Positions 1-64,000 of a stretch of DNA of 64,000 nt are shown here, piece after piece. This DNA is from an uncultured Clostridiaceae bacterium (lineage in GTDB: Bacteria; Bacillota; Clostridia; CAYPLH01; DUMO01): the NCBI GenBank assembly GCA_964411505.1, contig CAYPLH010000011.1:11929-75928 (forward strand), read 5' to 3'. The notes under the pieces were generated by a model. It saw only the letters and a list, made by a program, of their open reading frames with translations. It had not been told where the DNA came from and searched no databases. Each line of letters opens with the position of its first letter. Positions within the stretch are counted from its first letter, which is position 1. Position numbers and translations under genes: made by a program.

Positions 1-582
1 CGGAAGTTTTCCAGATGTCCAGTAGGAAAACATTTGTCCGTACTTTTTCATTTTGAGGTCTTCAAATGAAAGGCTTAATCGGGTAAGCACCTTTTTGTTT
101 TCAGTAGAAAGAAACTTCTCATTGCCAAAAAGCTCCAAGCTTCTTTCTTCACAACTCGCCCATTCTCTGTTTTCAGCTTGCTCTAAGAAGTTATATATAT
201 TAATAATATATTCTTTTTCCTCATCAGTTTGCCAATCATGGTTTCTGATATAACCTGACATATCTAGGTGATCAGAAACCTGCATTATAAATGATGCTGA
301 CCATCCAGCTATTAAAGGTCTGTCCACGATACCCCATCGGCTTTTTAAAGAAGGGTTCATGCCGTTATAAAAAGATGCGATTACAGGCTTAATTATACCT
401 TCACTATTTAGCTGAACAACAGCTCCATAGAAAGCACTATAGCCTCCAAGCGTAGAATATTTGCTATTACCCCCGGACTTTCTTATTACACATTGTTCAA
501 TATCAGTGATTTCAAATCTTTTTTTCCCGCGTTCCCGTATATTACAAATACAACTTTCTAAGTGTTTTTTTATTAAGCCCAT
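1..582 (-). CDS. hypothetical protein, N-terminal 194 codons only (gene runs off the left window edge); possible DUF2220/JetD-like N-terminal region
   Basis: Minus-strand open frame from ATG (580-582) to position 1 with no stop (MGLIKKHLESCICNIRERGKK...EERSLELFGNEKFLSTENKK...YWTSGKLP). It is absent from the ORF track because it has no in-window stop. The family guess rests only on remembered motif style. Confidence 0.6.
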   Translation of the reverse strand, partial: MGLIKKHLESCICNIRERGKKRFEITDIEQCVIRKSGGNSKYSTLGGYSAFYGAVVQLNSEGIIKPVIASFYNGMNPSLKSRWGIVDRPLIAGWSASFIMQVSDHLDMSGYIRNHDWQTDEEKEYIINIYNFLEQAENREWASCEERSLELFGNEKFLSTENKKVLTRLSLSFEDLKMKKYGQMFSYWTSGKLP

Positions 583-618
583 TGCACCCACTCGCAAAAT
601 TTAATAACATTATTAGAT

Positions 619-702
619 GATAATATGATAATTATCACCCTGAAAGTCACAAAGCGACTTTCAGCTGATGCCTTCTAACGGAAGGCTAGATAATCATATT
701 AT
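619..702. repeat. palindromic element with three-way-junction potential (outer stem plus two inner hairpins)
   Basis: Outer arms GATAATATGATAATTATC / GATAATCATATTAT enclose hairpins CTGAAAGTC-N7-GACTTTCAG (640-664) and CCTTC-TAAC-GGAAGG (671-685). A shorter relative lies at 32691-32738. Confidence 0.6.
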
Positions 703-762
703 AAACTAAAAATTGAGTGGTTTCAAAAAAATTATAATGATAAGTTCAATCCTCTTTTTTTA

Positions 763-913
763 TTGTCTAGGAAAGTATACTTTGCTAGACAATGGGGATT
801 GCAAAGGGGCTTCCCCTTTGCTGCTTTAAGGAGGGTGCTCAAGGATGCGGAGCATCCGTCGAAGGGAACCATAAGGTTCCCTAGCGGAAAAAAGTGGCGA
901 AGCCACCTTTTTT
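763..913. repeat. five-hairpin modular intergenic repeat, full copy 1
   Basis: Consecutive hairpins are GTCTAGGAAAGTATACTTTGCTAGAC, GCAAAGGGGCTTCCCCTTTGC, GGATGCGGAGCATCC, GGGAACCATAAGGTTCCC and AAAAAAGTGGCGAAGCCACCTTTTTT. The same about 150 nt recurs inverted at 43373-43522. Confidence 0.8.
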
Positions 914-1153
914 ATACAACATGATAGTAAATATCTCCACTCTATAGTTTAAAAGTGAACTTATGTCGCATTCTTTAGCACTTTTTACAGGTTTACATAT
1001 TACCCATATTATTGTAAACTAAAAACCAAGTCGAGTCTTCAAATGTGAAGAATGGGGGATATATATTTTTGGGGTGAAGCTTTATTTTAAGCGGGATTGC
1101 TCTATCCTAACCCGTCAACTAACCTCGTAGACTATAAAAAGAGGGGGATTTTT

Positions 1154-1969
1154 GTGTTACATAGGTGTAAGTTTATTGTGTCAACTGCTCTAGTTATATT
1201 GGCAGTTTTATTACCTGTCAATTCGGTCTTTGCGTACAGCACTCTTTTAAAGCAAGGTCAAAGAAGCTCTGAGATCTACAGTTTGCAGCAGGATCTCAAA
1301 AAAATTGGTTATTTCAATGTTAACCCTACTGGATATTTCGGAACTATCACAAAAGCAGCAGTTATTAATTTACAAAGGGATTATAACCTAATGGTAGATG
1401 GTATTGTAGGTTCCCAAACTACAGGACAGATTCAAAGGCTTTTAAGAAGTTCTTCTGAGGTCTCAAGAGGGGGAACTTCGGACAGTGCATCGAAAAGTCC
1501 TGTAGAGCTGTTATCTTGGTTTGGTAACGTGGAACACATATTTTATATCGGCGCAGTAGCTAAAATTACTGATGTCGATTCAGGTTCTACATTTTATGCA
1601 AAACGTACTTATGGCTATAACCATGCGGATATTGAGCCGTTGACTGCATCTGATTCCCAGATAATAATGCAGTTTAATGGTGGTTGGAGTTGGGCTCGTA
1701 GAGCTGTTATAGTTGAAGTAAGCGGTAGAAGAATAGCTGGTTCACTGGCTGCAATGCCTCATGCTGGCAGAGATGATAAACCTGCTAATGCTATGGTTTA
1801 TAACCGCAGCCTAGGTTATGGATATGGTGCAAATCTTGATGCTGTTAAAGGAAATAATATTGACGGCGTACTTGATCTTCACTTTCACCAAAGTAAAACA
1901 CATGGTTCCAACCGAGTGAATAGTGATCACCAGCAAATGGTTCAAAAAGCATATAATTCCGACAAGTAG
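1154..1969 (+). CDS. secreted peptidoglycan-binding domain protein with uncharacterised C-terminal domain
   Basis: GTG at 1154 lies 6 nt after AGAGGGGG. Signal-peptide-like N-terminus (VLHRCKFIVSTALVILAVLLPVNSVFA). PG_binding_1-like motif (LQQDLKKIGYF...GYFGTITKAAVINLQRDYNLMVDGIVGSQT). Confidence 0.75.
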   Translation: MLHRCKFIVSTALVILAVLLPVNSVFAYSTLLKQGQRSSEIYSLQQDLKKIGYFNVNPTGYFGTITKAAVINLQRDYNLMVDGIVGSQTTGQIQRLLRSSSEVSRGGTSDSASKSPVELLSWFGNVEHIFYIGAVAKITDVDSGSTFYAKRTYGYNHADIEPLTASDSQIIMQFNGGWSWARRAVIVEVSGRRIAGSLAAMPHAGRDDKPANAMVYNRSLGYGYGANLDAVKGNNIDGVLDLHFHQSKTHGSNRVNSDHQQMVQKAYNSDK

Positions 1970-2157
1970 GCAGAAATAAAGAAAGGTAAATAGTAAGTAA
2001 GGTCAAACAGAGTGCTGTATTGTAGTATATTGCAGATGTTGAATTTGCACATGTGCAATGGAGAAGACTAAACACTTAAAAGAATTCACAAAGAGGGTTC
2101 AAGGAAAATCTGAATTTAAATTTTCTTGAACCCTTTTATTATATGAATTACTTATCC

Positions 2158-3435
2158 TTAATCGGTGGACAAAGAGCGTTCATAGTTTGTCATAACATCC
2201 ATAGTATTTTTATACGAACCAAGAACCTTTTCACGATTGTTGTCATTTATAAAGCTCTCATCTAAAGTATCATCCGGGATAGGAATAATCCGGTATCGGA
2301 GCTTACCACTTTCGTAAAACTTATCTACCCATGTAGGAATATGTTCAACCTTTTTAAGAACAATTCCGTCTGCATTTGATTTTTTTTCAAACTCAAGTTT
2401 TACAATAACACCATCTTCTGTTAAAATCTTATTAGCTCTGCTACCCTGATCCTCTCTTCGAAAATTTGATAAAAAGTTTCCTATAGAGTAAATCAGGTAC
2501 CTGTCTTCCCCATCAACGTTCACTATCTCAGATCTTTGTATTACATGGGGATGATACCCAATTACTACATCAGCACCCCATTCAAATAGTTTTTGTGCTA
2601 GTTTTTTCTGCTCTTCGGATGGCTCTCTCATATATTCAATTCCCCAATGCATGCAAACAATAGTTATATCTGACTCTATCTCCTTAGATTTTGCAATATC
2701 TTCCTTGATCTTATCTTCATCTATCAGGTTCACCATATAGGAAAGTTCTTCTTTGGTTAGTTTCCAATCGTTACCGTTAAGACCATAGGTATACACAAGT
2801 GTGCTTATTTTGAATCCATTAACCGCAGCAGTTGTAAACCTTTGTCCGTCCTTGTCCCATGTTCCTGTATGCAGCATATCATAGTCGTGTATCTTTTCGA
2901 TTGTCCGAAATAGACCGTCTCTTCCTCTGTCAAGGCTGTGATTATTGGCTGTAAGAAGAATATCGACGCCTGCGTCGGATAATGCCTCAAGCATACTATC
3001 TGGCGTATTGAATTCAGGATACCCAGTAAATACTGCCTGCTCGCCTCCTATTGTTGTTTCAAGATTGGCTATAGCAAAATCAGCTTCTGAAATATAAGGC
3101 TTGACATGCTCAAAAAAACCTTTAAAGTTATAAGCCCCTTCCTCCTCGTCAAAAGCACCTATGAGATTTGATTCATGACATATTATGTCTCCTATTGCAA
3201 CTATCGAGATACTTTCAGGTTCTGCACTTTCATTAATATCAGGAATATTGTCTTCGCTGCTTTCACTTTCACCCGCTAACTTTTGGGTGGGCTCTGGTCT
3301 TACAATCGGTGTAACAGTAGGATCCGGTTTTGCAGGAACTGATTCACTAGTATTACTCGAATCACTATTGCATCCTACAGCCAAAAGCATTACCAGAATA
3401 AACAGTATTAGAATCTTCCAAAAGTTCATTTTCAA
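2158..3435 (-). CDS. CapA-family (PGA_cap metallophosphatase-like) lipoprotein
   Basis: Lipobox LLAVGC. CapA-like motifs VAIGDIICHE, NLETTIGG, LLTANNHSLDRGRDG, VIGYHPHV. Confidence 0.8.
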   Translation of the reverse strand: MKMNFWKILILFILVMLLAVGCNSDSSNTSESVPAKPDPTVTPIVRPEPTQKLAGESESSEDNIPDINESAEPESISIVAIGDIICHESNLIGAFDEEEGAYNFKGFFEHVKPYISEADFAIANLETTIGGEQAVFTGYPEFNTPDSMLEALSDAGVDILLTANNHSLDRGRDGLFRTIEKIHDYDMLHTGTWDKDGQRFTTAAVNGFKISTLVYTYGLNGNDWKLTKEELSYMVNLIDEDKIKEDIAKSKEIESDITIVCMHWGIEYMREPSEEQKKLAQKLFEWGADVVIGYHPHVIQRSEIVNVDGEDRYLIYSIGNFLSNFRREDQGSRANKILTEDGVIVKLEFEKKSNADGIVLKKVEHIPTWVDKFYESGKLRYRIIPIPDDTLDESFINDNNREKVLGSYKNTMDVMTNYERSLSTD

Positions 3436-3602
3436 AATAATTCCTCCCCTTTATCTATGAACATAAATCTAATTTCATGTACAATGATCCATTTTTAACA
3501 TTATCCTGTTCTTCTTGTTCTTATAGTCAGATTTAATGATATATTTTATGGTTAATGTTTGCAATAGATCTTTTTAAGAGGCCACATGATAAACTCTATA
3601 CG

Positions 3603-4523
3603 CTACATTATTGATAAATAACGTTCCCCTGTATCAGGAAGCAAAACAACAACTATTTTTCCTCTGTTTTCTTCTCTTTGGGCAATCTTTGTCGCTGCAA
3701 ATGCTGCAGCACCAGAAGAAATTCCAACCAGTAGTCCTTCAGTCCGTGCAAGAGTTCTAGAAGCACACAGTGCATCATCATTACTGACCTTTATTATTTC
3801 ATCAATAATATCTATGTTTAATATTTCCGGTATAAATCCTGCACCGATACCCTGGATTTTATGTGGTCCCGGTTCTCCTCCCGATAATACCGGAGAATCT
3901 TCAGGTTCTACAGCAACGATTTTTACTGATGAATTTTTTTGCTTCAATATCTCTCCAACACCAGTTATGGTGCCCCCGGTGCCGATTCCAGCTACAAATA
4001 TATCTACTTTTCCTTCTGTATCGTTTATTATTTCCAATCCGGTTGTCTGCCTATGGATCTCAGGATTAGACTCATTCTCGAACTGTTGCGGTATAAATGA
4101 ATTGGGAATATCACTAGCCAACTCCTTAGCTTTTGAAATTGCCCCTTTCATCCCTTGAGCACCGGGAGTAAGAACTAGCTCTGCACCTAGTATTCTAAGA
4201 AGATTTCTTCTTTCAACACTCATAGTCTCAGGCATGGTCAGAATGATTCTATAACCTTTTGAAGCTGCCACAAGAGCAAGTGCAATTCCGGTATTCCCAC
4301 TTGTAGGCTCAATTATAACAGAGTCTTTTTTCAGTATGCCTCTTTCTTCAGCATCTTTAATCATTGCGTACCCGATTCTATCTTTGACGCTTCCACCTGG
4401 ATTAAAATACTCAAGCTTGGCTATAATTCTTGCTTTTATATTATTCAACCTATTATAATTTGAAAGCTCTAACATGGGTGTATTTCCTATCAACTCAGTT
4501 AACTTTTTTGCTATTCTCTCCAT
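3603..4523 (-). CDS. cysK: cysteine synthase A (O-acetylserine sulfhydrylase)
   Basis: Full-length PLP-dependent CysK-like translation ([39 protein letters not shown]). Start moved to the second ATG, 8 nt after GGAGG. Confidence 0.9.
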
Positions 4524-4720
4524 CAACAAAACCTCCATTTCGTTTTGGTTAAATTATTTTTGCAACTGTACAGATTACATTGTTTTATTATCACAATATA
4601 TTATCTTTAATATTTAACTGTATTTATAAACCATTTGGAACATCTTAATTTAATTTTAAAACATGCAAAATCTGTCAGTGAATTATAAAAAACTTCTTTA
4701 CTTATTATAACACTTTTTCT

Positions 4721-6010
4721 TTATTTAATTGATTTTCCAAGTGCACAATCAATATCATAAATTAAGTCCTCCACATCTTCTAGACCTATTGAAAGCCTGA
4801 TCATATCAGGTGTAACGCCTGCTGCACGCTGCTCCTCTTCTGACAATTGTGCATGAGTTGTACTTGCAGGATGTATAACCAAAGATTTGGCATCAGCTAC
4901 GTTTGCAAGCAGAGAAAATAGCTCAAGACTATCGATAAACTTTCTGCCTGCTTCTACACCGCCTTTTATACCAAACGTAAAAATTGAACCTGCTCCTTTG
5001 GGAAGATATTTTTGAGCAAGATCATAATATTTGCTGCCTTCTATGCTTGGGTAGTTTACCCAGGTTACATTTTTATGCTCCAGAAGAAAATCTACTATTT
5101 TTTTTGTATTGTACACATGTCTTTCAACCCTTAATGATAGTGTCTCAAGTCCCTGCAGGAAAAGAAATGAGTTAAAAGGACTGAGTGCTGCACCTGTATC
5201 TCTTAGAAGCTGTACTCTTGCTCTTGTTATATATGCAAGCGGCTCACAATCATAGGCATACTTAATTCCGTTGTAGCTAGGATCAGGTTCGGTTAATTCA
5301 GGGAACTTGTTACCTGCCTTCCAGTCAAAATTTCCTGAGTCAATTATGACTCCACCTATTGATGTTCCGTGACCTCCAATAAATTTTGTAGCAGAATGTA
5401 CTACTACATCAGCACCAAATTCTATGGGACGTATAAGATATGGTGTCCCAAAAGTGTTGTCAACAATTAATGGTATTCCATTATCATGAGAAATCTTTGC
5501 AACCTTTTTAATATCTATTAGGTTTATTCCTGGATTTCCTATTGTTTCAATATAAACAAGCTTTGTTTTTTTATTAATTGCTTTTTTAAAGTTATCCGGA
5601 TCATCCGGATCTACAAAAACCGTATTTATTCCCAGCCTTTTAAGTGTTGTAGCAAAAAGGTTATGTGTTCCTCCGTACAACGTGCTTGCTGAAACTATCT
5701 CGTCTCCTGCTCCTGCAATATTCAGTACAGCATACGCAACTGCAGCCGAACCAGAAGCAACTGCTAAAGCCCCTACTCCACCTTCTAAAGCAGCCATTCT
5801 CTTTTCAAAAACATCGGTTGTGGGATTCATAATCCTAGTGTAAATATTTCCCGATTCCTTTAGCGCAAATAAATTAGCCGCATGATCTGCATTATCAAAT
5901 ACATATGATGTAGTCTGGTAAATAGGTACAACTCTTGAGCCAGTAACCGGATCCGGTTTTTGTCCCGCATGAACCTGTAATGTATCAAACTTAAGCTTTC
6001 TTTCAGACAT
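4721..6010 (-). CDS. metY: O-acetylhomoserine/O-acetylserine sulfhydrylase (Cys/Met metabolism PLP enzyme)
   Basis: Translation [11 protein letters not shown]...[17 protein letters not shown]...[11 protein letters not shown]...[13 protein letters not shown] is typical of the family. ATG at 6010 lies 6 nt after GGAGGG. Confidence 0.85.
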
Positions 6011-6056
6011 ATTGATCCCTCCATTCAATTCCGAGTATTTCACTGTGCTTTACAGT

Positions 6057-6085
6057 ATAATAATGTATTTCTAAAGCAGTGTCAA
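6057..6085 (-). promoter_or_regulatory. sigma-A-type promoter upstream of the sulfhydrylase gene
   Basis: On the minus strand TTGACA, a 17-nt spacer, then TATTAT, about 45 nt upstream of the ATG. Confidence 0.5.
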
Positions 6086-6297
6086 CATATTTTTGTTCAT
6101 ATTTTCTATTTGTTTCTATTCAATAATATGATTGTATCCCAAAACAACATTTCGTGATTTTTAAGGAGACAATCATAATGCTGGTATTCCGAATATTTCT
6201 AGGGAGAACTACATTTTTAGTACAGAATTTAACTTTGTTATCATCTACTGCAAAGTGAGCCATACAACGTTTGAACTGAAACGTATGGTTTTGTGTT

Positions 6298-6373
6298 TGG
6301 AGCTACTGAAGTGATTTGAACACTCGACCTGCTGATTACGAATCAGCTGCTCTACCAACTGAGCTACAGTAGC
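6298..6373 (-). tRNA. tRNA-Thr (anticodon CGT)
   Basis: The reverse complement GCTACTGTAGCTCAGTTGGTAGAGCAGCTGATTCGTAATCAGCAGGTCGAGTGTTCAAATCACTTCAGTAGCTCCA folds as a cloverleaf with anticodon loop TTCGTAA and an encoded CCA. Confidence 0.9.
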
Positions 6374-6568
6374 ATCTACTATGAGAATCGACCCTAAACC
6401 ATACCCTGTTTGTTAGTTTATCACGTTTTTTCGCTTTTGAAAATAGCCAACCTTCTCTAGTTTGTGTCAAGTTCTTGTGGGCAATTTATACGTTTTTCCT
6501 TTAGTAAGAATATACTGGTACCTTAATGGACTGTTCCGAGCCTTGTTTACCGCATTTAATTTCCTAAG

Positions 6569-6778
6569 TTAGGATATGAACTGTAATATCAACAAGTGGA
6601 CCGTGTTATTTTTTTGCATTATGCTAGCAGTCGAAGACTTATCTCCATTACAGCCATACCAGATATAACAATTTTGTATTTGTTTTTCTATAAAAAAAGT
6701 AAAAATACTTCCTATTCCTGTACATAACCCTGCAAATGTAGTTAAGGCAAAGGCTAATAAAACACTATCGAGTTCCAT
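6569..6778 (-). pseudogene. truncated ZIP-family zinc transporter (ZupT-like) N-terminal remnant
   Basis: The first ~30 aa (SVLLAFALTTFAGLCTGIGSIFTFF) match the conserved ZupT N-terminal helix, then the sequence diverges and stops at 69 aa. There is no room for the other ~240 aa before the tRNA. Confidence 0.5.
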
Positions 6779-6788
6779 ACTTTATCTC

Positions 6789-6827
6789 CTCTTCTGTAAA
6801 TGATAATAATTATCATTTACAGAAGAG
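6789..6827. promoter_or_regulatory. perfect 19-1-19 palindrome containing a Fur-family box (TGATAATAATTATCA)
   Basis: CTCTTCTGTAAATGATAAT-A-ATTATCATTTACAGAAGAG. The core equals the 7-1-7 Fur box consensus TGATAATnATTATCA. It lies between the divergent zupT remnant and the Rieske oxidoreductase gene. Confidence 0.6.
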
Positions 6828-6939
6828 TACATATTTTTTCTTCAGATGTCAATACTTTTAATATTATGTTTATTAATAGTTATAATTATCAAATCTAATC
6901 TCTTTATTGGATTTGATACCTTATATAGGAGGAACGAGA

Positions 6940-8478
6940 ATGTCATTTAAAAAAGATGTTAATATGAAAAGTTTTAAAACTCCCCCTGCTTCCTATTGGA
7001 TAGAATCAGTAGAACAAAAGGAATATCCAGTTCTAAATAATGATATAAAAACAGATGTGCTTATTATTGGCGGCGGTATGACCGGCATAACAGCGGCTTC
7101 CATATTAAAAGAAGCAGGAGTTAAACTTGTTATGCTTGAAGCACGAAAAATATTACAAGGTACCACAGGCAACACTACAGCTAAGGTAACATCACAGCAT
7201 CACCTAATATACCATTACCTCATCTCTAAATTTGGTGTTGAAAAGGCACACCAGTATGCCGAAGCAAACCAAAGTGCAATCGAATTTATAGCAAAACGTG
7301 TAACTGATCTTAATATACATTGTGACTTTGAACGAAAATCAGCTTATGTGTACACTGAATCTGATTCCTTTATTAAAAACATAGAAAACGAAACAGACTC
7401 AGCCTTAAAATTGGGGATTCCTGCTGAGTTTGTAACCGAATCTACTCTTCCCTTTCAAATAAAATGTGCGGTTAAATTTAACAATCAGGCACAATTTCAC
7501 CCATTGAAATATCTACTTAAGCTTTTGGAAAACATCGAAGGAGATGACTGCCATATTTATGAAAATACACAAGCTCTTTCGATTGAAGGCAGTTCACCAT
7601 ACACAGTTATAACTGATAGAGGTAAAGTTGAAGCTAATAAAGTAATCGTGGCAACACACTACCCTATCTTTGATAAGCCAGGATTATATTTTGCAAGACT
7701 CTATCAGTCAAGATCATATATCATTGGTGCCAAAGTAACTAATACATTACCAGATGGAATGTTTATCAGTGCTGACGGACCTACCCATTCTTTTCGCACA
7801 CAGCCTACTGATAATGGTCAAATGCTGCTTGTTGCAGGAGAAGATCATAAAACAGGCCAAGGTGACAACACCATTTTACATTATGAAAGGCTTAAACAAT
7901 ATGCAGAACGTATATACAATATTGAATCAATTGATTATCACTGGTCGGCGCAAGACTGCATGCCAGTGGACAGTGTCCCGTTTATTGGCAAACTATCTCC
8001 AAATTCCGAGAACCTTTATGTCGCTACTGGATTTAAAAAGTGGGGCATGACCAACAGTACAGTATCAGCAATGCTCCTCAGCGACTTAATACTCGAACGT
8101 CCAAACCCTTGGCTGGATGTGTTTAATCCTAACAGGTTCAATATAGCGGCTTCAGCAGAAGAAATCACTAGCCAGAACCTTAATACAGCTGGAAAGCTTG
8201 TTGGTGGTATACTTAACATCCCAAGCGATGAACTTGAAACTGTTTTTATGGGCGAAGGTAAGATAATAAAGCTAAATAACAAGAAACTTGCTATATATCG
8301 TGATCATGACAATCATCTGCATGCTGTTTCTCCTTACTGCACTCATTTAGGTTGTGAGATTAAATGGAACGATGCAGAAAAAACATGGGACTGTCCATGC
8401 CATGGGTCAAGATATTCAATAGATGGTGATGTTATAGAGGGTCCAACAGTCAAGAATCTTGAAAGAATAGAACTGTGA
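6940..8478 (+). CDS. FAD-dependent oxidoreductase with C-terminal Rieske [2Fe-2S] domain
   Basis: Dinucleotide-binding motif DVLIIGGGMTGITAA and Rieske motif CTHLGC...CPCHGS. ATG at 6940 follows AGGAGG. Confidence 0.85.
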   Translation: MSFKKDVNMKSFKTPPASYWIESVEQKEYPVLNNDIKTDVLIIGGGMTGITAASILKEAGVKLVMLEARKILQGTTGNTTAKVTSQHHLIYHYLISKFGVEKAHQYAEANQSAIEFIAKRVTDLNIHCDFERKSAYVYTESDSFIKNIENETDSALKLGIPAEFVTESTLPFQIKCAVKFNNQAQFHPLKYLLKLLENIEGDDCHIYENTQALSIEGSSPYTVITDRGKVEANKVIVATHYPIFDKPGLYFARLYQSRSYIIGAKVTNTLPDGMFISADGPTHSFRTQPTDNGQMLLVAGEDHKTGQGDNTILHYERLKQYAERIYNIESIDYHWSAQDCMPVDSVPFIGKLSPNSENLYVATGFKKWGMTNSTVSAMLLSDLILERPNPWLDVFNPNRFNIAASAEEITSQNLNTAGKLVGGILNIPSDELETVFMGEGKIIKLNNKKLAIYRDHDNHLHAVSPYCTHLGCEIKWNDAEKTWDCPCHGSRYSIDGDVIEGPTVKNLERIEL

Positions 8479-8863
8479 ACTACACCCTACTTTGTTAGAC
8501 TCTTTTCGGACATTGAATAATAATATGTGCGTTGTAAAAGAGCTGTTGATTTTTTTAAATAATTATTCTGCTCTTTTGCTACGCCATATCATTATATATT
8601 AACTAAGAGCCCATTTATGCGTCAAATTTTTATCATTTACTCTTTTTTTTTTATGTGTTATGATAGAGAAAATTTTAAAATGCCATTCATGGTTTATGTA
8701 CATATTATGGTTATCTTGCTTTTCTATAAAAGAATGGTCAAAAGAAAGCATACACATGGTTTAAAGTAGAAAGTCATAGTGTGTCTTTCTGGAAAATAAT
8801 CATATTATAAAGCCTGTTCGGTATTTTAAAAAGGATAATTTAATAAGTAAAGGGTGAATTATT

Positions 8864-9415
8864 GTGGAAGAAATAAAACAAATAGCATCCCGGATCAAAG
8901 AAATGCGTTTAATTTCAGGATTGTCTCCTGAAAAAGTAGCTCTTGACCTCGGTATACCTGATATTGAATATCTTACTTTTGAAGAAGGAACTGTTGATAT
9001 TCCAGTAAGTTATCTTTATAGATTGGCAGGTATTTTCAATGTAGAGCTTACCACTCTTATAACCGGCGAGGAACCTCGTTTACGTCATTATACAGTTACA
9101 AGAAAAGGAAGAGGAAAAGGTGTCAATAGGAGAAAGCAGTATAATTATCAAAACCTTGCATACAACTATGTTAAAAAAAAGGCAGAGCCTTTTCTGGTTG
9201 AAGTCCCAGCTTCTTCTGAGGATTCTCCTATAGAATACAATTCTCACCCCGGTCAAGAATTTAATTATGTTCTTGAAGGAAGGCTAAAAGTAATTATAAA
9301 TGGCTATGAATTGATTCTAGAAGCAGGTGACTCATTATATTATGATTCAGGTATTGATCATGCCATGAAAGCTTTAGATAACAAACCATCCAAGTTTTTA
9401 GCTGTCATACTGTAA
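8864..9415 (+). CDS. XRE-family HTH transcriptional regulator with C-terminal cupin domain
   Basis: N-terminal HTH-like region (IKEMRLISGLSPEKVALDLGI) and a cupin-like C-terminus (HPGQEFNYVLEGRL...GDSLYYDSGIDHAM). Confidence 0.8.
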   Translation: MEEIKQIASRIKEMRLISGLSPEKVALDLGIPDIEYLTFEEGTVDIPVSYLYRLAGIFNVELTTLITGEEPRLRHYTVTRKGRGKGVNRRKQYNYQNLAYNYVKKKAEPFLVEVPASSEDSPIEYNSHPGQEFNYVLEGRLKVIINGYELILEAGDSLYYDSGIDHAMKALDNKPSKFLAVIL

Positions 9416-9493
9416 TCTTTTTAGTAGGCGGCTGAAATTGCCTTGTCATCGACCTTATAAACTAGTTAAATAACTTCAATTGGAGGATACAAT

Positions 9494-11155
9494 ATGCTTG
9501 AAAACTTTTTACCTAAAGTAGATTTTGATTCATACGAAGACTTTTGTGAAAATTTTGAAATAAATGTTCCCAAGAAATTTAATTTTGCTTATGATATTGC
9601 AGATAAAATTGCATTGAAAACACCTGAAAAAATTGCTCTGGTATGGTGCAATGACAATGGTGATGAAAAAACAATCACTTTTGGACAGATGAAGCAATAT
9701 AGCGACAAAGCAGCAAACTTATTTAGCTCTTTGGGGATTGGTAAAAATGATAAAGTAATGCTAATATTAAAAAGAAAATATGAATTCTGGTATTGTCTAC
9801 TTGCACTTCATAAAATAGGAGCGGTCTGCATCCCTGCAACGCATCTTTTAACTGCTAAGGACATAGTATACCGGAACAATGCTGCAGACATTAAGATGAT
9901 TGTTTGTGTAAATGAGAATGAAGTAATTAAACACATTGAAGACAGTGAAAAAGATTCACCAACTTTAAGAACCAAAGCCCTTCTTAATGGTAAACGAAAT
10001 GGCTGGCTGGATTTTAGCGAGCAACTGGAAAAGGCTTCAGATGTTTTTGAAAAACCTTCTGATAAAGAAGAAGTTTCTATTAAAGATATTTCACTCATTT
10101 ATTTTACTTCAGGTACAACCGGCATGCCAAAAATGGTCCAGCATGATTTTACCTATCCACTGGGTCATATTTTAACCGCAAAATACTGGCAAAATGTTAT
10201 GGATAATGGTTTGCACCTTACCGTAGCCGATACCGGTTGGGCAAAAGCTGTCTGGGGCAAAATTTATGGACAATGGCTTTCGGGCAGTGCTGTGTTTGTA
10301 TATGATTATGACAAGTTTGTGCCTAAAAAATTTCTAGAAGTAATTTCAAAACACAAAATTACAACTTTTTGCGCTCCGCCGACCATATACAGATATCTTA
10401 TAAAGGAAGATTTTACAAAATACTCTCTTGACAGCCTTAAGTATTGTGTAATTGCGGGGGAACCTTTAAACCCTGAGGTTTACTATCAATTTCTAGATTC
10501 AACAGGATTAAAGCTCCACGAAGGTTATGGTCAGACTGAACTAACCTGCTGCATCGCTACATATCCATGGATGGAACCAAAACCAGGTTCTATGGGTAGA
10601 CCTACCCCTGGTTATGATATTGATCTAATAGATGATGAGGGAAACTCCTGTGAGCCTGGAGAAGAAGGTCAAATTATTATTCGAACCAGCAAAACCAAAC
10701 CTGTTGGCATGTTTGACGGTTATTACCGTGATGATGCACTAACAAGTAAAGTTTGGCACGACGATATTTATTTTACAGGTGATATGGCATGGAGAGATGA
10801 GGATGGCTATTACTGGTTTGTCGGAAGATCTGATGACGTAATTAAAAGTTCCGGTTACCGTATTGGACCCTTTGAAGTTGAAAGCGCACTTATTGAACAT
10901 CCCGCAGTATTAGAATGTGCAATTACTGCAGTTCCTGATCCAATAAGAGGTCAAATAGTAAAAGCAACTATTGTGCTTGCAAAGGAATATACTGCTTCTG
11001 ACCAGCTTGCAAAAATGCTCCAGGATCATGTAAAAAAAGTAACTGCTCCATACAAATATCCGAGAATTATTGAGTTCGTTGATGAATTGCCAAAAACAAT
11101 AAGCGGCAAAATTAGACGTATTGAAATAAGAGACAAAGATAAGGGTACTGAATAA
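9494..11155 (+). CDS. AMP-forming acyl-CoA synthetase (medium-chain type)
   Basis: AMP-binding signatures [22 protein letters not shown]...[15 protein letters not shown] and [10 protein letters not shown]. Confidence 0.85.
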
Positions 11156-11282
11156 TCCGACCCAAAGAAACAATAGCCAATATCTGGAATCAGAGCCTAT
11201 TCTTCCGGGCAATAGTATTGCATATTTATTCTTTTACATGATATAATAACCTCGTTACCGAGGTTATTATATTGCCTCCGGC

Positions 11283-11374
11283 GGATTTTATGCGCGTGCG
11301 ATTTTTTTTTGCTAAAGCAAAAAACGCACATGCGCAATTATATCATGCAATTTCTTCGAAATTCATGATATAAT
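11283..11374 (+). promoter_or_regulatory. hairpin-rich promoter module ending in an extended -10 (TGATATAAT), copy a
   Basis: About 92 nt are nearly identical to 39074-39163. It contains the hairpins GCGCGTGCGATTTTTTTTTGC/GCAAAAAACGCACATGCGC and ATTATATCATG..CATGATATAAT, and ends with TGATATAAT at 11366-11374. Confidence 0.55.
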
Positions 11375-11383
11375 GAAAAAGAG

Positions 11384-11415
11384 GTCGCCCTTCACACAGG
11401 GGCGTGGATTGAAAC
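11384..11415 (+). CRISPR. solitary type I-C-like CRISPR repeat (single unit, no array)
   Basis: GTCGCCCTTCACACAGGGGCGTGGATTGAAAC has the GTCGC 5' end, an internal CGCCC/GGGCG stem and the GTGGATTGAAAC 3' handle typical of type I-C repeats. I saw no second full copy in the window. Confidence 0.6.
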
Positions 11416-11458
11416 ATGTTATAATATGTTTGTTTAGTTCCAATGAGGGAGGACTCTT

Positions 11459-11677
11459 ATGGATAATATTGAAACATTGACAACTTGCTGCAATATACTG
11501 CTTGACCTTTTATTAAAACTGCATAAGAACAAGAAAATAGATAAAATAACTTTTGAAATGAATGCAGAAATGAAAATCAAATTTTTACATGATAATATGC
11601 ATAGAATGAATAATAATGAAAAGGAAAAAGCTGAATTATTATTATATGAGGTTTACAATGTACTAAATCTGAAATAA
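11459..11677 (+). CDS. small hypothetical helical protein (72 aa)
   Basis: ATG lies 6 nt after the strong RBS GAGGGAGG. No recognisable family. Confidence 0.5.
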   Translation: MDNIETLTTCCNILLDLLLKLHKNKKIDKITFEMNAEMKIKFLHDNMHRMNNNEKEKAELLLYEVYNVLNLK

Positions 11678-11977
11678 GTTATTTTCTCAAAATCGTTAAT
11701 TAAAGTATCTTAATAAAACAAATCATACTTACATGCATTTTATATATACAGTGCATGATAACAGGACGTATCTTTATTGGCTAAATAAGCTGTTTCTATT
11801 TTGAAATTTGCATGAACACTTCTCCTCGTCACCACAAAAATTTTATTGCTACTATTCATTTTCTTCCATACTCAAAACAACCTTTCTCATTAGTACCACC
11901 TCACAAATTAATATGAAGGTATTGTACTATATTTTTAGGACATTTTCACATGTGGTACAACGAGACATTATCATAAG

Positions 11978-12244
11978 TGGATCGTGTCTATTCAGAGGTA
12001 GCTCAAACATATTAACTGAAGAATCATCTCTAATACGGCTAGTTACAGCGAGGCTTAGGAAAACACAATTTAAAATGCCTTAGAGTTTAGTAATGTCCGT
12101 GCTGTTTGAACGCAAGTGAGTTCACGGAATTACTTAACGAGAAGGCATTTTAAATTGATTGTTTTCATTGCTGAAGCTGTATTGCAGTATTGGAGATGAT
12201 TCTTCATGAAAGAAAAGCTACCTCTGAATAGACACGGTGGATCA
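11978..12244. repeat. 267-bp foldback (MITE-like) element with ~105-nt imperfect inverted arms
   Basis: Left arm TGGATCGTGTCTATTCAGAGGTAGCT...TGAAGAATCATCTCTAATAC...CAATTTAAAATGCCTT pairs with right arm AAGGCATTTTAAATTG...GTATTGGAGATGATTCTTCA...AGCTACCTCTGAATAGACACGGTGGATCA. Confidence 0.5.
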
Positions 12245-12370
12245 TAAAGGTTAGTTGAAAAGCTGTTATGCTTCTTGACTTTTTCAACCAATTGTATTAT
12301 ATAATAATAAAATAGTATCTTTAGTATTGGTACTAAAGTTTTAATACTTAGAATTAGGAGGCTTTGATAT

Positions 12371-14242
12371 ATGTCCAAAGAAAAAGGTACCATATCAATA
12401 AACACAGAGAACATACTCCCAATAATTAAACGGTGGCTGTACTCAGAAAAAGAGATTTTTTTAAGGGAGCTTATTTCTAATTGCAACGATGCAATAAGTA
12501 AGCTGAGTCGTCTTAACGCATTAGGTGAAACACAATTGCCCGAAGATACCAGATTTATGATTAAAGTTGTATTAAATAAAAAGTCAAAAACGCTAGAATT
12601 CATTGACAATGGTATTGGGATGACTGAGGATGAAGTGAAAAAATATATTAACCAAATTGCTTTTTCAGGTGCGAAGGATTTCATCGAAAAGTATAAAGAC
12701 AAGACTGACGATGGTCAAATAATCGGTCACTTTGGTCTTGGTTTTTATTCAGCCTTTATGGTTTCATCAAAAGTTCAGATTGATACACTTTCATATATTG
12801 AAGGTTCTCAGCCAGTAAGATGGATAAGTGCAGAAGGTTCTGATTTTGAAATGGATGTTTCTAATCGAACCGAAAGGGGAACAACGGTTACCCTCTTTAT
12901 TTCAGAAGATAGTGAAGATCTTTTAGATGAGTTTAAAATTAAAGAATTAATAAGGAAATTTTGCTATTTCCTTCCCTATGAAATTTATTTTGAAACTGAT
13001 GATCCGAAAACCGTTGAAAAATCTGATGAGAAAGACGATGTACCCGAGCCTCTTAACGATACAAACCCTTTATGGATGAAGGATCCAAAAGAGTGCACCG
13101 AGGAAGAATATAAAGATTTTTACAAAAAAGTATTTCTGGATTTTAATGATCCTTTATTCTGGATTCATCTTAATGTTGATTATCCCTTCAGGCTAAAAGG
13201 TATCTTGTATTTTCCAAAGCTTAGACATGAGATGGAGACAATGGAAGGTCAAATCAAGTTATACTACAACCAGGTGTTTGTTGCCGATAATGTAAAGGAA
13301 ATAATACCGGAATTTCTTTTATTGCTCAAGGGTACGCTGGATTGTCCCGATCTTCCTCTTAATGTATCCAGAAGCTTTTTACAGAATGATAAAAGTGTCG
13401 CTACAATATCTAACCATATAACTAAAAAAATAGCAGACAAACTGAATTCGATTTTTAATAATGAAAGAGATAATTATAATAAATATTGGGATGACATTCA
13501 TCCTTTTGTTAAATATGGCTGCATGCGCGAGCCAAAGTTTTTTGAAAAAGTTAAAGATATAGTTATTTATAAATCAACCAAAGACGATTATATAACTCTT
13601 AAAGATTACTTGGAAAGAAATAAATCAAAACATGAGAACACAGTATTTTATGCTAATGATGAAAAACAACAGGCTCAGTATATAAAAATGTTCAAAGAGC
13701 AGGAGCTTGAAGCAGTAGTTCTTAATTCAATGATTGATACACACTTTATTCAATTTCTTGAGATGAATGAACAAAACATTAAGTTTAACAGAATTGACTC
13801 AAGTCTTTCAGACAGCCTTAAGGATGATGAAAATAAGGATGTTGAGCAGAGTGTCAAAGAAGAACTTGAAAAACTCTTCCGTGAAACCCTAGGAAATGAA
13901 AAATTAAAAGTTCAGGTCGAACACTTAAAGTCTACTTCTGTCCCGAGTATTATATTGCTTTCAGAACAATCCAGAAGGTTTAGAGAAATGTCTCGAATGT
14001 ACGGAGGAATGAATATCCCTGATACGTTCGACGAAGACAGGTCACTTGTTTTAAACTTAAATAACAGTATTATCAATTCCCTTATAAAATTAAAGGATGA
14101 TGATAGCCGCAAAGAAGATGTTTCACTAATATGCCACCATGTTTATGATCTTGCAATAATGAGTCACAAACAGCTTGAACCTCACGAAATGAATAGTTTT
14201 ATTGATAGAAGTAATAAGATATTAATGAAACTAATGCAGTAG
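12371..14242 (+). CDS. htpG: molecular chaperone HtpG (Hsp90 family)
   Basis: Full-length HtpG-like translation (LYSEKEIFLRELISNCNDAISKL, IGHFGLGFYSAFMV, LNVSRSFLQ). AGGAGG RBS. Confidence 0.95.
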   Translation: MSKEKGTISINTENILPIIKRWLYSEKEIFLRELISNCNDAISKLSRLNALGETQLPEDTRFMIKVVLNKKSKTLEFIDNGIGMTEDEVKKYINQIAFSGAKDFIEKYKDKTDDGQIIGHFGLGFYSAFMVSSKVQIDTLSYIEGSQPVRWISAEGSDFEMDVSNRTERGTTVTLFISEDSEDLLDEFKIKELIRKFCYFLPYEIYFETDDPKTVEKSDEKDDVPEPLNDTNPLWMKDPKECTEEEYKDFYKKVFLDFNDPLFWIHLNVDYPFRLKGILYFPKLRHEMETMEGQIKLYYNQVFVADNVKEIIPEFLLLLKGTLDCPDLPLNVSRSFLQNDKSVATISNHITKKIADKLNSIFNNERDNYNKYWDDIHPFVKYGCMREPKFFEKVKDIVIYKSTKDDYITLKDYLERNKSKHENTVFYANDEKQQAQYIKMFKEQELEAVVLNSMIDTHFIQFLEMNEQNIKFNRIDSSLSDSLKDDENKDVEQSVKEELEKLFRETLGNEKLKVQVEHLKSTSVPSIILLSEQSRRFREMSRMYGGMNIPDTFDEDRSLVLNLNNSIINSLIKLKDDDSRKEDVSLICHHVYDLAIMSHKQLEPHEMNSFIDRSNKILMKLMQ

Positions 14243-14341
14243 TCAGTTAAAAGATCGGTAGCTGGTTAGTTGAGAGGCTAGATTACACACACTTCTCAAC
14301 TTTCCAGCTTCCTATCTATACACCTTTCCAACTTGCTCACT

Positions 14342-15175
14342 TTAATCGATTCTGCTGATTATGTTTATTACCAGATTTGAAAAGTCCTGCTCAATTTTCT
14401 TAGCAGCAGCAATAACTTCTTCATGATTCAGTGAGCTATCTGTAATACCTGCTGCCATATTGGTTATACATGATATTCCTAACACATTCATACCTGAATG
14501 ATTTGCAGTTATAACCTCAGGAACTGTGGACATACCAACAGCATCAGCTCCAAGTATACCTAAAGCACGAATTTCCGCAGGCGTTTCATACATTGGTCCC
14601 TGTACAAAAGCATATACTCCCTCTTTAAGCTTAATACCAAGTTCATGCGAAACATTAAATGCAAGCTCTATTAAAACACGATTGTAAGTCTTTGTCATAT
14701 CGGGAAATCTTGTTCCATATTCAGTTAGATTCTTACCCCTTAAAGGTGATGGAGCAAACAAACTTATATGATCTTTTATAACCATAAGATCTCCAGGTTG
14801 GAATGCTGTATTGAGCCCACCAGCAGCATTTGTCACAATCAAATTTTTAACACCCAACTTTTTGAACATGCGCACAGGCATTACAACATCTTTTATTTCA
14901 TATCCTTCGTAATAATGAAACCTACCTTTCATGGCTAAGAGATTTTTTCCATTAATATTACCTACAATTAGTTGTCCGTTATGTCCTTCAACTGTGGTTA
15001 CAGGAAAACCTGGAATATCCTTGTAGTCCACAATCTCTCTATCATTTACCGAATCCATCAGTTTTCCCAGACCTGAACCTAAAATTACTGCGGCATCAAA
15101 TTTTCTGCTAAATTTTTCATTAACAAAATTGGCCGCATCGTTAATTTTTTTATAATAATTATCCAAATAATCCAC
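14342..15175 (-). CDS. punA: purine nucleoside phosphorylase (PNP family I, PunA type)
   Basis: Motifs ILGSGLG, GRFHYYEG, TNAAGG, MYETPAE, GADAVGMSTVPEV. Confidence 0.9.
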   Translation of the reverse strand: MDYLDNYYKKINDAANFVNEKFSRKFDAAVILGSGLGKLMDSVNDREIVDYKDIPGFPVTTVEGHNGQLIVGNINGKNLLAMKGRFHYYEGYEIKDVVMPVRMFKKLGVKNLIVTNAAGGLNTAFQPGDLMVIKDHISLFAPSPLRGKNLTEYGTRFPDMTKTYNRVLIELAFNVSHELGIKLKEGVYAFVQGPMYETPAEIRALGILGADAVGMSTVPEVITANHSGMNVLGISCITNMAAGITDSSLNHEEVIAAAKKIEQDFSNLVINIISRID

Positions 15176-15204
15176 CTCAATCTATTGTGCAATCATAGTT
15201 AATG

Positions 15205-15345
15205 TATAGTTCAATTCGCTTTTTTAATTGTGATGAATTATATAGTGTAGCAACAGAACAGGCTAATTATTTTTTGAAAAATAAAGCCTATTGTTCTTTA
15301 TGCTACACTATATAATATCATCATGACTTTTCTATAAAAAGCTGA
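15205..15345. repeat. ~140-bp imperfect palindrome in the punA/ilvE divergent intergenic region
   Basis: Arms ATAGTTCAATTCGCTTTTTTAAT..TGATGAATTATATAGTGTAGCA..ACAGAACAGGCT and AGCCTATTGTTCT..TGCTACACTATATAATATCATCA..TATAAAAAGCTGATTGAACTAT are reverse complements with a few mismatches. Confidence 0.55.
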
Positions 15346-15493
15346 TTGAACTATTTTTATATTCTGCTTGATTGCTCTTTTTTATTATACTATAATAATT
15401 AGATACAATAATGCAAGGGTTTAACGCAACCAATGAAACATAATTGGTTTTCTATAATTGCATTTATCAACCAATTGGAAGGAGTTACAAATA

Positions 15494-16564
15494 ATGTCTC
15501 ATCAAATTAGAATTGAAAAGACTAAAACACCCAAACAAAAACCCGATCATAATAGTCTTGGATTTGGAAAATATTTTACTGATCATATGTTTATAATGGA
15601 TTATGCTGAAGATAATGGCTGGCATGATCCCAGAATAGTCCCATATGCACCATTGGAGCTTAGTCCTGCGACTATGGTGTTTCACTATGGGCAGGCAGTA
15701 TTTGAAGGCTTGAAAGCTTACAGTGCACCCGACGGTAGAACCCTTCTTTTCCGTCCGGAGAAAAACATGGAGAGAATGAATTCATCCAATGAGAGATTGT
15801 GTATTCCACAAATTGATGCAGAGTTTGCTGTAGAAGCCATCAAAGCTCTAGTGTCACTTGATAAAGACTGGATCCCTACATCCGAAGGAACCTCACTGTA
15901 TATAAGACCTTTTATTTTTGCATCTGATCCATTTTTAGGAGTAAGACCATCCTTTACCTATAAATTTATAATAATTCTATCCCCTGTTGGTGCATATTAT
16001 CCTCAGGGAATTAATCCAGTAAATATTTATGTTGAGAACAAATATGTACGAGCTGTAAAAGGTGGAACCGGATATGCAAAAACGATGGGTAACTATGCTG
16101 CCAGTCTCAAGTCGCAGATGGAAGCTCATGAAAAAGGCTACGTTCAGGTCCTCTGGCTTGATGGTATTGAGAAAAAGTATGTTGAAGAAGTCGGTGCTAT
16201 GAACGTATTCTTTAAGATTAATGGTGAAGTAGTCACGCCTTTACTTTCGGGAAGCATTTTGCCCGGAGTTACAAGAGACTCGGTAATAAATCTTCTTAAA
16301 TACTGGGGAGCAACAGTTTCAGAACGAAATATAGCAATGCAGGAACTTTATGATGCTTATAAAAAAGGACAGATAGAAGAGGCTTTTGGTACTGGAACTG
16401 CTGCTGTAATTTCACCAATTGGTGAATTGAACTGGGATGGGAAAAACATGATAATAAATAATAATCAGATTGGCAAGCTGTCACAGAAATTATATGATAA
16501 TTTAACAGGTGTTCAGTTTGGTCAAATTGATGATGTGTTAGGTTGGACGGTGGAAGTTAAGTAA
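15494..16564 (+). CDS. ilvE: branched-chain amino acid aminotransferase
   Basis: Class IV aminotransferase translation (FGKYFTDHMF, YGQAVFEGLKAY, GTGYAKTMGNYAASL, GTAAVISPI). ATG at 15494 follows GGAAGGAG. Confidence 0.9.
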   Translation: MSHQIRIEKTKTPKQKPDHNSLGFGKYFTDHMFIMDYAEDNGWHDPRIVPYAPLELSPATMVFHYGQAVFEGLKAYSAPDGRTLLFRPEKNMERMNSSNERLCIPQIDAEFAVEAIKALVSLDKDWIPTSEGTSLYIRPFIFASDPFLGVRPSFTYKFIIILSPVGAYYPQGINPVNIYVENKYVRAVKGGTGYAKTMGNYAASLKSQMEAHEKGYVQVLWLDGIEKKYVEEVGAMNVFFKINGEVVTPLLSGSILPGVTRDSVINLLKYWGATVSERNIAMQELYDAYKKGQIEEAFGTGTAAVISPIGELNWDGKNMIINNNQIGKLSQKLYDNLTGVQFGQIDDVLGWTVEVK

Positions 16565-16599
16565 TAGTGTGATAAATATATATTATTGGAGTGATTAGT

Positions 16600-17508
16600 A
16601 TGAGTACTGTAAAAATCCTAAAAAAAGACCATCTTGGCTGGGAAAGCTGCGTAGAGGTTTCCAATGGACTGGTTGATTTTATTGCAACAACAGCTGTTGG
16701 TCCTAGAATTATTCGGTTTGGTTTTACATGTGACAAAAATGAGTTTTGTGAGTTTAAAGATCAGATTGGAAAATCAGGTGGCGATAAATGGAATAGCTAT
16801 GGAGGTCATCGTTTATGGCATAGTCCTGAAGCTATGCCTCGTTCATACTTTCCTGATAATTTTCCTGTAGATTGGCATGAAATTGAAAATGGCATCAGCT
16901 TGAGCCAACCAGTAGAATCAACTACAGGAATCAAAAAAGATATTGATATAAGTCTTGCAACAGACAAACCTATGGTTACAGTAGTTCATAAGCTTACAAA
17001 CCAAAGCATGTGGCCTTTAGAGCTTGCTGTATGGGGAATCTCTGTTATGGCAGCAGGAGGAAAAGCTATAATTCCTCAACCGTTAAGACAAACCGGTCTT
17101 CTGTCTAATAGATTAGTAGCATTATGGCCATATACAAAAATGAACGACAATAGAGTTTACTGGGGAGACAAATACATAACTGTCACTCAGGACGCCCAAG
17201 CAAAAATTCCATTCAAGCTTGGAATGCCCAATGAGGATGGTTGGGCTGCATATTATAATGATGGGCATCTTTTTGTAAAAAAATATACTCACAGTATGGA
17301 TGGAACATATCCGGATCTTGGGTGTTCTTGGGAAACTTATACTAATAATTTAATGCTTGAGATGGAGAGTTTAAGCCCGCTTAAAGTTTTAAAACCAGGT
17401 GAAACAGCTTCTCATAAGGAAACCTGGTACCTTTTGGATAATGTAGATTGTCCAAAAACAGAAGATGATATGGATAAAATTAAGGAAAAGGTTTTATCAT
17501 TATTTTAA
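16600..17508 (+). CDS. hypothetical protein (possibly galactose-mutarotase-like/DUF4380-type)
   Basis: Long ORF with a GGAG RBS. The motif YGGHRLWHSPE recalls DUF4380-type proteins, but the family call is uncertain. Confidence 0.7.
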   Translation: MSTVKILKKDHLGWESCVEVSNGLVDFIATTAVGPRIIRFGFTCDKNEFCEFKDQIGKSGGDKWNSYGGHRLWHSPEAMPRSYFPDNFPVDWHEIENGISLSQPVESTTGIKKDIDISLATDKPMVTVVHKLTNQSMWPLELAVWGISVMAAGGKAIIPQPLRQTGLLSNRLVALWPYTKMNDNRVYWGDKYITVTQDAQAKIPFKLGMPNEDGWAAYYNDGHLFVKKYTHSMDGTYPDLGCSWETYTNNLMLEMESLSPLKVLKPGETASHKETWYLLDNVDCPKTEDDMDKIKEKVLSLF

Positions 17509-17629
17509 AAATTGGTTAATAATTCGGAAAGCTGGAAATTGGGAAAGTAATAAGCGGTGAATATGTTCGCACCGCTTATTCCCTTACCACCAACTCTTAA
17601 ATAAGTTTGAGGCATCTAAAACTCCCTGA

Positions 17630-18943
17630 CTAACTAATATTATCGGCTACAATTGTACCTCCATACTTTCTTATAATATTAATCAATTCATCAATGTTGT
17701 TTTCGACTGTCTGATTTACTATTACACCAGCTTTACCTTTATATATCCTAAGTGCCCCTGCCAATGCTGATTGATCCTTTGTGTTAATTACAACAGGCTC
17801 TTTTGAGTATGTTTGTACAATATCAATTACTTCAGGTAGATAATCTGCTTCCCTCTTATTATTATCAATGCTAATATATATTGCATCACAATTATTCATT
17901 TCCATAATACAATCAATTATATAATCATAATTTTTGTTGTTAATTTCACCCTGGAGAATATCATCATTATTAACATCTATTCTGCCAATTATTATATTCT
18001 TTATACTACTTAAATTCAGCAATTTAACAGCAGAAGTAATAATTCTACCTGAAACATGACCAATCGGTGATGGTTGAATTGTACTTACAGTAATTGCTAT
18101 ATTCTTAATGAATTCAGGAGTTGTCCCGCAGCAACCGCCGATTAACCTAGCTCCATATTTTGCGAACTTGGTAGCTGCTTTTGCAAACTGCTCTGGTGTT
18201 TCATTATAAACCACTGAACCATTTTTTATTACTGGTAACCCGGCATTTGGTTTTACTGAAAAATACCCTTCGCCTGTCTCATGCATCTTCTTTAGAATGT
18301 CAACCATATGTATTGTTCCAGTTGAGCAGTTTATACCGATTAGATCAGCTCCCAGAGATTTTAAAACAACTGCACATGTACCTGGATCATTTCCCATTAG
18401 TGTTCTACCGTTTGATTCAAAAGCCATGGAGCAAATAACTGGAAGGTCACTGTTTTCTTTTGCACAAATAAGTGCCACACGCATTTCTGCTAAATCAGTA
18501 AAGGTTTCAAAGTTAATAATATCGGCACCCGCATCTACTACAGCCAATATTTGCTCCTTAAATACATCATATGCTTGTTCAAAAGTTAAGTCTCCCGAAG
18601 GAACAAACAACTTACCTAAAGGTCCGATTGATGCCGCTACATATCCGTCCTTCCCCATTGCCTCTTTTGCAAGCTTTACTCCAAAAAAGTTCAGCTCGTA
18701 AGTCTTGTCTGCTAGTCCATATTCTTCAAGTTTTAATCTGTTTCCTTGGAAAGTATTTGTCTGGATTACATTAGCTCCTGCTTGTTTGTATGAATTATAA
18801 ATACTTAATACTTCATCCGCATGTTCTATATTCCAGAGTTCAGGACATTCTCCACCCAAAAGTCCAAGGCTTTGCAGCATTGTTCCTTTTGAGCCATCAA
18901 AAACCAGTATTTTTTCGTTAATTTCTTTAAGAAAACTACTCAA
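17630..18943 (-). CDS. homocysteine S-methyltransferase domain protein (MetH N-terminal-like, no B12 module)
   Basis: Hcy-binding domain motifs (VFDGSKGTML, IQTNTF, INCS, GGCCGTTPEFI) are followed by ~130 aa of a pterin-binding-like region. Confidence 0.8.
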   Translation of the reverse strand: MSSFLKEINEKILVFDGSKGTMLQSLGLLGGECPELWNIEHADEVLSIYNSYKQAGANVIQTNTFQGNRLKLEEYGLADKTYELNFFGVKLAKEAMGKDGYVAASIGPLGKLFVPSGDLTFEQAYDVFKEQILAVVDAGADIINFETFTDLAEMRVALICAKENSDLPVICSMAFESNGRTLMGNDPGTCAVVLKSLGADLIGINCSTGTIHMVDILKKMHETGEGYFSVKPNAGLPVIKNGSVVYNETPEQFAKAATKFAKYGARLIGGCCGTTPEFIKNIAITVSTIQPSPIGHVSGRIITSAVKLLNLSSIKNIIIGRIDVNNDDILQGEINNKNYDYIIDCIMEMNNCDAIYISIDNNKREADYLPEVIDIVQTYSKEPVVINTKDQSALAGALRIYKGKAGVIVNQTVENNIDELINIIRKYGGTIVADNIS

Positions 18944-19040
18944 TTTAATTCACTCCCCCTGTTTTTATGGCAAACACAAAATAATTTGTATAAAGATTAT
19001 ACTAGCTAAATAAGATCTAGCCTAAAATTATTGTGTTTTT

Positions 19041-19694
19041 TTAAGTTCTTTTTATATTATTTTTATAAGCATATATTGCTGCCTGAGTTCTGTCAGAAAC
19101 ACTTAATTTCTTAAAAATATTAGAGACATGATTCTTTACTGTTTTTTCACTTATATAAAGGCTTTTGGCAATCTCTTTATTAAGCATTCCTTCTGCTACC
19201 AGCTCAAGTACTTCAATTTCCCTTTTTGTCAAATCCTTGTTTAAGTGTTTTTCATGATCATAGGCAGTGACTCTGCTAAACTCCTTAACCAAATCATTCG
19301 TCATTTTTGGCTGTACATATGCTTCTCCCATATATACCTTCTTTATTGCATCTATTAGAACTGAAATATCAGCATCCTTCTGTACAAATCCAGAAGCACC
19401 TAATTGTAGGGCTTTAAATAGGTAAGCCTTATCCTGGTGGATTGTTACAACTATAATTTTGTAATTTGGATTTTCCGCTTTCAACGCTTCGATAGCCTGC
19501 ATTCCATTCATTCCAGGCATATTGATGTCCATAAGAATTACATCAGGTTTTATCTCCCTAGCAAGCTTTATAGCTTCCTCACCATTTGCAGCCTGACCTA
19601 CAACTTCCATGGAGTCCTCCAATTCAAGGATCTGCTTAAAACCTTGTCTAACCATAGAATGATCATCAGCAATTAAAATACGAATATTATTCAT
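19041..19694 (-). CDS. degU: response regulator, NarL/LuxR family (DegU-like)
   Basis: Receiver domain (ILIADDH, DVILMDINMPGMNG) plus a LuxR HTH (LTKREIEVLELVAEGMLNKEIAKSLYISEKTVKNH). The start overlaps the kinase stop by 8 nt. Confidence 0.8.
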   Translation of the reverse strand: MNNIRILIADDHSMVRQGFKQILELEDSMEVVGQAANGEEAIKLAREIKPDVILMDINMPGMNGMQAIEALKAENPNYKIIVVTIHQDKAYLFKALQLGASGFVQKDADISVLIDAIKKVYMGEAYVQPKMTNDLVKEFSRVTAYDHEKHLNKDLTKREIEVLELVAEGMLNKEIAKSLYISEKTVKNHVSNIFKKLSVSDRTQAAIYAYKNNIKRT

Positions 19695-20859
19695 CTTCTG
19701 TCACCTCATCTGTAATAAGTGGGATTTCAACAAGAAATTTAGTACCCATTCCCTTTCGCGATTTTATATCAAAAGAACCATTAAGCAGCTCAATTCGCTC
19801 CCTCATATTCATAATGCCAAAACCACTGTTAATATCTTTATTGGGTTTCTTTAAAGAACTCAGATCAAACCCTATCCCATCATCACTAATCTCCAACTTT
19901 AATTTCTCATCAGGGAAGCATAGTTTTATTCGAACACTTTGGGCATGGGCATGTTTTCTGATATTGCTCAATGCTTCCTGAATTATCCTATAAACTGTAA
20001 GAGATATTGCAGAACTTAAATCACTGCTACTGGTAGTTATAAATTCAATCTTTATACCAGTTTCCTCCTCAAATGTTGTAATACATCTTTGAATAGTAGG
20101 TATTAACCCCAAATCATCAAGGGACATTGGCCGCAAATCATATATAATGTTTCTTACATCCTTCAGGCTGTTTCGGACTATTTCTTTCAAGTTCTTCAGT
20201 TCTTCACGTGCTCTATAAATATCAATATCAATCAAGCGTTCACAAAGCTCAGCTTTTAGAACAACATTAGACATAAGCTGTGCTGGTCCATCATGTATTT
20301 CGCGAGCGACACGTTGACGTTCTTCTTCTTGAGCTCTTATGATTTTCAAACCTAATAGACGTCTTTGTTGCATATCTTCAAGTTGGAGACTTACTTCCTG
20401 AAGGTCACCTGTCAGATAACTAAGAGCTGCCCCTATATATGTCAACAAATTTTCTGCTTTTTCTACTGTTTTTTGCGAGTCTTTAACTCTACGTTCGAGT
20501 TCATTTCTTCTTCTTATAAAATGTAATTCCTGCTCCCTCTTGATTGCCAGTTGAAGTCTTAATTTGTCTGCTTGCTCATAAGCAATCCTATATTGTTCCT
20601 GTGAAAATTTTTCAAAGTTTTTATTAACAAATGCGAGATGTTTCTGTCCTTGCTTAAGTTTCATTTCAAGAACATCTACATCCTTAATCAATTGAGCTAC
20701 CTGTAATTTTAGGCGGGTAAGTTCATCTTCTAACAATTTACATTCTTTTTCAGCATTTTCAACTATGTCTAGTATTTCACTTTTGCCACTGTTAATGGAA
20801 TCAATAGTTTTATTAATGATTTCCTGCAGCTTAGCAATATCCATTTTATAACTCGCCAC
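19687..20859 (-). CDS. degS: cytoplasmic sensor histidine kinase (DegS-like, HisKA_3)
   Basis: No TM segments, a long N-terminal coiled coil, H-box REIHDGPAQ and HATPase motifs (DDGIGF, GFGIMNMRER). Confidence 0.8.
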   Translation of the reverse strand: MASYKMDIAKLQEIINKTIDSINSGKSEILDIVENAEKECKLLEDELTRLKLQVAQLIKDVDVLEMKLKQGQKHLAFVNKNFEKFSQEQYRIAYEQADKLRLQLAIKREQELHFIRRRNELERRVKDSQKTVEKAENLLTYIGAALSYLTGDLQEVSLQLEDMQQRRLLGLKIIRAQEEERQRVAREIHDGPAQLMSNVVLKAELCERLIDIDIYRAREELKNLKEIVRNSLKDVRNIIYDLRPMSLDDLGLIPTIQRCITTFEEETGIKIEFITTSSSDLSSAISLTVYRIIQEALSNIRKHAHAQSVRIKLCFPDEKLKLEISDDGIGFDLSSLKKPNKDINSGFGIMNMRERIELLNGSFDIKSRKGMGTKFLVEIPLITDEVTEDE

Positions 20860-20917
20860 ATTAATCCTCCGTTAAATACTTTGAAGTTTCTATTGCTTTT
20901 GTGTTTTTATCCTGATG

Positions 20918-21583
20918 CTACCCCATTTGGCTTTTTAACTGAATGTAGACCTCAGCCTTACCTTGTCTAAAGTCATACTTCTCATCAAAATAAATGGCAT
21001 CACCTATGCATATCAACCTTTTTCTTTTGTCAATTCGGATAGGTACAAAAGGAACATGGTTTCCAGTTTTTTTAGCATATTTCCGCTCAATATGAAGAAA
21101 CCCCTTATACATTTCACCCATTTCAGAACCTGAATCAGAGTAATCTATATCAGGACATATAAGAATGTTTTGCCCGTTCTCCAAAGCTAAAACACTTGCA
21201 TTAAATGTTTTGACTATATCTCTTGAGCCACGATAAACAGGTAGTGCTGACATTATATGCATCAAGCCTGATACAAATAAAGATATGGGAAATGCAATAA
21301 TTGCTGCAATAATCTTTGGAATACCAAAACGCTTTGTAAATGTATAGTTATAATATTGTTTGAAACAAGCATTAAAATTAAAAAAAACGTTCAAAACCCA
21401 CATCCGGGCTGGTATATCAAGCCATGCTAAACTGATAACTGGTCCCCACAAATTTTGATGATGCACTAAATATACAGCTGGAACATCCAAATCCGTTTTG
21501 CGTATAATCTTATAATTCGGAATAAAAATACGTACTATCATCTTTAAAAAACTGTATATATGTTTATTAATAGTATTTATCAA
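20918..21583 (-). CDS. membrane-associated putative acyltransferase (PlsC-like), function uncertain
   Basis: 221-aa ORF with hydrophobic segments and VYLVHHQNLWGP / ICPDIDYSD regions loosely like lysophospholipid acyltransferases. Confidence 0.55.
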   Translation of the reverse strand: MINTINKHIYSFLKMIVRIFIPNYKIIRKTDLDVPAVYLVHHQNLWGPVISLAWLDIPARMWVLNVFFNFNACFKQYYNYTFTKRFGIPKIIAAIIAFPISLFVSGLMHIMSALPVYRGSRDIVKTFNASVLALENGQNILICPDIDYSDSGSEMGEMYKGFLHIERKYAKKTGNHVPFVPIRIDKRKRLICIGDAIYFDEKYDFRQGKAEVYIQLKSQMG

Positions 21584-21595
21584 TGTTTTAAAAAA

Positions 21596-22486
21596 CTACA
21601 CCCTTTCTTTTTTTTGTACTTTTTCGGATTTTTCAACTACAAATAATCCTGTTATAGATGAGATAAATCGTTCTATCAATCCTAAAATTAACCGAAAGAA
21701 TATGAAAATAGAATCCTTAACAGTACTGTAATGTGAACCGGAGTTGTTATCAAAATAAAGAGTTTTTATCGGGACAGTATATAGCTTTAAATTTATAGTT
21801 CTTGCTTTAATAAGCATATTTATTTCATAATCATACCTCTCACCTTTTAAGCCAATCATTTCAGGCAACTCCTTAGTCGAAATACCTCTAAGACCTGTCT
21901 GAGTATCATTAAGTTTGCAGCCATAAAGCAGATGGAAAATGGTGCTAGTCAACATATTTCCTATGTAACTTCTTTTAGGAACATTATTTTCATGAAAGTC
22001 TCTGACTCCTAAAATTAATACTTCTTTTTTTACTGATAATATATTGCATAAATTACATATATCCTCAACAGAATGCTGCCCGTCCGCATCAGCAGTTACA
22101 ACCCCGTTCATATATGAAAAGTGCTCTAAAAAAAACGAAAAAGCAGTTTTCAAAGCTCTACCCTTGCCACGGTTTACTTCGTGGGTGAGCACAGTACAAT
22201 GACTGATTTGTTTAAGAGCTTCAAAAATATATTCATATTTGTAATCACTACCGTCATTCACGACAATTACTTCTGAGACTCCCATTGATAAAAGCTCTTG
22301 AACAAAATCAGGTAGCTCTGGTATTGGATTAAGTGATGGTATAATAACTGCGCAGTTAATTCTACAATCCTTTAATGACTTTCCTATTCCTGTCTCTTCC
22401 TGAACGTCGTTGATCTTTTCAGCTTTTTTGCACAAAATATGTCCACTCCTTGTACCTGCCCTATTAGATAAATTTATAAACCGCAT
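21596..22486 (-). CDS. glycosyltransferase family 2
   Basis: GT2 signatures VIIPSLNP, VIVVNDGSD, NRGKGRALKTAF, TADADGQH. Confidence 0.8.
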   Translation of the reverse strand: MRFINLSNRAGTRSGHILCKKAEKINDVQEETGIGKSLKDCRINCAVIIPSLNPIPELPDFVQELLSMGVSEVIVVNDGSDYKYEYIFEALKQISHCTVLTHEVNRGKGRALKTAFSFFLEHFSYMNGVVTADADGQHSVEDICNLCNILSVKKEVLILGVRDFHENNVPKRSYIGNMLTSTIFHLLYGCKLNDTQTGLRGISTKELPEMIGLKGERYDYEINMLIKARTINLKLYTVPIKTLYFDNNSGSHYSTVKDSIFIFFRLILGLIERFISSITGLFVVEKSEKVQKKERV

Positions 22487-22678
22487 GGAATGTCTTTAAT
22501 TCATGCAATATGGCTATCAAAGCATAAAACGCTTTTAGTAAGTTTTGGTAGACATATTGTATGGAATCATTACATTCCATAGAGTATACTTTTTAGGTAT
22601 TAATCATTATATAACAATAATATTATATATCACAGACAATATTCTAACAAGAACCTTGTTTGTTTGCATTGTGAAATT

Positions 22679-23635
22679 TTAAATAAAGAGGTTCATGACA
22701 AGTGCTACAGCAATAGTTAGCACCAAAGTAAAATTTATTAGTGTGAAATTTTTAACTGCAATTACAAATGTGTCTTTTTTAGATTGAATTTCCCGGAAGG
22801 TCAAAATTCCTTTATATACTGGGATAAAAGTCAACAGAGCAACTACTGATATCGGTGGCAATATTCCCAATATTACCGCAATCAATATGTCAACATATGC
22901 AATATAGTAGAGAATTTCAAAAAAACGAATGCTGTGTTTAATACCAATATAGGATACCAATGTATATCGTTTATTTTCAATATCATCACATATATCACAT
23001 ATATTGTTTGCAAGCATAATATTTGCAATCCCAAGAATTGCGGGAAAAGCTAAGATTATAATGCATATTATTTCCCATACATTTAGTGCAATAATAAGTT
23101 CACCTGCTTGTAATATCATACTAGCAAAATTTCGATCAAATGCATGAATATAAATTGAAATGAACGGTATCATAAAGCCCATAAAAGCGCCAGAAAAGAC
23201 CTCTCCAAAAGGTGTGCGAGATATAGGTACGGGTCCGTACGTGTAAAAAACACCAACTACAAAAGATATCAAACCTAAAACCAGAACAATCATACTAGTA
23301 TTCAAAAATAAAAGTACTCCTGATAAAACCGCCAAAATTAATAATGCAAAAATTACTGTAAGCACATATGAATCTTTTAGATTGTCTCTGACTATTGCGT
23401 TATGACTTTCATAGCCGAACCCGTATTTCTGTTTTGCATATTTGTAATCTAGATAATTGTTTAAAGCTGTTGTTGCCATATCAATGGATAAAAGTGAGAC
23501 AAGCATCAATAAAAAATTTCCCATCCTAAATGCATTATAGCGATAAACACAGTAGAGGGTTCCTAGCAAAAAAGGAATTACGCTGGCTGTTTTTGTCTGG
23601 ATCTCAACCAATTTCAAAAAACTCAAAAAAGACAT
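22679..23635 (-). CDS. UbiA-family polyprenyltransferase (MenA-like)
   Basis: Multi-TM protein with Asp-rich motifs ALNNYLDYKY and LANNICDICDDIENKRYTL, as in MenA/UbiA enzymes. Confidence 0.8.
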   Translation of the reverse strand: MSFLSFLKLVEIQTKTASVIPFLLGTLYCVYRYNAFRMGNFLLMLVSLLSIDMATTALNNYLDYKYAKQKYGFGYESHNAIVRDNLKDSYVLTVIFALLILAVLSGVLLFLNTSMIVLVLGLISFVVGVFYTYGPVPISRTPFGEVFSGAFMGFMIPFISIYIHAFDRNFASMILQAGELIIALNVWEIICIIILAFPAILGIANIMLANNICDICDDIENKRYTLVSYIGIKHSIRFFEILYYIAYVDILIAVILGILPPISVVALLTFIPVYKGILTFREIQSKKDTFVIAVKNFTLINFTLVLTIAVALVMNLFI

Positions 23636-23749
23636 AATAAGTGTTCCCTTTCTTTCCTCATAAAGATGAACTCAATAAATCCATCATAATTTTCTGGAGA
23701 GATACTTATATTATGAAGTGTTTTTGCGTTCATTTCAAGGTTTGTGAAA

Positions 23750-23790
23750 TATTAATAAAAGCTCGGGGGCGCAATGCCTCCCGAGCCTTT
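23750..23790 (-). terminator. rho-independent terminator after the large secreted protein gene
   Basis: Minus-strand hairpin GCTCGGGAGGCATTGCGCCCCCGAGC followed by TTTTATT. Confidence 0.6.
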
Positions 23791-23836
23791 ATTCTACAGT
23801 AATTCTCTTGCTTTCGCAGGCTTACCCTGACTAAAG

Positions 23837-26800
23837 TTATTTAAATACTAACTCTGTAATGACTATATCGTCAAAAACAGCGGTACCATTTCTTACTATA
23901 AGCCCTGCTTTACCTGCACTATAGACATCATCCTCAACTGCAAGCATCTCAACTCCATCTACATACAGTTTAATGCTTGTTCCGGCTAATTCAGCTTTTA
24001 ATGTATACCATTTGCCTTCTTCCAGTGTAAATTCCTTATTAACCAGATTCGAGAACTTGCCATCAGTTTGTCGTCTTACTCTGAACTGTCCTGCCTCATA
24101 TACTATCTGGTAGTTATTGTCATTGTCCTGGTACCTGCCATAAAAACCCACTCTCTGAGTGCTAGGATTTGACCATTCACTTACCATCATCTTGGCTTCA
24201 ACAGTATAGTTGTCCCATGTGCTTTCACCAACAACTGATCGGTTGGTACCTGCTACTGTGTTGTATACCTTGTTTCCATTTTCGTCAATAACTTGCCATT
24301 CTCCTGAAACAGCTTCCCATCCATCAGCTGTTCCATCTTCAAAGTCTTCTGTCAGCAATTCTGCGCCTTCTGCTAATGTAGGAGTCCCTTCAGGTATTAA
24401 CTCTGTAACTACTATATCGTCAAAAACAGCGGTACCGTTTCTTACTATAAGACCTACTTGACCAGCACTGTAGCCATCATTATCCTCAACTTCAAGCATC
24501 TCAACTCCATCTACATACAGTTTAATGCTTGTTCCGGCTAATTCAGCTTTTAATGTATACCATTTGCCTTCTTCCAGTGTAAATTCCTTATTAACCAGAT
24601 TCGAGAACTTGCCATCAGTTTGTCGTCTTACTCTGAACTGTCCTGCCTCATATACTATCTGGTAGTTATTGTCATTGTCCTGGTACCTGCCATAAAAACC
24701 CACTCTCTGAGTGTTAGGATTTGACCATTCACTTACCATCATCTTGGCTTCAACAGTATAATTGTCCCATGTGCTTTCACCAACAACTGATCGGTTGGTG
24801 CCTGCTACTGTGTTGTATACCTTGTTTCCGTTTTCGTCAATAACCTGCCATTCTCCTGAAACGGCTTCCCATCCATCAGCTGTTCCATCTTCAAAGTCTT
24901 CTGTCAGCAGTTGTGCGCCTTCTACCAATGTGATAGTTTCTTCAGGCTCCTCTACCTGCTCTTGGGGATAATCATCACCTGTATGTATGATTACCTCTGT
25001 AAAGCTGTTCCAATGGTTATCAGAGTTGCCATAACCCACTATGCGTACATATGCTGCATCAATAGGTTCACATTTATAAATCTCGATCTGATCGGAGGTT
25101 CCACTTGCTCCTCCTGTATAAACTGTAGTCCAGTTTACGCCATCAACAGTGGTTTGGATATCGAATATTGCTTTTCGTTCATGCCCACGGAATGTAGCTA
25201 TAGAAAGTCCATTTACTTTTTTTACTCCACCCAGATAATATTGAATCCACTGTTCTCCTGCTGCAGACCAACGAGTACTAGGATCATTATCAATTGTATT
25301 TTCAGGAATATTGCCATCATCACCACTAGCAATTACAGGCTTATCAGTAAGCACAAAGAAAGTGACTGTATAGAATATACCTTCTTCATTGTTATTTGCA
25401 TCAACTACCTTTATTCTTGCAACTCCAGTTGTACTGGTAGATTGTTCTACAGAAACATTGTGCACACTAGACGCAGCATCAATTACCGGTATCTGTTTTG
25501 CTCCAATCGGTAATGCTACTGTATATTCGTACTTGTCAGGAGCAAAACCATTAATTGGCTCTCCATCTATGGTAATACTGTCTAGTTTGGGAATATTTGC
25601 AATTGAATCACTTATCTCAATTGTATGACGCTGAATATTAGCAACAGCCTCTTCACCAAGACGAGCTTTAAGCTGACTCATGTATAAGCTTTCAGGCTTT
25701 ACATGTTCTCCATGTGACTCCCAATATCCATCTTGTAGTGGCTTAATATCTACATGGGCGCCTGGTCCCTTTTCTCCAACATGACCTATTGACCAGTTCT
25801 GAGCTGTTGGTGGTCTTTGGAGTACGAGGAATCCTTCAGTGTTCCATGCAACATAATTGGCTCCTGACCATCCATGACCAGTACCCATCCACTGTCTGTC
25901 CTGAATCTGTATTGAACCTTTTACGTTATCATATAGCCCTGCCATAGACCAGCGATGATGTGGTTCACTAGACGCATAGTTTCTCTCAGATTCACAATAT
26001 ACAAATGCATTAGGTCCCGGAATTCTAGGTCCTATAGCAAAAGCATGGCGAGCCTGGTCAGCATAGCATCTTAACACTAGGTTCAGTTGTCCTTTTATAC
26101 TATACGGGTATCTCCTTGAGCCAGCGATAGTGCATACAGGTTCTGTGTATCTACAATCTTGGATTGTAATATACTTGGCATTTTCGGCAACTAATATTCC
26201 AGTGTCAAGGTGAAGCATTTCAACTTCCCTTACCCAGCCATTAGATGCATTATCAAAGGTAACCGCGCAATTCGCCTTGTTCTCATCTGCATAATATTCA
26301 ACGCCTTTTTCTAAATCTATTACACTAGGATCAAATTCTGATGAAAATCTGAGATTCTCAATCCCTACTCTTTGAGCTCTTCCAGTTTCAGAGCACTTTA
26401 GTACTTCTCCACCACCCCAGCGAGATTCAACTGCATTGGGCATTGATGCATCAACAGTTATCATGTTTCCTTCAATATTGGTAATAATTCGTTCTATATC
26501 AACAGTAAGCGGACCCCACTGCTGCGTATTGCCTGGGTCTGCTGGTCTTGGGACTATACGATCCATTTCTATCTCGTGAATCCACTCTTCATTTCCATAT
26601 CTACGGATTGCTATAGTGTCTCCCACATTAAGACCATCAACATGCTCTACATTAAAGGTTTTTGCACCAACTGGAACATATATATCAGTAATCTTTCTTG
26701 CCGATTCGAGCTCTACCAATGCTCCAGAGGTTCCTGAAACTACAATGATGCTCCTCTGGTCTTTACCTGTTGCATACAGTATAGAACCATTCTCACCGCT

Positions 26801-28045
26801 TCCTTCTCCTCTTAGCACTATTCCATCAGAACTTATTCTTAAGTTTCCGGCAATTTCATAAGTACCACTCTTTAGTAAAATAGCACCTCTGAAGCCGTTA
26901 ATGTGAACCGGCATTTTAGAAAGCGTATCAATTGCTGTCTGGATATGGGCAGTATTATCCCCTTCCACTGGCTCTAATACTATCATCACAGGAACATCAG
27001 GAATTTTCACTCCACCAGACATGTAGCCTGCATTTGAAAAATCTAGTATTTGATTTCCCCGGAAATCTGGTACATAATTAAGTTTGCCTGTTTCATCTTC
27101 TGAAACTATCAGACTGGTACCCTGGGATATTTTATCAGTATCAATAACTGAAAAATAAAGATTATCATAGAACTCACCCTGATCAGGGAAATTGAATGCT
27201 AATTTTACAGTATATAGGCCACTAGCTTTTTCTGCTGAATTGATAGGTATAGTAACTGCTTCATGAGCCCTAAGTTCTTGTTCGGGTATAATGGAGACTA
27301 CCTTTTCATTTTCAAACAGAATTTCTCCGGATACCATCCCATCAAAATATGGCTCGATCAAAACTTTTGGAAACTCTTCGTCCGGGCTTATTATTGCAGG
27401 ATCACCAACAGATACGGCCATTGTATCATTCGTTAAAGATGCTGCAACCGGCTGCATCACAAATAAATTAATTGCATGATTAATTGCTAACATATCTGTT
27501 TTGGGATTGAAGTTTCCTCCCATTTCTGTAATTGAGACAAGTCCTCTGTCATGAAAATATACATCCTTACCCAAAATGTCAGCTATATCATTCAGTGGTA
27601 TAAACATTCTACTGTTTACTACTTTTGAAGGGGCATCCATCTCATAAATAGAGCCACTTACATCCACTGTTTTGCTGCCTGGTGACATTGATATTGTAAT
27701 CGCTCCTAATTTAATAGTAGCTTTAGACTCAATTTCATTCCACCCGACTTCAGCATTGAAAGCTTCTGTTACAAATCTGATCGGAACAAAAACATTCTGT
27801 CCTTCTATAAAAGGTTTTACATTTGGGTTGTCCTCATCCACTTGCACTTTATCATAATTGATATAAGCAAATGGGCTATTGTTATACAAAACAACAGCTG
27901 ATTTCATTACTTTGTCAAGTACCTCTTTGCTGCCATTTCCCTCCTGGCTAGCCAATGCAGGTGATGAAACACCTATAGTAACAATAAAACTTACTAAAAG
28001 GATGAACACCACAAGTAGTTCGGAGATTCTTTTTTTTCCAAACAC
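23837..28045 (-). CDS. large secreted multidomain glycan-active protein (copper-amine-oxidase-like N domain, pectate-lyase-like beta-helix, cadherin-like, F5/8 type C, 2x DUF1080/LamG-like)
   Basis: GTG at 28045 lies 7 nt after GGGAGG, with a signal peptide (LLVVFILLVSFIVTIGVSSPALA). Domains were read from the translation: stalk-like PFIEGQNVFVPIRFVTEAF, beta-helix-like region, ITIDGEPINGFAPDKYEYTV, discoidin-like NDPSTRWSA, and two 184-aa DUF1080-like repeats. Confidence 0.85.
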   Translation of the reverse strand: MFGKKRISELLVVFILLVSFIVTIGVSSPALASQEGNGSKEVLDKVMKSAVVLYNNSPFAYINYDKVQVDEDNPNVKPFIEGQNVFVPIRFVTEAFNAEVGWNEIESKATIKLGAITISMSPGSKTVDVSGSIYEMDAPSKVVNSRMFIPLNDIADILGKDVYFHDRGLVSITEMGGNFNPKTDMLAINHAINLFVMQPVAASLTNDTMAVSVGDPAIISPDEEFPKVLIEPYFDGMVSGEILFENEKVVSIIPEQELRAHEAVTIPINSAEKASGLYTVKLAFNFPDQGEFYDNLYFSVIDTDKISQGTSLIVSEDETGKLNYVPDFRGNQILDFSNAGYMSGGVKIPDVPVMIVLEPVEGDNTAHIQTAIDTLSKMPVHINGFRGAILLKSGTYEIAGNLRISSDGIVLRGEGSGENGSILYATGKDQRSIIVVSGTSGALVELESARKITDIYVPVGAKTFNVEHVDGLNVGDTIAIRRYGNEEWIHEIEMDRIVPRPADPGNTQQWGPLTVDIERIITNIEGNMITVDASMPNAVESRWGGGEVLKCSETGRAQRVGIENLRFSSEFDPSVIDLEKGVEYYADENKANCAVTFDNASNGWVREVEMLHLDTGILVAENAKYITIQDCRYTEPVCTIAGSRRYPYSIKGQLNLVLRCYADQARHAFAIGPRIPGPNAFVYCESERNYASSEPHHRWSMAGLYDNVKGSIQIQDRQWMGTGHGWSGANYVAWNTEGFLVLQRPPTAQNWSIGHVGEKGPGAHVDIKPLQDGYWESHGEHVKPESLYMSQLKARLGEEAVANIQRHTIEISDSIANIPKLDSITIDGEPINGFAPDKYEYTVALPIGAKQIPVIDAASSVHNVSVEQSTSTTGVARIKVVDANNNEEGIFYTVTFFVLTDKPVIASGDDGNIPENTIDNDPSTRWSAAGEQWIQYYLGGVKKVNGLSIATFRGHERKAIFDIQTTVDGVNWTTVYTGGASGTSDQIEIYKCEPIDAAYVRIVGYGNSDNHWNSFTEVIIHTGDDYPQEQVEEPEETITLVEGAQLLTEDFEDGTADGWEAVSGEWQVIDENGNKVYNTVAGTNRSVVGESTWDNYTVEAKMMVSEWSNPNTQRVGFYGRYQDNDNNYQIVYEAGQFRVRRQTDGKFSNLVNKEFTLEEGKWYTLKAELAGTSIKLYVDGVEMLEVEDNDGYSAGQVGLIVRNGTAVFDDIVVTELIPEGTPTLAEGAELLTEDFEDGTADGWEAVSGEWQVIDENGNKVYNTVAGTNRSVVGESTWDNYTVEAKMMVSEWSNPSTQRVGFYGRYQDNDNNYQIVYEAGQFRVRRQTDGKFSNLVNKEFTLEEGKWYTLKAELAGTSIKLYVDGVEMLAVEDDVYSAGKAGLIVRNGTAVFDDIVITELVFK
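23851..24924. repeat. near-identical tandem duplication, period 552 bp (two copies) inside the large CDS
   Basis: 23851-24372 and 24400-24924 align with few substitutions and one 3-nt indel. The spurious + strand ORFs at 24210 and 24762 share an identical 49-aa prefix, giving the 552-nt period. Confidence 0.9.
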
Positions 28046-28621
28046 GTTATTTCCTCCCTTCAAGATTTGTAGGCTATTACTCAAACTTTCGATAAAAATG
28101 TGATATAGGTATTTGTTGTAATCAATTTCAATGACAAGATTTACATTTACGTTCTGTACAAAATACTAAAGGTATACTTTCCTAGACAATAGAAACATCT
28201 TTTTTTCAAAGAGCAAATATCACATTTTTGATTAGAAAATTCAAGCATGACCTAATTTTTAGTAATGCCATTATATCAATGCCTGTCAAATTGTAAATAA
28301 ATGAATTTAAACATCACTGTTAGCTTTATAGAAAGAAAAATATTCCTTTAAATAATACTATAATGTTAAAAAAAGCATATCCATATTTGTCTATTATTTT
28401 GGGTATTATTATGCAATAGTTTATTTGTTTTGAAATTATTTCCCGCTGGATTTCTTAATAGTATTTACATGCTTGAATTAGTTAGCTGCGTTTGATATAT
28501 TAAAATATGCAAAAGCTTACATTACAATAAAGATAAAATTGAGTTTTCAGAAGATGAGTTAATATGTATTGAGGTAATTTTAGAATAAGTACATGGTGGG
28601 CGTTCTAGTATAACGAAAGGT

Positions 28622-28927
28622 GTGATCACATTGATTTCAGCCCTTTATATTATTGGTATTATTGTTTTTGTAATCTCCGTAGTGGCAGGTCTTTTTTCAG
28701 GATCATTTACTAGCTTTATTGTTGCTTTAGGTGGGGGGATAACTTCTGCTGTCACTTTTTTTGCTTTAGCAAAAATTCTGGAAAATCAAGAGAATATTTT
28801 ATATAAACTCAACTCAGACCTTGCTACAAGATCAGACTTACTGGCAAAAAAGATATGCCAAAAGTGCAATTATAAGTATGAAGGCGATTATAGCTCTTGT
28901 CCTCATTGCGGTTACAGAGAGAAATGA
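28622..28927 (+). CDS. small membrane protein with C-terminal zinc-ribbon (CxxC...CxxC)
   Basis: Two hydrophobic helices then CQKCNYKYEGDYSSCPHCGY. The start is uncertain (GTG 28622 or TTG 28631). Confidence 0.55.
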   Translation: MITLISALYIIGIIVFVISVVAGLFSGSFTSFIVALGGGITSAVTFFALAKILENQENILYKLNSDLATRSDLLAKKICQKCNYKYEGDYSSCPHCGYREK

Positions 28928-29015
28928 GGTAAAACAGAGAAAAACCCTTACAAGAGGCAATTACGATGTATTTTCCTCTTGTAAGGGTTCCATCTATACC
29001 ACTATATTGCATTTA

Positions 29016-31124
29016 TCAATTACTTCTATTAATAACAAAAACTGCTGTATCTTTCGAACTGATTGCCCTGTCAAGCTTAAGAATTCCATTACTTTCGGAA
29101 ACTATATCAATTATCCCGGTGTAAAGATTCTCTACAGTGTAACTTCCTTCATCAACCCCTTCAATTATAATGGAAACATCCTTATCCTCATTTGTATAGT
29201 TAAATAAAGCTAATAGCCTTGTTCCTCCATCACCGGTCATTATTGCATACTTTACACTGTTATCATTTATCCTGTGTGTAGATATGCCGTATTTCTTATC
29301 CAGAAAAGCTATAACTTCGCTGCCTTTACCGCAATTATTCAGAAAACAACCGTACCAATAGGAAGTACCTATAAAGACAAAATTACCCCTTCCTGCACTT
29401 GAGCTGGTTATTGCTGGAAGACCATCCTCAAATCTTGCAATAACTTCTGCTCCTTCTAAATCAAATAATTGCTTTTGTATATAGCCTCTGCACTCTATTC
29501 CTCCTTCAATCGAAAACGTTAGATTAGAAATGTCTACATCATGAAAATCGATACCGGTTATTGTTCTTAACTTTCCCCCCGGCAGCTCCCTATGCATTAT
29601 TCCGTTTTCATTAAATATGCCAAACATTCCGTCAGCAACAACGGTGCCGCCATTTATCACAAATTCCTCAAGACCTTTGGCAAGGTCATCAGGCATACAC
29701 ATCTGGTATGTTGCAAAAATCACATTATATTCCCTCACCCTTCTATTTGCTACATCATCTGGCGTTACAAAGTCTACGTCTATATTATTTTGCCATAGGC
29801 ATTGATATAAGCCTTTTATAGCTTCGACATATATGTTATCACTGACTACACCCTTGTATGTCTGTGTAAAGGCTTTCTGATAATTGAAATTCTGGCGGTC
29901 ATATAAAATTGCCGCTTTTGCCTTTTCAGGTGAAAAACTCATTATTTCGGGATGCTTGTTAAGTATACTCTTAATCTTTTTTGCCTCAGAAAGCCTCGGT
30001 GTTTCTCTTCCTTTCTGGTCAACAAGCCCTCTTCCAAACAGTTGATGACCTTTAATAAAAGGCTCCCATTTCCAGTAGATTATCCCTTTTGCTCCATGAG
30101 TTATAGCCTCCCAGTTCCACCACTTAAGTTCATTGGGGTAGACAACCCCTTGCGTGTTCAGTAAAGTCTGGTGGTGGCTTTGCATTTCAGCAATCCAATA
30201 AGGTTCATGATGTGCAGCTGAATAAACGGAACTAAATATCTGCCATCTTAAGCTATGTTTCTCCCTATCGCCCTTATTGTTTTGGGGATAAAGCGAAATA
30301 CCCATCTCATCCACTGACCGTGATAGTTCCCAGTTATCCTGTGAACGGCTTATTAATTCTCCCCGTGCTGCTTCCGAGGCAATATTATCTGCCTGTATGG
30401 GGTGTTTTGCATCAACTGAGCGAATATGTCCTGCCCATTCCCTTATGATCATACCTATATTATCTTTCTGAAAATCCAAAAGATCAGCAGCATTTGCAAT
30501 GCTTGCCCATCTCCAGTAAGGGAATTCAACCTGCGAAAAATCACAGTAGCTGCGTTCCCAAATAGCATTAAGGTTTTCTATTGTTTTGTACTTTTCCTCC
30601 AGCCAATCTCTGAAAACCTGTAGAGTATATAGATCGTAAGACCAAAACATCGTTTCATTCCAGATATCGTAACCATACAAAGCAGGGTAATCTTTATAGG
30701 CCAGCGCCGTATTATAAAAGTTTCTCTTTATTATGTTTTTTACATCAGGATGGTTATAATTAATAAATCCGAAAGATGCTCCAGAATTGTTATATGTTCC
30801 ATCCCTGTTTACTGCCAGATAATCTCTTTTCATTACAAAGTCTGGAGTATATTCAAGGCATGAAATCTGACCTGCAAGTTCCATTACAACATGTAAACCT
30901 ATTTCATAAGCATAATTTAATATACTCTTGCCTGTGGCAAATGGATAATCAGGGTTTTTACTATCCTCCCACCAGTATACCGCCGGCCATATAACCACAT
31001 AATCCATACCTGTTTCGCGTATGCTTTTTAGTCTGTCATATATTTCTGCAAGTCCAAACTCTCTTTGAATTTTTAAAACTGTACCATAGGGAAAGTGATC
31101 CCGGATTGTTTTTAAATTTTGCAC
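29016..31124 (-). CDS. glycoside hydrolase, GH42-like beta-galactosidase
   Basis: A 702-aa TIM-barrel-like N-terminus (DIWNETMFW candidate acid/base NE) with a length and layout typical of GH42. The family call is from memory. Confidence 0.7.
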   Translation of the reverse strand: MQNLKTIRDHFPYGTVLKIQREFGLAEIYDRLKSIRETGMDYVVIWPAVYWWEDSKNPDYPFATGKSILNYAYEIGLHVVMELAGQISCLEYTPDFVMKRDYLAVNRDGTYNNSGASFGFINYNHPDVKNIIKRNFYNTALAYKDYPALYGYDIWNETMFWSYDLYTLQVFRDWLEEKYKTIENLNAIWERSYCDFSQVEFPYWRWASIANAADLLDFQKDNIGMIIREWAGHIRSVDAKHPIQADNIASEAARGELISRSQDNWELSRSVDEMGISLYPQNNKGDREKHSLRWQIFSSVYSAAHHEPYWIAEMQSHHQTLLNTQGVVYPNELKWWNWEAITHGAKGIIYWKWEPFIKGHQLFGRGLVDQKGRETPRLSEAKKIKSILNKHPEIMSFSPEKAKAAILYDRQNFNYQKAFTQTYKGVVSDNIYVEAIKGLYQCLWQNNIDVDFVTPDDVANRRVREYNVIFATYQMCMPDDLAKGLEEFVINGGTVVADGMFGIFNENGIMHRELPGGKLRTITGIDFHDVDISNLTFSIEGGIECRGYIQKQLFDLEGAEVIARFEDGLPAITSSSAGRGNFVFIGTSYWYGCFLNNCGKGSEVIAFLDKKYGISTHRINDNSVKYAIMTGDGGTRLLALFNYTNEDKDVSIIIEGVDEGSYTVENLYTGIIDIVSESNGILKLDRAISSKDTAVFVINRSN

Positions 31125-31373
31125 AAACTAAACCTCCATATACTTATTTTCTTGTAAAGCTTGAGTTGCTGATATTTAACGTACCTGACTGAATAATTTT
31201 CAAAGCAACACAACTAGATTTACTATAAATCATATACTTTCAAAGAAAGATATTCTTGTCTTGTATTGACCAATTCTTCTGGTATATTGACATATCAGAA
31301 GAACCAAACGTTAAAATTCACATGCACATTTATCTTTACTGAAAGTATATAAAAATATTAAATTATAAAATTA

Positions 31374-32555
31374 TTACATTCTGCATAATATATCTTTCAA
31401 AAAGCTGGTCCCGGCAGCTGTACCTGCAACGTTGAAATAATCCAGTACAGTAGCCGCAATGTCAGCAAAAGTACTACGGACTCCAAGATTAACAGATTTT
31501 TTTAGCGCTTCCCCCGTTACTAAAAGGGGGACATACTCTCTTGAATGATCTGTGCTTTCTGTAGTAGGATCGCAGCCATGATCAGCTGTTATTATAAGAA
31601 TATCTTCCCTCTTCATGTTATTAATTATATCGGGAATTCTTAAATCAAACTCCATAAGAGCGTTTGCATAGCCTTCCACATTGTTTCTATGCCCATAAAT
31701 TGAATCAAAATCAACACAGTTTGTGAAAATTAGACCCTCAAACTCTTCTTTCATATATTGTATTGTTTTATCTATACTATCCATGTTATTTTCAGTATGT
31801 ACTGAATCAGTAAGACCACGTCCATTGAATACATCCTCAATTTTTCCTACACCTTTAACCCGGTAACCTTCAGATTTTAAAATATCAAGCATTGTAATAC
31901 CCAGCGGATCAAGTGAAAAATCCTTTCTCCTGCTTGTCCTGGTAAAATTACCTATTTCACCGGAAAATGGTCTTGCAATAACTCTTCCTACTGCATGTTC
32001 ATCTTTCATTACCTTACGCGCTATACGACAGATGTTGTAAAGCTCTTCTACCGGGATTACTTCTTCATGCGCTGCAATTTGAAATACACTGTCAGCCGAA
32101 GTATATACAATAGGTCTTTTTGTCCTTATGTGTTCTCTGCCCAGCTCTTCTATTATCCTTGTGCCAGAAGCTGCGTAATTTCCAAGGATTTTCCTGCTTA
32201 TTTTCCTTTCGAACTCATTGATTACTTCATCTGGAAATCCTTTGGGATATACCGGGAAAGGTTTTTCCACAATAATACCTGAAATCTCCCAATGACCCGA
32301 AGTCGTATCCTTTCCTGCTGACATTTCACCCATCTTTCCATAACATCCAACAGGTTTATTAAGAGCTTCTACTCCTCTTATGTAGTTAATATTTCCAAGA
32401 CCCAGCTTCTGAAGATTTGGAAGCTTTAAGTTGTTAACCTTCATCGCAATATTTCCTAAAGTATTGCTGCCAGCATCTCCATATTGGACCGCATCAGGTA
32501 GTTCCCCTATTCCAACACTGTCCATAACAATAATTATAACTCTTTTCATTGGCAT
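31374..32555 (-). CDS. deoB: phosphopentomutase
   Basis: Motifs [39 protein letters not shown]. Confidence 0.9.
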
Positions 32556-32690
32556 TCATATCTCCTATTATACATAAGGAATTTTTCTCATATAATTTTT
32601 TATGATTGCTCCCCAGTATGAAATAAAGCGGCTTTTTTATGTAAAGTGCTCTACATAAAAATTTGCAGCATTATTGCAATCTGGTGCAAC

Positions 32691-32738
32691 ATAATATGAT
32701 TATCCAGCCTTCCATGTGAGACTAGATAATTGTATTAT
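32691..32738. repeat. short relative of the 619-702 palindromic element
   Basis: ATAATATGATTATCCAGCCTTCC...ACTAGATAATTGTATTAT. Its reverse complement shares GGAAGGCTrGATAATCATATTAT with 681-702. Confidence 0.45.
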
Positions 32739-32788
32739 ACTACATTTTGATTACAAACAAAATCGCCCACAAAAACTTCTAGCTTATT

Positions 32789-33676
32789 TCATGCTCTTGG
32801 ATGTGTTTTCTTATAAACTTCTCTTATTTTGTTTTTAGCAATCTGAGCATAAATCTGGGTTGATGAAATATCCGAATGTCCAAGCATTTCCTGGATAGAT
32901 CTTAGATCTGCTCCATTTTCCAAAAGATGTGCGGCAAAGGAATGTCTTAATGTATGCGGTGTAATATCTTTGCTAATTTTCGCCTGATTCTTATATTGCT
33001 TAATAATTTTCCAGAAACCCTGTCTGGTAAGACGCTTTCCATTTAGATTTACAAAAAGCGCTTTTTCTTCATGGTCTTGAATCATTAAGCTTCTGGATTT
33101 TGCAATATAACTTTTGAGCGCGCTTATAGCCATTGAACCGATTGGTATCATTCTTTCCCTACTAACTTTATTACAGAGAATAAATCCTATGTCAAGGTTT
33201 AAGTCACTTATATCAAGTGAAATTAATTCAGACACCCTGATGCCTGTAGCATATAGAAGCTCAAGCATAGCTTTATCCCTATAACCTTTCAAATCGACGC
33301 ATTTAGGCTGCTCAAGCAACAACTCGACTTCCTGCGTTGATAATATCTGCGGAAGTTTTTTTTCAACTTTTGGTGATTCCAGTCCTGATGTTGGGTTATA
33401 ATCTATTATGCCACTTTTTTCTACATACTGGTAAAACGATCTAATTGACGCTAAGTTTCTTGAAATTGTAGATGTAGCTCTACCCTTTTTCTGAAGGTAC
33501 AACAAATAAACTATAATAGTAGTTTTGGAAGTCTTAGTTATGGTGTGTATATTTATCCCATTCAAATATGTAGTATATTGCTCAATATCCCTTTTGTATG
33601 ATTGAAGTGTATTTTGTGACAACCTTTTATCCTTCTCCAGAAAATTAATGAACTCTTCTATTAATAATTCCATCAA
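32789..33676 (-). CDS. xerD: site-specific tyrosine recombinase XerD (chromosome dimer resolution)
   Basis: SAM-like N domain and catalytic motifs ATGIRVSEL, HTLRHSFAAHLLENGADLRSIQEMLGHSDISSTQIY. It sits in the deoB-xerD-spoIIM context common in Firmicutes. Confidence 0.85.
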   Translation of the reverse strand: MMELLIEEFINFLEKDKRLSQNTLQSYKRDIEQYTTYLNGINIHTITKTSKTTIIVYLLYLQKKGRATSTISRNLASIRSFYQYVEKSGIIDYNPTSGLESPKVEKKLPQILSTQEVELLLEQPKCVDLKGYRDKAMLELLYATGIRVSELISLDISDLNLDIGFILCNKVSRERMIPIGSMAISALKSYIAKSRSLMIQDHEEKALFVNLNGKRLTRQGFWKIIKQYKNQAKISKDITPHTLRHSFAAHLLENGADLRSIQEMLGHSDISSTQIYAQIAKNKIREVYKKTHPRA

Positions 33677-33924
33677 CCAACGACTCCTTAATTGTTATTC
33701 ATCTATATGCAACATCTTTAAATCATGTGACATAGCCTTTGAAATAGACAATTTTAAAAGTAAATTTCCAACAGCATATTACACAAAATTTTATACGTTA
33801 AATATAGATTTAAGTATAGACATTTATATATATTAAATCACAACACTATCTTTTCACTTTAAATTCAATTATATACAAATATTTTCAAGGCTTTTCTGGA
33901 TAACAACTAAAAAAATGCTCCAGT

Positions 33925-34572
33925 TTATTTAAAGCCTGTTATTAAAGGAGCAATCATTTTAATAAACATCGGGCTTACATATGATTCAAATAGAGCGCCG
34001 ACAAGTATCATTATTGAAAACAGTGCTGTTACAAGACAATATGCAGCAAAACTTGACTTTAAGCTTATTTTTGATGGCAATCTATTAGATCGGCTTTTTA
34101 AGATGGTCAGTGAAAAGTTTATACCACTGACACCAAGGGCTATTATAAATGGTACTATTATTATTTCTTTTGGAAGGGTTGACAAAAAAACAAATAACAC
34201 GCCTTTAATTCCACATGCAGCAACAATAAAACCGGAACTAAATCCTGTCACAAAACCCTTTATCCCAACAGCGATATATATAAAGGGAACCCCGATTATA
34301 GTAACCCCTAGAACCCACAAAAGAGCTATTAACTTGAAATTTTCAATTACTGTAATTTTAAAAAGCTCAACACTGTCGATATTTTGGTGGTTAATAAGAT
34401 TTAAAAAACCATAGAAATAGTTTGTCAATTCAGAACTTTGATTAAAACTTAATCCGTTAACAGTAAAAGCACCTGCACAAATACCCACAGTGAAAGCCAA
34501 AAACAAGAGCATATATGTATTAATGTTATTATTTATATGTTTTGTCAGTGTAACCTTAAAATTTGACAGCAT
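33925..34572 (-). CDS. spoIIM: stage II sporulation protein M
   Basis: Polytopic membrane protein with the SpoIIM-like pattern (FKIIFLNNLK-type region ENFKLIALLWVLG, LPKEIIIVPFIIALG). ATG at 34572 follows GGAG. Confidence 0.75.
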   Translation of the reverse strand: MLSNFKVTLTKHINNNINTYMLLFLAFTVGICAGAFTVNGLSFNQSSELTNYFYGFLNLINHQNIDSVELFKITVIENFKLIALLWVLGVTIIGVPFIYIAVGIKGFVTGFSSGFIVAACGIKGVLFVFLSTLPKEIIIVPFIIALGVSGINFSLTILKSRSNRLPSKISLKSSFAAYCLVTALFSIMILVGALFESYVSPMFIKMIAPLITGFK

Positions 34573-34761
34573 AAAAACTCCAGCATTTTTTATTGGCAGG
34601 ATCATCTGTTATTATGAGCGCTTATTTGATGATTCTGTCTATTTGAATTCTATGCCTTGCTGAATAAAAAAATTACAAAGATTATTAATTTTCGTAAACT
34701 TGATAAAATCCCAAGCCTTACTTTTATAAACCCCCGCAGCGAATGGTTACAGTACGTTTTT

Positions 34762-35310
34762 CTATATTATGATTTCTTTTCTTAAAATCCTGTCGGCGAT
34801 CAACAACCCTATTATGGTCTTTGCATCAGTTATCTCATGTGAAAGAACCTTATTGATCAATTCACTAAGAGGAATCTTTTCACATGATATAAATTCATCC
34901 TCATCAGCGCAAGCAGAGCCTTCTTCAAGGTCTGTGGCTACAAACAAGTGTAATACCTCGTTACAAAAACCTGGAGTACTGTGAACACTGATAATATGTG
35001 TAATTTTCCCTGCTACAAGCCCAGTCTCTTCCTTCAACTCACGTTTTGCGCAATCTTCAGGTTTTTCCCCGGGATCCAGTTTACCAGCTGGGATCTCAAG
35101 AGAGTTTTTTTCAATTGCTTTTCTATATTGTCTTACCATGTAAATATTTCCATCACAATCAATAGGAATGACAACCGCTGCTCCAGGGTGTAATACAAGA
35201 TCGCGTTTTGCCTCTTTACCATTGGGCAGGGTAACTCTAAGCGTGTCAACATCTATAACACTTCCGTTAAAAACTCGTGTTCTAGAAATTGTTTTTTCTT
35301 CATACTTCAT
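34762..35310 (-). CDS. Nudix hydrolase (ADP-ribose pyrophosphatase type)
   Basis: Nudix box GKLDPGEKPEDCAKRELKEETG. Confidence 0.8.
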   Translation of the reverse strand: MKYEEKTISRTRVFNGSVIDVDTLRVTLPNGKEAKRDLVLHPGAAVVIPIDCDGNIYMVRQYRKAIEKNSLEIPAGKLDPGEKPEDCAKRELKEETGLVAGKITHIISVHSTPGFCNEVLHLFVATDLEEGSACADEDEFISCEKIPLSELINKVLSHEITDAKTIIGLLIADRILRKEIII

Positions 35311-35677
35311 TTGATTATCTCCTCATATGTTAATTTTTGTAAAGTTTCAATTTAAAATTTCAGTGACAAACCTCAGATTTTTCAAACTATTTACTATCTG
35401 GTAATTATATTTGTCGGAAATACATATACTTAAAACTGTAATATAACTGGAATGCTAATTCCACAGTTTACTTGCTTTAAGATATTGACCACACTTTATA
35501 CCCCAAAAAAAGATTTGGAAAGGATTTCTGCCATGATGCAATACATTTTTAAAGGAAGCCTATATTTATGCGGCAAGCCTGCTGAGATTATAAAGCAGCT
35601 TAATGAACTAAAAAACGAATATAATACTGTAAAAGAACTAATTGACAGTAAATTGAAACCACTAGAAAAATAACACT

Positions 35678-36487
35678 TCATCGTTTACTCATTTCTCTGG
35701 TTTTTCTAGTACAGGCATTCATTGCCTCTATTACAGCATTACGAAATGAACACTTTTCCAATACAGCTACGGCTTCAATAGTAGTGCCTGCTGGGGTGCA
35801 TACCTGATCCTTAAGCTCGCCTGGGTGTTTACCTGTTTCTAAAACCATCTTTGCAGAACCTAAAACAGCCTGTGCAGCAAGCTTATATGATAATTCCCTA
35901 GGAATCCCTGATTGAACAGCTGCATCAGACATAGCTTCTATAAACATAAATACATAAGCAGGACTACTGCTTGTCAATGCGACAACTTCATTCATTAAAT
36001 TTTCAGGCAATTCCTCTACCCTACCTGCACATTTGAACAAAGCTGACACTTCTAATTTTTCACAATCTGTTACATTGGAATTGCATGAAATCAGCGTCAT
36101 TCCTTCACCAACCTGCAATGGAGTGTTTGGCATGACCCGGACAACCTTTTTTTCTTTTCCAATTACATCTTCAAGAAACTTCAAAGTAACACCTGCCGCA
36201 ATTGAAACAACAACCTTTTCACCAGTCATCCTATCTGCAAAAGACTCCAATACATATTTTACTAAGTTAGGCTTAACAGCAATAATGATAATATCACTAC
36301 ATTCTGCAAGCTCACGGCTTGAGCCTGTAGTATTTATGTTATACCTATTCTTAACAGTTTCAAGCTTTTGAGCGCTTTGATCAAAACAGTAAAGTTTATC
36401 AGTCGACATAAGATTAGATTCAGTTATTCCTTTTAATATAGCAGTACCCATTACACCAGTACCAATAATTCCTATCCTCTTACTCAT
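35678..36487 (-). CDS. proC: pyrroline-5-carboxylate reductase
   Basis: IGIIGTGVMG NAD(P)-binding motif and the ProC C-terminal signature LKDQVCTPAGTTIEAV. Confidence 0.9.
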   Translation of the reverse strand: MSKRIGIIGTGVMGTAILKGITESNLMSTDKLYCFDQSAQKLETVKNRYNINTTGSSRELAECSDIIIIAVKPNLVKYVLESFADRMTGEKVVVSIAAGVTLKFLEDVIGKEKKVVRVMPNTPLQVGEGMTLISCNSNVTDCEKLEVSALFKCAGRVEELPENLMNEVVALTSSSPAYVFMFIEAMSDAAVQSGIPRELSYKLAAQAVLGSAKMVLETGKHPGELKDQVCTPAGTTIEAVAVLEKCSFRNAVIEAMNACTRKTREMSKR

Positions 36488-36874
36488 ATTTATAGTATCT
36501 CCTCTTTATATTTTATTTAATTGAGTTTTCACGCTCCTTTTTGTTCAATGTTCAACTTATGCTAATTACACACGAATCAAGTAACACAGCACTGCACCTC
36601 ACTACATCTGTAAATTTCAACTCACTTCACTTTTTACACATAACTCTATTAAAATCTAATTATATCATTAATAATATATCAATAAAATATAAATTTAAGC
36701 TTTTTGGTATGCATAAGCTTCAGTTCGCACACCATAAATTTCATTTTGGCATTCTAATAATAAATTGACAGACTTTAATCGGACAATTTTGCGACAAACT
36801 AATTTCAGGCGAGACCCTACCGAAGATAGACTTTAACTTTTCATTTTACCTAGTTTTTAAACTTATTTTAACCA

Positions 36875-36904
36875 TTGACAAAAAGCTCGAAGCTGTTGTA
36901 TACT
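36875..36904 (+). promoter_or_regulatory. sigma-A-type promoter for tRNA-Trp
   Basis: TTGACA (36875-36880), an 18-nt spacer, TATACT (36899-36904), ending 13 nt before the tRNA 5' end. Confidence 0.55.
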
Positions 36905-36917
36905 AAATAAGTCTCGT

Positions 36918-36993
36918 AGGGGAGTAGCGCAATTGGCAGAGTAGCGGTCTCCAAAACCGTCGGTTGCAGGTTCGAGTCCTGTCTCCCCTGCCA
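36918..36993 (+). tRNA. tRNA-Trp (anticodon CCA)
   Basis: AGGGGAGTAGCGCAATTGGCAGAGTAGCGGTCTCCAAAACCGTCGGTTGCAGGTTCGAGTCCTGTCTCCCCTGCCA has anticodon loop CTCCAAA and an encoded CCA. Confidence 0.93.
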
Positions 36994-37156
36994 GTGATAA
37001 AGCCTGTAACTTTAATGGTTACAGGCTTTTGTTATGTTCTTTATAATGTGTTTTGGGGACTATTTTTGAGTGTGATTCTAGGTGATATTGCGCTCAAAAA
37101 AAAGACACAACATGTTAAGACATGAATACATCACTACATAATGAATTTATTTACGG
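36961..37156 (+). repeat. duplication unit A, segment 1 (tRNA-Trp 3' end, terminator and ~125 nt downstream)
   Basis: Aligns with 38881-39086 apart from a short variable stretch after the terminator. Confidence 0.85.
36999..37032 (+). terminator. rho-independent terminator after tRNA-Trp
   Basis: AAGCCTGTAAC-TTTAATG-GTTACAGGCTTTTGTT. Confidence 0.7.
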
Positions 37157-37243
37157 CTAAAATCCATTATTTCACGTGCCTGCTAAGGATATGTCTTTCC
37201 TGTAAAACGCCTACAAATCGAAATATCACGCAATAAGCCTATA

Positions 37244-37440
37244 TTTAAAATAGTTGAGTTTACGGATAGAACAGCGCAAAGATTTATGAAAGTTGCAAAC
37301 GAATATTCAAATTCCACACTGGTGTGGAATTTAGGGATAAAAGAAGCATACATGCTTTGCTTGATGTCCCGGTAGAAGAGTGAGAAATCTTCATCCAGTC
37401 TAATCAGGTAGATGAAATGACAACGAGAGAATATAGATAC
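37244..37440 (+). pseudogene. decayed fragment of a DUF3102-like (phage/plasmid-associated) gene
   Basis: One frame reads VEFTDRTAQRFMKVANEYSNSTLVWNLGIKEAYML then stops. A shifted frame continues LLDVPVEE*EIFIQSNQVDEMTTREYRY, matching the ...ERTAQ.FM.VA.E..N......LG.SKA..LL..P.EERE.F... pattern of DUF3102 proteins. No intact ORF. Confidence 0.5.
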
Positions 37441-37531
37441 AATTCACACAAAATGCAACAAAACAAAAAACATATTCCTTCTCTCTTAGCACTATGATAT
37501 AATAGACCCAGTAAGTAAGGAGGCGGTATTT

Positions 37532-37843
37532 GTGGATGATAAAACCTTTGAATTGATGGAAAAGATGTATAGCGAATTTTCAGAATTCCGGAAAGAAACT
37601 AACCAACGCTTTGATGGTTTGAAATTTGAAATCATGCATGTTGGTAACCACGTAACCAAAATCGAAAATGAGCATGGTAAAAAGCTTGATGCACTTTTTG
37701 ATGGTTACAAGCAAACCTATGAAAAACTACAAGAGCATGATAAAAGATTTGATGATGTTGAAACCAAGCTGGACAACCTCTCTATACAGGTAAACGGTCA
37801 CGAATCTAAGCTTAAGGTTTTAGGAGGCGGCAGAAATAAATAA
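37532..37843 (+). CDS. small coiled-coil protein, paralog A (103 aa)
   Basis: GTG start 8 nt after AAGGAGG, downstream of TGATATAAT (37495-37503). The N-terminal 14 aa and C-terminal ~55 aa are nearly identical to the 39192-39503 product. Confidence 0.65.
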   Translation: MDDKTFELMEKMYSEFSEFRKETNQRFDGLKFEIMHVGNHVTKIENEHGKKLDALFDGYKQTYEKLQEHDKRFDDVETKLDNLSIQVNGHESKLKVLGGGRNK

Positions 37844-38125
37844 AACAAATATAAATGCTGTTTCGACTGTGATTTAATTATCAACTTATGACGCTTCTTT
37901 CCCCTGATCGGCAAGTATACATGCTTCCTGTAAAGGAGAATGATATCTTTTAGCGGTTTTCCGCTAAAAGCTTGAACGTCTATTCTATCAAGAAACAGTA
38001 CATTTTATAAGATTCTATTCTAAGGTGAAATATTATGTAAAGCTATTTTGAGCAATCTTAAAAATAATCTTGTCTTCTTCTCCACTCCAATATGACATTA
38101 TGTAATAAAAAGGGAGGCGATTGTT

Positions 38126-38812
38126 GTGAAAGGATGTCTACTAGTTGTATTTGCAGCTTTTTTGTTTGATTCAATGTTAATCTATTTAGGGGTGGAATAA
38201 AACACATCTTTTGCTATAGCTGCTCTTTCGGCGATTATATTCATGGTAGCTGCTTTAGTCTATTCAAGCGAGATTAAAAATAAAAAGGAAGAAGAAAAGG
38301 AAAGATTGGATAATGATGAAAAGAATAAGGCAAATAAGCGGTATTCAGAATATGGCTGTCCTCAAAACAGTAATCAATTTACTTATTTAAGCGGTCTTCC
38401 AGGCATAACCGAAACATATTCAATATTTGTTTGGCGTGATAATTGTTTTTTAAATTTTCTAATTGATTCATCTTTAGTTCACAAAATTCAAATACCATTA
38501 ACCGATATAAGATATTTTTCTCTTAAGGGCGATTTACGACAGGAAACCGAACTCATTGGTGAGATAAGACGTATGACAACAGGCGAGTTCGTTATAGCCG
38601 AAGGCTTGTTCGGGGCTGCAGCAACAATTAACCGAAACAACCAAACTATATCAAATATAAAAAATATTGATGAGCGAAAAACTATTATCAACGCAACTAT
38701 TAATGGTAAAGATCGCTTTATTGTTTTTGAAACAGGTGCTTTATATAATTATCTGCTTGAACAGATTCCCGAAAAAGAGCAGCTGTTTGTAAACATGCAG
38801 ACCAAAAGTTGA
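38126..38812 (+). pseudogene. membrane-anchored hypothetical protein interrupted by an in-frame TAA at 38198-38200
   Basis: A strong RBS AAGGGAGG plus GTG 38126 opens VKGCLLVVFAAFLFDSMLIYLGVE, then TAA. The same frame continues NTSFAIAALSAIIFMVAALVY into the 38243-38812 ORF (both at the same frame phase). Confidence 0.5.
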
Positions 38813-38880
38813 GCTGAAAGGCTCTTTTTTTTATATAATACCTAAAAGAAAGTAAAACGGTATTATATCTTATGTCAGTA

Positions 38881-38913
38881 CGGTTGCAGGTTCGAGTTCT
38901 GTCTCCCCTGCCA
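38881..38913 (+). repeat. 33-nt tRNA-Trp 3'-end fragment (att-like direct repeat)
   Basis: CGGTTGCAGGTTCGAGTTCTGTCTCCCCTGCCA matches 36961-36993 with one mismatch. No 5' half is present. Confidence 0.85.
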
Positions 38914-39086
38914 GTGATAAAGCCTGTAACTTTAATGGTTACAGGCTTTTGTTATGTATATCTATCATGATGTTTGTAATGTGATTTGGGGACTATTTTT
39001 GAGTGTAATTCTAGGTGATATTGCGCTCAAAAAAGACACAACATGTTAAGACATGAATACATCATTGCAGAATGGATTTATTTCCG
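38881..39086 (+). repeat. duplication unit B, segment 1
   Basis: Copy of 36961-37156, including the terminator hairpin and the GGGGACTATTTTTGAGTG...GACATGAATACATC block. Confidence 0.85.
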
Positions 39087-39163
39087 TGCGATTTTTTTTG
39101 CCACAGCAAAAAACGCACATGCGCAATTATATCATGCAATTTCTTCGAAATTCATGATATAAT
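39074..39163 (+). promoter_or_regulatory. hairpin-rich promoter module, copy b (same as 11283-11374)
   Basis: GGATTTATTTCCGTGCGATTTTTTTTGCCACAGCAAAAAACGCACATGCGCAATTATATCATGCAATTTCTTCGAAATTCATGATATAAT. Here it precedes the paralog B gene instead of a CRISPR repeat. Confidence 0.55.
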
Positions 39164-39191
39164 AGACCCAGTAAGTAAGGAGGCGGTATTT

Positions 39192-39503
39192 GTGGATGAT
39201 AAAACCTTTGAATTGATGGAAAAGATGTATAATGAATTTGGTATCTTTAAAAAAGATATGACTGAATTTCGAAATGAAACCAATAAAAGATTTGACACAA
39301 TTGATGGGCATATTATGCGGATTGAGAATGAGCACGGTAAAAAGCTTGATGCACTTTTTGATGGTTACAGACAAACCTATGAAAAACTACAAGAGCATGA
39401 CAAAAGATTTGATGATGTTGAAACCAAGCTGGACAACCTCTCTATACAGGTAAACGGTCACGAATCTAAGCTTAAGGTTTTAGGAGGCGGCAGAAATAAA
39501 TAG
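39192..39503 (+). CDS. small coiled-coil protein, paralog B (103 aa)
   Basis: Same RBS and GTG context as paralog A. The longer track ORF from 39072 would read through the promoter module and is rejected. Confidence 0.65.
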   Translation: MDDKTFELMEKMYNEFGIFKKDMTEFRNETNKRFDTIDGHIMRIENEHGKKLDALFDGYRQTYEKLQEHDKRFDDVETKLDNLSIQVNGHESKLKVLGGGRNK

Positions 39504-39779
39504 AGCTATAGTTTAAATACATATTTTCATTTCACCCTACTTTACTCGTTAACCATCATCCTTTGAAATACGGGTTTTCATATAAATTGTAACCATAATA
39601 ATGACTTCCTTTCGTGAACTTTCGCAATATTGTTGGTGGTAATACAATTATTTACAAAAAATTAGGGGGTCATTGTTTTATCGAAAAAAATATAGTGCAT
39701 CCCTTGATAACACAAGGTTTAACAAAAAAATAGGGGTGTAAAACTTTACACTACCAATGATGAAAAGAGGCTATTCAAA

Positions 39780-42700
39780 ATGAAAAAGAAAGTCTTGTCC
39801 CTAATGTTGGTTATTATTCTTACCCTCACGCTTATTCCCACAATGACATTAGCCACATCCCCCAAAACGCAGGGGAATACAGTTGGAAATATTCATAATA
39901 GTGGGTATGCTGCGATTCAAGGTGAATGGATTTACTATGTTGATAACTCGCGGCGCATTCCCGGTTTATTTAGCACGGATTTTTACAAAATGCGGACTGA
40001 TGGCACAGAAATAACAAAACTTGATCAAAGATTGACTGTCAGCAGTAACATTAATATAGTCGGGGATTATGTTTATTACAGAGGCTGGGGAGGATATGTC
40101 TATAAAGCTCAGCACGATGTAAGAGAAGCAACAAGGCTGACAGAGTATTCGGTTCAGAATATTCAAGTTGTAAATAATTGGATATATTTTTCTAAGCGGG
40201 AAATAGGTGGTTGTGCCGAACATAACCTTTATAGAATTCGTACTGACGGTACTGGCGAGCAAATGTTGACTGATAGTGACGATGACAAACGTATGCATGT
40301 CAACATCGTAGGAGACTGGATATATTACAGCAACGTAAGCGATGGTCACAAGCTTTACAAGGTTCGTATTGACGGCACAGAGAAAACAAAATTAAATAAT
40401 GAATGTAGTTGGTATATCAATGTTATCGGAGATTGGATTTATTATAGTGATTGGGACGATGTAAGGAATTTATATAAAATCCGTACCGATGGTACAAATA
40501 AAACAAAGTTAAATAACATTCATAGTGGGAGCATCAATGTTGCGGGTGAATGGATTTATTATGTAGCACCTCCAGACCTTGTTTCTAGTTATGGGGCTCT
40601 TCAGAGGATGCGTACCGACGGAACGGGAGTAACAAACATTTTAGAAAGCGCTGGTTCCTTCAGCATCGTTGGTGAATGGATTTATTATTATGGGATTAAA
40701 GATGGACAAGATGGTCAACATTGGCTGCGTCTTAATGAGACTACGATTCCAACAACCCCAACAGTTCCGACTCCACAACATCCAGTCGACAACAGCACAA
40801 TGCCGGACAAAGTAAAGACTTTCTACAAAGACAACAACAATAAAACGCAATCTATCTTAACTTATCCTCTGGATTGGCTTGTTGCAAATAAATCATCAAC
40901 TGTAAATGACCCTGAACTCGCAAAATTGGCGATAGCATTTTCGTGTGCAGCGTATGATAACGATTTGAATAGTATTCTTGATTCATTTGAAAGTCACGGT
41001 TTCTACTGGAGTGATGTGAAGCCTTATTACGGACAGGTAAAATGGTCTTTCAATAATCCTGCTTTTACTTTGGCAAAGAAAACAGACAAGGACGGTAACA
41101 TCATAGTTGCTGTAGTAATTAGAGGTTCTAATAGATTAGAAGACTGGATAACTGATTTTAATGTGGGGACAGATGATACTCATAAGGGATTTCGCCTTTC
41201 AACAAGATCAGTCTATGAATCGCTTAAGGGGTTTCTTGGCAGTATCCCCACAGAGGGTAAAATAAAATATTTCATCACTGGTCACAGTTTTGGAGCTGCT
41301 GTGGCAAATTTGCTCGCAGTTGATTTGATGGTCGCTGGTGTTCAAAAGAGCAATGTATTTACTTATACTTTTGCAACTCCTAATGTTGCAAAAAAGCAAG
41401 GTTATTCCGTGTGGAGTCCAAACGGCAAATATGACAATATCATCAATATATGCAATACTGCGGATACTGTCACGGAGCTTCCGCAGAATATAAAAATGAG
41501 CGATATAAAAAACGATATATGGTGGGGAAAACATGGCAGTACAGCTTGGTTCACGGCAGTACCTAGCTCGAAAAAAATATCCGCTCCCCATGATAAGTAT
41601 CTTTATCTTCGTCATATAGCACCAGAAGCGACCGGAAATTTCGGAGACGCCAGTAGCGGGAGCATAACCTCTGCATTGATTAATTTCAATGCGACGGGAA
41701 TTTTGTGTCCTGTTGATGTTGATGTTTTTAACAGCAGTGGAGTGCTTAGCGCACAATTCATTAATAATCAACCTCATTTTCTAAATGGCGGCGAAAACAA
41801 CTTGATCCTTTATACGATTGATGATGAAAAATACATCCTATCAAGAGACGACAGTAATTATACACATAATCTCACAGCTACTAACTCCGGTACAATGGAT
41901 TATATCGTGCAAGATTACAGCCCTCTGCCTATTGGAAATACTTTCATAAAGTCTTTTGAGAATGTTCCTTTGACGGTAGGAAAGCAAATGACAAGCAATA
42001 TTGGTGGTACAGTTGAACCGTCAGGAGTCCGGTTTTACGTTACCGATGCAAATGGAAAAACAATCAGTGAGATTGAGGGCAAAGCGACTATTTCGGATAG
42101 ATATGCTGTCAGTGAATGGGCGCGTGATGGCATTAAAGACGCGATAGAAAAAGGCTTTGTTCCTTCAGATTTGAGAAGCAATTACAAGAACATAGTCACT
42201 CGTCAAGAGTTTTGCCGTATGGCTGTCAAATGGGTTGAATACAAAGCCGGAAAAAACATTGAATTGGTTATGCAGGAAAAGGGAGTGTCTCGTAACCCAA
42301 ACGCTTTTTCAGATACGAATGACCCGGATATTTTAGCAGCTTTTGCCCTTGGTATAACAAACGGTACAGGAAGTAATCAATTTACACCAAACGGTCAATT
42401 TACCCGTGAACAAGCGGCGACAATGATTAGGAATACCTGTAAGGTTGCGGGCATGGATATAAGCAATGTTACGCCTGCGGGTTTTGCGGATATTGGAAAT
42501 GCTTCAAGCTGGGCAGTAGATGGCATAAATTTTGTTCGCAACGCTGAAATTATGCAAGGTACAGGTAACAATAATTTCAGCCCGCTAATAACCTATACGA
42601 TAGAGCAAAGCATAATAACATTTAACAATATTTCATTTATTGGCGAAGCTGATTTGATTGCATTTGCGAACGAAGTATTTATGTTGACAAATATAGAACG

Positions 42701-43037
42701 TGAAAAAGCGGGATTATCAATGTTTGGGCAAGCATCGGCATTGACGAAAACGGCAGTAGTGCGCGCTAATGAATTGGTTATCAAATATTTAGCATCACAC
42801 AATAGACCAGATGGACGCGAGTTCCATACAGCGTATGATGAAAATGGCGTCATATACAAATTGGCAGGAGAAAACATTGCTATGGGGCAACGAACGCCTA
42901 AGGAAGTGGTAGATGGTTGGATGAACTCCCCCGGACATCGGGCAAATATCCTAAATCCAAAATTTGGGCGCCTTGGAGTTGGAGTGGCGATAGATGAAAA
43001 TGGGGTTCTGTATTGGTCGCAGAATTTCATGGATTGA
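39780..43037 (+). CDS. secreted mosaic cell-surface protein: DUF5050-like beta-propeller repeats, class-3 lipase domain, three SLH domains, C-terminal CAP/SCP (YkwD-like) domain
   Basis: Signal peptide. Repeated (Y)K/RxRTDGTxxTKL...I(V)GDWIYY units. GHSFGAA nucleophile elbow. SLH-like FSDTNDP...FTREQAATMI and FADIGNASSWA.... CAP motif GENIAMGQ...WMNSPGHRANIL. Confidence 0.85.
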   Translation: MKKKVLSLMLVIILTLTLIPTMTLATSPKTQGNTVGNIHNSGYAAIQGEWIYYVDNSRRIPGLFSTDFYKMRTDGTEITKLDQRLTVSSNINIVGDYVYYRGWGGYVYKAQHDVREATRLTEYSVQNIQVVNNWIYFSKREIGGCAEHNLYRIRTDGTGEQMLTDSDDDKRMHVNIVGDWIYYSNVSDGHKLYKVRIDGTEKTKLNNECSWYINVIGDWIYYSDWDDVRNLYKIRTDGTNKTKLNNIHSGSINVAGEWIYYVAPPDLVSSYGALQRMRTDGTGVTNILESAGSFSIVGEWIYYYGIKDGQDGQHWLRLNETTIPTTPTVPTPQHPVDNSTMPDKVKTFYKDNNNKTQSILTYPLDWLVANKSSTVNDPELAKLAIAFSCAAYDNDLNSILDSFESHGFYWSDVKPYYGQVKWSFNNPAFTLAKKTDKDGNIIVAVVIRGSNRLEDWITDFNVGTDDTHKGFRLSTRSVYESLKGFLGSIPTEGKIKYFITGHSFGAAVANLLAVDLMVAGVQKSNVFTYTFATPNVAKKQGYSVWSPNGKYDNIINICNTADTVTELPQNIKMSDIKNDIWWGKHGSTAWFTAVPSSKKISAPHDKYLYLRHIAPEATGNFGDASSGSITSALINFNATGILCPVDVDVFNSSGVLSAQFINNQPHFLNGGENNLILYTIDDEKYILSRDDSNYTHNLTATNSGTMDYIVQDYSPLPIGNTFIKSFENVPLTVGKQMTSNIGGTVEPSGVRFYVTDANGKTISEIEGKATISDRYAVSEWARDGIKDAIEKGFVPSDLRSNYKNIVTRQEFCRMAVKWVEYKAGKNIELVMQEKGVSRNPNAFSDTNDPDILAAFALGITNGTGSNQFTPNGQFTREQAATMIRNTCKVAGMDISNVTPAGFADIGNASSWAVDGINFVRNAEIMQGTGNNNFSPLITYTIEQSIITFNNISFIGEADLIAFANEVFMLTNIEREKAGLSMFGQASALTKTAVVRANELVIKYLASHNRPDGREFHTAYDENGVIYKLAGENIAMGQRTPKEVVDGWMNSPGHRANILNPKFGRLGVGVAIDENGVLYWSQNFMD

Positions 43038-43130
43038 GAAAATGAATATCCATTGTAATTTACATAAAGTAACAAATACTAATGTCCATCATATAATATA
43101 TCAAATAAGTTTTTAGGGGGCTTTGACAAA

Positions 43131-43265
43131 ATGAACTACAAAGAATTAGTCGATTACATCAGAAAAAACCCTGATGCTTTTAAAAAGGCTGATGACCGCA
43201 AAGTAGACTTTGAACACAAATGCGAGCAATGGCTAAAAGCTCGGGAAATCAGCACGAAAAAATAG
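43131..43265 (+). CDS. possible small protein (44 aa)
   Basis: ATG about 10 nt after AGGGGG (MNYKELVDYIRKNPDAFKKADDRKVDFEHKCEQWLKAREISTKK). It is below the track length cut-off and has no family. Confidence 0.3.
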   Translation: MNYKELVDYIRKNPDAFKKADDRKVDFEHKCEQWLKAREISTKK

Positions 43266-43372
43266 GCATATAGAATATGTCTATTTTGCAGTGTGTCTTT
43301 TAAGGTGTAAAGAGCTTAGAACGATTTAAAGGCACATTGTATTTAATTATTATGTTTTAAAAATAATTACCC

Positions 43373-43522
43373 AAAAAAGTGGGCTTTGCCACTTTTTTTC
43401 GCTAGGGAACCTTATGGTTCCCTTCGACGGATGCTCCGCATCCTGAGCACCCTCCTTAAAGCAGCAAAGGGGCTTCCCCTTTGCAATCCCCATTGTCTAG
43501 GAAAGTATACTTTCCTAGACAA
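43373..43522. repeat. five-hairpin modular intergenic repeat, full copy 2 (inverted relative to 763-913)
   Basis: AAAAAAGTGGGCTTTGCCACTTTTTTT..GGGAACCTTATGGTTCCC..GGATGCTCCGCATCC..GCAAAGGGGCTTCCCCTTTGC..GTCTAGGAAAGTATACTTTCCTAGAC. Confidence 0.8.
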
Positions 43523-43631
43523 CAATAAAATAAGGTGAAGGTTTAACTTCACCTTATTTTTATGATAGAATTGAGTAGTGTATAGATTACTAGATAGTTT
43601 ACTCACAATAACATTAGAATTGAGGTATATT

Positions 43632-45278
43632 ATGAACAAACCTACAGACAAAATCTTTATAAACGGGCAAATCCACTCCATGGATAATAGAAAAAATATA
43701 TATCAGGCGATTGCTATATCAGGCGAAAGAATATCAGCCCTTGGTACAAATGCTGAAATTTTAAAATTAAAAAAAGATAGCACAATTGTATATGATCTCA
43801 AAGGGAAAACAACGATACCTGGAATTATTGATACGCATTCACATCTTTTTCGGGTTGCAGTAAGTGAACTTAAAGAAGAAGTATTTATGCCTACTTCAGT
43901 TAAAGAATTGACTGATTTTATTAAAGAAGCTGTAAAGTCATTGCCCAAAGGTGAATGGCTATATTTTAGGAATATTTACCCCACACGGCTTAAAGAATAC
44001 AGATTTCCTACCCTATCCGAACTAGATGAGGCTGCACCAAACAATCCAGTTTACGCTGATGGAGCTTATGCGGGACAGGCAAACAGCTATGCTTTGCGCC
44101 TTTTAGGAATAGAAGAAAGTACACCTAATCCTAAAATAGGGAGGTTTATCAGAGATAAATCAGGAAAGCTCACAGGAGGATTATTTTTGTGCAGCGATAT
44201 GGTTAGAAAACTATTAAAACCCGATACATTCAGCGTAGAAGATTATAAAAAAGGTATTTTAAACCTACAGCATAAATACAACCAACTTGGAATAACTTCG
44301 GTCGTCGACGGAGGGACTGATGAATATCCAATCAAGGCATTTAATGATCTCTACACAGAGGGGAAGCTGACGGTTAGAGCTGTATTTACATGCAATTCTC
44401 CATCAATTGAGTTAGGCTCAAGTAAGCTTACAAAACTTAGGAATGCAATTTCAACTCCCGAAGAATGGGGTAAGTTATCATTCTATAAAATACCACTTGA
44501 TGGCGGAATTCTCACCGGAACAGCTTACATGCGCACCCCTTATATAGACCGGTCAGGTGTATTTGGTATTGATATTGATAATTTTAGAGGGATAATACGT
44601 AAAAGCGCCGAAGAAATAGTTGAGTACATTGATGCTGCATATAATAACAATCTGCAAATGACTGCTCACTGTATCGGGAGCGGAGCAATAGACGTTTTTC
44701 TGGATGCATATGAGATTTACCAAAAAAAGAACAACATAAAAGATAAACGATTCTCTATAATTCACTGTGATTTTACAGACAGTAATACACTTAAAAGAAT
44801 TAAGGAACTGGGGCTTTTTATACTTTTTCAGCCTGCATGGCATTACTGCGATGGAGATATCTTAACACAGGTGCTTGATAACGATGCCATTAATACATTC
44901 CAACCCTATAAACAGTATATTGAATCGGGCGTAGATGCTGCTGCAGGGAGTGACCATATGGTTAAATATGACTCTGTGCTTTCTCAGAATCCCTACAACC
45001 CCTATCTGTCACTGTATAACATGGTGACGAGAAAAACACGTGCTGGTGTTGCTATCGGTACAGAGCATTGTGTATCAAGGGATGAAGCCCTATCATTTTA
45101 TACATCAAAAGCTGCTGCTGCATCCTTTGATGAAGATTTCAAGGGTACACTCGAAGTAGGTAAAGCTGCTGACTTTGCGGTTCTTTCTAATGATTATTTC
45201 ACCTGTGCTGAAGATGAAATAAAGAAAATCACATCTGACCTTACTGTAGTAGGTGGCAAAATTGCCTACTGCAAATAA
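43632..45278 (+). CDS. amidohydrolase family protein (Amidohydro_3 type)
   Basis: Metal-binding motif IIDTHSHLF near the N-terminus, with the late HC..../GSDH motifs. ATG 43632 follows GAGG. Confidence 0.85.
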   Translation: MNKPTDKIFINGQIHSMDNRKNIYQAIAISGERISALGTNAEILKLKKDSTIVYDLKGKTTIPGIIDTHSHLFRVAVSELKEEVFMPTSVKELTDFIKEAVKSLPKGEWLYFRNIYPTRLKEYRFPTLSELDEAAPNNPVYADGAYAGQANSYALRLLGIEESTPNPKIGRFIRDKSGKLTGGLFLCSDMVRKLLKPDTFSVEDYKKGILNLQHKYNQLGITSVVDGGTDEYPIKAFNDLYTEGKLTVRAVFTCNSPSIELGSSKLTKLRNAISTPEEWGKLSFYKIPLDGGILTGTAYMRTPYIDRSGVFGIDIDNFRGIIRKSAEEIVEYIDAAYNNNLQMTAHCIGSGAIDVFLDAYEIYQKKNNIKDKRFSIIHCDFTDSNTLKRIKELGLFILFQPAWHYCDGDILTQVLDNDAINTFQPYKQYIESGVDAAAGSDHMVKYDSVLSQNPYNPYLSLYNMVTRKTRAGVAIGTEHCVSRDEALSFYTSKAAAASFDEDFKGTLEVGKAADFAVLSNDYFTCAEDEIKKITSDLTVVGGKIAYCK

Positions 45279-45393
45279 ACAGCTTTGAACGCTTTTAGTC
45301 GACTCTTTTCGGGCTAGGACATTAAGATTTCTCTCCAGCAAGACGAAAAAGGGACTTTCCTGGAGATCGCCACATTTAAAATAGCTTTGGGAA

Positions 45394-45422
45394 AAGCCCT
45401 CTATTTAGCAATAGAGGGCTTT
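45394..45422 (+). terminator. hairpin terminator candidate downstream of the amidohydrolase gene
   Basis: AAGCCCTCTATT-TAGC-AATAGAGGGCTT followed by a T-rich tract. Confidence 0.5.
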
Positions 45423-45814
45423 ATATTAAAGGGCTTATGCAACAAGGATATTACTTTTACAAATAGTGAATAGAGCACTTTTTGATATCTATGAACAATT
45501 AACTTTAACTGCGAGTTATAATTTAATGTCATAACACCTACAGCATTTTAGCCCTGTAATCATATTATTGTCTGTATCTTTATTTTCATGTCAGTTAATA
45601 TTTTCAATTTTCAATCAAACTACGTCCTAAAAAGCATAACATATAGTGGAAATGCCAAGGCAGTGATTGATACTAACAATATCATTATTCCACCTAGTCT
45701 GTTTTTTCTTTTCCATGTCCATACACCATAACTTCCACAATAAATACATATCCACAAAAGAATAATACTAGCAAAGAACCTGTCGTACGTGATAGCTTTA
45801 TACCTCTACTTTCA

Positions 45815-47101
45815 TTAAGATTCATAAGGAGAAGTCTTTATAATTAGACCTGGTCTTCGTATCTTAAGGTCAACAACGAGATCAAAATCTGCATTGGGGT
45901 ACTTTTTTTTCCAGTCAAATTCAGTCCATTTGTCCAATGTCATGAACTTCCCCTTAATTTTCTTTCCAAATCCTACAATGTCCACCCTATAATCTTTGGA
46001 AATTTTTTGCAGTAACATCATCATATCTTTTTCCAAAAACTCTTCGGTTGATATTTCTAGCTTATGCATTTTAGAAGCATGCTCATAATTTATGCCACTT
46101 TGAATTGATAGGATATCAGCTTCAAGAAAAATCCTAGCGTTAATTATTGGGGTATCTCCCATCATTTTTACACTATGTCTTGGGGGGCGGCTTTGCTTAA
46201 CATTCAGCAAAATAAAACTACCTTCACTTTCAGGATCGGGAACAGTTAAATATGAGTAATTATATTCTCCTGTTAGCATAAGATGATACCTAGTTTCCTG
46301 ACCATCAAGCTCTCCAACCATTTTTGCGCCATTAAAAACTGCTAGTCCCATCATACTTGTTTTATTCTTATACTCTTTTGGTATATTTCCTGCTGTAAAG
46401 TCACCTTCAAGGTAGTTCTCCCTTTCTTTTTCCATAAACGTGGAATATTCAATGCTATAGGCATTCAATGACCCTATTTTATCTACACCCACTAGTGTAG
46501 CAACGGGACTAGAGCATGAGCATTTTGCTTGGCTGTAAAAATTGAAGAAATGCGTATTTGCATTAAATGATGTGTATAAATAACTGTAAAAAGTCTCCTC
46601 GTAAAATTTTGATGGGTTTACGTCTAGAACATAGTTAATCTTTCTAATATAATCCTCTGCTGAATCGGTTGAAACGCCAATAAACATAGTATTTCTAAAT
46701 TCTCTTCCCCTGTAAAATGCATTAATGTATTCACTTATACCTTCTTTTGCTAGCTCACTCGAAAAAATTAGAGCTTTTGTGTGTGAAAAGTTTAATCTCT
46801 TACTTATATAAGTGTTTACCATATTGAATCCCGAATAAATAGCCGGGGTTTCAACTGTTGTTGTTGTTACTGATTTTGGTCCTTCTCCTTCTCCGTTTTC
46901 CTCTTCACTCCCTAAACTGCTTTTCCCAGAAGCTGAGGGCACAGCAATCTGTAATGTCATTCTCAGAAAGTTGGTTTTTCCTTTATCCAAGCCAATTGCC
47001 ATAACATAAGCCTGATCATCAATTTCAATCCTATCATAGCAGCCTGAAAATAATATATTACTTATTAGCGCAATCAAAAATAGAATAGTAGTTTTCTTCA
47101 A
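45815..47101 (-). CDS. spore germinant receptor subunit C (Ger(x)C lipoprotein)
   Basis: Lipobox LFSGC followed by the conserved GerC start (DRIEIDDQAYVMAIGLDKG). Third gene of the A-B-C operon. Confidence 0.85.
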   Translation of the reverse strand: MKKTTILFLIALISNILFSGCYDRIEIDDQAYVMAIGLDKGKTNFLRMTLQIAVPSASGKSSLGSEEENGEGEGPKSVTTTTVETPAIYSGFNMVNTYISKRLNFSHTKALIFSSELAKEGISEYINAFYRGREFRNTMFIGVSTDSAEDYIRKINYVLDVNPSKFYEETFYSYLYTSFNANTHFFNFYSQAKCSCSSPVATLVGVDKIGSLNAYSIEYSTFMEKERENYLEGDFTAGNIPKEYKNKTSMMGLAVFNGAKMVGELDGQETRYHLMLTGEYNYSYLTVPDPESEGSFILLNVKQSRPPRHSVKMMGDTPIINARIFLEADILSIQSGINYEHASKMHKLEISTEEFLEKDMMMLLQKISKDYRVDIVGFGKKIKGKFMTLDKWTEFDWKKKYPNADFDLVVDLKIRRPGLIIKTSPYES

Positions 47102-47103
47102 AA

Positions 47104-48213
47104 TTAGTGTGCCTCCCCTTTTTTCTTTGTTTTTTTTAAACCTGCTAGAACAAAAAGAAGGATTGCAAACCCAAAGCTAATTATGAAACCCCATTTTCTC
47201 AAATAGCCCGTGTCCAGTTCTATTACTGACATCAGGTTAGGGGGCATAAGGCTCAGAGTAAAAATAATAACAGCAAACGGTAGAATTAAAGGTTTATAGT
47301 GATCAAGTTTAAATGTTTTTTTGAACGACTGAAGCAGAACGTTAAATCCTAAGCTTAAATATAGCATGGCTGCAACTGCCCATATCAACAAAAAAACAGA
47401 TTCTCCCCTTTGAAAAAAACTCCCATAGTCAACTAAACGAGCAAGCTGATATATCGGCAGGAAACTCTCAGTAGCATGCGGATATGCAAAGACCAAAAGA
47501 TATACCAGAGATGATATTGTAAGAAATACTGATGAAATAACAATTCCGATATAAGTGGATTTTTTAAAATTGTTAAACTTTTTAAGATTAGGAGTCAGCA
47601 TAAAAACAATCAACAACTCTGAAAATATTGATATTCTAGTAATTCCATTAATGAAAATTTGCTTAAATCCTAAGCCAAACAACGGCATGATCTTTGATAA
47701 GTCATAATATCGTCCAACCCCAAGCATTATAATAATGTATCCCAAAGATATAATCGGAACTGCTATTGCATTCATTCTTACTAATGCTTCAAGTCCGACA
47801 TAGGCTGATATTATCATTGCTGCTAAAAAGAACAGGGACACAAAACTAATGGGAGATATACTTAAGCTTATTATTTTCATGTCTTCACTGAACTCTCTTA
47901 AGATTACAGAATTAACATATATGGTAAAGCCAATAATTATCAATCCGACAAAAATCCTCCCTGCAGCTCCTCCAATATGCTCTCCTAGATCAATAAGATC
48001 TTTTCCATAATGCTTTTTGTACAGCCTGAGCATAAACCAAAATACTGTAATTGTAATCAAGGATACATAAATTGAAAGTATCCATCCAGCCTGACCAGCA
48101 CTCTCAGCCATTAACCTTGGAAAACTCAAAAATATTTTGGTACATAAAATCAGAATAACCAATGCTGCCATCTCCCAGTTACCTATATTCATCTCTGCTT
48201 CTTTTTTATTCAT
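47104..48213 (-). CDS. spore germinant receptor subunit B (GerAB/APC-type permease)
   Basis: ~10-TM protein of GerxB length, positioned between the A and C subunits. Confidence 0.85.
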   Translation of the reverse strand: MNKKEAEMNIGNWEMAALVILILCTKIFLSFPRLMAESAGQAGWILSIYVSLITITVFWFMLRLYKKHYGKDLIDLGEHIGGAAGRIFVGLIIIGFTIYVNSVILREFSEDMKIISLSISPISFVSLFFLAAMIISAYVGLEALVRMNAIAVPIISLGYIIIMLGVGRYYDLSKIMPLFGLGFKQIFINGITRISIFSELLIVFMLTPNLKKFNNFKKSTYIGIVISSVFLTISSLVYLLVFAYPHATESFLPIYQLARLVDYGSFFQRGESVFLLIWAVAAMLYLSLGFNVLLQSFKKTFKLDHYKPLILPFAVIIFTLSLMPPNLMSVIELDTGYLRKWGFIISFGFAILLFVLAGLKKTKKKGEAH

Positions 48214-48222
48214 CTATTACCC

Positions 48223-49992
48223 TCAATTCTCATCTTTATTATACTTCCATCTCCTGCTAATGCTAGGTTGTTTTTTCTTGGATTTGACATTTAGATCGTC
48301 TGGTCGTGTTTCCTGTTTCCATATGTTTCTTCTAAAAACCTGTCCCCCATTTACGTCTGAGGTTGGAGGGGCAAAAGGCACTAGATATGGAACTCCAAAA
48401 GATTTTGAATTTGCCATCCATATAACCTGAATAAACAATCCTATAGATATTCCCAAAAATCCTGATATCGCACCAAGAGCAATGTATGCAAATCGTTGTA
48501 GGCGGAAAGAATACGCAAGTGAAAAATTAGGAATAGCAAAAGAACCTATACCTGTAACAGCAACAATTATTATCAATATGGGACTGACAATATTTGCAGA
48601 GACTGCTGCCTGTCCAAGTATCAAAGCACCAATAATACCTAGTGTTGGGCCTATAGGTCCGGGAATCCTTATTCCAGCTTCTCTAATCAGCTCAAAAGAA
48701 ACCTCCATAATAAGAAGCTCAATTAGCGAAGGAAACGGAACCTTCTCTCTAGAAGCCTCAATTGCCAGCAATAAATCAGTAGGGATCATCTCATGGTGGT
48801 AATTAGTTATTGCAATATATAATCCAGGCAAAAATAATGTTATAATAATAGCTAATATTCTTACACCTCTTAATAAATTTGCATAGGGAAATCTTATATA
48901 TTCATCCTCTGATGAATGGAGAAAATCCCATAATGTTGCAGGCACAATCAAAGCAAATGGGCTTCCATTAATAATTATCGAAATTTTTCCATCACTTAAG
49001 TAGCGTGCAACTCTATCCGGTCTTTCAGTTGACATTACCTGCGGCGAAAGAAAATATGTGTTATCCTCTATCAATTGCTCAAGCTCACCTGAATCAAATA
49101 AATGATCTATTTTGACGCCTTCAAGTCTACGTCTTACCTCATCAACAAGAGAATCATTAGCTATATCCTTTATATAAAGCATGGAACAAGGAGTCTGACT
49201 TCTTTTACCTATAATTATATCTTCAACAATAAGATTATCATCTTTTAGTATTTTTCTAACAAGAGCAGTATTCACCCTTAAAATTTCCCCGAAGCCTTCC
49301 TGTGGTCCTCGAATAACCAATTCGGTACTAGGTTTTTCTACACCTCTGTGTTCCCAACCTTTTACATCCGCAGCGAAGGCAGTATTAACTCCATCTATAA
49401 AAATTCCACAACCACCAAAGTTAATCATAAAAATAACTTTTTCATAATCATCTGTTAGTGTAATCTGTCCTTGATGAAGTAAGTGATTTTTTACATAGTC
49501 AACCACATTGTTATCATCTCCCTTTATCTCAAGATTAGAAAGTAACATTAGTGGCTTTAATACTGACTCATTTATCAAATTTCTATCTGCCAAACCATCA
49601 AAGTACATTAGAAAAGCAGGTACCATTTTATCCCTAAAAACAATTTCAAACTCACGCACAACCATATCACCATTCTTAGGTACACTGTACACTTTTTTCA
49701 TATACTCAAGACTAACTTTAATATCTTTATTGATCTTTAATTTCTTGGAGTCTTTTTTATCTTCATTTTTAGTTTTTTCTAAGCATTCTAAGTCACTGCT
49801 TCTTACGCTACTTTGATCTGTTTCAGGCATAATCAGCTTTTTTATTAGTCCCCTGTTTTTTTTAGGCTTTTCTTCCGATTGTTGGCAACTCCTTTTTTCA
49901 CTTTGCTTATCCTCAGTTAAAACAAACTCTTTGTAATCCTTAGGTTCCCTAAAAATAAAGAAATCTCTGAGTTTGTTCTTTGAATCAGCCAT
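48223..49992 (-). CDS. spore germinant receptor subunit A (GerA family) with a K/E-rich N-terminal extension
   Basis: GerA-family core (ISIIINGSPFALIVPATLWDFL, PFPSLIELLIMEVSFELIREAG). Confidence 0.85.
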   Translation of the reverse strand: MADSKNKLRDFFIFREPKDYKEFVLTEDKQSEKRSCQQSEEKPKKNRGLIKKLIMPETDQSSVRSSDLECLEKTKNEDKKDSKKLKINKDIKVSLEYMKKVYSVPKNGDMVVREFEIVFRDKMVPAFLMYFDGLADRNLINESVLKPLMLLSNLEIKGDDNNVVDYVKNHLLHQGQITLTDDYEKVIFMINFGGCGIFIDGVNTAFAADVKGWEHRGVEKPSTELVIRGPQEGFGEILRVNTALVRKILKDDNLIVEDIIIGKRSQTPCSMLYIKDIANDSLVDEVRRRLEGVKIDHLFDSGELEQLIEDNTYFLSPQVMSTERPDRVARYLSDGKISIIINGSPFALIVPATLWDFLHSSEDEYIRFPYANLLRGVRILAIIITLFLPGLYIAITNYHHEMIPTDLLLAIEASREKVPFPSLIELLIMEVSFELIREAGIRIPGPIGPTLGIIGALILGQAAVSANIVSPILIIIVAVTGIGSFAIPNFSLAYSFRLQRFAYIALGAISGFLGISIGLFIQVIWMANSKSFGVPYLVPFAPPTSDVNGGQVFRRNIWKQETRPDDLNVKSKKKQPSISRRWKYNKDEN

Positions 49993-50013
49993 CTATTTCA
50001 CTCCTTAATCTAT

Positions 50014-50075
50014 AAAAAGGTGGCATGCCACTTTTTTTCGTTAGGGAACCTTATGGCTCCCTTCGTTGAATACTT
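50014..50075. repeat. partial copy (two modules) of the five-hairpin repeat
   Basis: AAAAAGGTGGCATGCCACTTTTTTT plus GGGAACCTTATGGCTCCC, then diverged sequence. Confidence 0.6.
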
Positions 50076-50218
50076 CACATTAAGTACTCTCTTAAAAAAA
50101 ATCATGTAATCATATTATGAGTTTTAAAAAATGGAAATATTCATTAATCTTTAGCCCTAAAAGGAGATAATAGGGAATCTGTGGTGTTTATAGCGCACTT
50201 TGGTATTAGATTTTGCTA

Positions 50219-50247
50219 TTTACACAAGCCGGGTTCTATGCTATAAT
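50219..50247 (+). promoter_or_regulatory. sigma-A-type promoter for tRNA-Pro
   Basis: TTTACA, a 17-nt spacer, TATAAT, ending 13 nt before the tRNA. Confidence 0.6.
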
Positions 50248-50260
50248 TAATATTCGATGT

Positions 50261-50338
50261 CGGGGTGTAGCTCAGTTTGGCTAGAGTGCTTGCTTGGGGT
50301 GCAAGAGGTCGCAAGTTCAAGTCTTGTCACTCCGACCA
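50261..50338 (+). tRNA. tRNA-Pro (anticodon GGG)
   Basis: CGGGGTGTAGCTCAGTTTGGCTAGAGTGCTTGCTTGGGGTGCAAGAGGTCGCAAGTTCAAGTCTTGTCACTCCGACCA has anticodon loop TTGGGGT. Confidence 0.9.
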
Positions 50339-50346
50339 TTGAAAAT

Positions 50347-50381
50347 AGCGGGTTTCAGAAAATCTGAAACTCGCTTTATTT
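50347..50381. terminator. bidirectional hairpin terminator between tRNA-Pro and the convergent GNAT gene
   Basis: AGCGGGTTTCAG-AAAAT-CTGAAACTCGCT followed by TTATTT. Confidence 0.6.
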
Positions 50382-50509
50382 GTAACTTTTGACCCTCTTT
50401 TGACCCACTTCTACTAAATATAATATTTTACACATAACGCTTTTTATGTACTCGTTTAATTCTGAATCTATAATTTCGTATTCCAGAAATGTTTTGATTT
50501 GTTGTAATA

Positions 50510-51088
50510 TTAGCCACTAATTATCTTGTTTATAATACTCCATGCTTTTTGATCATCTTGGAATTGCTTGTCATCCTGTGAATTGTTCCCTCTGATATAT
50601 GGCTTAAACCCAAACTTCTTGTACATTTTGATTGCTTTGTAGCTCCAAGTCTGTGTGGTTAAATAAATATTACCAGTAAAACCCTGCTCATAAAAAAGCA
50701 AAAGAGCCTTGGATATCAATGCCTTACCCAAACCTTTACCTTGTTGATTTGGCATAACAGCAACCCAATGGATACGACCTTGTTCTTTGCCAAACAAATC
50801 ACCATACCATGCAGTAGTTGTAGCTATCTTATCGCCGTTACTATCCTCGATAAAAATACAACGAGATTCCATTAACGAACTTTCCTTGCCAAATTCTCTT
50901 TGAAAGCGCTCTAACGCCTTTTGCTCATCTCCGAATTCACCGACTGAGGTTTCTATTTTAGCCCAGTCCTTTTCGTCTCCCTTTTCGTACATTGAAAACT
51001 TATATCCAACTGGTAAATTAATTTTTACGTCATTATTTATTTCATCCAATACCATAACCACTCCATAATGAGGTATTGACTTATCCAA
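50510..51088 (-). CDS. GNAT-family N-acetyltransferase
   Basis: Acetyl-CoA binding motif VMPNQQGKGLGKALI. TTG start 6 nt after AGGAGA. Confidence 0.8.
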   Translation of the reverse strand: MDKSIPHYGVVMVLDEINNDVKINLPVGYKFSMYEKGDEKDWAKIETSVGEFGDEQKALERFQREFGKESSLMESRCIFIEDSNGDKIATTTAWYGDLFGKEQGRIHWVAVMPNQQGKGLGKALISKALLLFYEQGFTGNIYLTTQTWSYKAIKMYKKFGFKPYIRGNNSQDDKQFQDDQKAWSIINKIISG

Positions 51089-51183
51089 ATTATGTCTCCT
51101 TCCTTGATAGCTAGGTATGTACTAGTAATACTTATTGAACCCCTAGCTCTACCAACATCCTTTTTTACTACTTTATAAGTAAT

Positions 51184-51360
51184 TTATCTTGTTCTTTTTC
51201 CAGTGGCTAATACATAAACAGCATAAGCTGCAAGAACAATTATTGCTATAGGCAAAATTACCTTTATAGCAAAATTTAAAAGTGAAATTGCAATAATAAC
51301 TAACACCAAAACTATTACACCTATCACAGCAAACTTTATTAGACTATGCACTATAACCAT
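51184..51360 (-). CDS. possible small membrane protein (58 aa)
   Basis: MVIVHSLIKFAVIGVIVLVLVIIAISLLNFAIKVILPIAIIVLAAYAVYVLATGKRTR is strongly hydrophobic. AAGGAG lies very close to the ATG. Below the track cut-off. Confidence 0.4.
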   Translation of the reverse strand: MVIVHSLIKFAVIGVIVLVLVIIAISLLNFAIKVILPIAIIVLAAYAVYVLATGKRTR

Positions 51361-51541
51361 TCTCCTTTTATGTAATTAATTATCTTAATTAATTTTATAA
51401 TAAACTTCATATAAAGTCCAGTATTATATAATAATTTTACAAGTTTTTATTAATATTTTTATAACTATACTTATCAACTTTTAAAAAAGTATTTCTTATA
51501 AAATTTATTATGTAACTAATATGTTATAAAATTAATACCCA

Positions 51542-52747
51542 TTAGGTATTAATCATCAAACAAGCAATTTCTTTAATTGCTGATATTGTATAATCAATCT
51601 CGCTAATAGTATTAAAGCACCCCAAACTCAATCGTACAACACCACTTTCCTTCGTACCCAGCGTTTCATGAGCTAAAGGGGCGCAATGCAAACCTGCACG
51701 AGTCGCAATGTTATAGTTCTCATTTAGAATGTAGCTGATTTGCGTTGAATCAAATCCATTAATATTCATTGCTATAATGCCCGAATTACAGGTATCCTTG
51801 CTATATAGCACAACGCCTTCTATCTTACTTAAACTTCTATGCAGTCGCTTTAAAAGCTCATCCTTATGCATCTTAATCTTATCAATGCCATAACAATTAA
51901 TAAAGTCAAGACCAGACCCAAGCCCTATAATTCCCGGTGTATTGAGTGTCCCGCTTTCTAACATATCAGGCATCATATCAGGCTGGTACAGGTAATTAGA
52001 TATACTTCCTGTGCCTCCCTGCATTAGAGGTTCAAGCTTTATGTGATTTCCTGTGCATAATGCCCCTGTTCCCTGCGGACCTAATAGACCCTTATGCCCG
52101 GGAAAAGCAAGTAAGTCAATATTCATTTCTTCCATATCAACAGGTAATAAACCAGCCCCTTGTGATGCATCAACAAGGTATGTTATATTATATTTTCGCG
52201 CGATACTCCCTATCTTTTCAACAGGTAAAACAGTACCGTTAACATTTGATGATAAAGTAGTTACAATAAGTCTTGTGTTTGGTTTAATCGCATATTCTAG
52301 TACATTGGCATCAATTTCTCCATACTTCACACCTTTAATAATGGTGATTTCTACTCCAATATCCCTCTCTAACGTTTTAAGTGGTCTTATTACAGAATTA
52401 TGCTCCATACTGGTTGTGATAACATGATCCCCTGGTCTTAATAATCCTTGGATAGCAATATTGAGAGCTTCTGTTGCATTTTTTGTAAAGCATACATTTA
52501 GTGGACTATTAACGTTAAAAAACTTGCATATCTTTTCCCTAACCTCCATTAACCATCTGCTTGTTTTTTCAGCCATAAAATGGTTGCCTCTCCCAGGGTT
52601 TGCACAGTATCTCTCCATAAATTCTTTCATTTCTTCTATAACCTTTTTCGGCTTTGGGAACGATGTTGCTGCATTATCTAAATATACAACAGCATTGTCA
52701 GAAAAAGATTCTATTCTTTCACTACTTTTATTAATAAGTTTTAGCAT
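51542..52747 (-). CDS. class V aminotransferase / cysteine desulfurase family protein
   Basis: YLDNAATSFPKP, a PLP-lysine context (FPGHKGLLGPQGTG) and a C-terminal RLSLGCFN region. ATG 52747 follows GGAGG. Confidence 0.85.
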   Translation of the reverse strand: MLKLINKSSERIESFSDNAVVYLDNAATSFPKPKKVIEEMKEFMERYCANPGRGNHFMAEKTSRWLMEVREKICKFFNVNSPLNVCFTKNATEALNIAIQGLLRPGDHVITTSMEHNSVIRPLKTLERDIGVEITIIKGVKYGEIDANVLEYAIKPNTRLIVTTLSSNVNGTVLPVEKIGSIARKYNITYLVDASQGAGLLPVDMEEMNIDLLAFPGHKGLLGPQGTGALCTGNHIKLEPLMQGGTGSISNYLYQPDMMPDMLESGTLNTPGIIGLGSGLDFINCYGIDKIKMHKDELLKRLHRSLSKIEGVVLYSKDTCNSGIIAMNINGFDSTQISYILNENYNIATRAGLHCAPLAHETLGTKESGVVRLSLGCFNTISEIDYTISAIKEIACLMINT

Positions 52748-52929
52748 TGTTTCCTCCAAAAGACTTAAAGCTCTTAACCCTTTACTCTTCAAAGTAGAGC
52801 TTTATAGCTAAAAAAAAAGGAAAATATAATAGTGTTTAATCCCTTAACCATCATATGCTAATGCCTTTGTAATGTTGATTTAATTTGAGTTTGTGTAATT
52901 AGTATAAGACACGTTCATTGAATTATAAT

Positions 52930-53268
52930 GAGTAAACCTTTAAGCCGGGTTCTGTATTAAACAGTCATCTATCTAGGCTTTGCATTTCTGCAAAACTCAA
53001 GCCACCTATCCGGGACTGGCGGGCTACCATATTGTCCCTCTTTGCGGTGTTGCTCCAAGTGGGGTTTACATAGCCGGCAAGTCGCCATGCCGCTGGTGAG
53101 CTCTTACCTCACCTTTCCACCCTTACCGGAAAAACCGGCGGTATATCTCTGTTGCACTTTCCTTAAAGTCACCTTCACCGGGAGTTACCCGGCACTCTGC
53201 CCTCTGGAGCCCGGACTTTCCTCATGTACGACCTTTCGGTACTGCACATGCGACTGTCTGGTTTACTC
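52930..53268 (-). ncRNA. rnpB: RNase P RNA (bacterial type B)
   Basis: The minus strand contains the universally conserved GAGGAAAGTCCGGGCTCC near the 5' end and ACAGAACCCGGCTTA near the 3' end. A terminal P1 pairing is GAGTAAACC/GGTTTACTC. The ends are approximate. Confidence 0.9.
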
Positions 53269-53406
53269 AAAATATTATAATATGCTTGATAATTGGTTGA
53301 AGCTTTCTTACCAACTATCAGCAAAGATTACATTGAACTATTGCTATTGCTTGATACCTTGGTAAGGAAACTTGTTCATTAAATATACTACATCAACAAA
53401 AATATG

Positions 53407-54297
53407 TCAAGCAAAGCGCACAGGATTTTTTTCCCACTTGCTTTTAAAAATTTCAATAGTTTTAAACTCTTTTTCGATTAATTTAACCATGAGATCTTTA
53501 ACAATTATCTCAGTTGAATAATGACCTGCATCAATAACACAAAAACCTATTTCAGTAAGATCAATTGCTTCATTATGTTTAATATCACCTGTCACTAATA
53601 CATCAGGTCTTTCTCTAAACAAACCCGAGCGATTCCCGTCAAAACCACCACAAAAAACAGCTGCTTTTTGAATTCGTACAGGTACATTACCTATTACTCT
53701 AACATATTCTACTCCAAGGGCTTCTTTAAGCCTTTTGAGAAACTCACTAAAGGTACAGGATGGATTAATCATGCCTACCTTTCCAAGTCCGTATTCGTGT
53801 TCTTTTTTGTTCAATGCGGTGATGTCATCAGCAATCATATCATTAGAAGAAGTTTCATCATTGAAGATAACTATCTCATTTGATGCAAATTCCTCATAGT
53901 GGAAGGATTTGTAAAAGTTCAAATCTCGAATCTCAGAAAGCCCAAGAATGCTTGCTAAATACTCATTAAGACCTTCATTTGCAATATCTAAGTTTGTATG
54001 TGCACTATAAACCGCAATATCATTCTTAATTAATTCATACAGTATTTTACCTTTAAAATCATCCTTTATAACTTTGGTTAATGGTTTGAAGATTATTGGG
54101 TGATGGGATATTATAAGATGCACATTTTTATGTACAGCTTCTTCTACAACTTCAGAAGTAACATCAAGGCAGACCATTATTTTTTTTATTTCATCATATA
54201 ATCCGCCTAAAAGCAAGCCAGGATTATCCCATTCCTCAGCCAGTGCTAAAGGTGCTATCTTCTCAAAATATGTTGATATCTGTTTGCATGTAACCAT
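53407..54297 (-). CDS. Nif3-like dinuclear metal centre protein (YqfO family)
   Basis: AEEWDNPGLL, ISHHP and AHTNLD motifs. Downstream of trmK, as in Bacillus. Confidence 0.85.
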   Translation of the reverse strand: MVTCKQISTYFEKIAPLALAEEWDNPGLLLGGLYDEIKKIMVCLDVTSEVVEEAVHKNVHLIISHHPIIFKPLTKVIKDDFKGKILYELIKNDIAVYSAHTNLDIANEGLNEYLASILGLSEIRDLNFYKSFHYEEFASNEIVIFNDETSSNDMIADDITALNKKEHEYGLGKVGMINPSCTFSEFLKRLKEALGVEYVRVIGNVPVRIQKAAVFCGGFDGNRSGLFRERPDVLVTGDIKHNEAIDLTEIGFCVIDAGHYSTEIIVKDLMVKLIEKEFKTIEIFKSKWEKNPVRFA

Positions 54298-54354
54298 AGT
54301 TCATTCCTCCATGTCATATTGGATTGCACCAGATGATAACTTACGATGCGATTT

Positions 54355-55038
54355 TCATATTTTAAGCTTTTCAATTTTAATAATTAATTCATTGATTTTT
54401 CTTATTCTTTCATCATTATTATGTAATGAGTCTTTCAGCCCATTTATTACTTTCCACAGCTTCGATATCCTTTGATCAATGTAATCATTAAGCAGTGGAT
54501 CTTTTTTTTCAATTAACTTTTTCCCAATCAAACTATGGACATAATCAATCTTTTCCACTGTTCCAGTCCATTTTGTGCATATGACAGTATAAATTCGCCT
54601 GCCTTCTGCAATAAGCTCTTCATCATAAATGGAAAACCCATTACTTAAAAGCCACTTTCTAACCTCGCTTATTGCAGTCATCGGTTGTATAATCATAGTT
54701 TTAGCTCTTTGCGCTTTTTCTAAGTCATCTTTCAGAATCCTTATAATAAGTTCTCCACCCATTCCTGAAATAACAACTACGTCTACATTCTCGTCATCTA
54801 TAGGCTCCAGTCCTGCACCAATTCTTGTTTCAATTTTATCTCCAAGACCATAGGTATTAATGTTTCTTCTTGCAATCTCAACAGGACCTTTGCGTATATC
54901 TGAAGCTATTCCCTTTTTACACTTTCCTTCCATAACCAGATATATTGGGACAAATGCATGATCTGTGCCAATATCGGCCAACATTTCACATTTGGGTACT
55001 TTATTAGCTATTAGATATAGCCTTCCTTTTAAATTCAT
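54355..55038 (-). CDS. trmK: tRNA (adenine22-N1)-methyltransferase
   Basis: LADIGTDHAFVPIYL and ISGMGGELI motifs. ATG 55038 follows GGAGG. Confidence 0.85.
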   Translation of the reverse strand: MNLKGRLYLIANKVPKCEMLADIGTDHAFVPIYLVMEGKCKKGIASDIRKGPVEIARRNINTYGLGDKIETRIGAGLEPIDDENVDVVVISGMGGELIIRILKDDLEKAQRAKTMIIQPMTAISEVRKWLLSNGFSIYDEELIAEGRRIYTVICTKWTGTVEKIDYVHSLIGKKLIEKKDPLLNDYIDQRISKLWKVINGLKDSLHNNDERIRKINELIIKIEKLKI

Positions 55039-55137
55039 TTTTCGCCTCCACAACATGGGTATGGGTAATTTTTTATAACTTGGACAAAACTATTATTGAA
55101 ATATATAAAAAAACTTTATTCATTCAGGAGGTTTCTT

Positions 55138-55317
55138 ATGATTTCACAATTCAGAGGTAAAATTAAAGATATTGAAGCTGCTTCCGAAACTGTAATTAGT
55201 GGAAGCGAAATTGTAAACACACATATTAACAGCAAGGGAGGAGTATCAGGGAAAAAAAGCATTACCTCCCAGTTAACAACACAACCAGACTGCGAAAACA
55301 ACATAGAGAAAAAATAG
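55138..55317 (+). CDS. possible small protein (59 aa)
   Basis: ATG 7 nt after AGGAGG (MISQFRGKIKDIEAASETVISGSEIVNTHINSKGG...). No family recognised. Confidence 0.4.
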   Translation: MISQFRGKIKDIEAASETVISGSEIVNTHINSKGGVSGKKSITSQLTTQPDCENNIEKK

Positions 55318-55361
55318 CCGGTAGAATTTTTTCATAAATATTATTTGCATTTTGGTAAAGT

Positions 55362-55438
55362 TGGTGGGCCTTCAGGGACTCGAACCCCGGACCGACCGGT
55401 TATGAGCCGGTTGCTCTAACCAACTGAGCTAAAGGCCC
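55362..55438 (-). tRNA. tRNA with anticodon CAT (Met or lysidine-modified Ile2; resembles Ile2 type)
   Basis: GGGCCTTTAGCTCAGTTGGTTAGAGCAACCGGCTCATAACCGGTCGGTCCGGGGTTCGAGTCCCTGAAGGCCCACCA has anticodon loop CTCATAA. Confidence 0.9.
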
Positions 55439-55441
55439 TAA

Positions 55442-55517
55442 TGGCTCCTCAAGTTGGACTCGAACCAACGACCCTGCGGTTAACAGCCGCATGCTCTACC
55501 GACTGAGCTATTGAGGA
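55442..55517 (-). tRNA. tRNA-Asn (anticodon GTT)
   Basis: TCCTCAATAGCTCAGTCGGTAGAGCATGCGGCTGTTAACCGCAGGGTCGTTGGTTCGAGTCCAACTTGAGGAGCCA has anticodon loop CTGTTAA. Confidence 0.9.
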
Positions 55518-55662
55518 ATAATTTGGTTCATAATATTTTAGAACCAAATAACATTATACTTGTGCCTTAATAATTGTTCAAAGAAATAATTCCCGGCTAT
55601 TAACCTTACGATCAAACTATGTTTGTGTTGCTCCAAAATTCGCTTTCATACTTGCTTTCACA

Positions 55663-55899
55663 TCATATTTCGTTATTATGTTTATTATTTCTAGTATACT
55701 CATTCAAAGCCTCTCTTAGCTTAGATGCATGTATCCCTTCATCCTCTGCAAATTCCTTAAACATTTCCCGAATATCATCTTCTTCAACCCTCTTTGAGTA
55801 CATTTCAAAATCTCTTACCATTTCCATTGAATTTTCCCACGCTCTCATTAATCTATCATGGGTATTCATTTCAGGCTGATTTTTGTCCATTTTCTCCAC
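55663..55899 (-). CDS. small acidic helical protein (78 aa), function unknown
   Basis: An ORF with a helical-bundle-like composition (EDDIREMFKEFAEDEGIHASKLREAL). No confident family. Confidence 0.5.
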   Translation of the reverse strand: MEKMDKNQPEMNTHDRLMRAWENSMEMVRDFEMYSKRVEEDDIREMFKEFAEDEGIHASKLREALNEYTRNNKHNNEI

Positions 55900-56058
55900 C
55901 TCTATTTAAATAGTATAACTCTATTTGTATTTTTTCTTTAAAGCTAATTCGCTATCCGTGTTATTATTTGTAAGGATATATCTTTAATCCACTGGCAATA
56001 TTCTCTTTTACATAATATAAACAATATACTTCAAAAAAAAACTCGATATAAATCGAGT

Positions 56059-57135
56059 TTAATCAAGATAATCTTTTAATTTTTTACTTCGACTAGGATG
56101 TCGAAGTTTCCTTAACGCTTTAGCTTCTATCTGCCTGATCCTCTCTCTTGTCACATTGAATTCTTTTCCTACCTCCTCAAGAGTGCGAGCTCTTCCATCA
56201 TCCAGCCCAAACCTTAATCTTAGGACTCTTTCTTCTCTTGGGGTTAAAGTATCAAGAACATCTATAAGCTGTTCCTTAAGTAATGTAAATGCAGCTGTTT
56301 CTGCAGGAGCAGGCGCCTCATCATCAGGTATGAAGTCACCCAAATGACTATCCTCTTCCTCTCCGATCGGTGTTTCAAGAGAAACAGGCTCTTGGGAAAT
56401 TTTCATTATCTCACGAACTCTTTCTACTGTCATATTCATTTCCACTGCAATCTCATCAGGCGTAGGTTCTCTGCCTAGTTCTTGCAGAAGCTGTCTGGAC
56501 ACTCTGATAAGTTTGTTTATAGTTTCAACCATATGCACAGGTATTCTTATAGTTCTGGCTTGGTCTGCAATTGCTCTTGTAATTGCCTGTCTGATCCACC
56601 AGGTTGCATACGTGCTGAACTTAAAACCTTTAGTATAATCAAACTTTTCAACCGCTTTTATAAGACCAAGATTTCCCTCCTGAATCAAATCAAGAAAAAG
56701 CATTCCACGACCAACATATCTTTTGGCTATACTTACAACAAGTCTAAGATTTGCTTCTGCTAATCTTTTCTTAGCTTCAATGCTTCCTTGCTCCATCTGC
56801 ATAGCAAGTTCTCGTTCTTCTTCAGCAGTTAATAGCGCAACCTTTCCAATTTCTTTCAGATACATCCGCACAGGATCATCTATGCTGACTCCTTCAGGTA
56901 CACTGATATCAATATTCTCGTTGTCCTCCTGAGCTTCTTCCACTTCAGCATCAAAATCACCTACAAGATCAATCCCGATATTCTCTACAGTTTCATATAT
57001 TTTCTCAATTTGTTCCGGATTAAGTTCAACTTCTTCAAAGGCATCAATTATCTCTTTATAGGTCAACATGCCTTTTGACTTACCTTTCTCTACTAATTCT
57101 TTTAAAATACTCTTCTTATTGCTACTAATCTTCAT
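56059..57135 (-). CDS. sigA: RNA polymerase primary sigma factor
   Basis: Regions 1.1-4.2 are present, including [46 protein letters not shown] and [19 protein letters not shown]. Confidence 0.95.
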
Positions 57136-58927
57136 TCCGATTCCCTCCCTTCTTCAGGAGTAATATTTTTATCATAATTGATTTTAATTCGTGATTTAAT
57201 TTTTCAACAACTCCTTCATCCTGTTGTGCTTGCAGTGAATCCAATATTTCCAACCTTCTTATATCAAGCTTATATAACTCAATTTTATTTAGTATATCCA
57301 CTACACCCTTTTTAATATCATCGCAGTTACAATCTTCCTGCATAACACCACCGAACTTACCTGCCAGATCCTCATTGACAAAATTCAGTAGCTCAGCTGG
57401 TATTATTCCTTCCTTGCTCCTTAATCTTTCAAATGCAAAATTCGCTACATCTGCATTTTCAGAAGTAAAATCATACTCGCCTAATCTGTCATTAATGACA
57501 AAGTAAGCACTGTTATCAATACACAGAAAAGACAATAATATTCTTTCATAATATGCAAGCTTTTCTTCTTTATAAATACCCTCTTGGTTGCTGTTAACAC
57601 TGTTTTTTTTAATTTCAAATGTTCTTCTTATCTTTTGCCCGGGTTTTGCTCTTTTATACACTTCAGTAGCAAGAGATTCTTTTGGAATATTATATTCTTT
57701 AGCAAGCTTACTTATATACATATCTCTTTCTACTCTGTTATCAATTTTCGAAAGTAAGTCAGAGCATTTGTTTAAGAACTCAATTTTTCCATCTGTTGAG
57801 TCTATGTTAATCTGGTTTTTCAAAACTTTAATTTTATATTCTACAAGAGGTAATGCATTGTCTGCCAGCTTCCTGTATGATAATTCCCCATTCTTTTTTA
57901 CAAATTCGTCCGGATCTTTTCCATCAGGAAGAACCAGTACTTTAACATTACATCCTATACCATTCAAAATATCCAAGCCCCTTATGGTTGCAGCTTGTCC
58001 TGCAGTATCTGCATCATATGATATAATTATTTCCTCAAAATATTTTTTTAACAATCTCCCCTGGCTTTCTGTCAGAGATGTTCCCAAAGAAGCTACAGCA
58101 TTATTAATCCCGCATTGATGAAGTGATATACTATCCATATATCCTTCAACAACAATAACACTTTTCTCTCCAGAAGTTCGCGCAAAATTCATAGCATACA
58201 AGTTTTTTCTTTTGTTATACACAATTGTTTCAGGTGAATTCATATATTTAGGACCAGACGAATCTATTATTCGACCTCCAAAACCAATAACATTACCTCG
58301 GATGTCAAATATAGGAAATATAATTCTGCCTCTGAATCTGTCAAAATAACCGCCTTTTTTGTCTTTGATTATTAAGCCACTCTGTAATATTGATTGGGCA
58401 TCAAAACCAACATGAACCAAGTATCTATATAGTTCATCCCAATCTTCGGAACTGTATCCGATCCCAAATTTGGTAATCGTCTTAGCAGTTAATCCTCTAT
58501 CTCCGAGATATTTCCTGACCTTTTCAGAACCACTGGCGTTTAATTTGTCATAAAAAAATCTTGCAGCCTGAGTATTGATCTTGGTAATACTTTTGATAAG
58601 CCCAGCTTTTCTAATGGCCTCTTTACTTTGCTCTTCAGGCAAAGGTATATGTGACCTTTCAGCCAGCAGTCTCACTGACTCAAGAAAATCAAGATTTTCT
58701 ATATTCATAATAAATTGGATTACGTTGCCACCTTTTCCGCAGCCGAAACAGTTATATATCTGTTTTGTAGGCGATACAGAAAGAGAAGGCGTTTTTTCTC
58801 TATGAAAAGGGCATAATCCAAAATAGTTGGCACCTTTTTTTTCCAGCTTTATATACTCTGAAACAACATTTACTATGTCATTGCTTACTCTGACTTCCTC
58901 TATTAAATCTTCAGGATAGAACAACAT
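57125..58927 (-). CDS. dnaG: DNA primase
   Basis: Zinc-ribbon [15 protein letters not shown]...CFGCGKGGN and a Toprim region ([15 protein letters not shown]). The stop overlaps the sigA start by 11 nt. Confidence 0.95.
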
Positions 58928-59530
58928 TCATCCACCGAACTTTCTAACCTATAAATTCCTCCCCCACATCTAGATAAAAGCTTGTCTATTATCTATAGAT
59001 ATTTGTTCGACATTTTTATTAATAATCCTTCTTTTTTATAAAAAATAAATTATGAAATAAAATTTTATTATTGTTTTAGAACTTACCATTAAGTGAGTTA
59101 CTGTTAAGGGGTGAGAAATCTTATGCGAATATTTTTGTTGTGTCAGTTGGTCAATTGAAAAGGTAGAAAAATTGAGTGATCAAGGGGTTGAAGAACTGTG
59201 GCTGGTAAACATTTGGTGTTGAACATATACAAGCTTTGTGGTAGTATTTTATGTGTTCACGCGGGTTAACTTGATTCGTCTTATAAAAATATATTAAAAG
59301 TCTGACGGCACAATTGTTCCGCTCGCTTTTAGGCGAATGCCCCGCTCAACACCATTATTTTGCTTATTTAATATGATAATATATTTATGAATCTCTACAC
59401 ATAAGATAGAACGTAATAATTCTATACAATATGCCTATTAACTAGAAGCTTTGTGCTCTTTAAAAATCGTATTGAAGAATTAAAGACGTTCCATATAGAT
59501 ATTTTTTTTGGGAAAAAGGGGACGTGAGGG

Positions 59531-59806
59531 ATGCAAGCAAATTTAAAACAAAGCATCAAAAAGATTGTGTTGGAGCTAAGTAAACTTGGTACTTTGCCCA
59601 AATCTATAATAAAATACGGAGCGTGGATATTTCTGGGAGTCTTTGCTTTTGGAACTCTGCTCATAGTACTTAACCGGACAGTATATAGTTATGATTTATA
59701 TTACGAATTTCTGGCAATCAACATCATAAAAGCGAGCTTTACATTGCTAGCTGAAGCAGTCATTGGAGGAATTCTAATAGACTTTTTCATGAAAAAGCTA
59801 TCATGA
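59531..59806 (+). CDS. possible small membrane protein (91 aa)
   Basis: Two predicted TM helices (GAWIFLGVFAFGTLLIVL; LLAEAVIGGILIDFF). The purine-rich upstream sequence is only a weak RBS. Confidence 0.45.
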   Translation: MQANLKQSIKKIVLELSKLGTLPKSIIKYGAWIFLGVFAFGTLLIVLNRTVYSYDLYYEFLAINIIKASFTLLAEAVIGGILIDFFMKKLS

Positions 59807-59834
59807 TTTTTTTGTAAAATCTTTATAACGCGCT

Positions 59835-59892
59835 GAAAAAGGTGGCTTCGCCACTTTTTAAAGAATCCCGGAGAACTTGTCCTCCGGGATTT
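59835..59892. terminator. double hairpin (first hairpin is a module of the five-hairpin repeat family)
   Basis: GAAAAAGGTGGCTTCGCCACTTTTT then AATCCCGGAGAACTTGTCCTCCGGGATT. It lies between convergent genes. Confidence 0.6.
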
Positions 59893-59985
59893 ACTTAGTG
59901 TATCAAGTCTCGAACATACCTGAAATTTTGGAAGATTCAATTCTGCCAAAATGCAATTTATATAGAAGCGATACTTTTTGTTATG

Positions 59986-60924
59986 TTATGCTCTTTTCTC
60001 AACAACCTTATGCTGCTGTCTTTCTTTCCATAACACCCACAGTGGACCTGAAATAAATACAGAAGAATAGACGCCACTTATAATACCTATTATTAGTGGT
60101 AGAATAAATTCCTTTATTGACTGTATGTTGTAATAATAAGCAAATATATAAACAGCTAGGACACATAAAAGTGTAGTAACAGCAGTGTTAACTGTTCTTC
60201 CCATAGTCTGATTAATGCTTGTATTTACAAGTTCAGCTGTTGACGCTTTCCTTAATAGTTTGCTGTTTTCCCTTATACGATCATAAATAACAATTGTACC
60301 ATTTATTGAGTATCCAAGTATGGTTAGTATTGCTGCTATGAATGACTCATTCAGAGGAAATTTAAATATAACGTAGAAGGTAAACATAACCATTAAGTCA
60401 TGGAATAATGAAATAACAGCGGTTATTGCCGCAGATAGGTTCATTACACGAAATCTCCACCAGATATAAAGTATAATAAGAAGTGAAGCATATAAAGCAG
60501 CTATAGCTCCTTTATTTCTCAATTCCCTTCCTATAAATGGTTCAACGCTTTGCATCTCTATCCCAGCGTCGAATCCAATATTAAATTCCTTTCTCAAAGC
60601 ATCAACTGCTTCTGTTCTTTCTTCATCTGTCAATGTTTCCGAACTGGCTATCCTTAGCTGAAGCAGGTATATAGTCTGATTGTCTTCAGCATTTATAGTC
60701 TGTAATTTTTGTGCAGTAGCTGTCTTGTTTACAGCTTCATAAAAAACCTCTTCTGCTCTTGAAGTTTCAAAGTCTCCATCGTTCATTTCAATCTGCATCA
60801 GTGTTCCGCCCTCAAACTGGATATCCAACTGAATCCCATTTATGAGTAATCCTGCTATTCCAGCAAACATAATTAAAATAGAAAGTATAAAAAACCATTT
60901 TCTTTTTCCTATAAAATCAAACAT
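59986..60924 (-). CDS. secF: protein translocase subunit SecF
   Basis: SecF-length 6-TM protein with GLDFTGG-like FEGGTLMQ and YDRIRE motifs, directly downstream of secD. Confidence 0.9.
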   Translation of the reverse strand: MFDFIGKRKWFFILSILIMFAGIAGLLINGIQLDIQFEGGTLMQIEMNDGDFETSRAEEVFYEAVNKTATAQKLQTINAEDNQTIYLLQLRIASSETLTDEERTEAVDALRKEFNIGFDAGIEMQSVEPFIGRELRNKGAIAALYASLLIILYIWWRFRVMNLSAAITAVISLFHDLMVMFTFYVIFKFPLNESFIAAILTILGYSINGTIVIYDRIRENSKLLRKASTAELVNTSINQTMGRTVNTAVTTLLCVLAVYIFAYYYNIQSIKEFILPLIIGIISGVYSSVFISGPLWVLWKERQQHKVVEKRA

Positions 60925-60936
60925 TCCAGCACCTCC

Positions 60937-62220
60937 TTATGCTCCGTACAGCCATTTGTTTTTTGCAATCTGCATATTCCCAACCGATTTTGTCATAGTC
61001 CTTGACGCAGCTACGGCAGTCAAAAAGCTTAGGGTTACTCCCAAAAACAATGTGACCGCAAAACCTTTAATAGGTCCGGTGCCGAACATATATAAGATAG
61101 CAGCAGCTATCAAAGTTGTGAGATTACCGTCTAATATAGCCGTCAATGCTCTTTTAAAGCCGCGATCTACAGCTGCCCCCAAAGTTTTACCACTTCTTAA
61201 TTCTTCCAATATCCTTTCGTTTATGATTACGTTGGCATCAACACCTGTGCCAATTGAAAGAATAATACCTGCTATACCCGGTAAAGTTAGTGTAATACCA
61301 AACCATGATATTAAAAGAAGCTGACCTGCAACCAACCCTAAAAGTGCAATACTTGCAATAAGCCCCGGGAGTCTGTAGTACAAGGACATATATAAAAATA
61401 CAAGAATTAATGAAACAATACCTGCAGTCACAATCACACTTAAAGCATTTTCACCAAGTGAAGGGCTTATGGAATTAACCTGTTTAGCTTCAAGACTAAA
61501 AGGAAGAGCACCAGATTTAATAATTGAAGCCAAATCTCCAGCTTCTTGAGGAGTAAAATATCCTTGTATTACTGCGCTTCCGCCTGTAATTTTTTGAGAA
61601 ACGGTAGGTGCTGAAATAAATTGATCATCCATAAATATGGCAATTCTTTGATTGACAAGCCTTCCAGTACCTTCTTCAAATTTAATTGCACCTTCTTCGC
61701 TTAAATCAAGGGCCACAACCATCCGACCTGTTTCAGGATCTTTTACTACACCTGTATCTTCAACATCAGTACCTTGTATAACAATCCTTCCTGTAGGCAA
61801 GAAGACGCCCCTCTCATCTACTTTCGTTTCATCTACTTCCTGGAATGTAAGAAGAGCGGTTTTTCCTATATCATCTATAGTAGCCTGAGGATTAAAATCC
61901 GTTTCTCCTTTGCCCCATGGTATAGATACAATAATCCTTCCATTTTGGGGTTCTGTAGTGAGTTCTCTGTCATAAATCTGTTTCGCATCTAACCTTTTTC
62001 CAATTATTGTTTTGGCAATTTCCAGCTCCTCTTTTGAAGGGTTTTCTGTATCAGGATACAAAACAGCATTAACACCGCCTTTGATATCAGTACCATACCT
62101 TATGCCTTCTACCCCTAGTATTTCAAATCCGAAGAGGTTTAATCCATTTACAGCCAAATAACTTAAAAATAAAATAACTATAACTGTAACAATGAAACCA
62201 AGGCCTTTATTGCTTCTCAT
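60937..62220 (-). CDS. secD: protein translocase subunit SecD
   Basis: Motifs LGLDLKGG-like GTDIKGGV, GITLTLPGIAGIILSIGTGVDANVII. ATG 62220 follows AAGGAGG. Confidence 0.9.
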   Translation of the reverse strand: MRSNKGLGFIVTVIVILFLSYLAVNGLNLFGFEILGVEGIRYGTDIKGGVNAVLYPDTENPSKEELEIAKTIIGKRLDAKQIYDRELTTEPQNGRIIVSIPWGKGETDFNPQATIDDIGKTALLTFQEVDETKVDERGVFLPTGRIVIQGTDVEDTGVVKDPETGRMVVALDLSEEGAIKFEEGTGRLVNQRIAIFMDDQFISAPTVSQKITGGSAVIQGYFTPQEAGDLASIIKSGALPFSLEAKQVNSISPSLGENALSVIVTAGIVSLILVFLYMSLYYRLPGLIASIALLGLVAGQLLLISWFGITLTLPGIAGIILSIGTGVDANVIINERILEELRSGKTLGAAVDRGFKRALTAILDGNLTTLIAAAILYMFGTGPIKGFAVTLFLGVTLSFLTAVAASRTMTKSVGNMQIAKNKWLYGA

Positions 62221-62350
62221 AAGCGAGTTTCCTCCTTTTCTTGTTAACCACATGAAAGTATTATATACTTTGGAAAATTTAACGTCAATACATCATCGGT
62301 TTACTTTAAATACACTTTATTTGATTAGGCATTACACATATAATGATTAA

Positions 62351-62884
62351 TCAGTATTCCCAGTCACTAACACGGCATTTAAGATATTCTCCTGCAAGCT
62401 TAATATATTCATGGGCTCCATTTTTTATATTTTCAATTTCTTTTACAGTGAGCCTTCTCATAACTTTTCCCGGACTTCCTATAACTAGTGATTCATCGGG
62501 TATAACAGTATTAGGAGTTATAACAGCTCCTGCAGCTATAAGGCAATACTTCCCTATTTTTGCGCCATCAAGTATAACTGCTCCCATGCCTACAAGACTG
62601 AAATCATCCACGCTACAGCTGTTCAAAACAGCTCCATGACCTATAGTCACATAATTCCCAACAGTTATTCCCACATCTAAAGAGCAATGCAACACACATC
62701 CATTCTGCAAGTTAGAGCTCTCGCCAATACTAATTCTTGCAATGTCTCCACAAAGAACCGCATTATATAACACACTCGAATTCTTGCCGATATCCACATT
62801 ACCGCTAATTCTACATCCGGGAGCAATATAGCATGTCCCATCAATTTGTAAAAAGTTCCTCTCAAGATCCTTAATAAGCATCAA
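62351..62884 (-). CDS. gamma-class carbonic anhydrase-like hexapeptide-repeat protein
   Basis: Left-handed beta-helix repeats with the conserved IGxxxxIQDGxVLH and GHGAVL motifs. Confidence 0.85.
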   Translation of the reverse strand: MMLIKDLERNFLQIDGTCYIAPGCRISGNVDIGKNSSVLYNAVLCGDIARISIGESSNLQNGCVLHCSLDVGITVGNYVTIGHGAVLNSCSVDDFSLVGMGAVILDGAKIGKYCLIAAGAVITPNTVIPDESLVIGSPGKVMRRLTVKEIENIKNGAHEYIKLAGEYLKCRVSDWEY

Positions 62885-62933
62885 AAATCCTCCCTTTTCA
62901 GTACCTGTCTGGTATACACAAAAAATTAAGCAC

Positions 62934-64000
62934 TTATCTTTGGGTCTTTATCCAAAGAGCGCACTCAAGCCTCTTTTTCTCTAGTTCGCACCCTATTTTA
63001 TATGGGGTATAAATATCACCATTAAATTGAAAAGCATTTGCCGCACATCCACCACTACAGTAAAAACGAGCCCAGCAATTCCTACATTCCTGCTTAGAAT
63101 AAATATTTAACTCTTTAAAGTTCTTACAGATTCTTTCATTTAATTCGCCATCCATGATATTTCCCAATTTAAACTCGGGATTTCCTACAAATTGGTGACA
63201 AGGGTAAACATCTCCCTCAGGTGTTACAGCCAGATATTCATTACCTGAACCGCATCCTTTCAGTCTTTTAGCAACACATGGACCTTGGCTTAAATCAATC
63301 ATAAAATGAAAAAAGTTAAAAAACTGTCCTTCTTTTCTCCTTCTTACATATTCTAATGCAAGCCTCTCATATTCTGCGCACACAGTAGGTACATCTTCTT
63401 CTCTTATATCAAATCCGCTGCCCTCTGCCGCTACAACAGGCTCTATTGAAATCTGTTCAAACCCTTCATCGGCAAGATGTAGAACATCCTTAGAAAAATC
63501 AAGATTTTTCCGTGTAAACGTGCCTCGCACATAGTAATTTTTCTGGTTTCTTGATTTTACTATGTCTTTTATAACAGGCAGTATTTTATCATAACAGCCT
63601 GTCCCATCACTACGAACTCTCATCTGGTCATTTGTATCTTTTCGCCCATCAATACTAAGAACAATATTGTAAAAATTCTTGTTGATAAACTCTCTGTCTT
63701 CTTTATTCAATAGCATACCATTAGTAGTTATGGTAAAACGAAAATTCTTAGCAGATTCTTTTTCTCTTTGTCTTGCGTACTCTACAACATTTCTGACAGT
63801 ATTGAAGTTTAGCATAGGCTCTCCGCCAAAAAAATCCACTTCAAGATTGACTCTTGAACCTGATTTTTCAATAAGATAATCAATGGCTTTTTTACCTATA
63901 TCCTCTGACATTATAGATCTTTCGCCGCCAAAATTACCAGTAGATGCAAAACAGTACCTACACCTTAAATTACAGTCATGAGATACATGAAGGCACATTG
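62934..64000 (-). CDS. radical SAM/SPASM peptide maturase, SCIFF-maturase (ScfB/CteB-like); N-terminus beyond the window
   Basis: CLHVSHDCNLRCRYCFA radical SAM cluster motif and a Cys-rich SPASM C-terminus (CVAKRLKGCGSG...CRNCWARFYCSGGCAANA). The frame stays open to position 64000. Confidence 0.8.
   Translation of the reverse strand, partial: MCLHVSHDCNLRCRYCFASTGNFGGERSIMSEDIGKKAIDYLIEKSGSRVNLEVDFFGGEPMLNFNTVRNVVEYARQREKESAKNFRFTITTNGMLLNKEDREFINKNFYNIVLSIDGRKDTNDQMRVRSDGTGCYDKILPVIKDIVKSRNQKNYYVRGTFTRKNLDFSKDVLHLADEGFEQISIEPVVAAEGSGFDIREEDVPTVCAEYERLALEYVRRRKEGQFFNFFHFMIDLSQGPCVAKRLKGCGSGNEYLAVTPEGDVYPCHQFVGNPEFKLGNIMDGELNERICKNFKELNIYSKQECRNCWARFYCSGGCAANAFQFNGDIYTPYKIGCELEKKRLECALWIKTQR

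Follow-up and report, generated by a model that had tools for sequence, protein, structure and literature searches.

Solitary repeat units (SRUs) placed directly after a promoter and away from cas genes have been described in viruses, and many of them are RNA anti-CRISPRs (Racrs), a class defined by inhibition of the cognate CRISPR-Cas system through the binding of Cas proteins, with a host system of the matching subtype observed for 83% of the SRUs in a survey that covered mobile-element datasets only (PMC10651486). The type I-C example, RacrIC1 from a Bifidobacterium prophage, is an inhibitor of I-C interference and shares its transcript with acrIC5 (PMC10651486). The I-C SRUs located in cas operons give rise to crRNA-like RNAs (crlRNAs) of 48–50 nt, which carry an 11-nt handle made by Cas5c and have their 3′ end in a hairpin loop, and these crlRNAs repress promoters matching 11–16 nt beside a TTC or TTA PAM (bioRxiv 10.1101/2024.12.27.630466). 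The CreR/CreA mini-arrays represent related regulators (bioRxiv 10.1101/2023.03.10.532045).

The solitary repeat examined here lies in a 64-kb stretch of DNA, analysed over its whole length and referred to below as the window, which is ordinary Clostridia chromosome with a GC content of 35.7% and contains RNase P RNA, five tRNAs, a c-di-AMP riboswitch and two Clostridiales-2 RNAs. The features in common with the Racrs, and with RacrIC1 among them, are a single I-C repeat with an intact hairpin, an immediate promoter, an adjoining small gene on what would be the same transcript and the lack of an array or cas genes nearby; the promoter of the window repeat is a perfect extended -10 element 9 nt upstream, a predicted promoter within a reused cassette. 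The Racrs are located on phages or plasmids, whereas the flanking genes of the window repeat are syntenic with those of a relative and place it in the chromosomal core instead of a virus, prophage or plasmid. Moreover, the neighbour of RacrIC1 is an anti-CRISPR gene situated upstream, whereas in the window the neighbour lies downstream, is a host gene conserved among relatives and has a promoter to itself, and neither acr genes nor an anti-defence locus were observed next to the repeat. A solitary unit of the RNA anti-CRISPR type was among the readings offered in the initial annotation of this DNA; the SRU class stands, as the unit is real, solitary and promoter-proximal, while the mobile-element setting falls away, the locus being syntenic core.

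The I-C crlRNAs, which include the repressors of Nezha, Gabija and 'CRISIS', share with the window a repeat-like unit followed by a segment of ~35 nt, a 3′ hairpin and an 11-nt handle, and the predicted product of the window extends 46–49 nt to the hairpin loop, compared with 48–50 nt for the crlRNAs. Their elements lie between cas3 and cas5c with a PAM-flanked 11–16-bp target near, whereas no Cas homolog was detected in the 64 kb of the window (tblastn with seven type I-C Cas proteins, E ≤ 1e-3), so the location within or next to a cas operon that characterizes crlRNAs and CreR/CreA is absent here. Canonical I-C (Dvulg) arrays have the repeat sequence, length, hairpin and handle in common with the window unit, with 31/32 positions shared for the Clostridia type and 28/32 for N. 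vulgaris, but they possess spacers, a leader and adaptation and interference genes, in contrast to one unit with no recognisable leader. Orphan or decayed arrays likewise represent CRISPR-derived sequence without cas genes; unlike them, the window has no further repeats, and the flanks of the unit consist of a duplicated cassette and a conserved gene.

Identity and distribution of the repeat

The 32-mer GTCGCCCTTCACACAGGGGCGTGGATTGAAAC, located at 11384–11415 on the + strand of the window, is a genuine type I-C repeat and no chance look-alike, which was observed from its identity to arrayed repeats, its fold and its match to N. vulgaris. It displays the characters of the type I-C repeat family, including a length of 32 nt, a 5′ GTCGC, a G+C hairpin and a 3′ handle (U)GGAUUGAAAC. 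The unit is single-copy in the window at up to 3 mismatches (0 in 100 shuffles), the 12-nt handle GTGGATTGAAAC in its 3′ part has no exact copy elsewhere in the window, and no approximate copies with up to 9–11 mismatches were found nearby. No tandem array is present in the 64-kb window, where a single copy without tandem periodicity replaces the two or more spaced repeats of a CRISPR array; the claim that both an array and a cas gene are absent from the 64 kb was thus upheld by the tandem scan and by tblastn. The unit also falls within the published definition of an SRU, with at least 90% identity and coverage, an intergenic location and no partial repeat in the flanks (PMC10651486), the absence of any full or partial repeat within 100 bp having been checked by an ungapped scan.

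Among the matches listed from species-representative genomes and metagenome contigs, the closest array variant is GTCGCCCCTCACACAGGGGCGTGGATTGAAAC, to which the unit is identical at 31 of 32 positions (96.9% identity, 100% coverage). The sole difference, C8 to T, changes a C-G stem pair into U·G, and the two variants can be written together as GTCGCCC[CT]TCACACAGGGGCGTGGATTGAAAC. Arrays of GTCGCCCCTCACACAGGGGCGTGGATTGAAAC with 18–40 units were detected in a Clostridia MAG (L039) and in several metagenome contigs (L125/L133, L132 and L135), and the array of L133 follows a complete operon in the order cas3-cas5c (Cas5d)-cas8c (Csd1)-cas7-cas4-cas1-cas2, as confirmed with Pfam. The I-C repeat of the initial annotation is exact in position and differs by one base from arrays beside a complete operon, and arrays of the kind it proposed to search for do exist, as the 31/32 version, in a Clostridia MAG and in metagenome contigs. 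With the loop left free, GTCGCCC-N8-GGGGCGTGGATTGAAAC represents a widespread array repeat that was found in at least 119 stretches of species-representative genomes, and T8 is present in long natural arrays of other loop variants, such as that of L089 with 66 units. The identity to the megaplasmid arrays of Nitratidesulfovibrio vulgaris is 87.5% (28/32).

The T8 and C8 variants exhibit an identical predicted fold, '..(((((((.....)))))))...........', in which 11386–11392 pairs with 11398–11404 to form a stem of 7 bp around a loop of 5 nt (11393–11397), leaving an 11-nt single-stranded tail or handle, TGGATTGAAAC, at the 3′ end of the repeat (11405–11415). CRISPR-DR9 is the nearest Rfam model, remaining below threshold for the repeat (22.6 bits, E=0.035), and the Rfam scan of 11100–12400 gave no other match. 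Across viral contigs, other sequence searches and the JGI metagenome scan, the exact T8 sequence was found only in the same strain: viral contigs gave no match to it and the JGI scan returned the C8 variant only. The genome scan with free loop gave no stretch from this organism among the at least 119 matches listed, and no protein bearing the source signature of this genome was present in the list of Cas8c homologs.

Solitary copies of the same repeat family are frequent in viral contigs (~23 of 31 stretches), and some of these viral solitary repeats have a ribosome-binding site (RBS) and an ATG 42–65 nt downstream. They also occur in other bacterial chromosomes, such as L003, and L092, where the copy lies among phage head genes; in Ca. 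Electronema (L003), an independent solitary I-C repeat separates grpE from dnaK, whose start codon follows 29 nt later. A start codon 42–44 nt after a solitary repeat was observed in five cases (the window, L143, L233, L150 and L092). A conserved distance from repeat to start codon is nevertheless unproven, as 81 de-duplicated solitary repeats were not clearly different from the control side.

Genomic setting, promoters and the downstream gene

The repeat is located in a gap of 1215 nt between an acyl-CoA synthetase gene (9494–11155) and htpG (12371–14242), and the same intergenic region measures 634 nt in the nearest relative, GCA_012839865.1, a 'Clostridiaceae bacterium' MAG that was also found in two metagenomes and whose HtpG is 75% identical. 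The order HTH-cupin, acyl-CoA synthetase, small ORF, htpG, PNP, aminotransferase and two-component system is common to the window and this relative. The HtpG of a second relative, L142, is 71% identical. In both relatives examined, the small ORF has no CRISPR repeat on its 5′ side and the site has no array or cas genes, so the comparison of related genomes that the initial annotation had called for yielded two without repeat or array at this position. Judged by synteny, the locus is chromosomal core and no mobile element, and the repeat, absent from the two relatives, is specific to this lineage.

The extra length of the gap is made up of the cassette and hairpins upstream of the repeat and of ~590 nt downstream, including a 254-nt foldback (11983–12236) that is absent from the relatives; a perfect palindrome with 14-bp arms (11241–11272, no strand assigned, noted as context) lies 3′ of the acyl-CoA synthetase gene. 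Two further assemblies cover parts of the locus: L001 (same strain, metagenome assembly) is interrupted in the foldback, L124 (Logan assembly) ends within the palindrome, and both equal the window over the covered stretches except for one base in the foldback. The repeat is known from one strain only, being identical in three assemblies, and therefore displays no sign of purifying selection. The description of this gap as decayed accessory DNA is appropriate for the lineage-specific insertions (cassette, repeat and 254-nt foldback), but not for the one conserved gene that it contains.

Two promoter elements flank the repeat. The upstream one, P1, is the extended -10 element TGATATAAT at 11366–11374 (+ strand), which is present 9 nt before the repeat as initially annotated and was assigned from its motif and from the reuse of its cassette; transcription is predicted to start at ~11380–11382, 2–4 nt before the repeat. 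P1 belongs to an 88-nt promoter cassette (11287–11374, + strand) that is duplicated at 39077–39163, the two copies having 93% identity with 6 differences in 88, the last 56 nt identical and the homology ending directly after the -10 box. The cassette consists of a long hairpin (11291–11336) followed by an inverted repeat that carries divergent extended -10 boxes, and the motif scan located an extended -10 TGATATAAT within it on the − strand, at 11337–11345. The box of copy 2 lies 17 nt upstream of a GGAGG RBS, followed by the GTG start of a gene for a 103-aa coiled-coil protein, and a tandem paralog of this gene at 37532 shares the -10 box and the 5′ UTR but not the 88-nt segment. The placement of the cassette before an RBS and a start codon at 39077–39200 argues for a working promoter. 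This duplication had been overlooked in the initial annotation, as had the homologs of the downstream ORF.

The second promoter, P2, likewise overlooked, is placed between the repeat and the RBS and represents the native extended -10 box of the small gene, TGTTATAAT at 11417–11425 (+ strand), which is identical in the nearest relative (9/9 bases) and is separated from the ATG by 33 nt in the window versus 32 nt in the relative. The last base of the repeat is 1 nt from the TG of P2. Since P2 is conserved downstream of the repeat, the repeat is not simply the start of the only 5′ UTR, and the proposal that it begins the 5′ UTR of the small ORF fails, the ORF having a conserved promoter of its own beyond the repeat. 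A consensus sigma-70 scan called neither P1 nor P2, because both are extended -10 promoters without a -35 hexamer. Perfect TGNTATAAT boxes number 16 in the 64 kb versus 7.3 expected, with four of the 16 located within 11239–11425. A direct repeat matching at 10 of 11 positions, CATGATATAAT / CATGTTATAAT, encloses the 40 nt that comprise GAAAAAGAG and the repeat, and suggests a join by recombination between -10 boxes. By these sequence comparisons, the unit is an SRU placed between the P1 of a duplicated cassette and the native P2, in this lineage only.

The small gene (ATG...TAA, 72 codons, 11459–11677, + strand) encodes a conserved 72-aa three-helix-bundle protein, as indicated by homologs, synteny and an AlphaFold2 model with a mean pLDDT of 93.7. 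Its RBS, GAGGGAGG at 11445–11452 (+ strand), and the ORF itself are both present as described before, although the RBS begins 29 nt 3′ of the repeat and not 28, and a weak hairpin is predicted at 11439–11463 with its loop at 11450–11453. The nearest relative has an 87-aa ORF at the same position (47% identity over 59 residues, E 7e-15), a homolog of 71 aa lies directly 5′ of htpG in L142, and five more distant members of 69–84 aa came from an exhaustive phmmer search that covered 1.84 billion representatives, the eight family sequences aligning over their full length. A word-based protein search had matched only the 72-aa ORF itself; its status as an ORFan was rejected on the homologs found through synteny and exhaustive phmmer. 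The ORF gave no Pfam, PHROG, NCBIfam or PDB-sequence match, and its structure no significant match in PDB or BFVD. One more distant family member is not adjacent to htpG, and the linkage to htpG is therefore confined to this clade. By its homologs and their positions, this is a vertically inherited host gene and not cargo, and the suggestion that the ORF is a partner of unknown family for the repeat did not hold, as same-position homologs exist in two relatives without the repeat. A second, degenerate repeat at 11444–11475, which shares ATTGAAACAT, was considered and rejected, as it matches at only 11/32 positions; this ATTGAAACAT, at 11468 and 60 nt downstream, is conserved N-terminal coding sequence (I-E-T-L), for which the relative has ATTGACACTT.

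Possible roles of the repeat

The leading explanation, put forward tentatively, is an expressed repeat mimic that would be cut and loaded by type I-C Cas5c/Cascade if these are present; transcription from P1, Cas5c processing, Cascade loading and a benefit to the cell are what we infer here. The P1 transcript would bear the repeat hairpin and the 11-nt handle as the 5′ end of a long leader on the small-gene mRNA, while P2 would still supply a short mRNA isoform free of the repeat. In a cell with a I-C system, the hairpin would be bound by Cas5c and cleaved at its 3′ base after G11404 (11404/11405), a position taken from I-C crRNA and crlRNA processing (bioRxiv 10.1101/2024.12.27.630466), UGGAUUGAAAC would be left as the 5′ handle on the leader, and Cascade subunits could load onto the next ~35 nt, reaching the RBS. 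This would yield a crRNA-like RNA without a legitimate DNA target, because its own locus has no PAM (AAC instead of TTC), so that Cas proteins may be titrated as by an RNA anti-CRISPR or decoy, and the long mRNA isoform would be cut or masked as a side effect. The near-identity (31/32) to arrays beside a complete I-C operon, with a U·G pair that keeps the hairpin and an unchanged tail, is consistent with such a mimic, as are the perfect box of P1 and the reuse of its cassette before another gene. A promoter followed immediately by a solitary repeat without nearby cas genes is the published SRU signature (PMC10651486), the predicted hairpin loop lies 46–49 nt from the predicted cut, comparable to the 3′ ends of I-C SRU RNAs, and the viral contigs hold many solitary copies of the same family, several with an RBS and ATG. 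On the other hand, a I-C system of the host was found neither within the 64 kb nor by further searches, occurrence in one strain gives no purifying-selection signal, and the unit lies off mobile elements and away from acr genes, unlike the validated Racrs. The RNA folds no better than shuffles (z about −1.6), the consensus scan for promoters with a -35 hexamer missed P1 and P2, and a host that inhibits its own CRISPR system has no obvious benefit.

Nearly as likely as the repeat mimic is an inert fragment, a single repeat with or without the promoter cassette, which came from an array or a phage SRU cassette and was stranded here through short-homology or illegitimate recombination. It would be young enough to have kept its intact appearance and would have no effect, either because I-C Cas proteins are missing from the host or because the RNA is without consequence. 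The lineage-specific occurrence fits this well, both relatives keeping the small gene without the repeat, and so does a gap that accumulates insertions (1215 versus 634 nt, the duplicated cassette and the 254-nt foldback), together with the CATGATATAAT / CATGTTATAAT bracket, which suggests recombination between -10 boxes, and with cas genes and a target not being found in the 64-kb window. The pace of change in the repeat, one substitution in 32 nt, does not fall below that between the cassette copies (6 in 88). An inert fragment does not readily account for a repeat that lies at position +3/+4 (predicted) of a strong promoter, with the following -10 box 1 nt away and both boxes left intact, and that is complete to its last base with the hairpin kept; these counter-arguments would be weak if the event was recent. 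An origin in place, with the unit as the last repeat of a CRISPR array and leader that decayed or collapsed between repeats, is very improbable, even though the unit is solitary with no cas genes nearby, arrays can collapse to one repeat, and one-repeat or decayed arrays adjoin cas2 elsewhere (L099, L272). Both flanks lack degenerate repeats and a periodicity of spacer size; upstream lies a copy of the promoter of another gene, and downstream a conserved promoter and gene. No similarity was observed between 11156–11383 and the regions upstream of six I-C arrays, and the CGCGAAA-type motif common to most of the I-C leaders examined is absent here; in addition, an array and cas genes are missing from the site in both relatives examined, and the clean loss of a seven-gene operon between two syntenic core genes would be needed. 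The array-plus-leader remnant considered in the initial annotation is therefore not retained, given the lack of degenerate flanking repeats, of a leader match and of an array in the two relatives.

A trans-acting crlRNA of the CreR/CreA type, in which the repeat and ~35 nt would guide I-C Cascade to a partially matching promoter with a TTC PAM elsewhere in the genome and repress it with no cleavage, is unlikely. I-C SRUs do repress Nezha, Gabija and other defence genes through RNAs of 48–50 nt, each with a 3′ hairpin and a handle of 11 nt, and the geometry predicted here is compatible; the known I-C SRU regulators, however, lie inside cas operons near their targets, whereas there is no cas gene in the 64 kb here. 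The predicted guide segment of the candidate crlRNA, which was matched next to a PAM, is ATGTTATAATATGTTTG, and its first 11 nt match ATGATATAATA following TTC at 39154 with 1 mismatch, which is the -10 box of cassette copy 2. This sole PAM-plus-seed match in the window is mismatched at seed position 4 and is at chance level, with one TTC site having at most 1 mismatch in guide positions 1–11 observed in the window (39154) versus 0.5 expected. Moreover, the 'guide' consists of the small gene's native promoter and 5′ UTR, which are conserved, and is no dedicated spacer. A crlRNA target within the window was rejected, as nothing rose above chance. An equally unlikely explanation is a Cas-independent cis element, with the repeat acting as a 5′ hairpin stabiliser or the insertion mattering through its second promoter, and with the CRISPR origin playing no part. 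In Firmicute mRNA decay, 5′-terminal stem-loops shield against 5′-end-dependent RNases. The hairpin starts ~5 nt from the predicted 5′ end, and the insertion gives a tandem-promoter arrangement, both of which agree with a cis element; any hairpin would suffice for it, so the intact, full 11-nt handle would go unexplained, and comparative support is absent.

Implications for host CRISPR biology

A repeat in the leader of a chaperone-linked gene might also make the expression of that gene report CRISPR status, an idea that we regard as highly speculative and as having little chance of being correct. Active Cas5c/Cascade would cut the long isoform at 11404/11405 and coat or trim its first ~35 nt as far as the RBS, with no translation as the outcome, while translation of the long isoform would proceed in cells where Cascade is lacking, saturated or inhibited by an anti-CRISPR. 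HtpG keeps Cas3 functional in E. coli (PMC4782391), and the lead towards chaperones arises because the small gene adjoins htpG, HtpG is a Cas3 chaperone and the Ca. Electronema repeat precedes dnaK. The chaperone link is offered as a speculative lead and not as a finding.

The window unit is a chromosomal counterpart of the SRUs of phages and cas operons, a designation that carries no claim of a function. Published studies of solitary repeats have dealt mainly with phages, plasmids and cas operons, and the present locus represents a cleanly resolved case in the core chromosome, with the insertion bracketed by a relative without the repeat and with a placement that would make the repeat the 5′ end of a host mRNA. 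If the unit is inert, a perfect promoter-driven solitary repeat beside a small ORF can arise accidentally, and a small ORF adjoining a solitary repeat is not necessarily an anti-CRISPR. An active unit would mean that host genes can be wired to Cas5c/Cascade through one repeat or, alternatively, that a cell can carry its own repeat decoy.

Promoter cassette and extended -10 boxes

An 88-nt promoter cassette, consisting of a long hairpin with divergent extended -10 boxes, was observed in two copies with 93% identity in the window, at 11287-11374 and at 39077-39163. The second copy drives the gene of a 103-aa coiled-coil protein, similar to phrog_15901, which is present as a tandem duplicate (37532-37843 and 39192-39503) and closely follows a tRNA-Trp at 36918-36993. 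Of the 16 perfect TGNTATAAT extended -10 boxes in the whole 64 kb, four are located within the 187 nt of 11239-11425, three on the forward strand and one on the reverse strand, and all four share the longer motif CATG(A/T)TATAAT.

Small protein family and foldback upstream of htpG

The small ORF downstream of the repeat (11459-11677) belongs to a small and sparsely distributed protein family of 69-87 aa, whose members were also detected in locus L137 (7550-7813) and in L142 (985-1200), a relative with an HtpG of 71% identity. The family shares the pattern TLxxCCxxLLxLLxxL...KIKFLxEN and is predicted by AlphaFold2 to form a three-helix bundle (pLDDT 93.7), and no match was found in Pfam, NCBIfam, PHROGs, PDB or BFVD. 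In the clade of the window, htpG lies directly downstream of the family gene. The htpG promoter is preceded by a near-perfect foldback of 254 nt (11983-12236), in which inverted repeats of 21, 23 and 29 nt are nested. This foldback has no counterpart in the relatives and gave no hit in Rfam, and L001, a metagenome assembly from the same strain, is interrupted within it.

Solitary repeats ahead of genes

In five independent solitary I-C repeats, those of the window and of loci L143, L233, L150 and L092, the next RBS-preceded ATG is found 42-44 nt past the repeat, so that the RBS falls where a Cascade-sized footprint would end; among 81 solitary-repeat cases, this spacing showed no clear excess over the control side. 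Ca. Electronema nielsenii (JAGIXO010000037.1) provides a second case of a chaperone gene leader with a lone I-C repeat. Here the grpE-dnaK intergenic region contains a solitary consensus repeat (6149-6180 in reverse-complement coordinates of the locus), which is preceded by a promoter-like region with TTGACA and is separated from the dnaK start codon by 29 nt.

Other unusual arrangements of I-C repeats

Hybrid mini-arrays were detected in loci L042 (6504-6600) and L066 (6991-7085), each with one I-C repeat, a spacer-sized segment of 31-34 nt and then an I-E-type repeat (GTTxCCCCGC...GCGGGGATxAxCC). Locus L272 (Logan SRR33777083) encodes a complete I-C operon (GC 34%), followed at 7670-7810 by one intact and two decayed repeats; one of the decayed repeats starts with GTCGCCCTTCAC, as does the T8 variant of the window. 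ParB-methylase and DUF5681 genes are its neighbours. In the viral contig L164, an open reading frame starting 17 nt upstream of the I-C repeat (8182-8213 in reverse-complement coordinates of the locus) appears to include it (ATGGATAATTTAGACGA, then GTCGCC...), and so this repeat may be both transcribed and translated.
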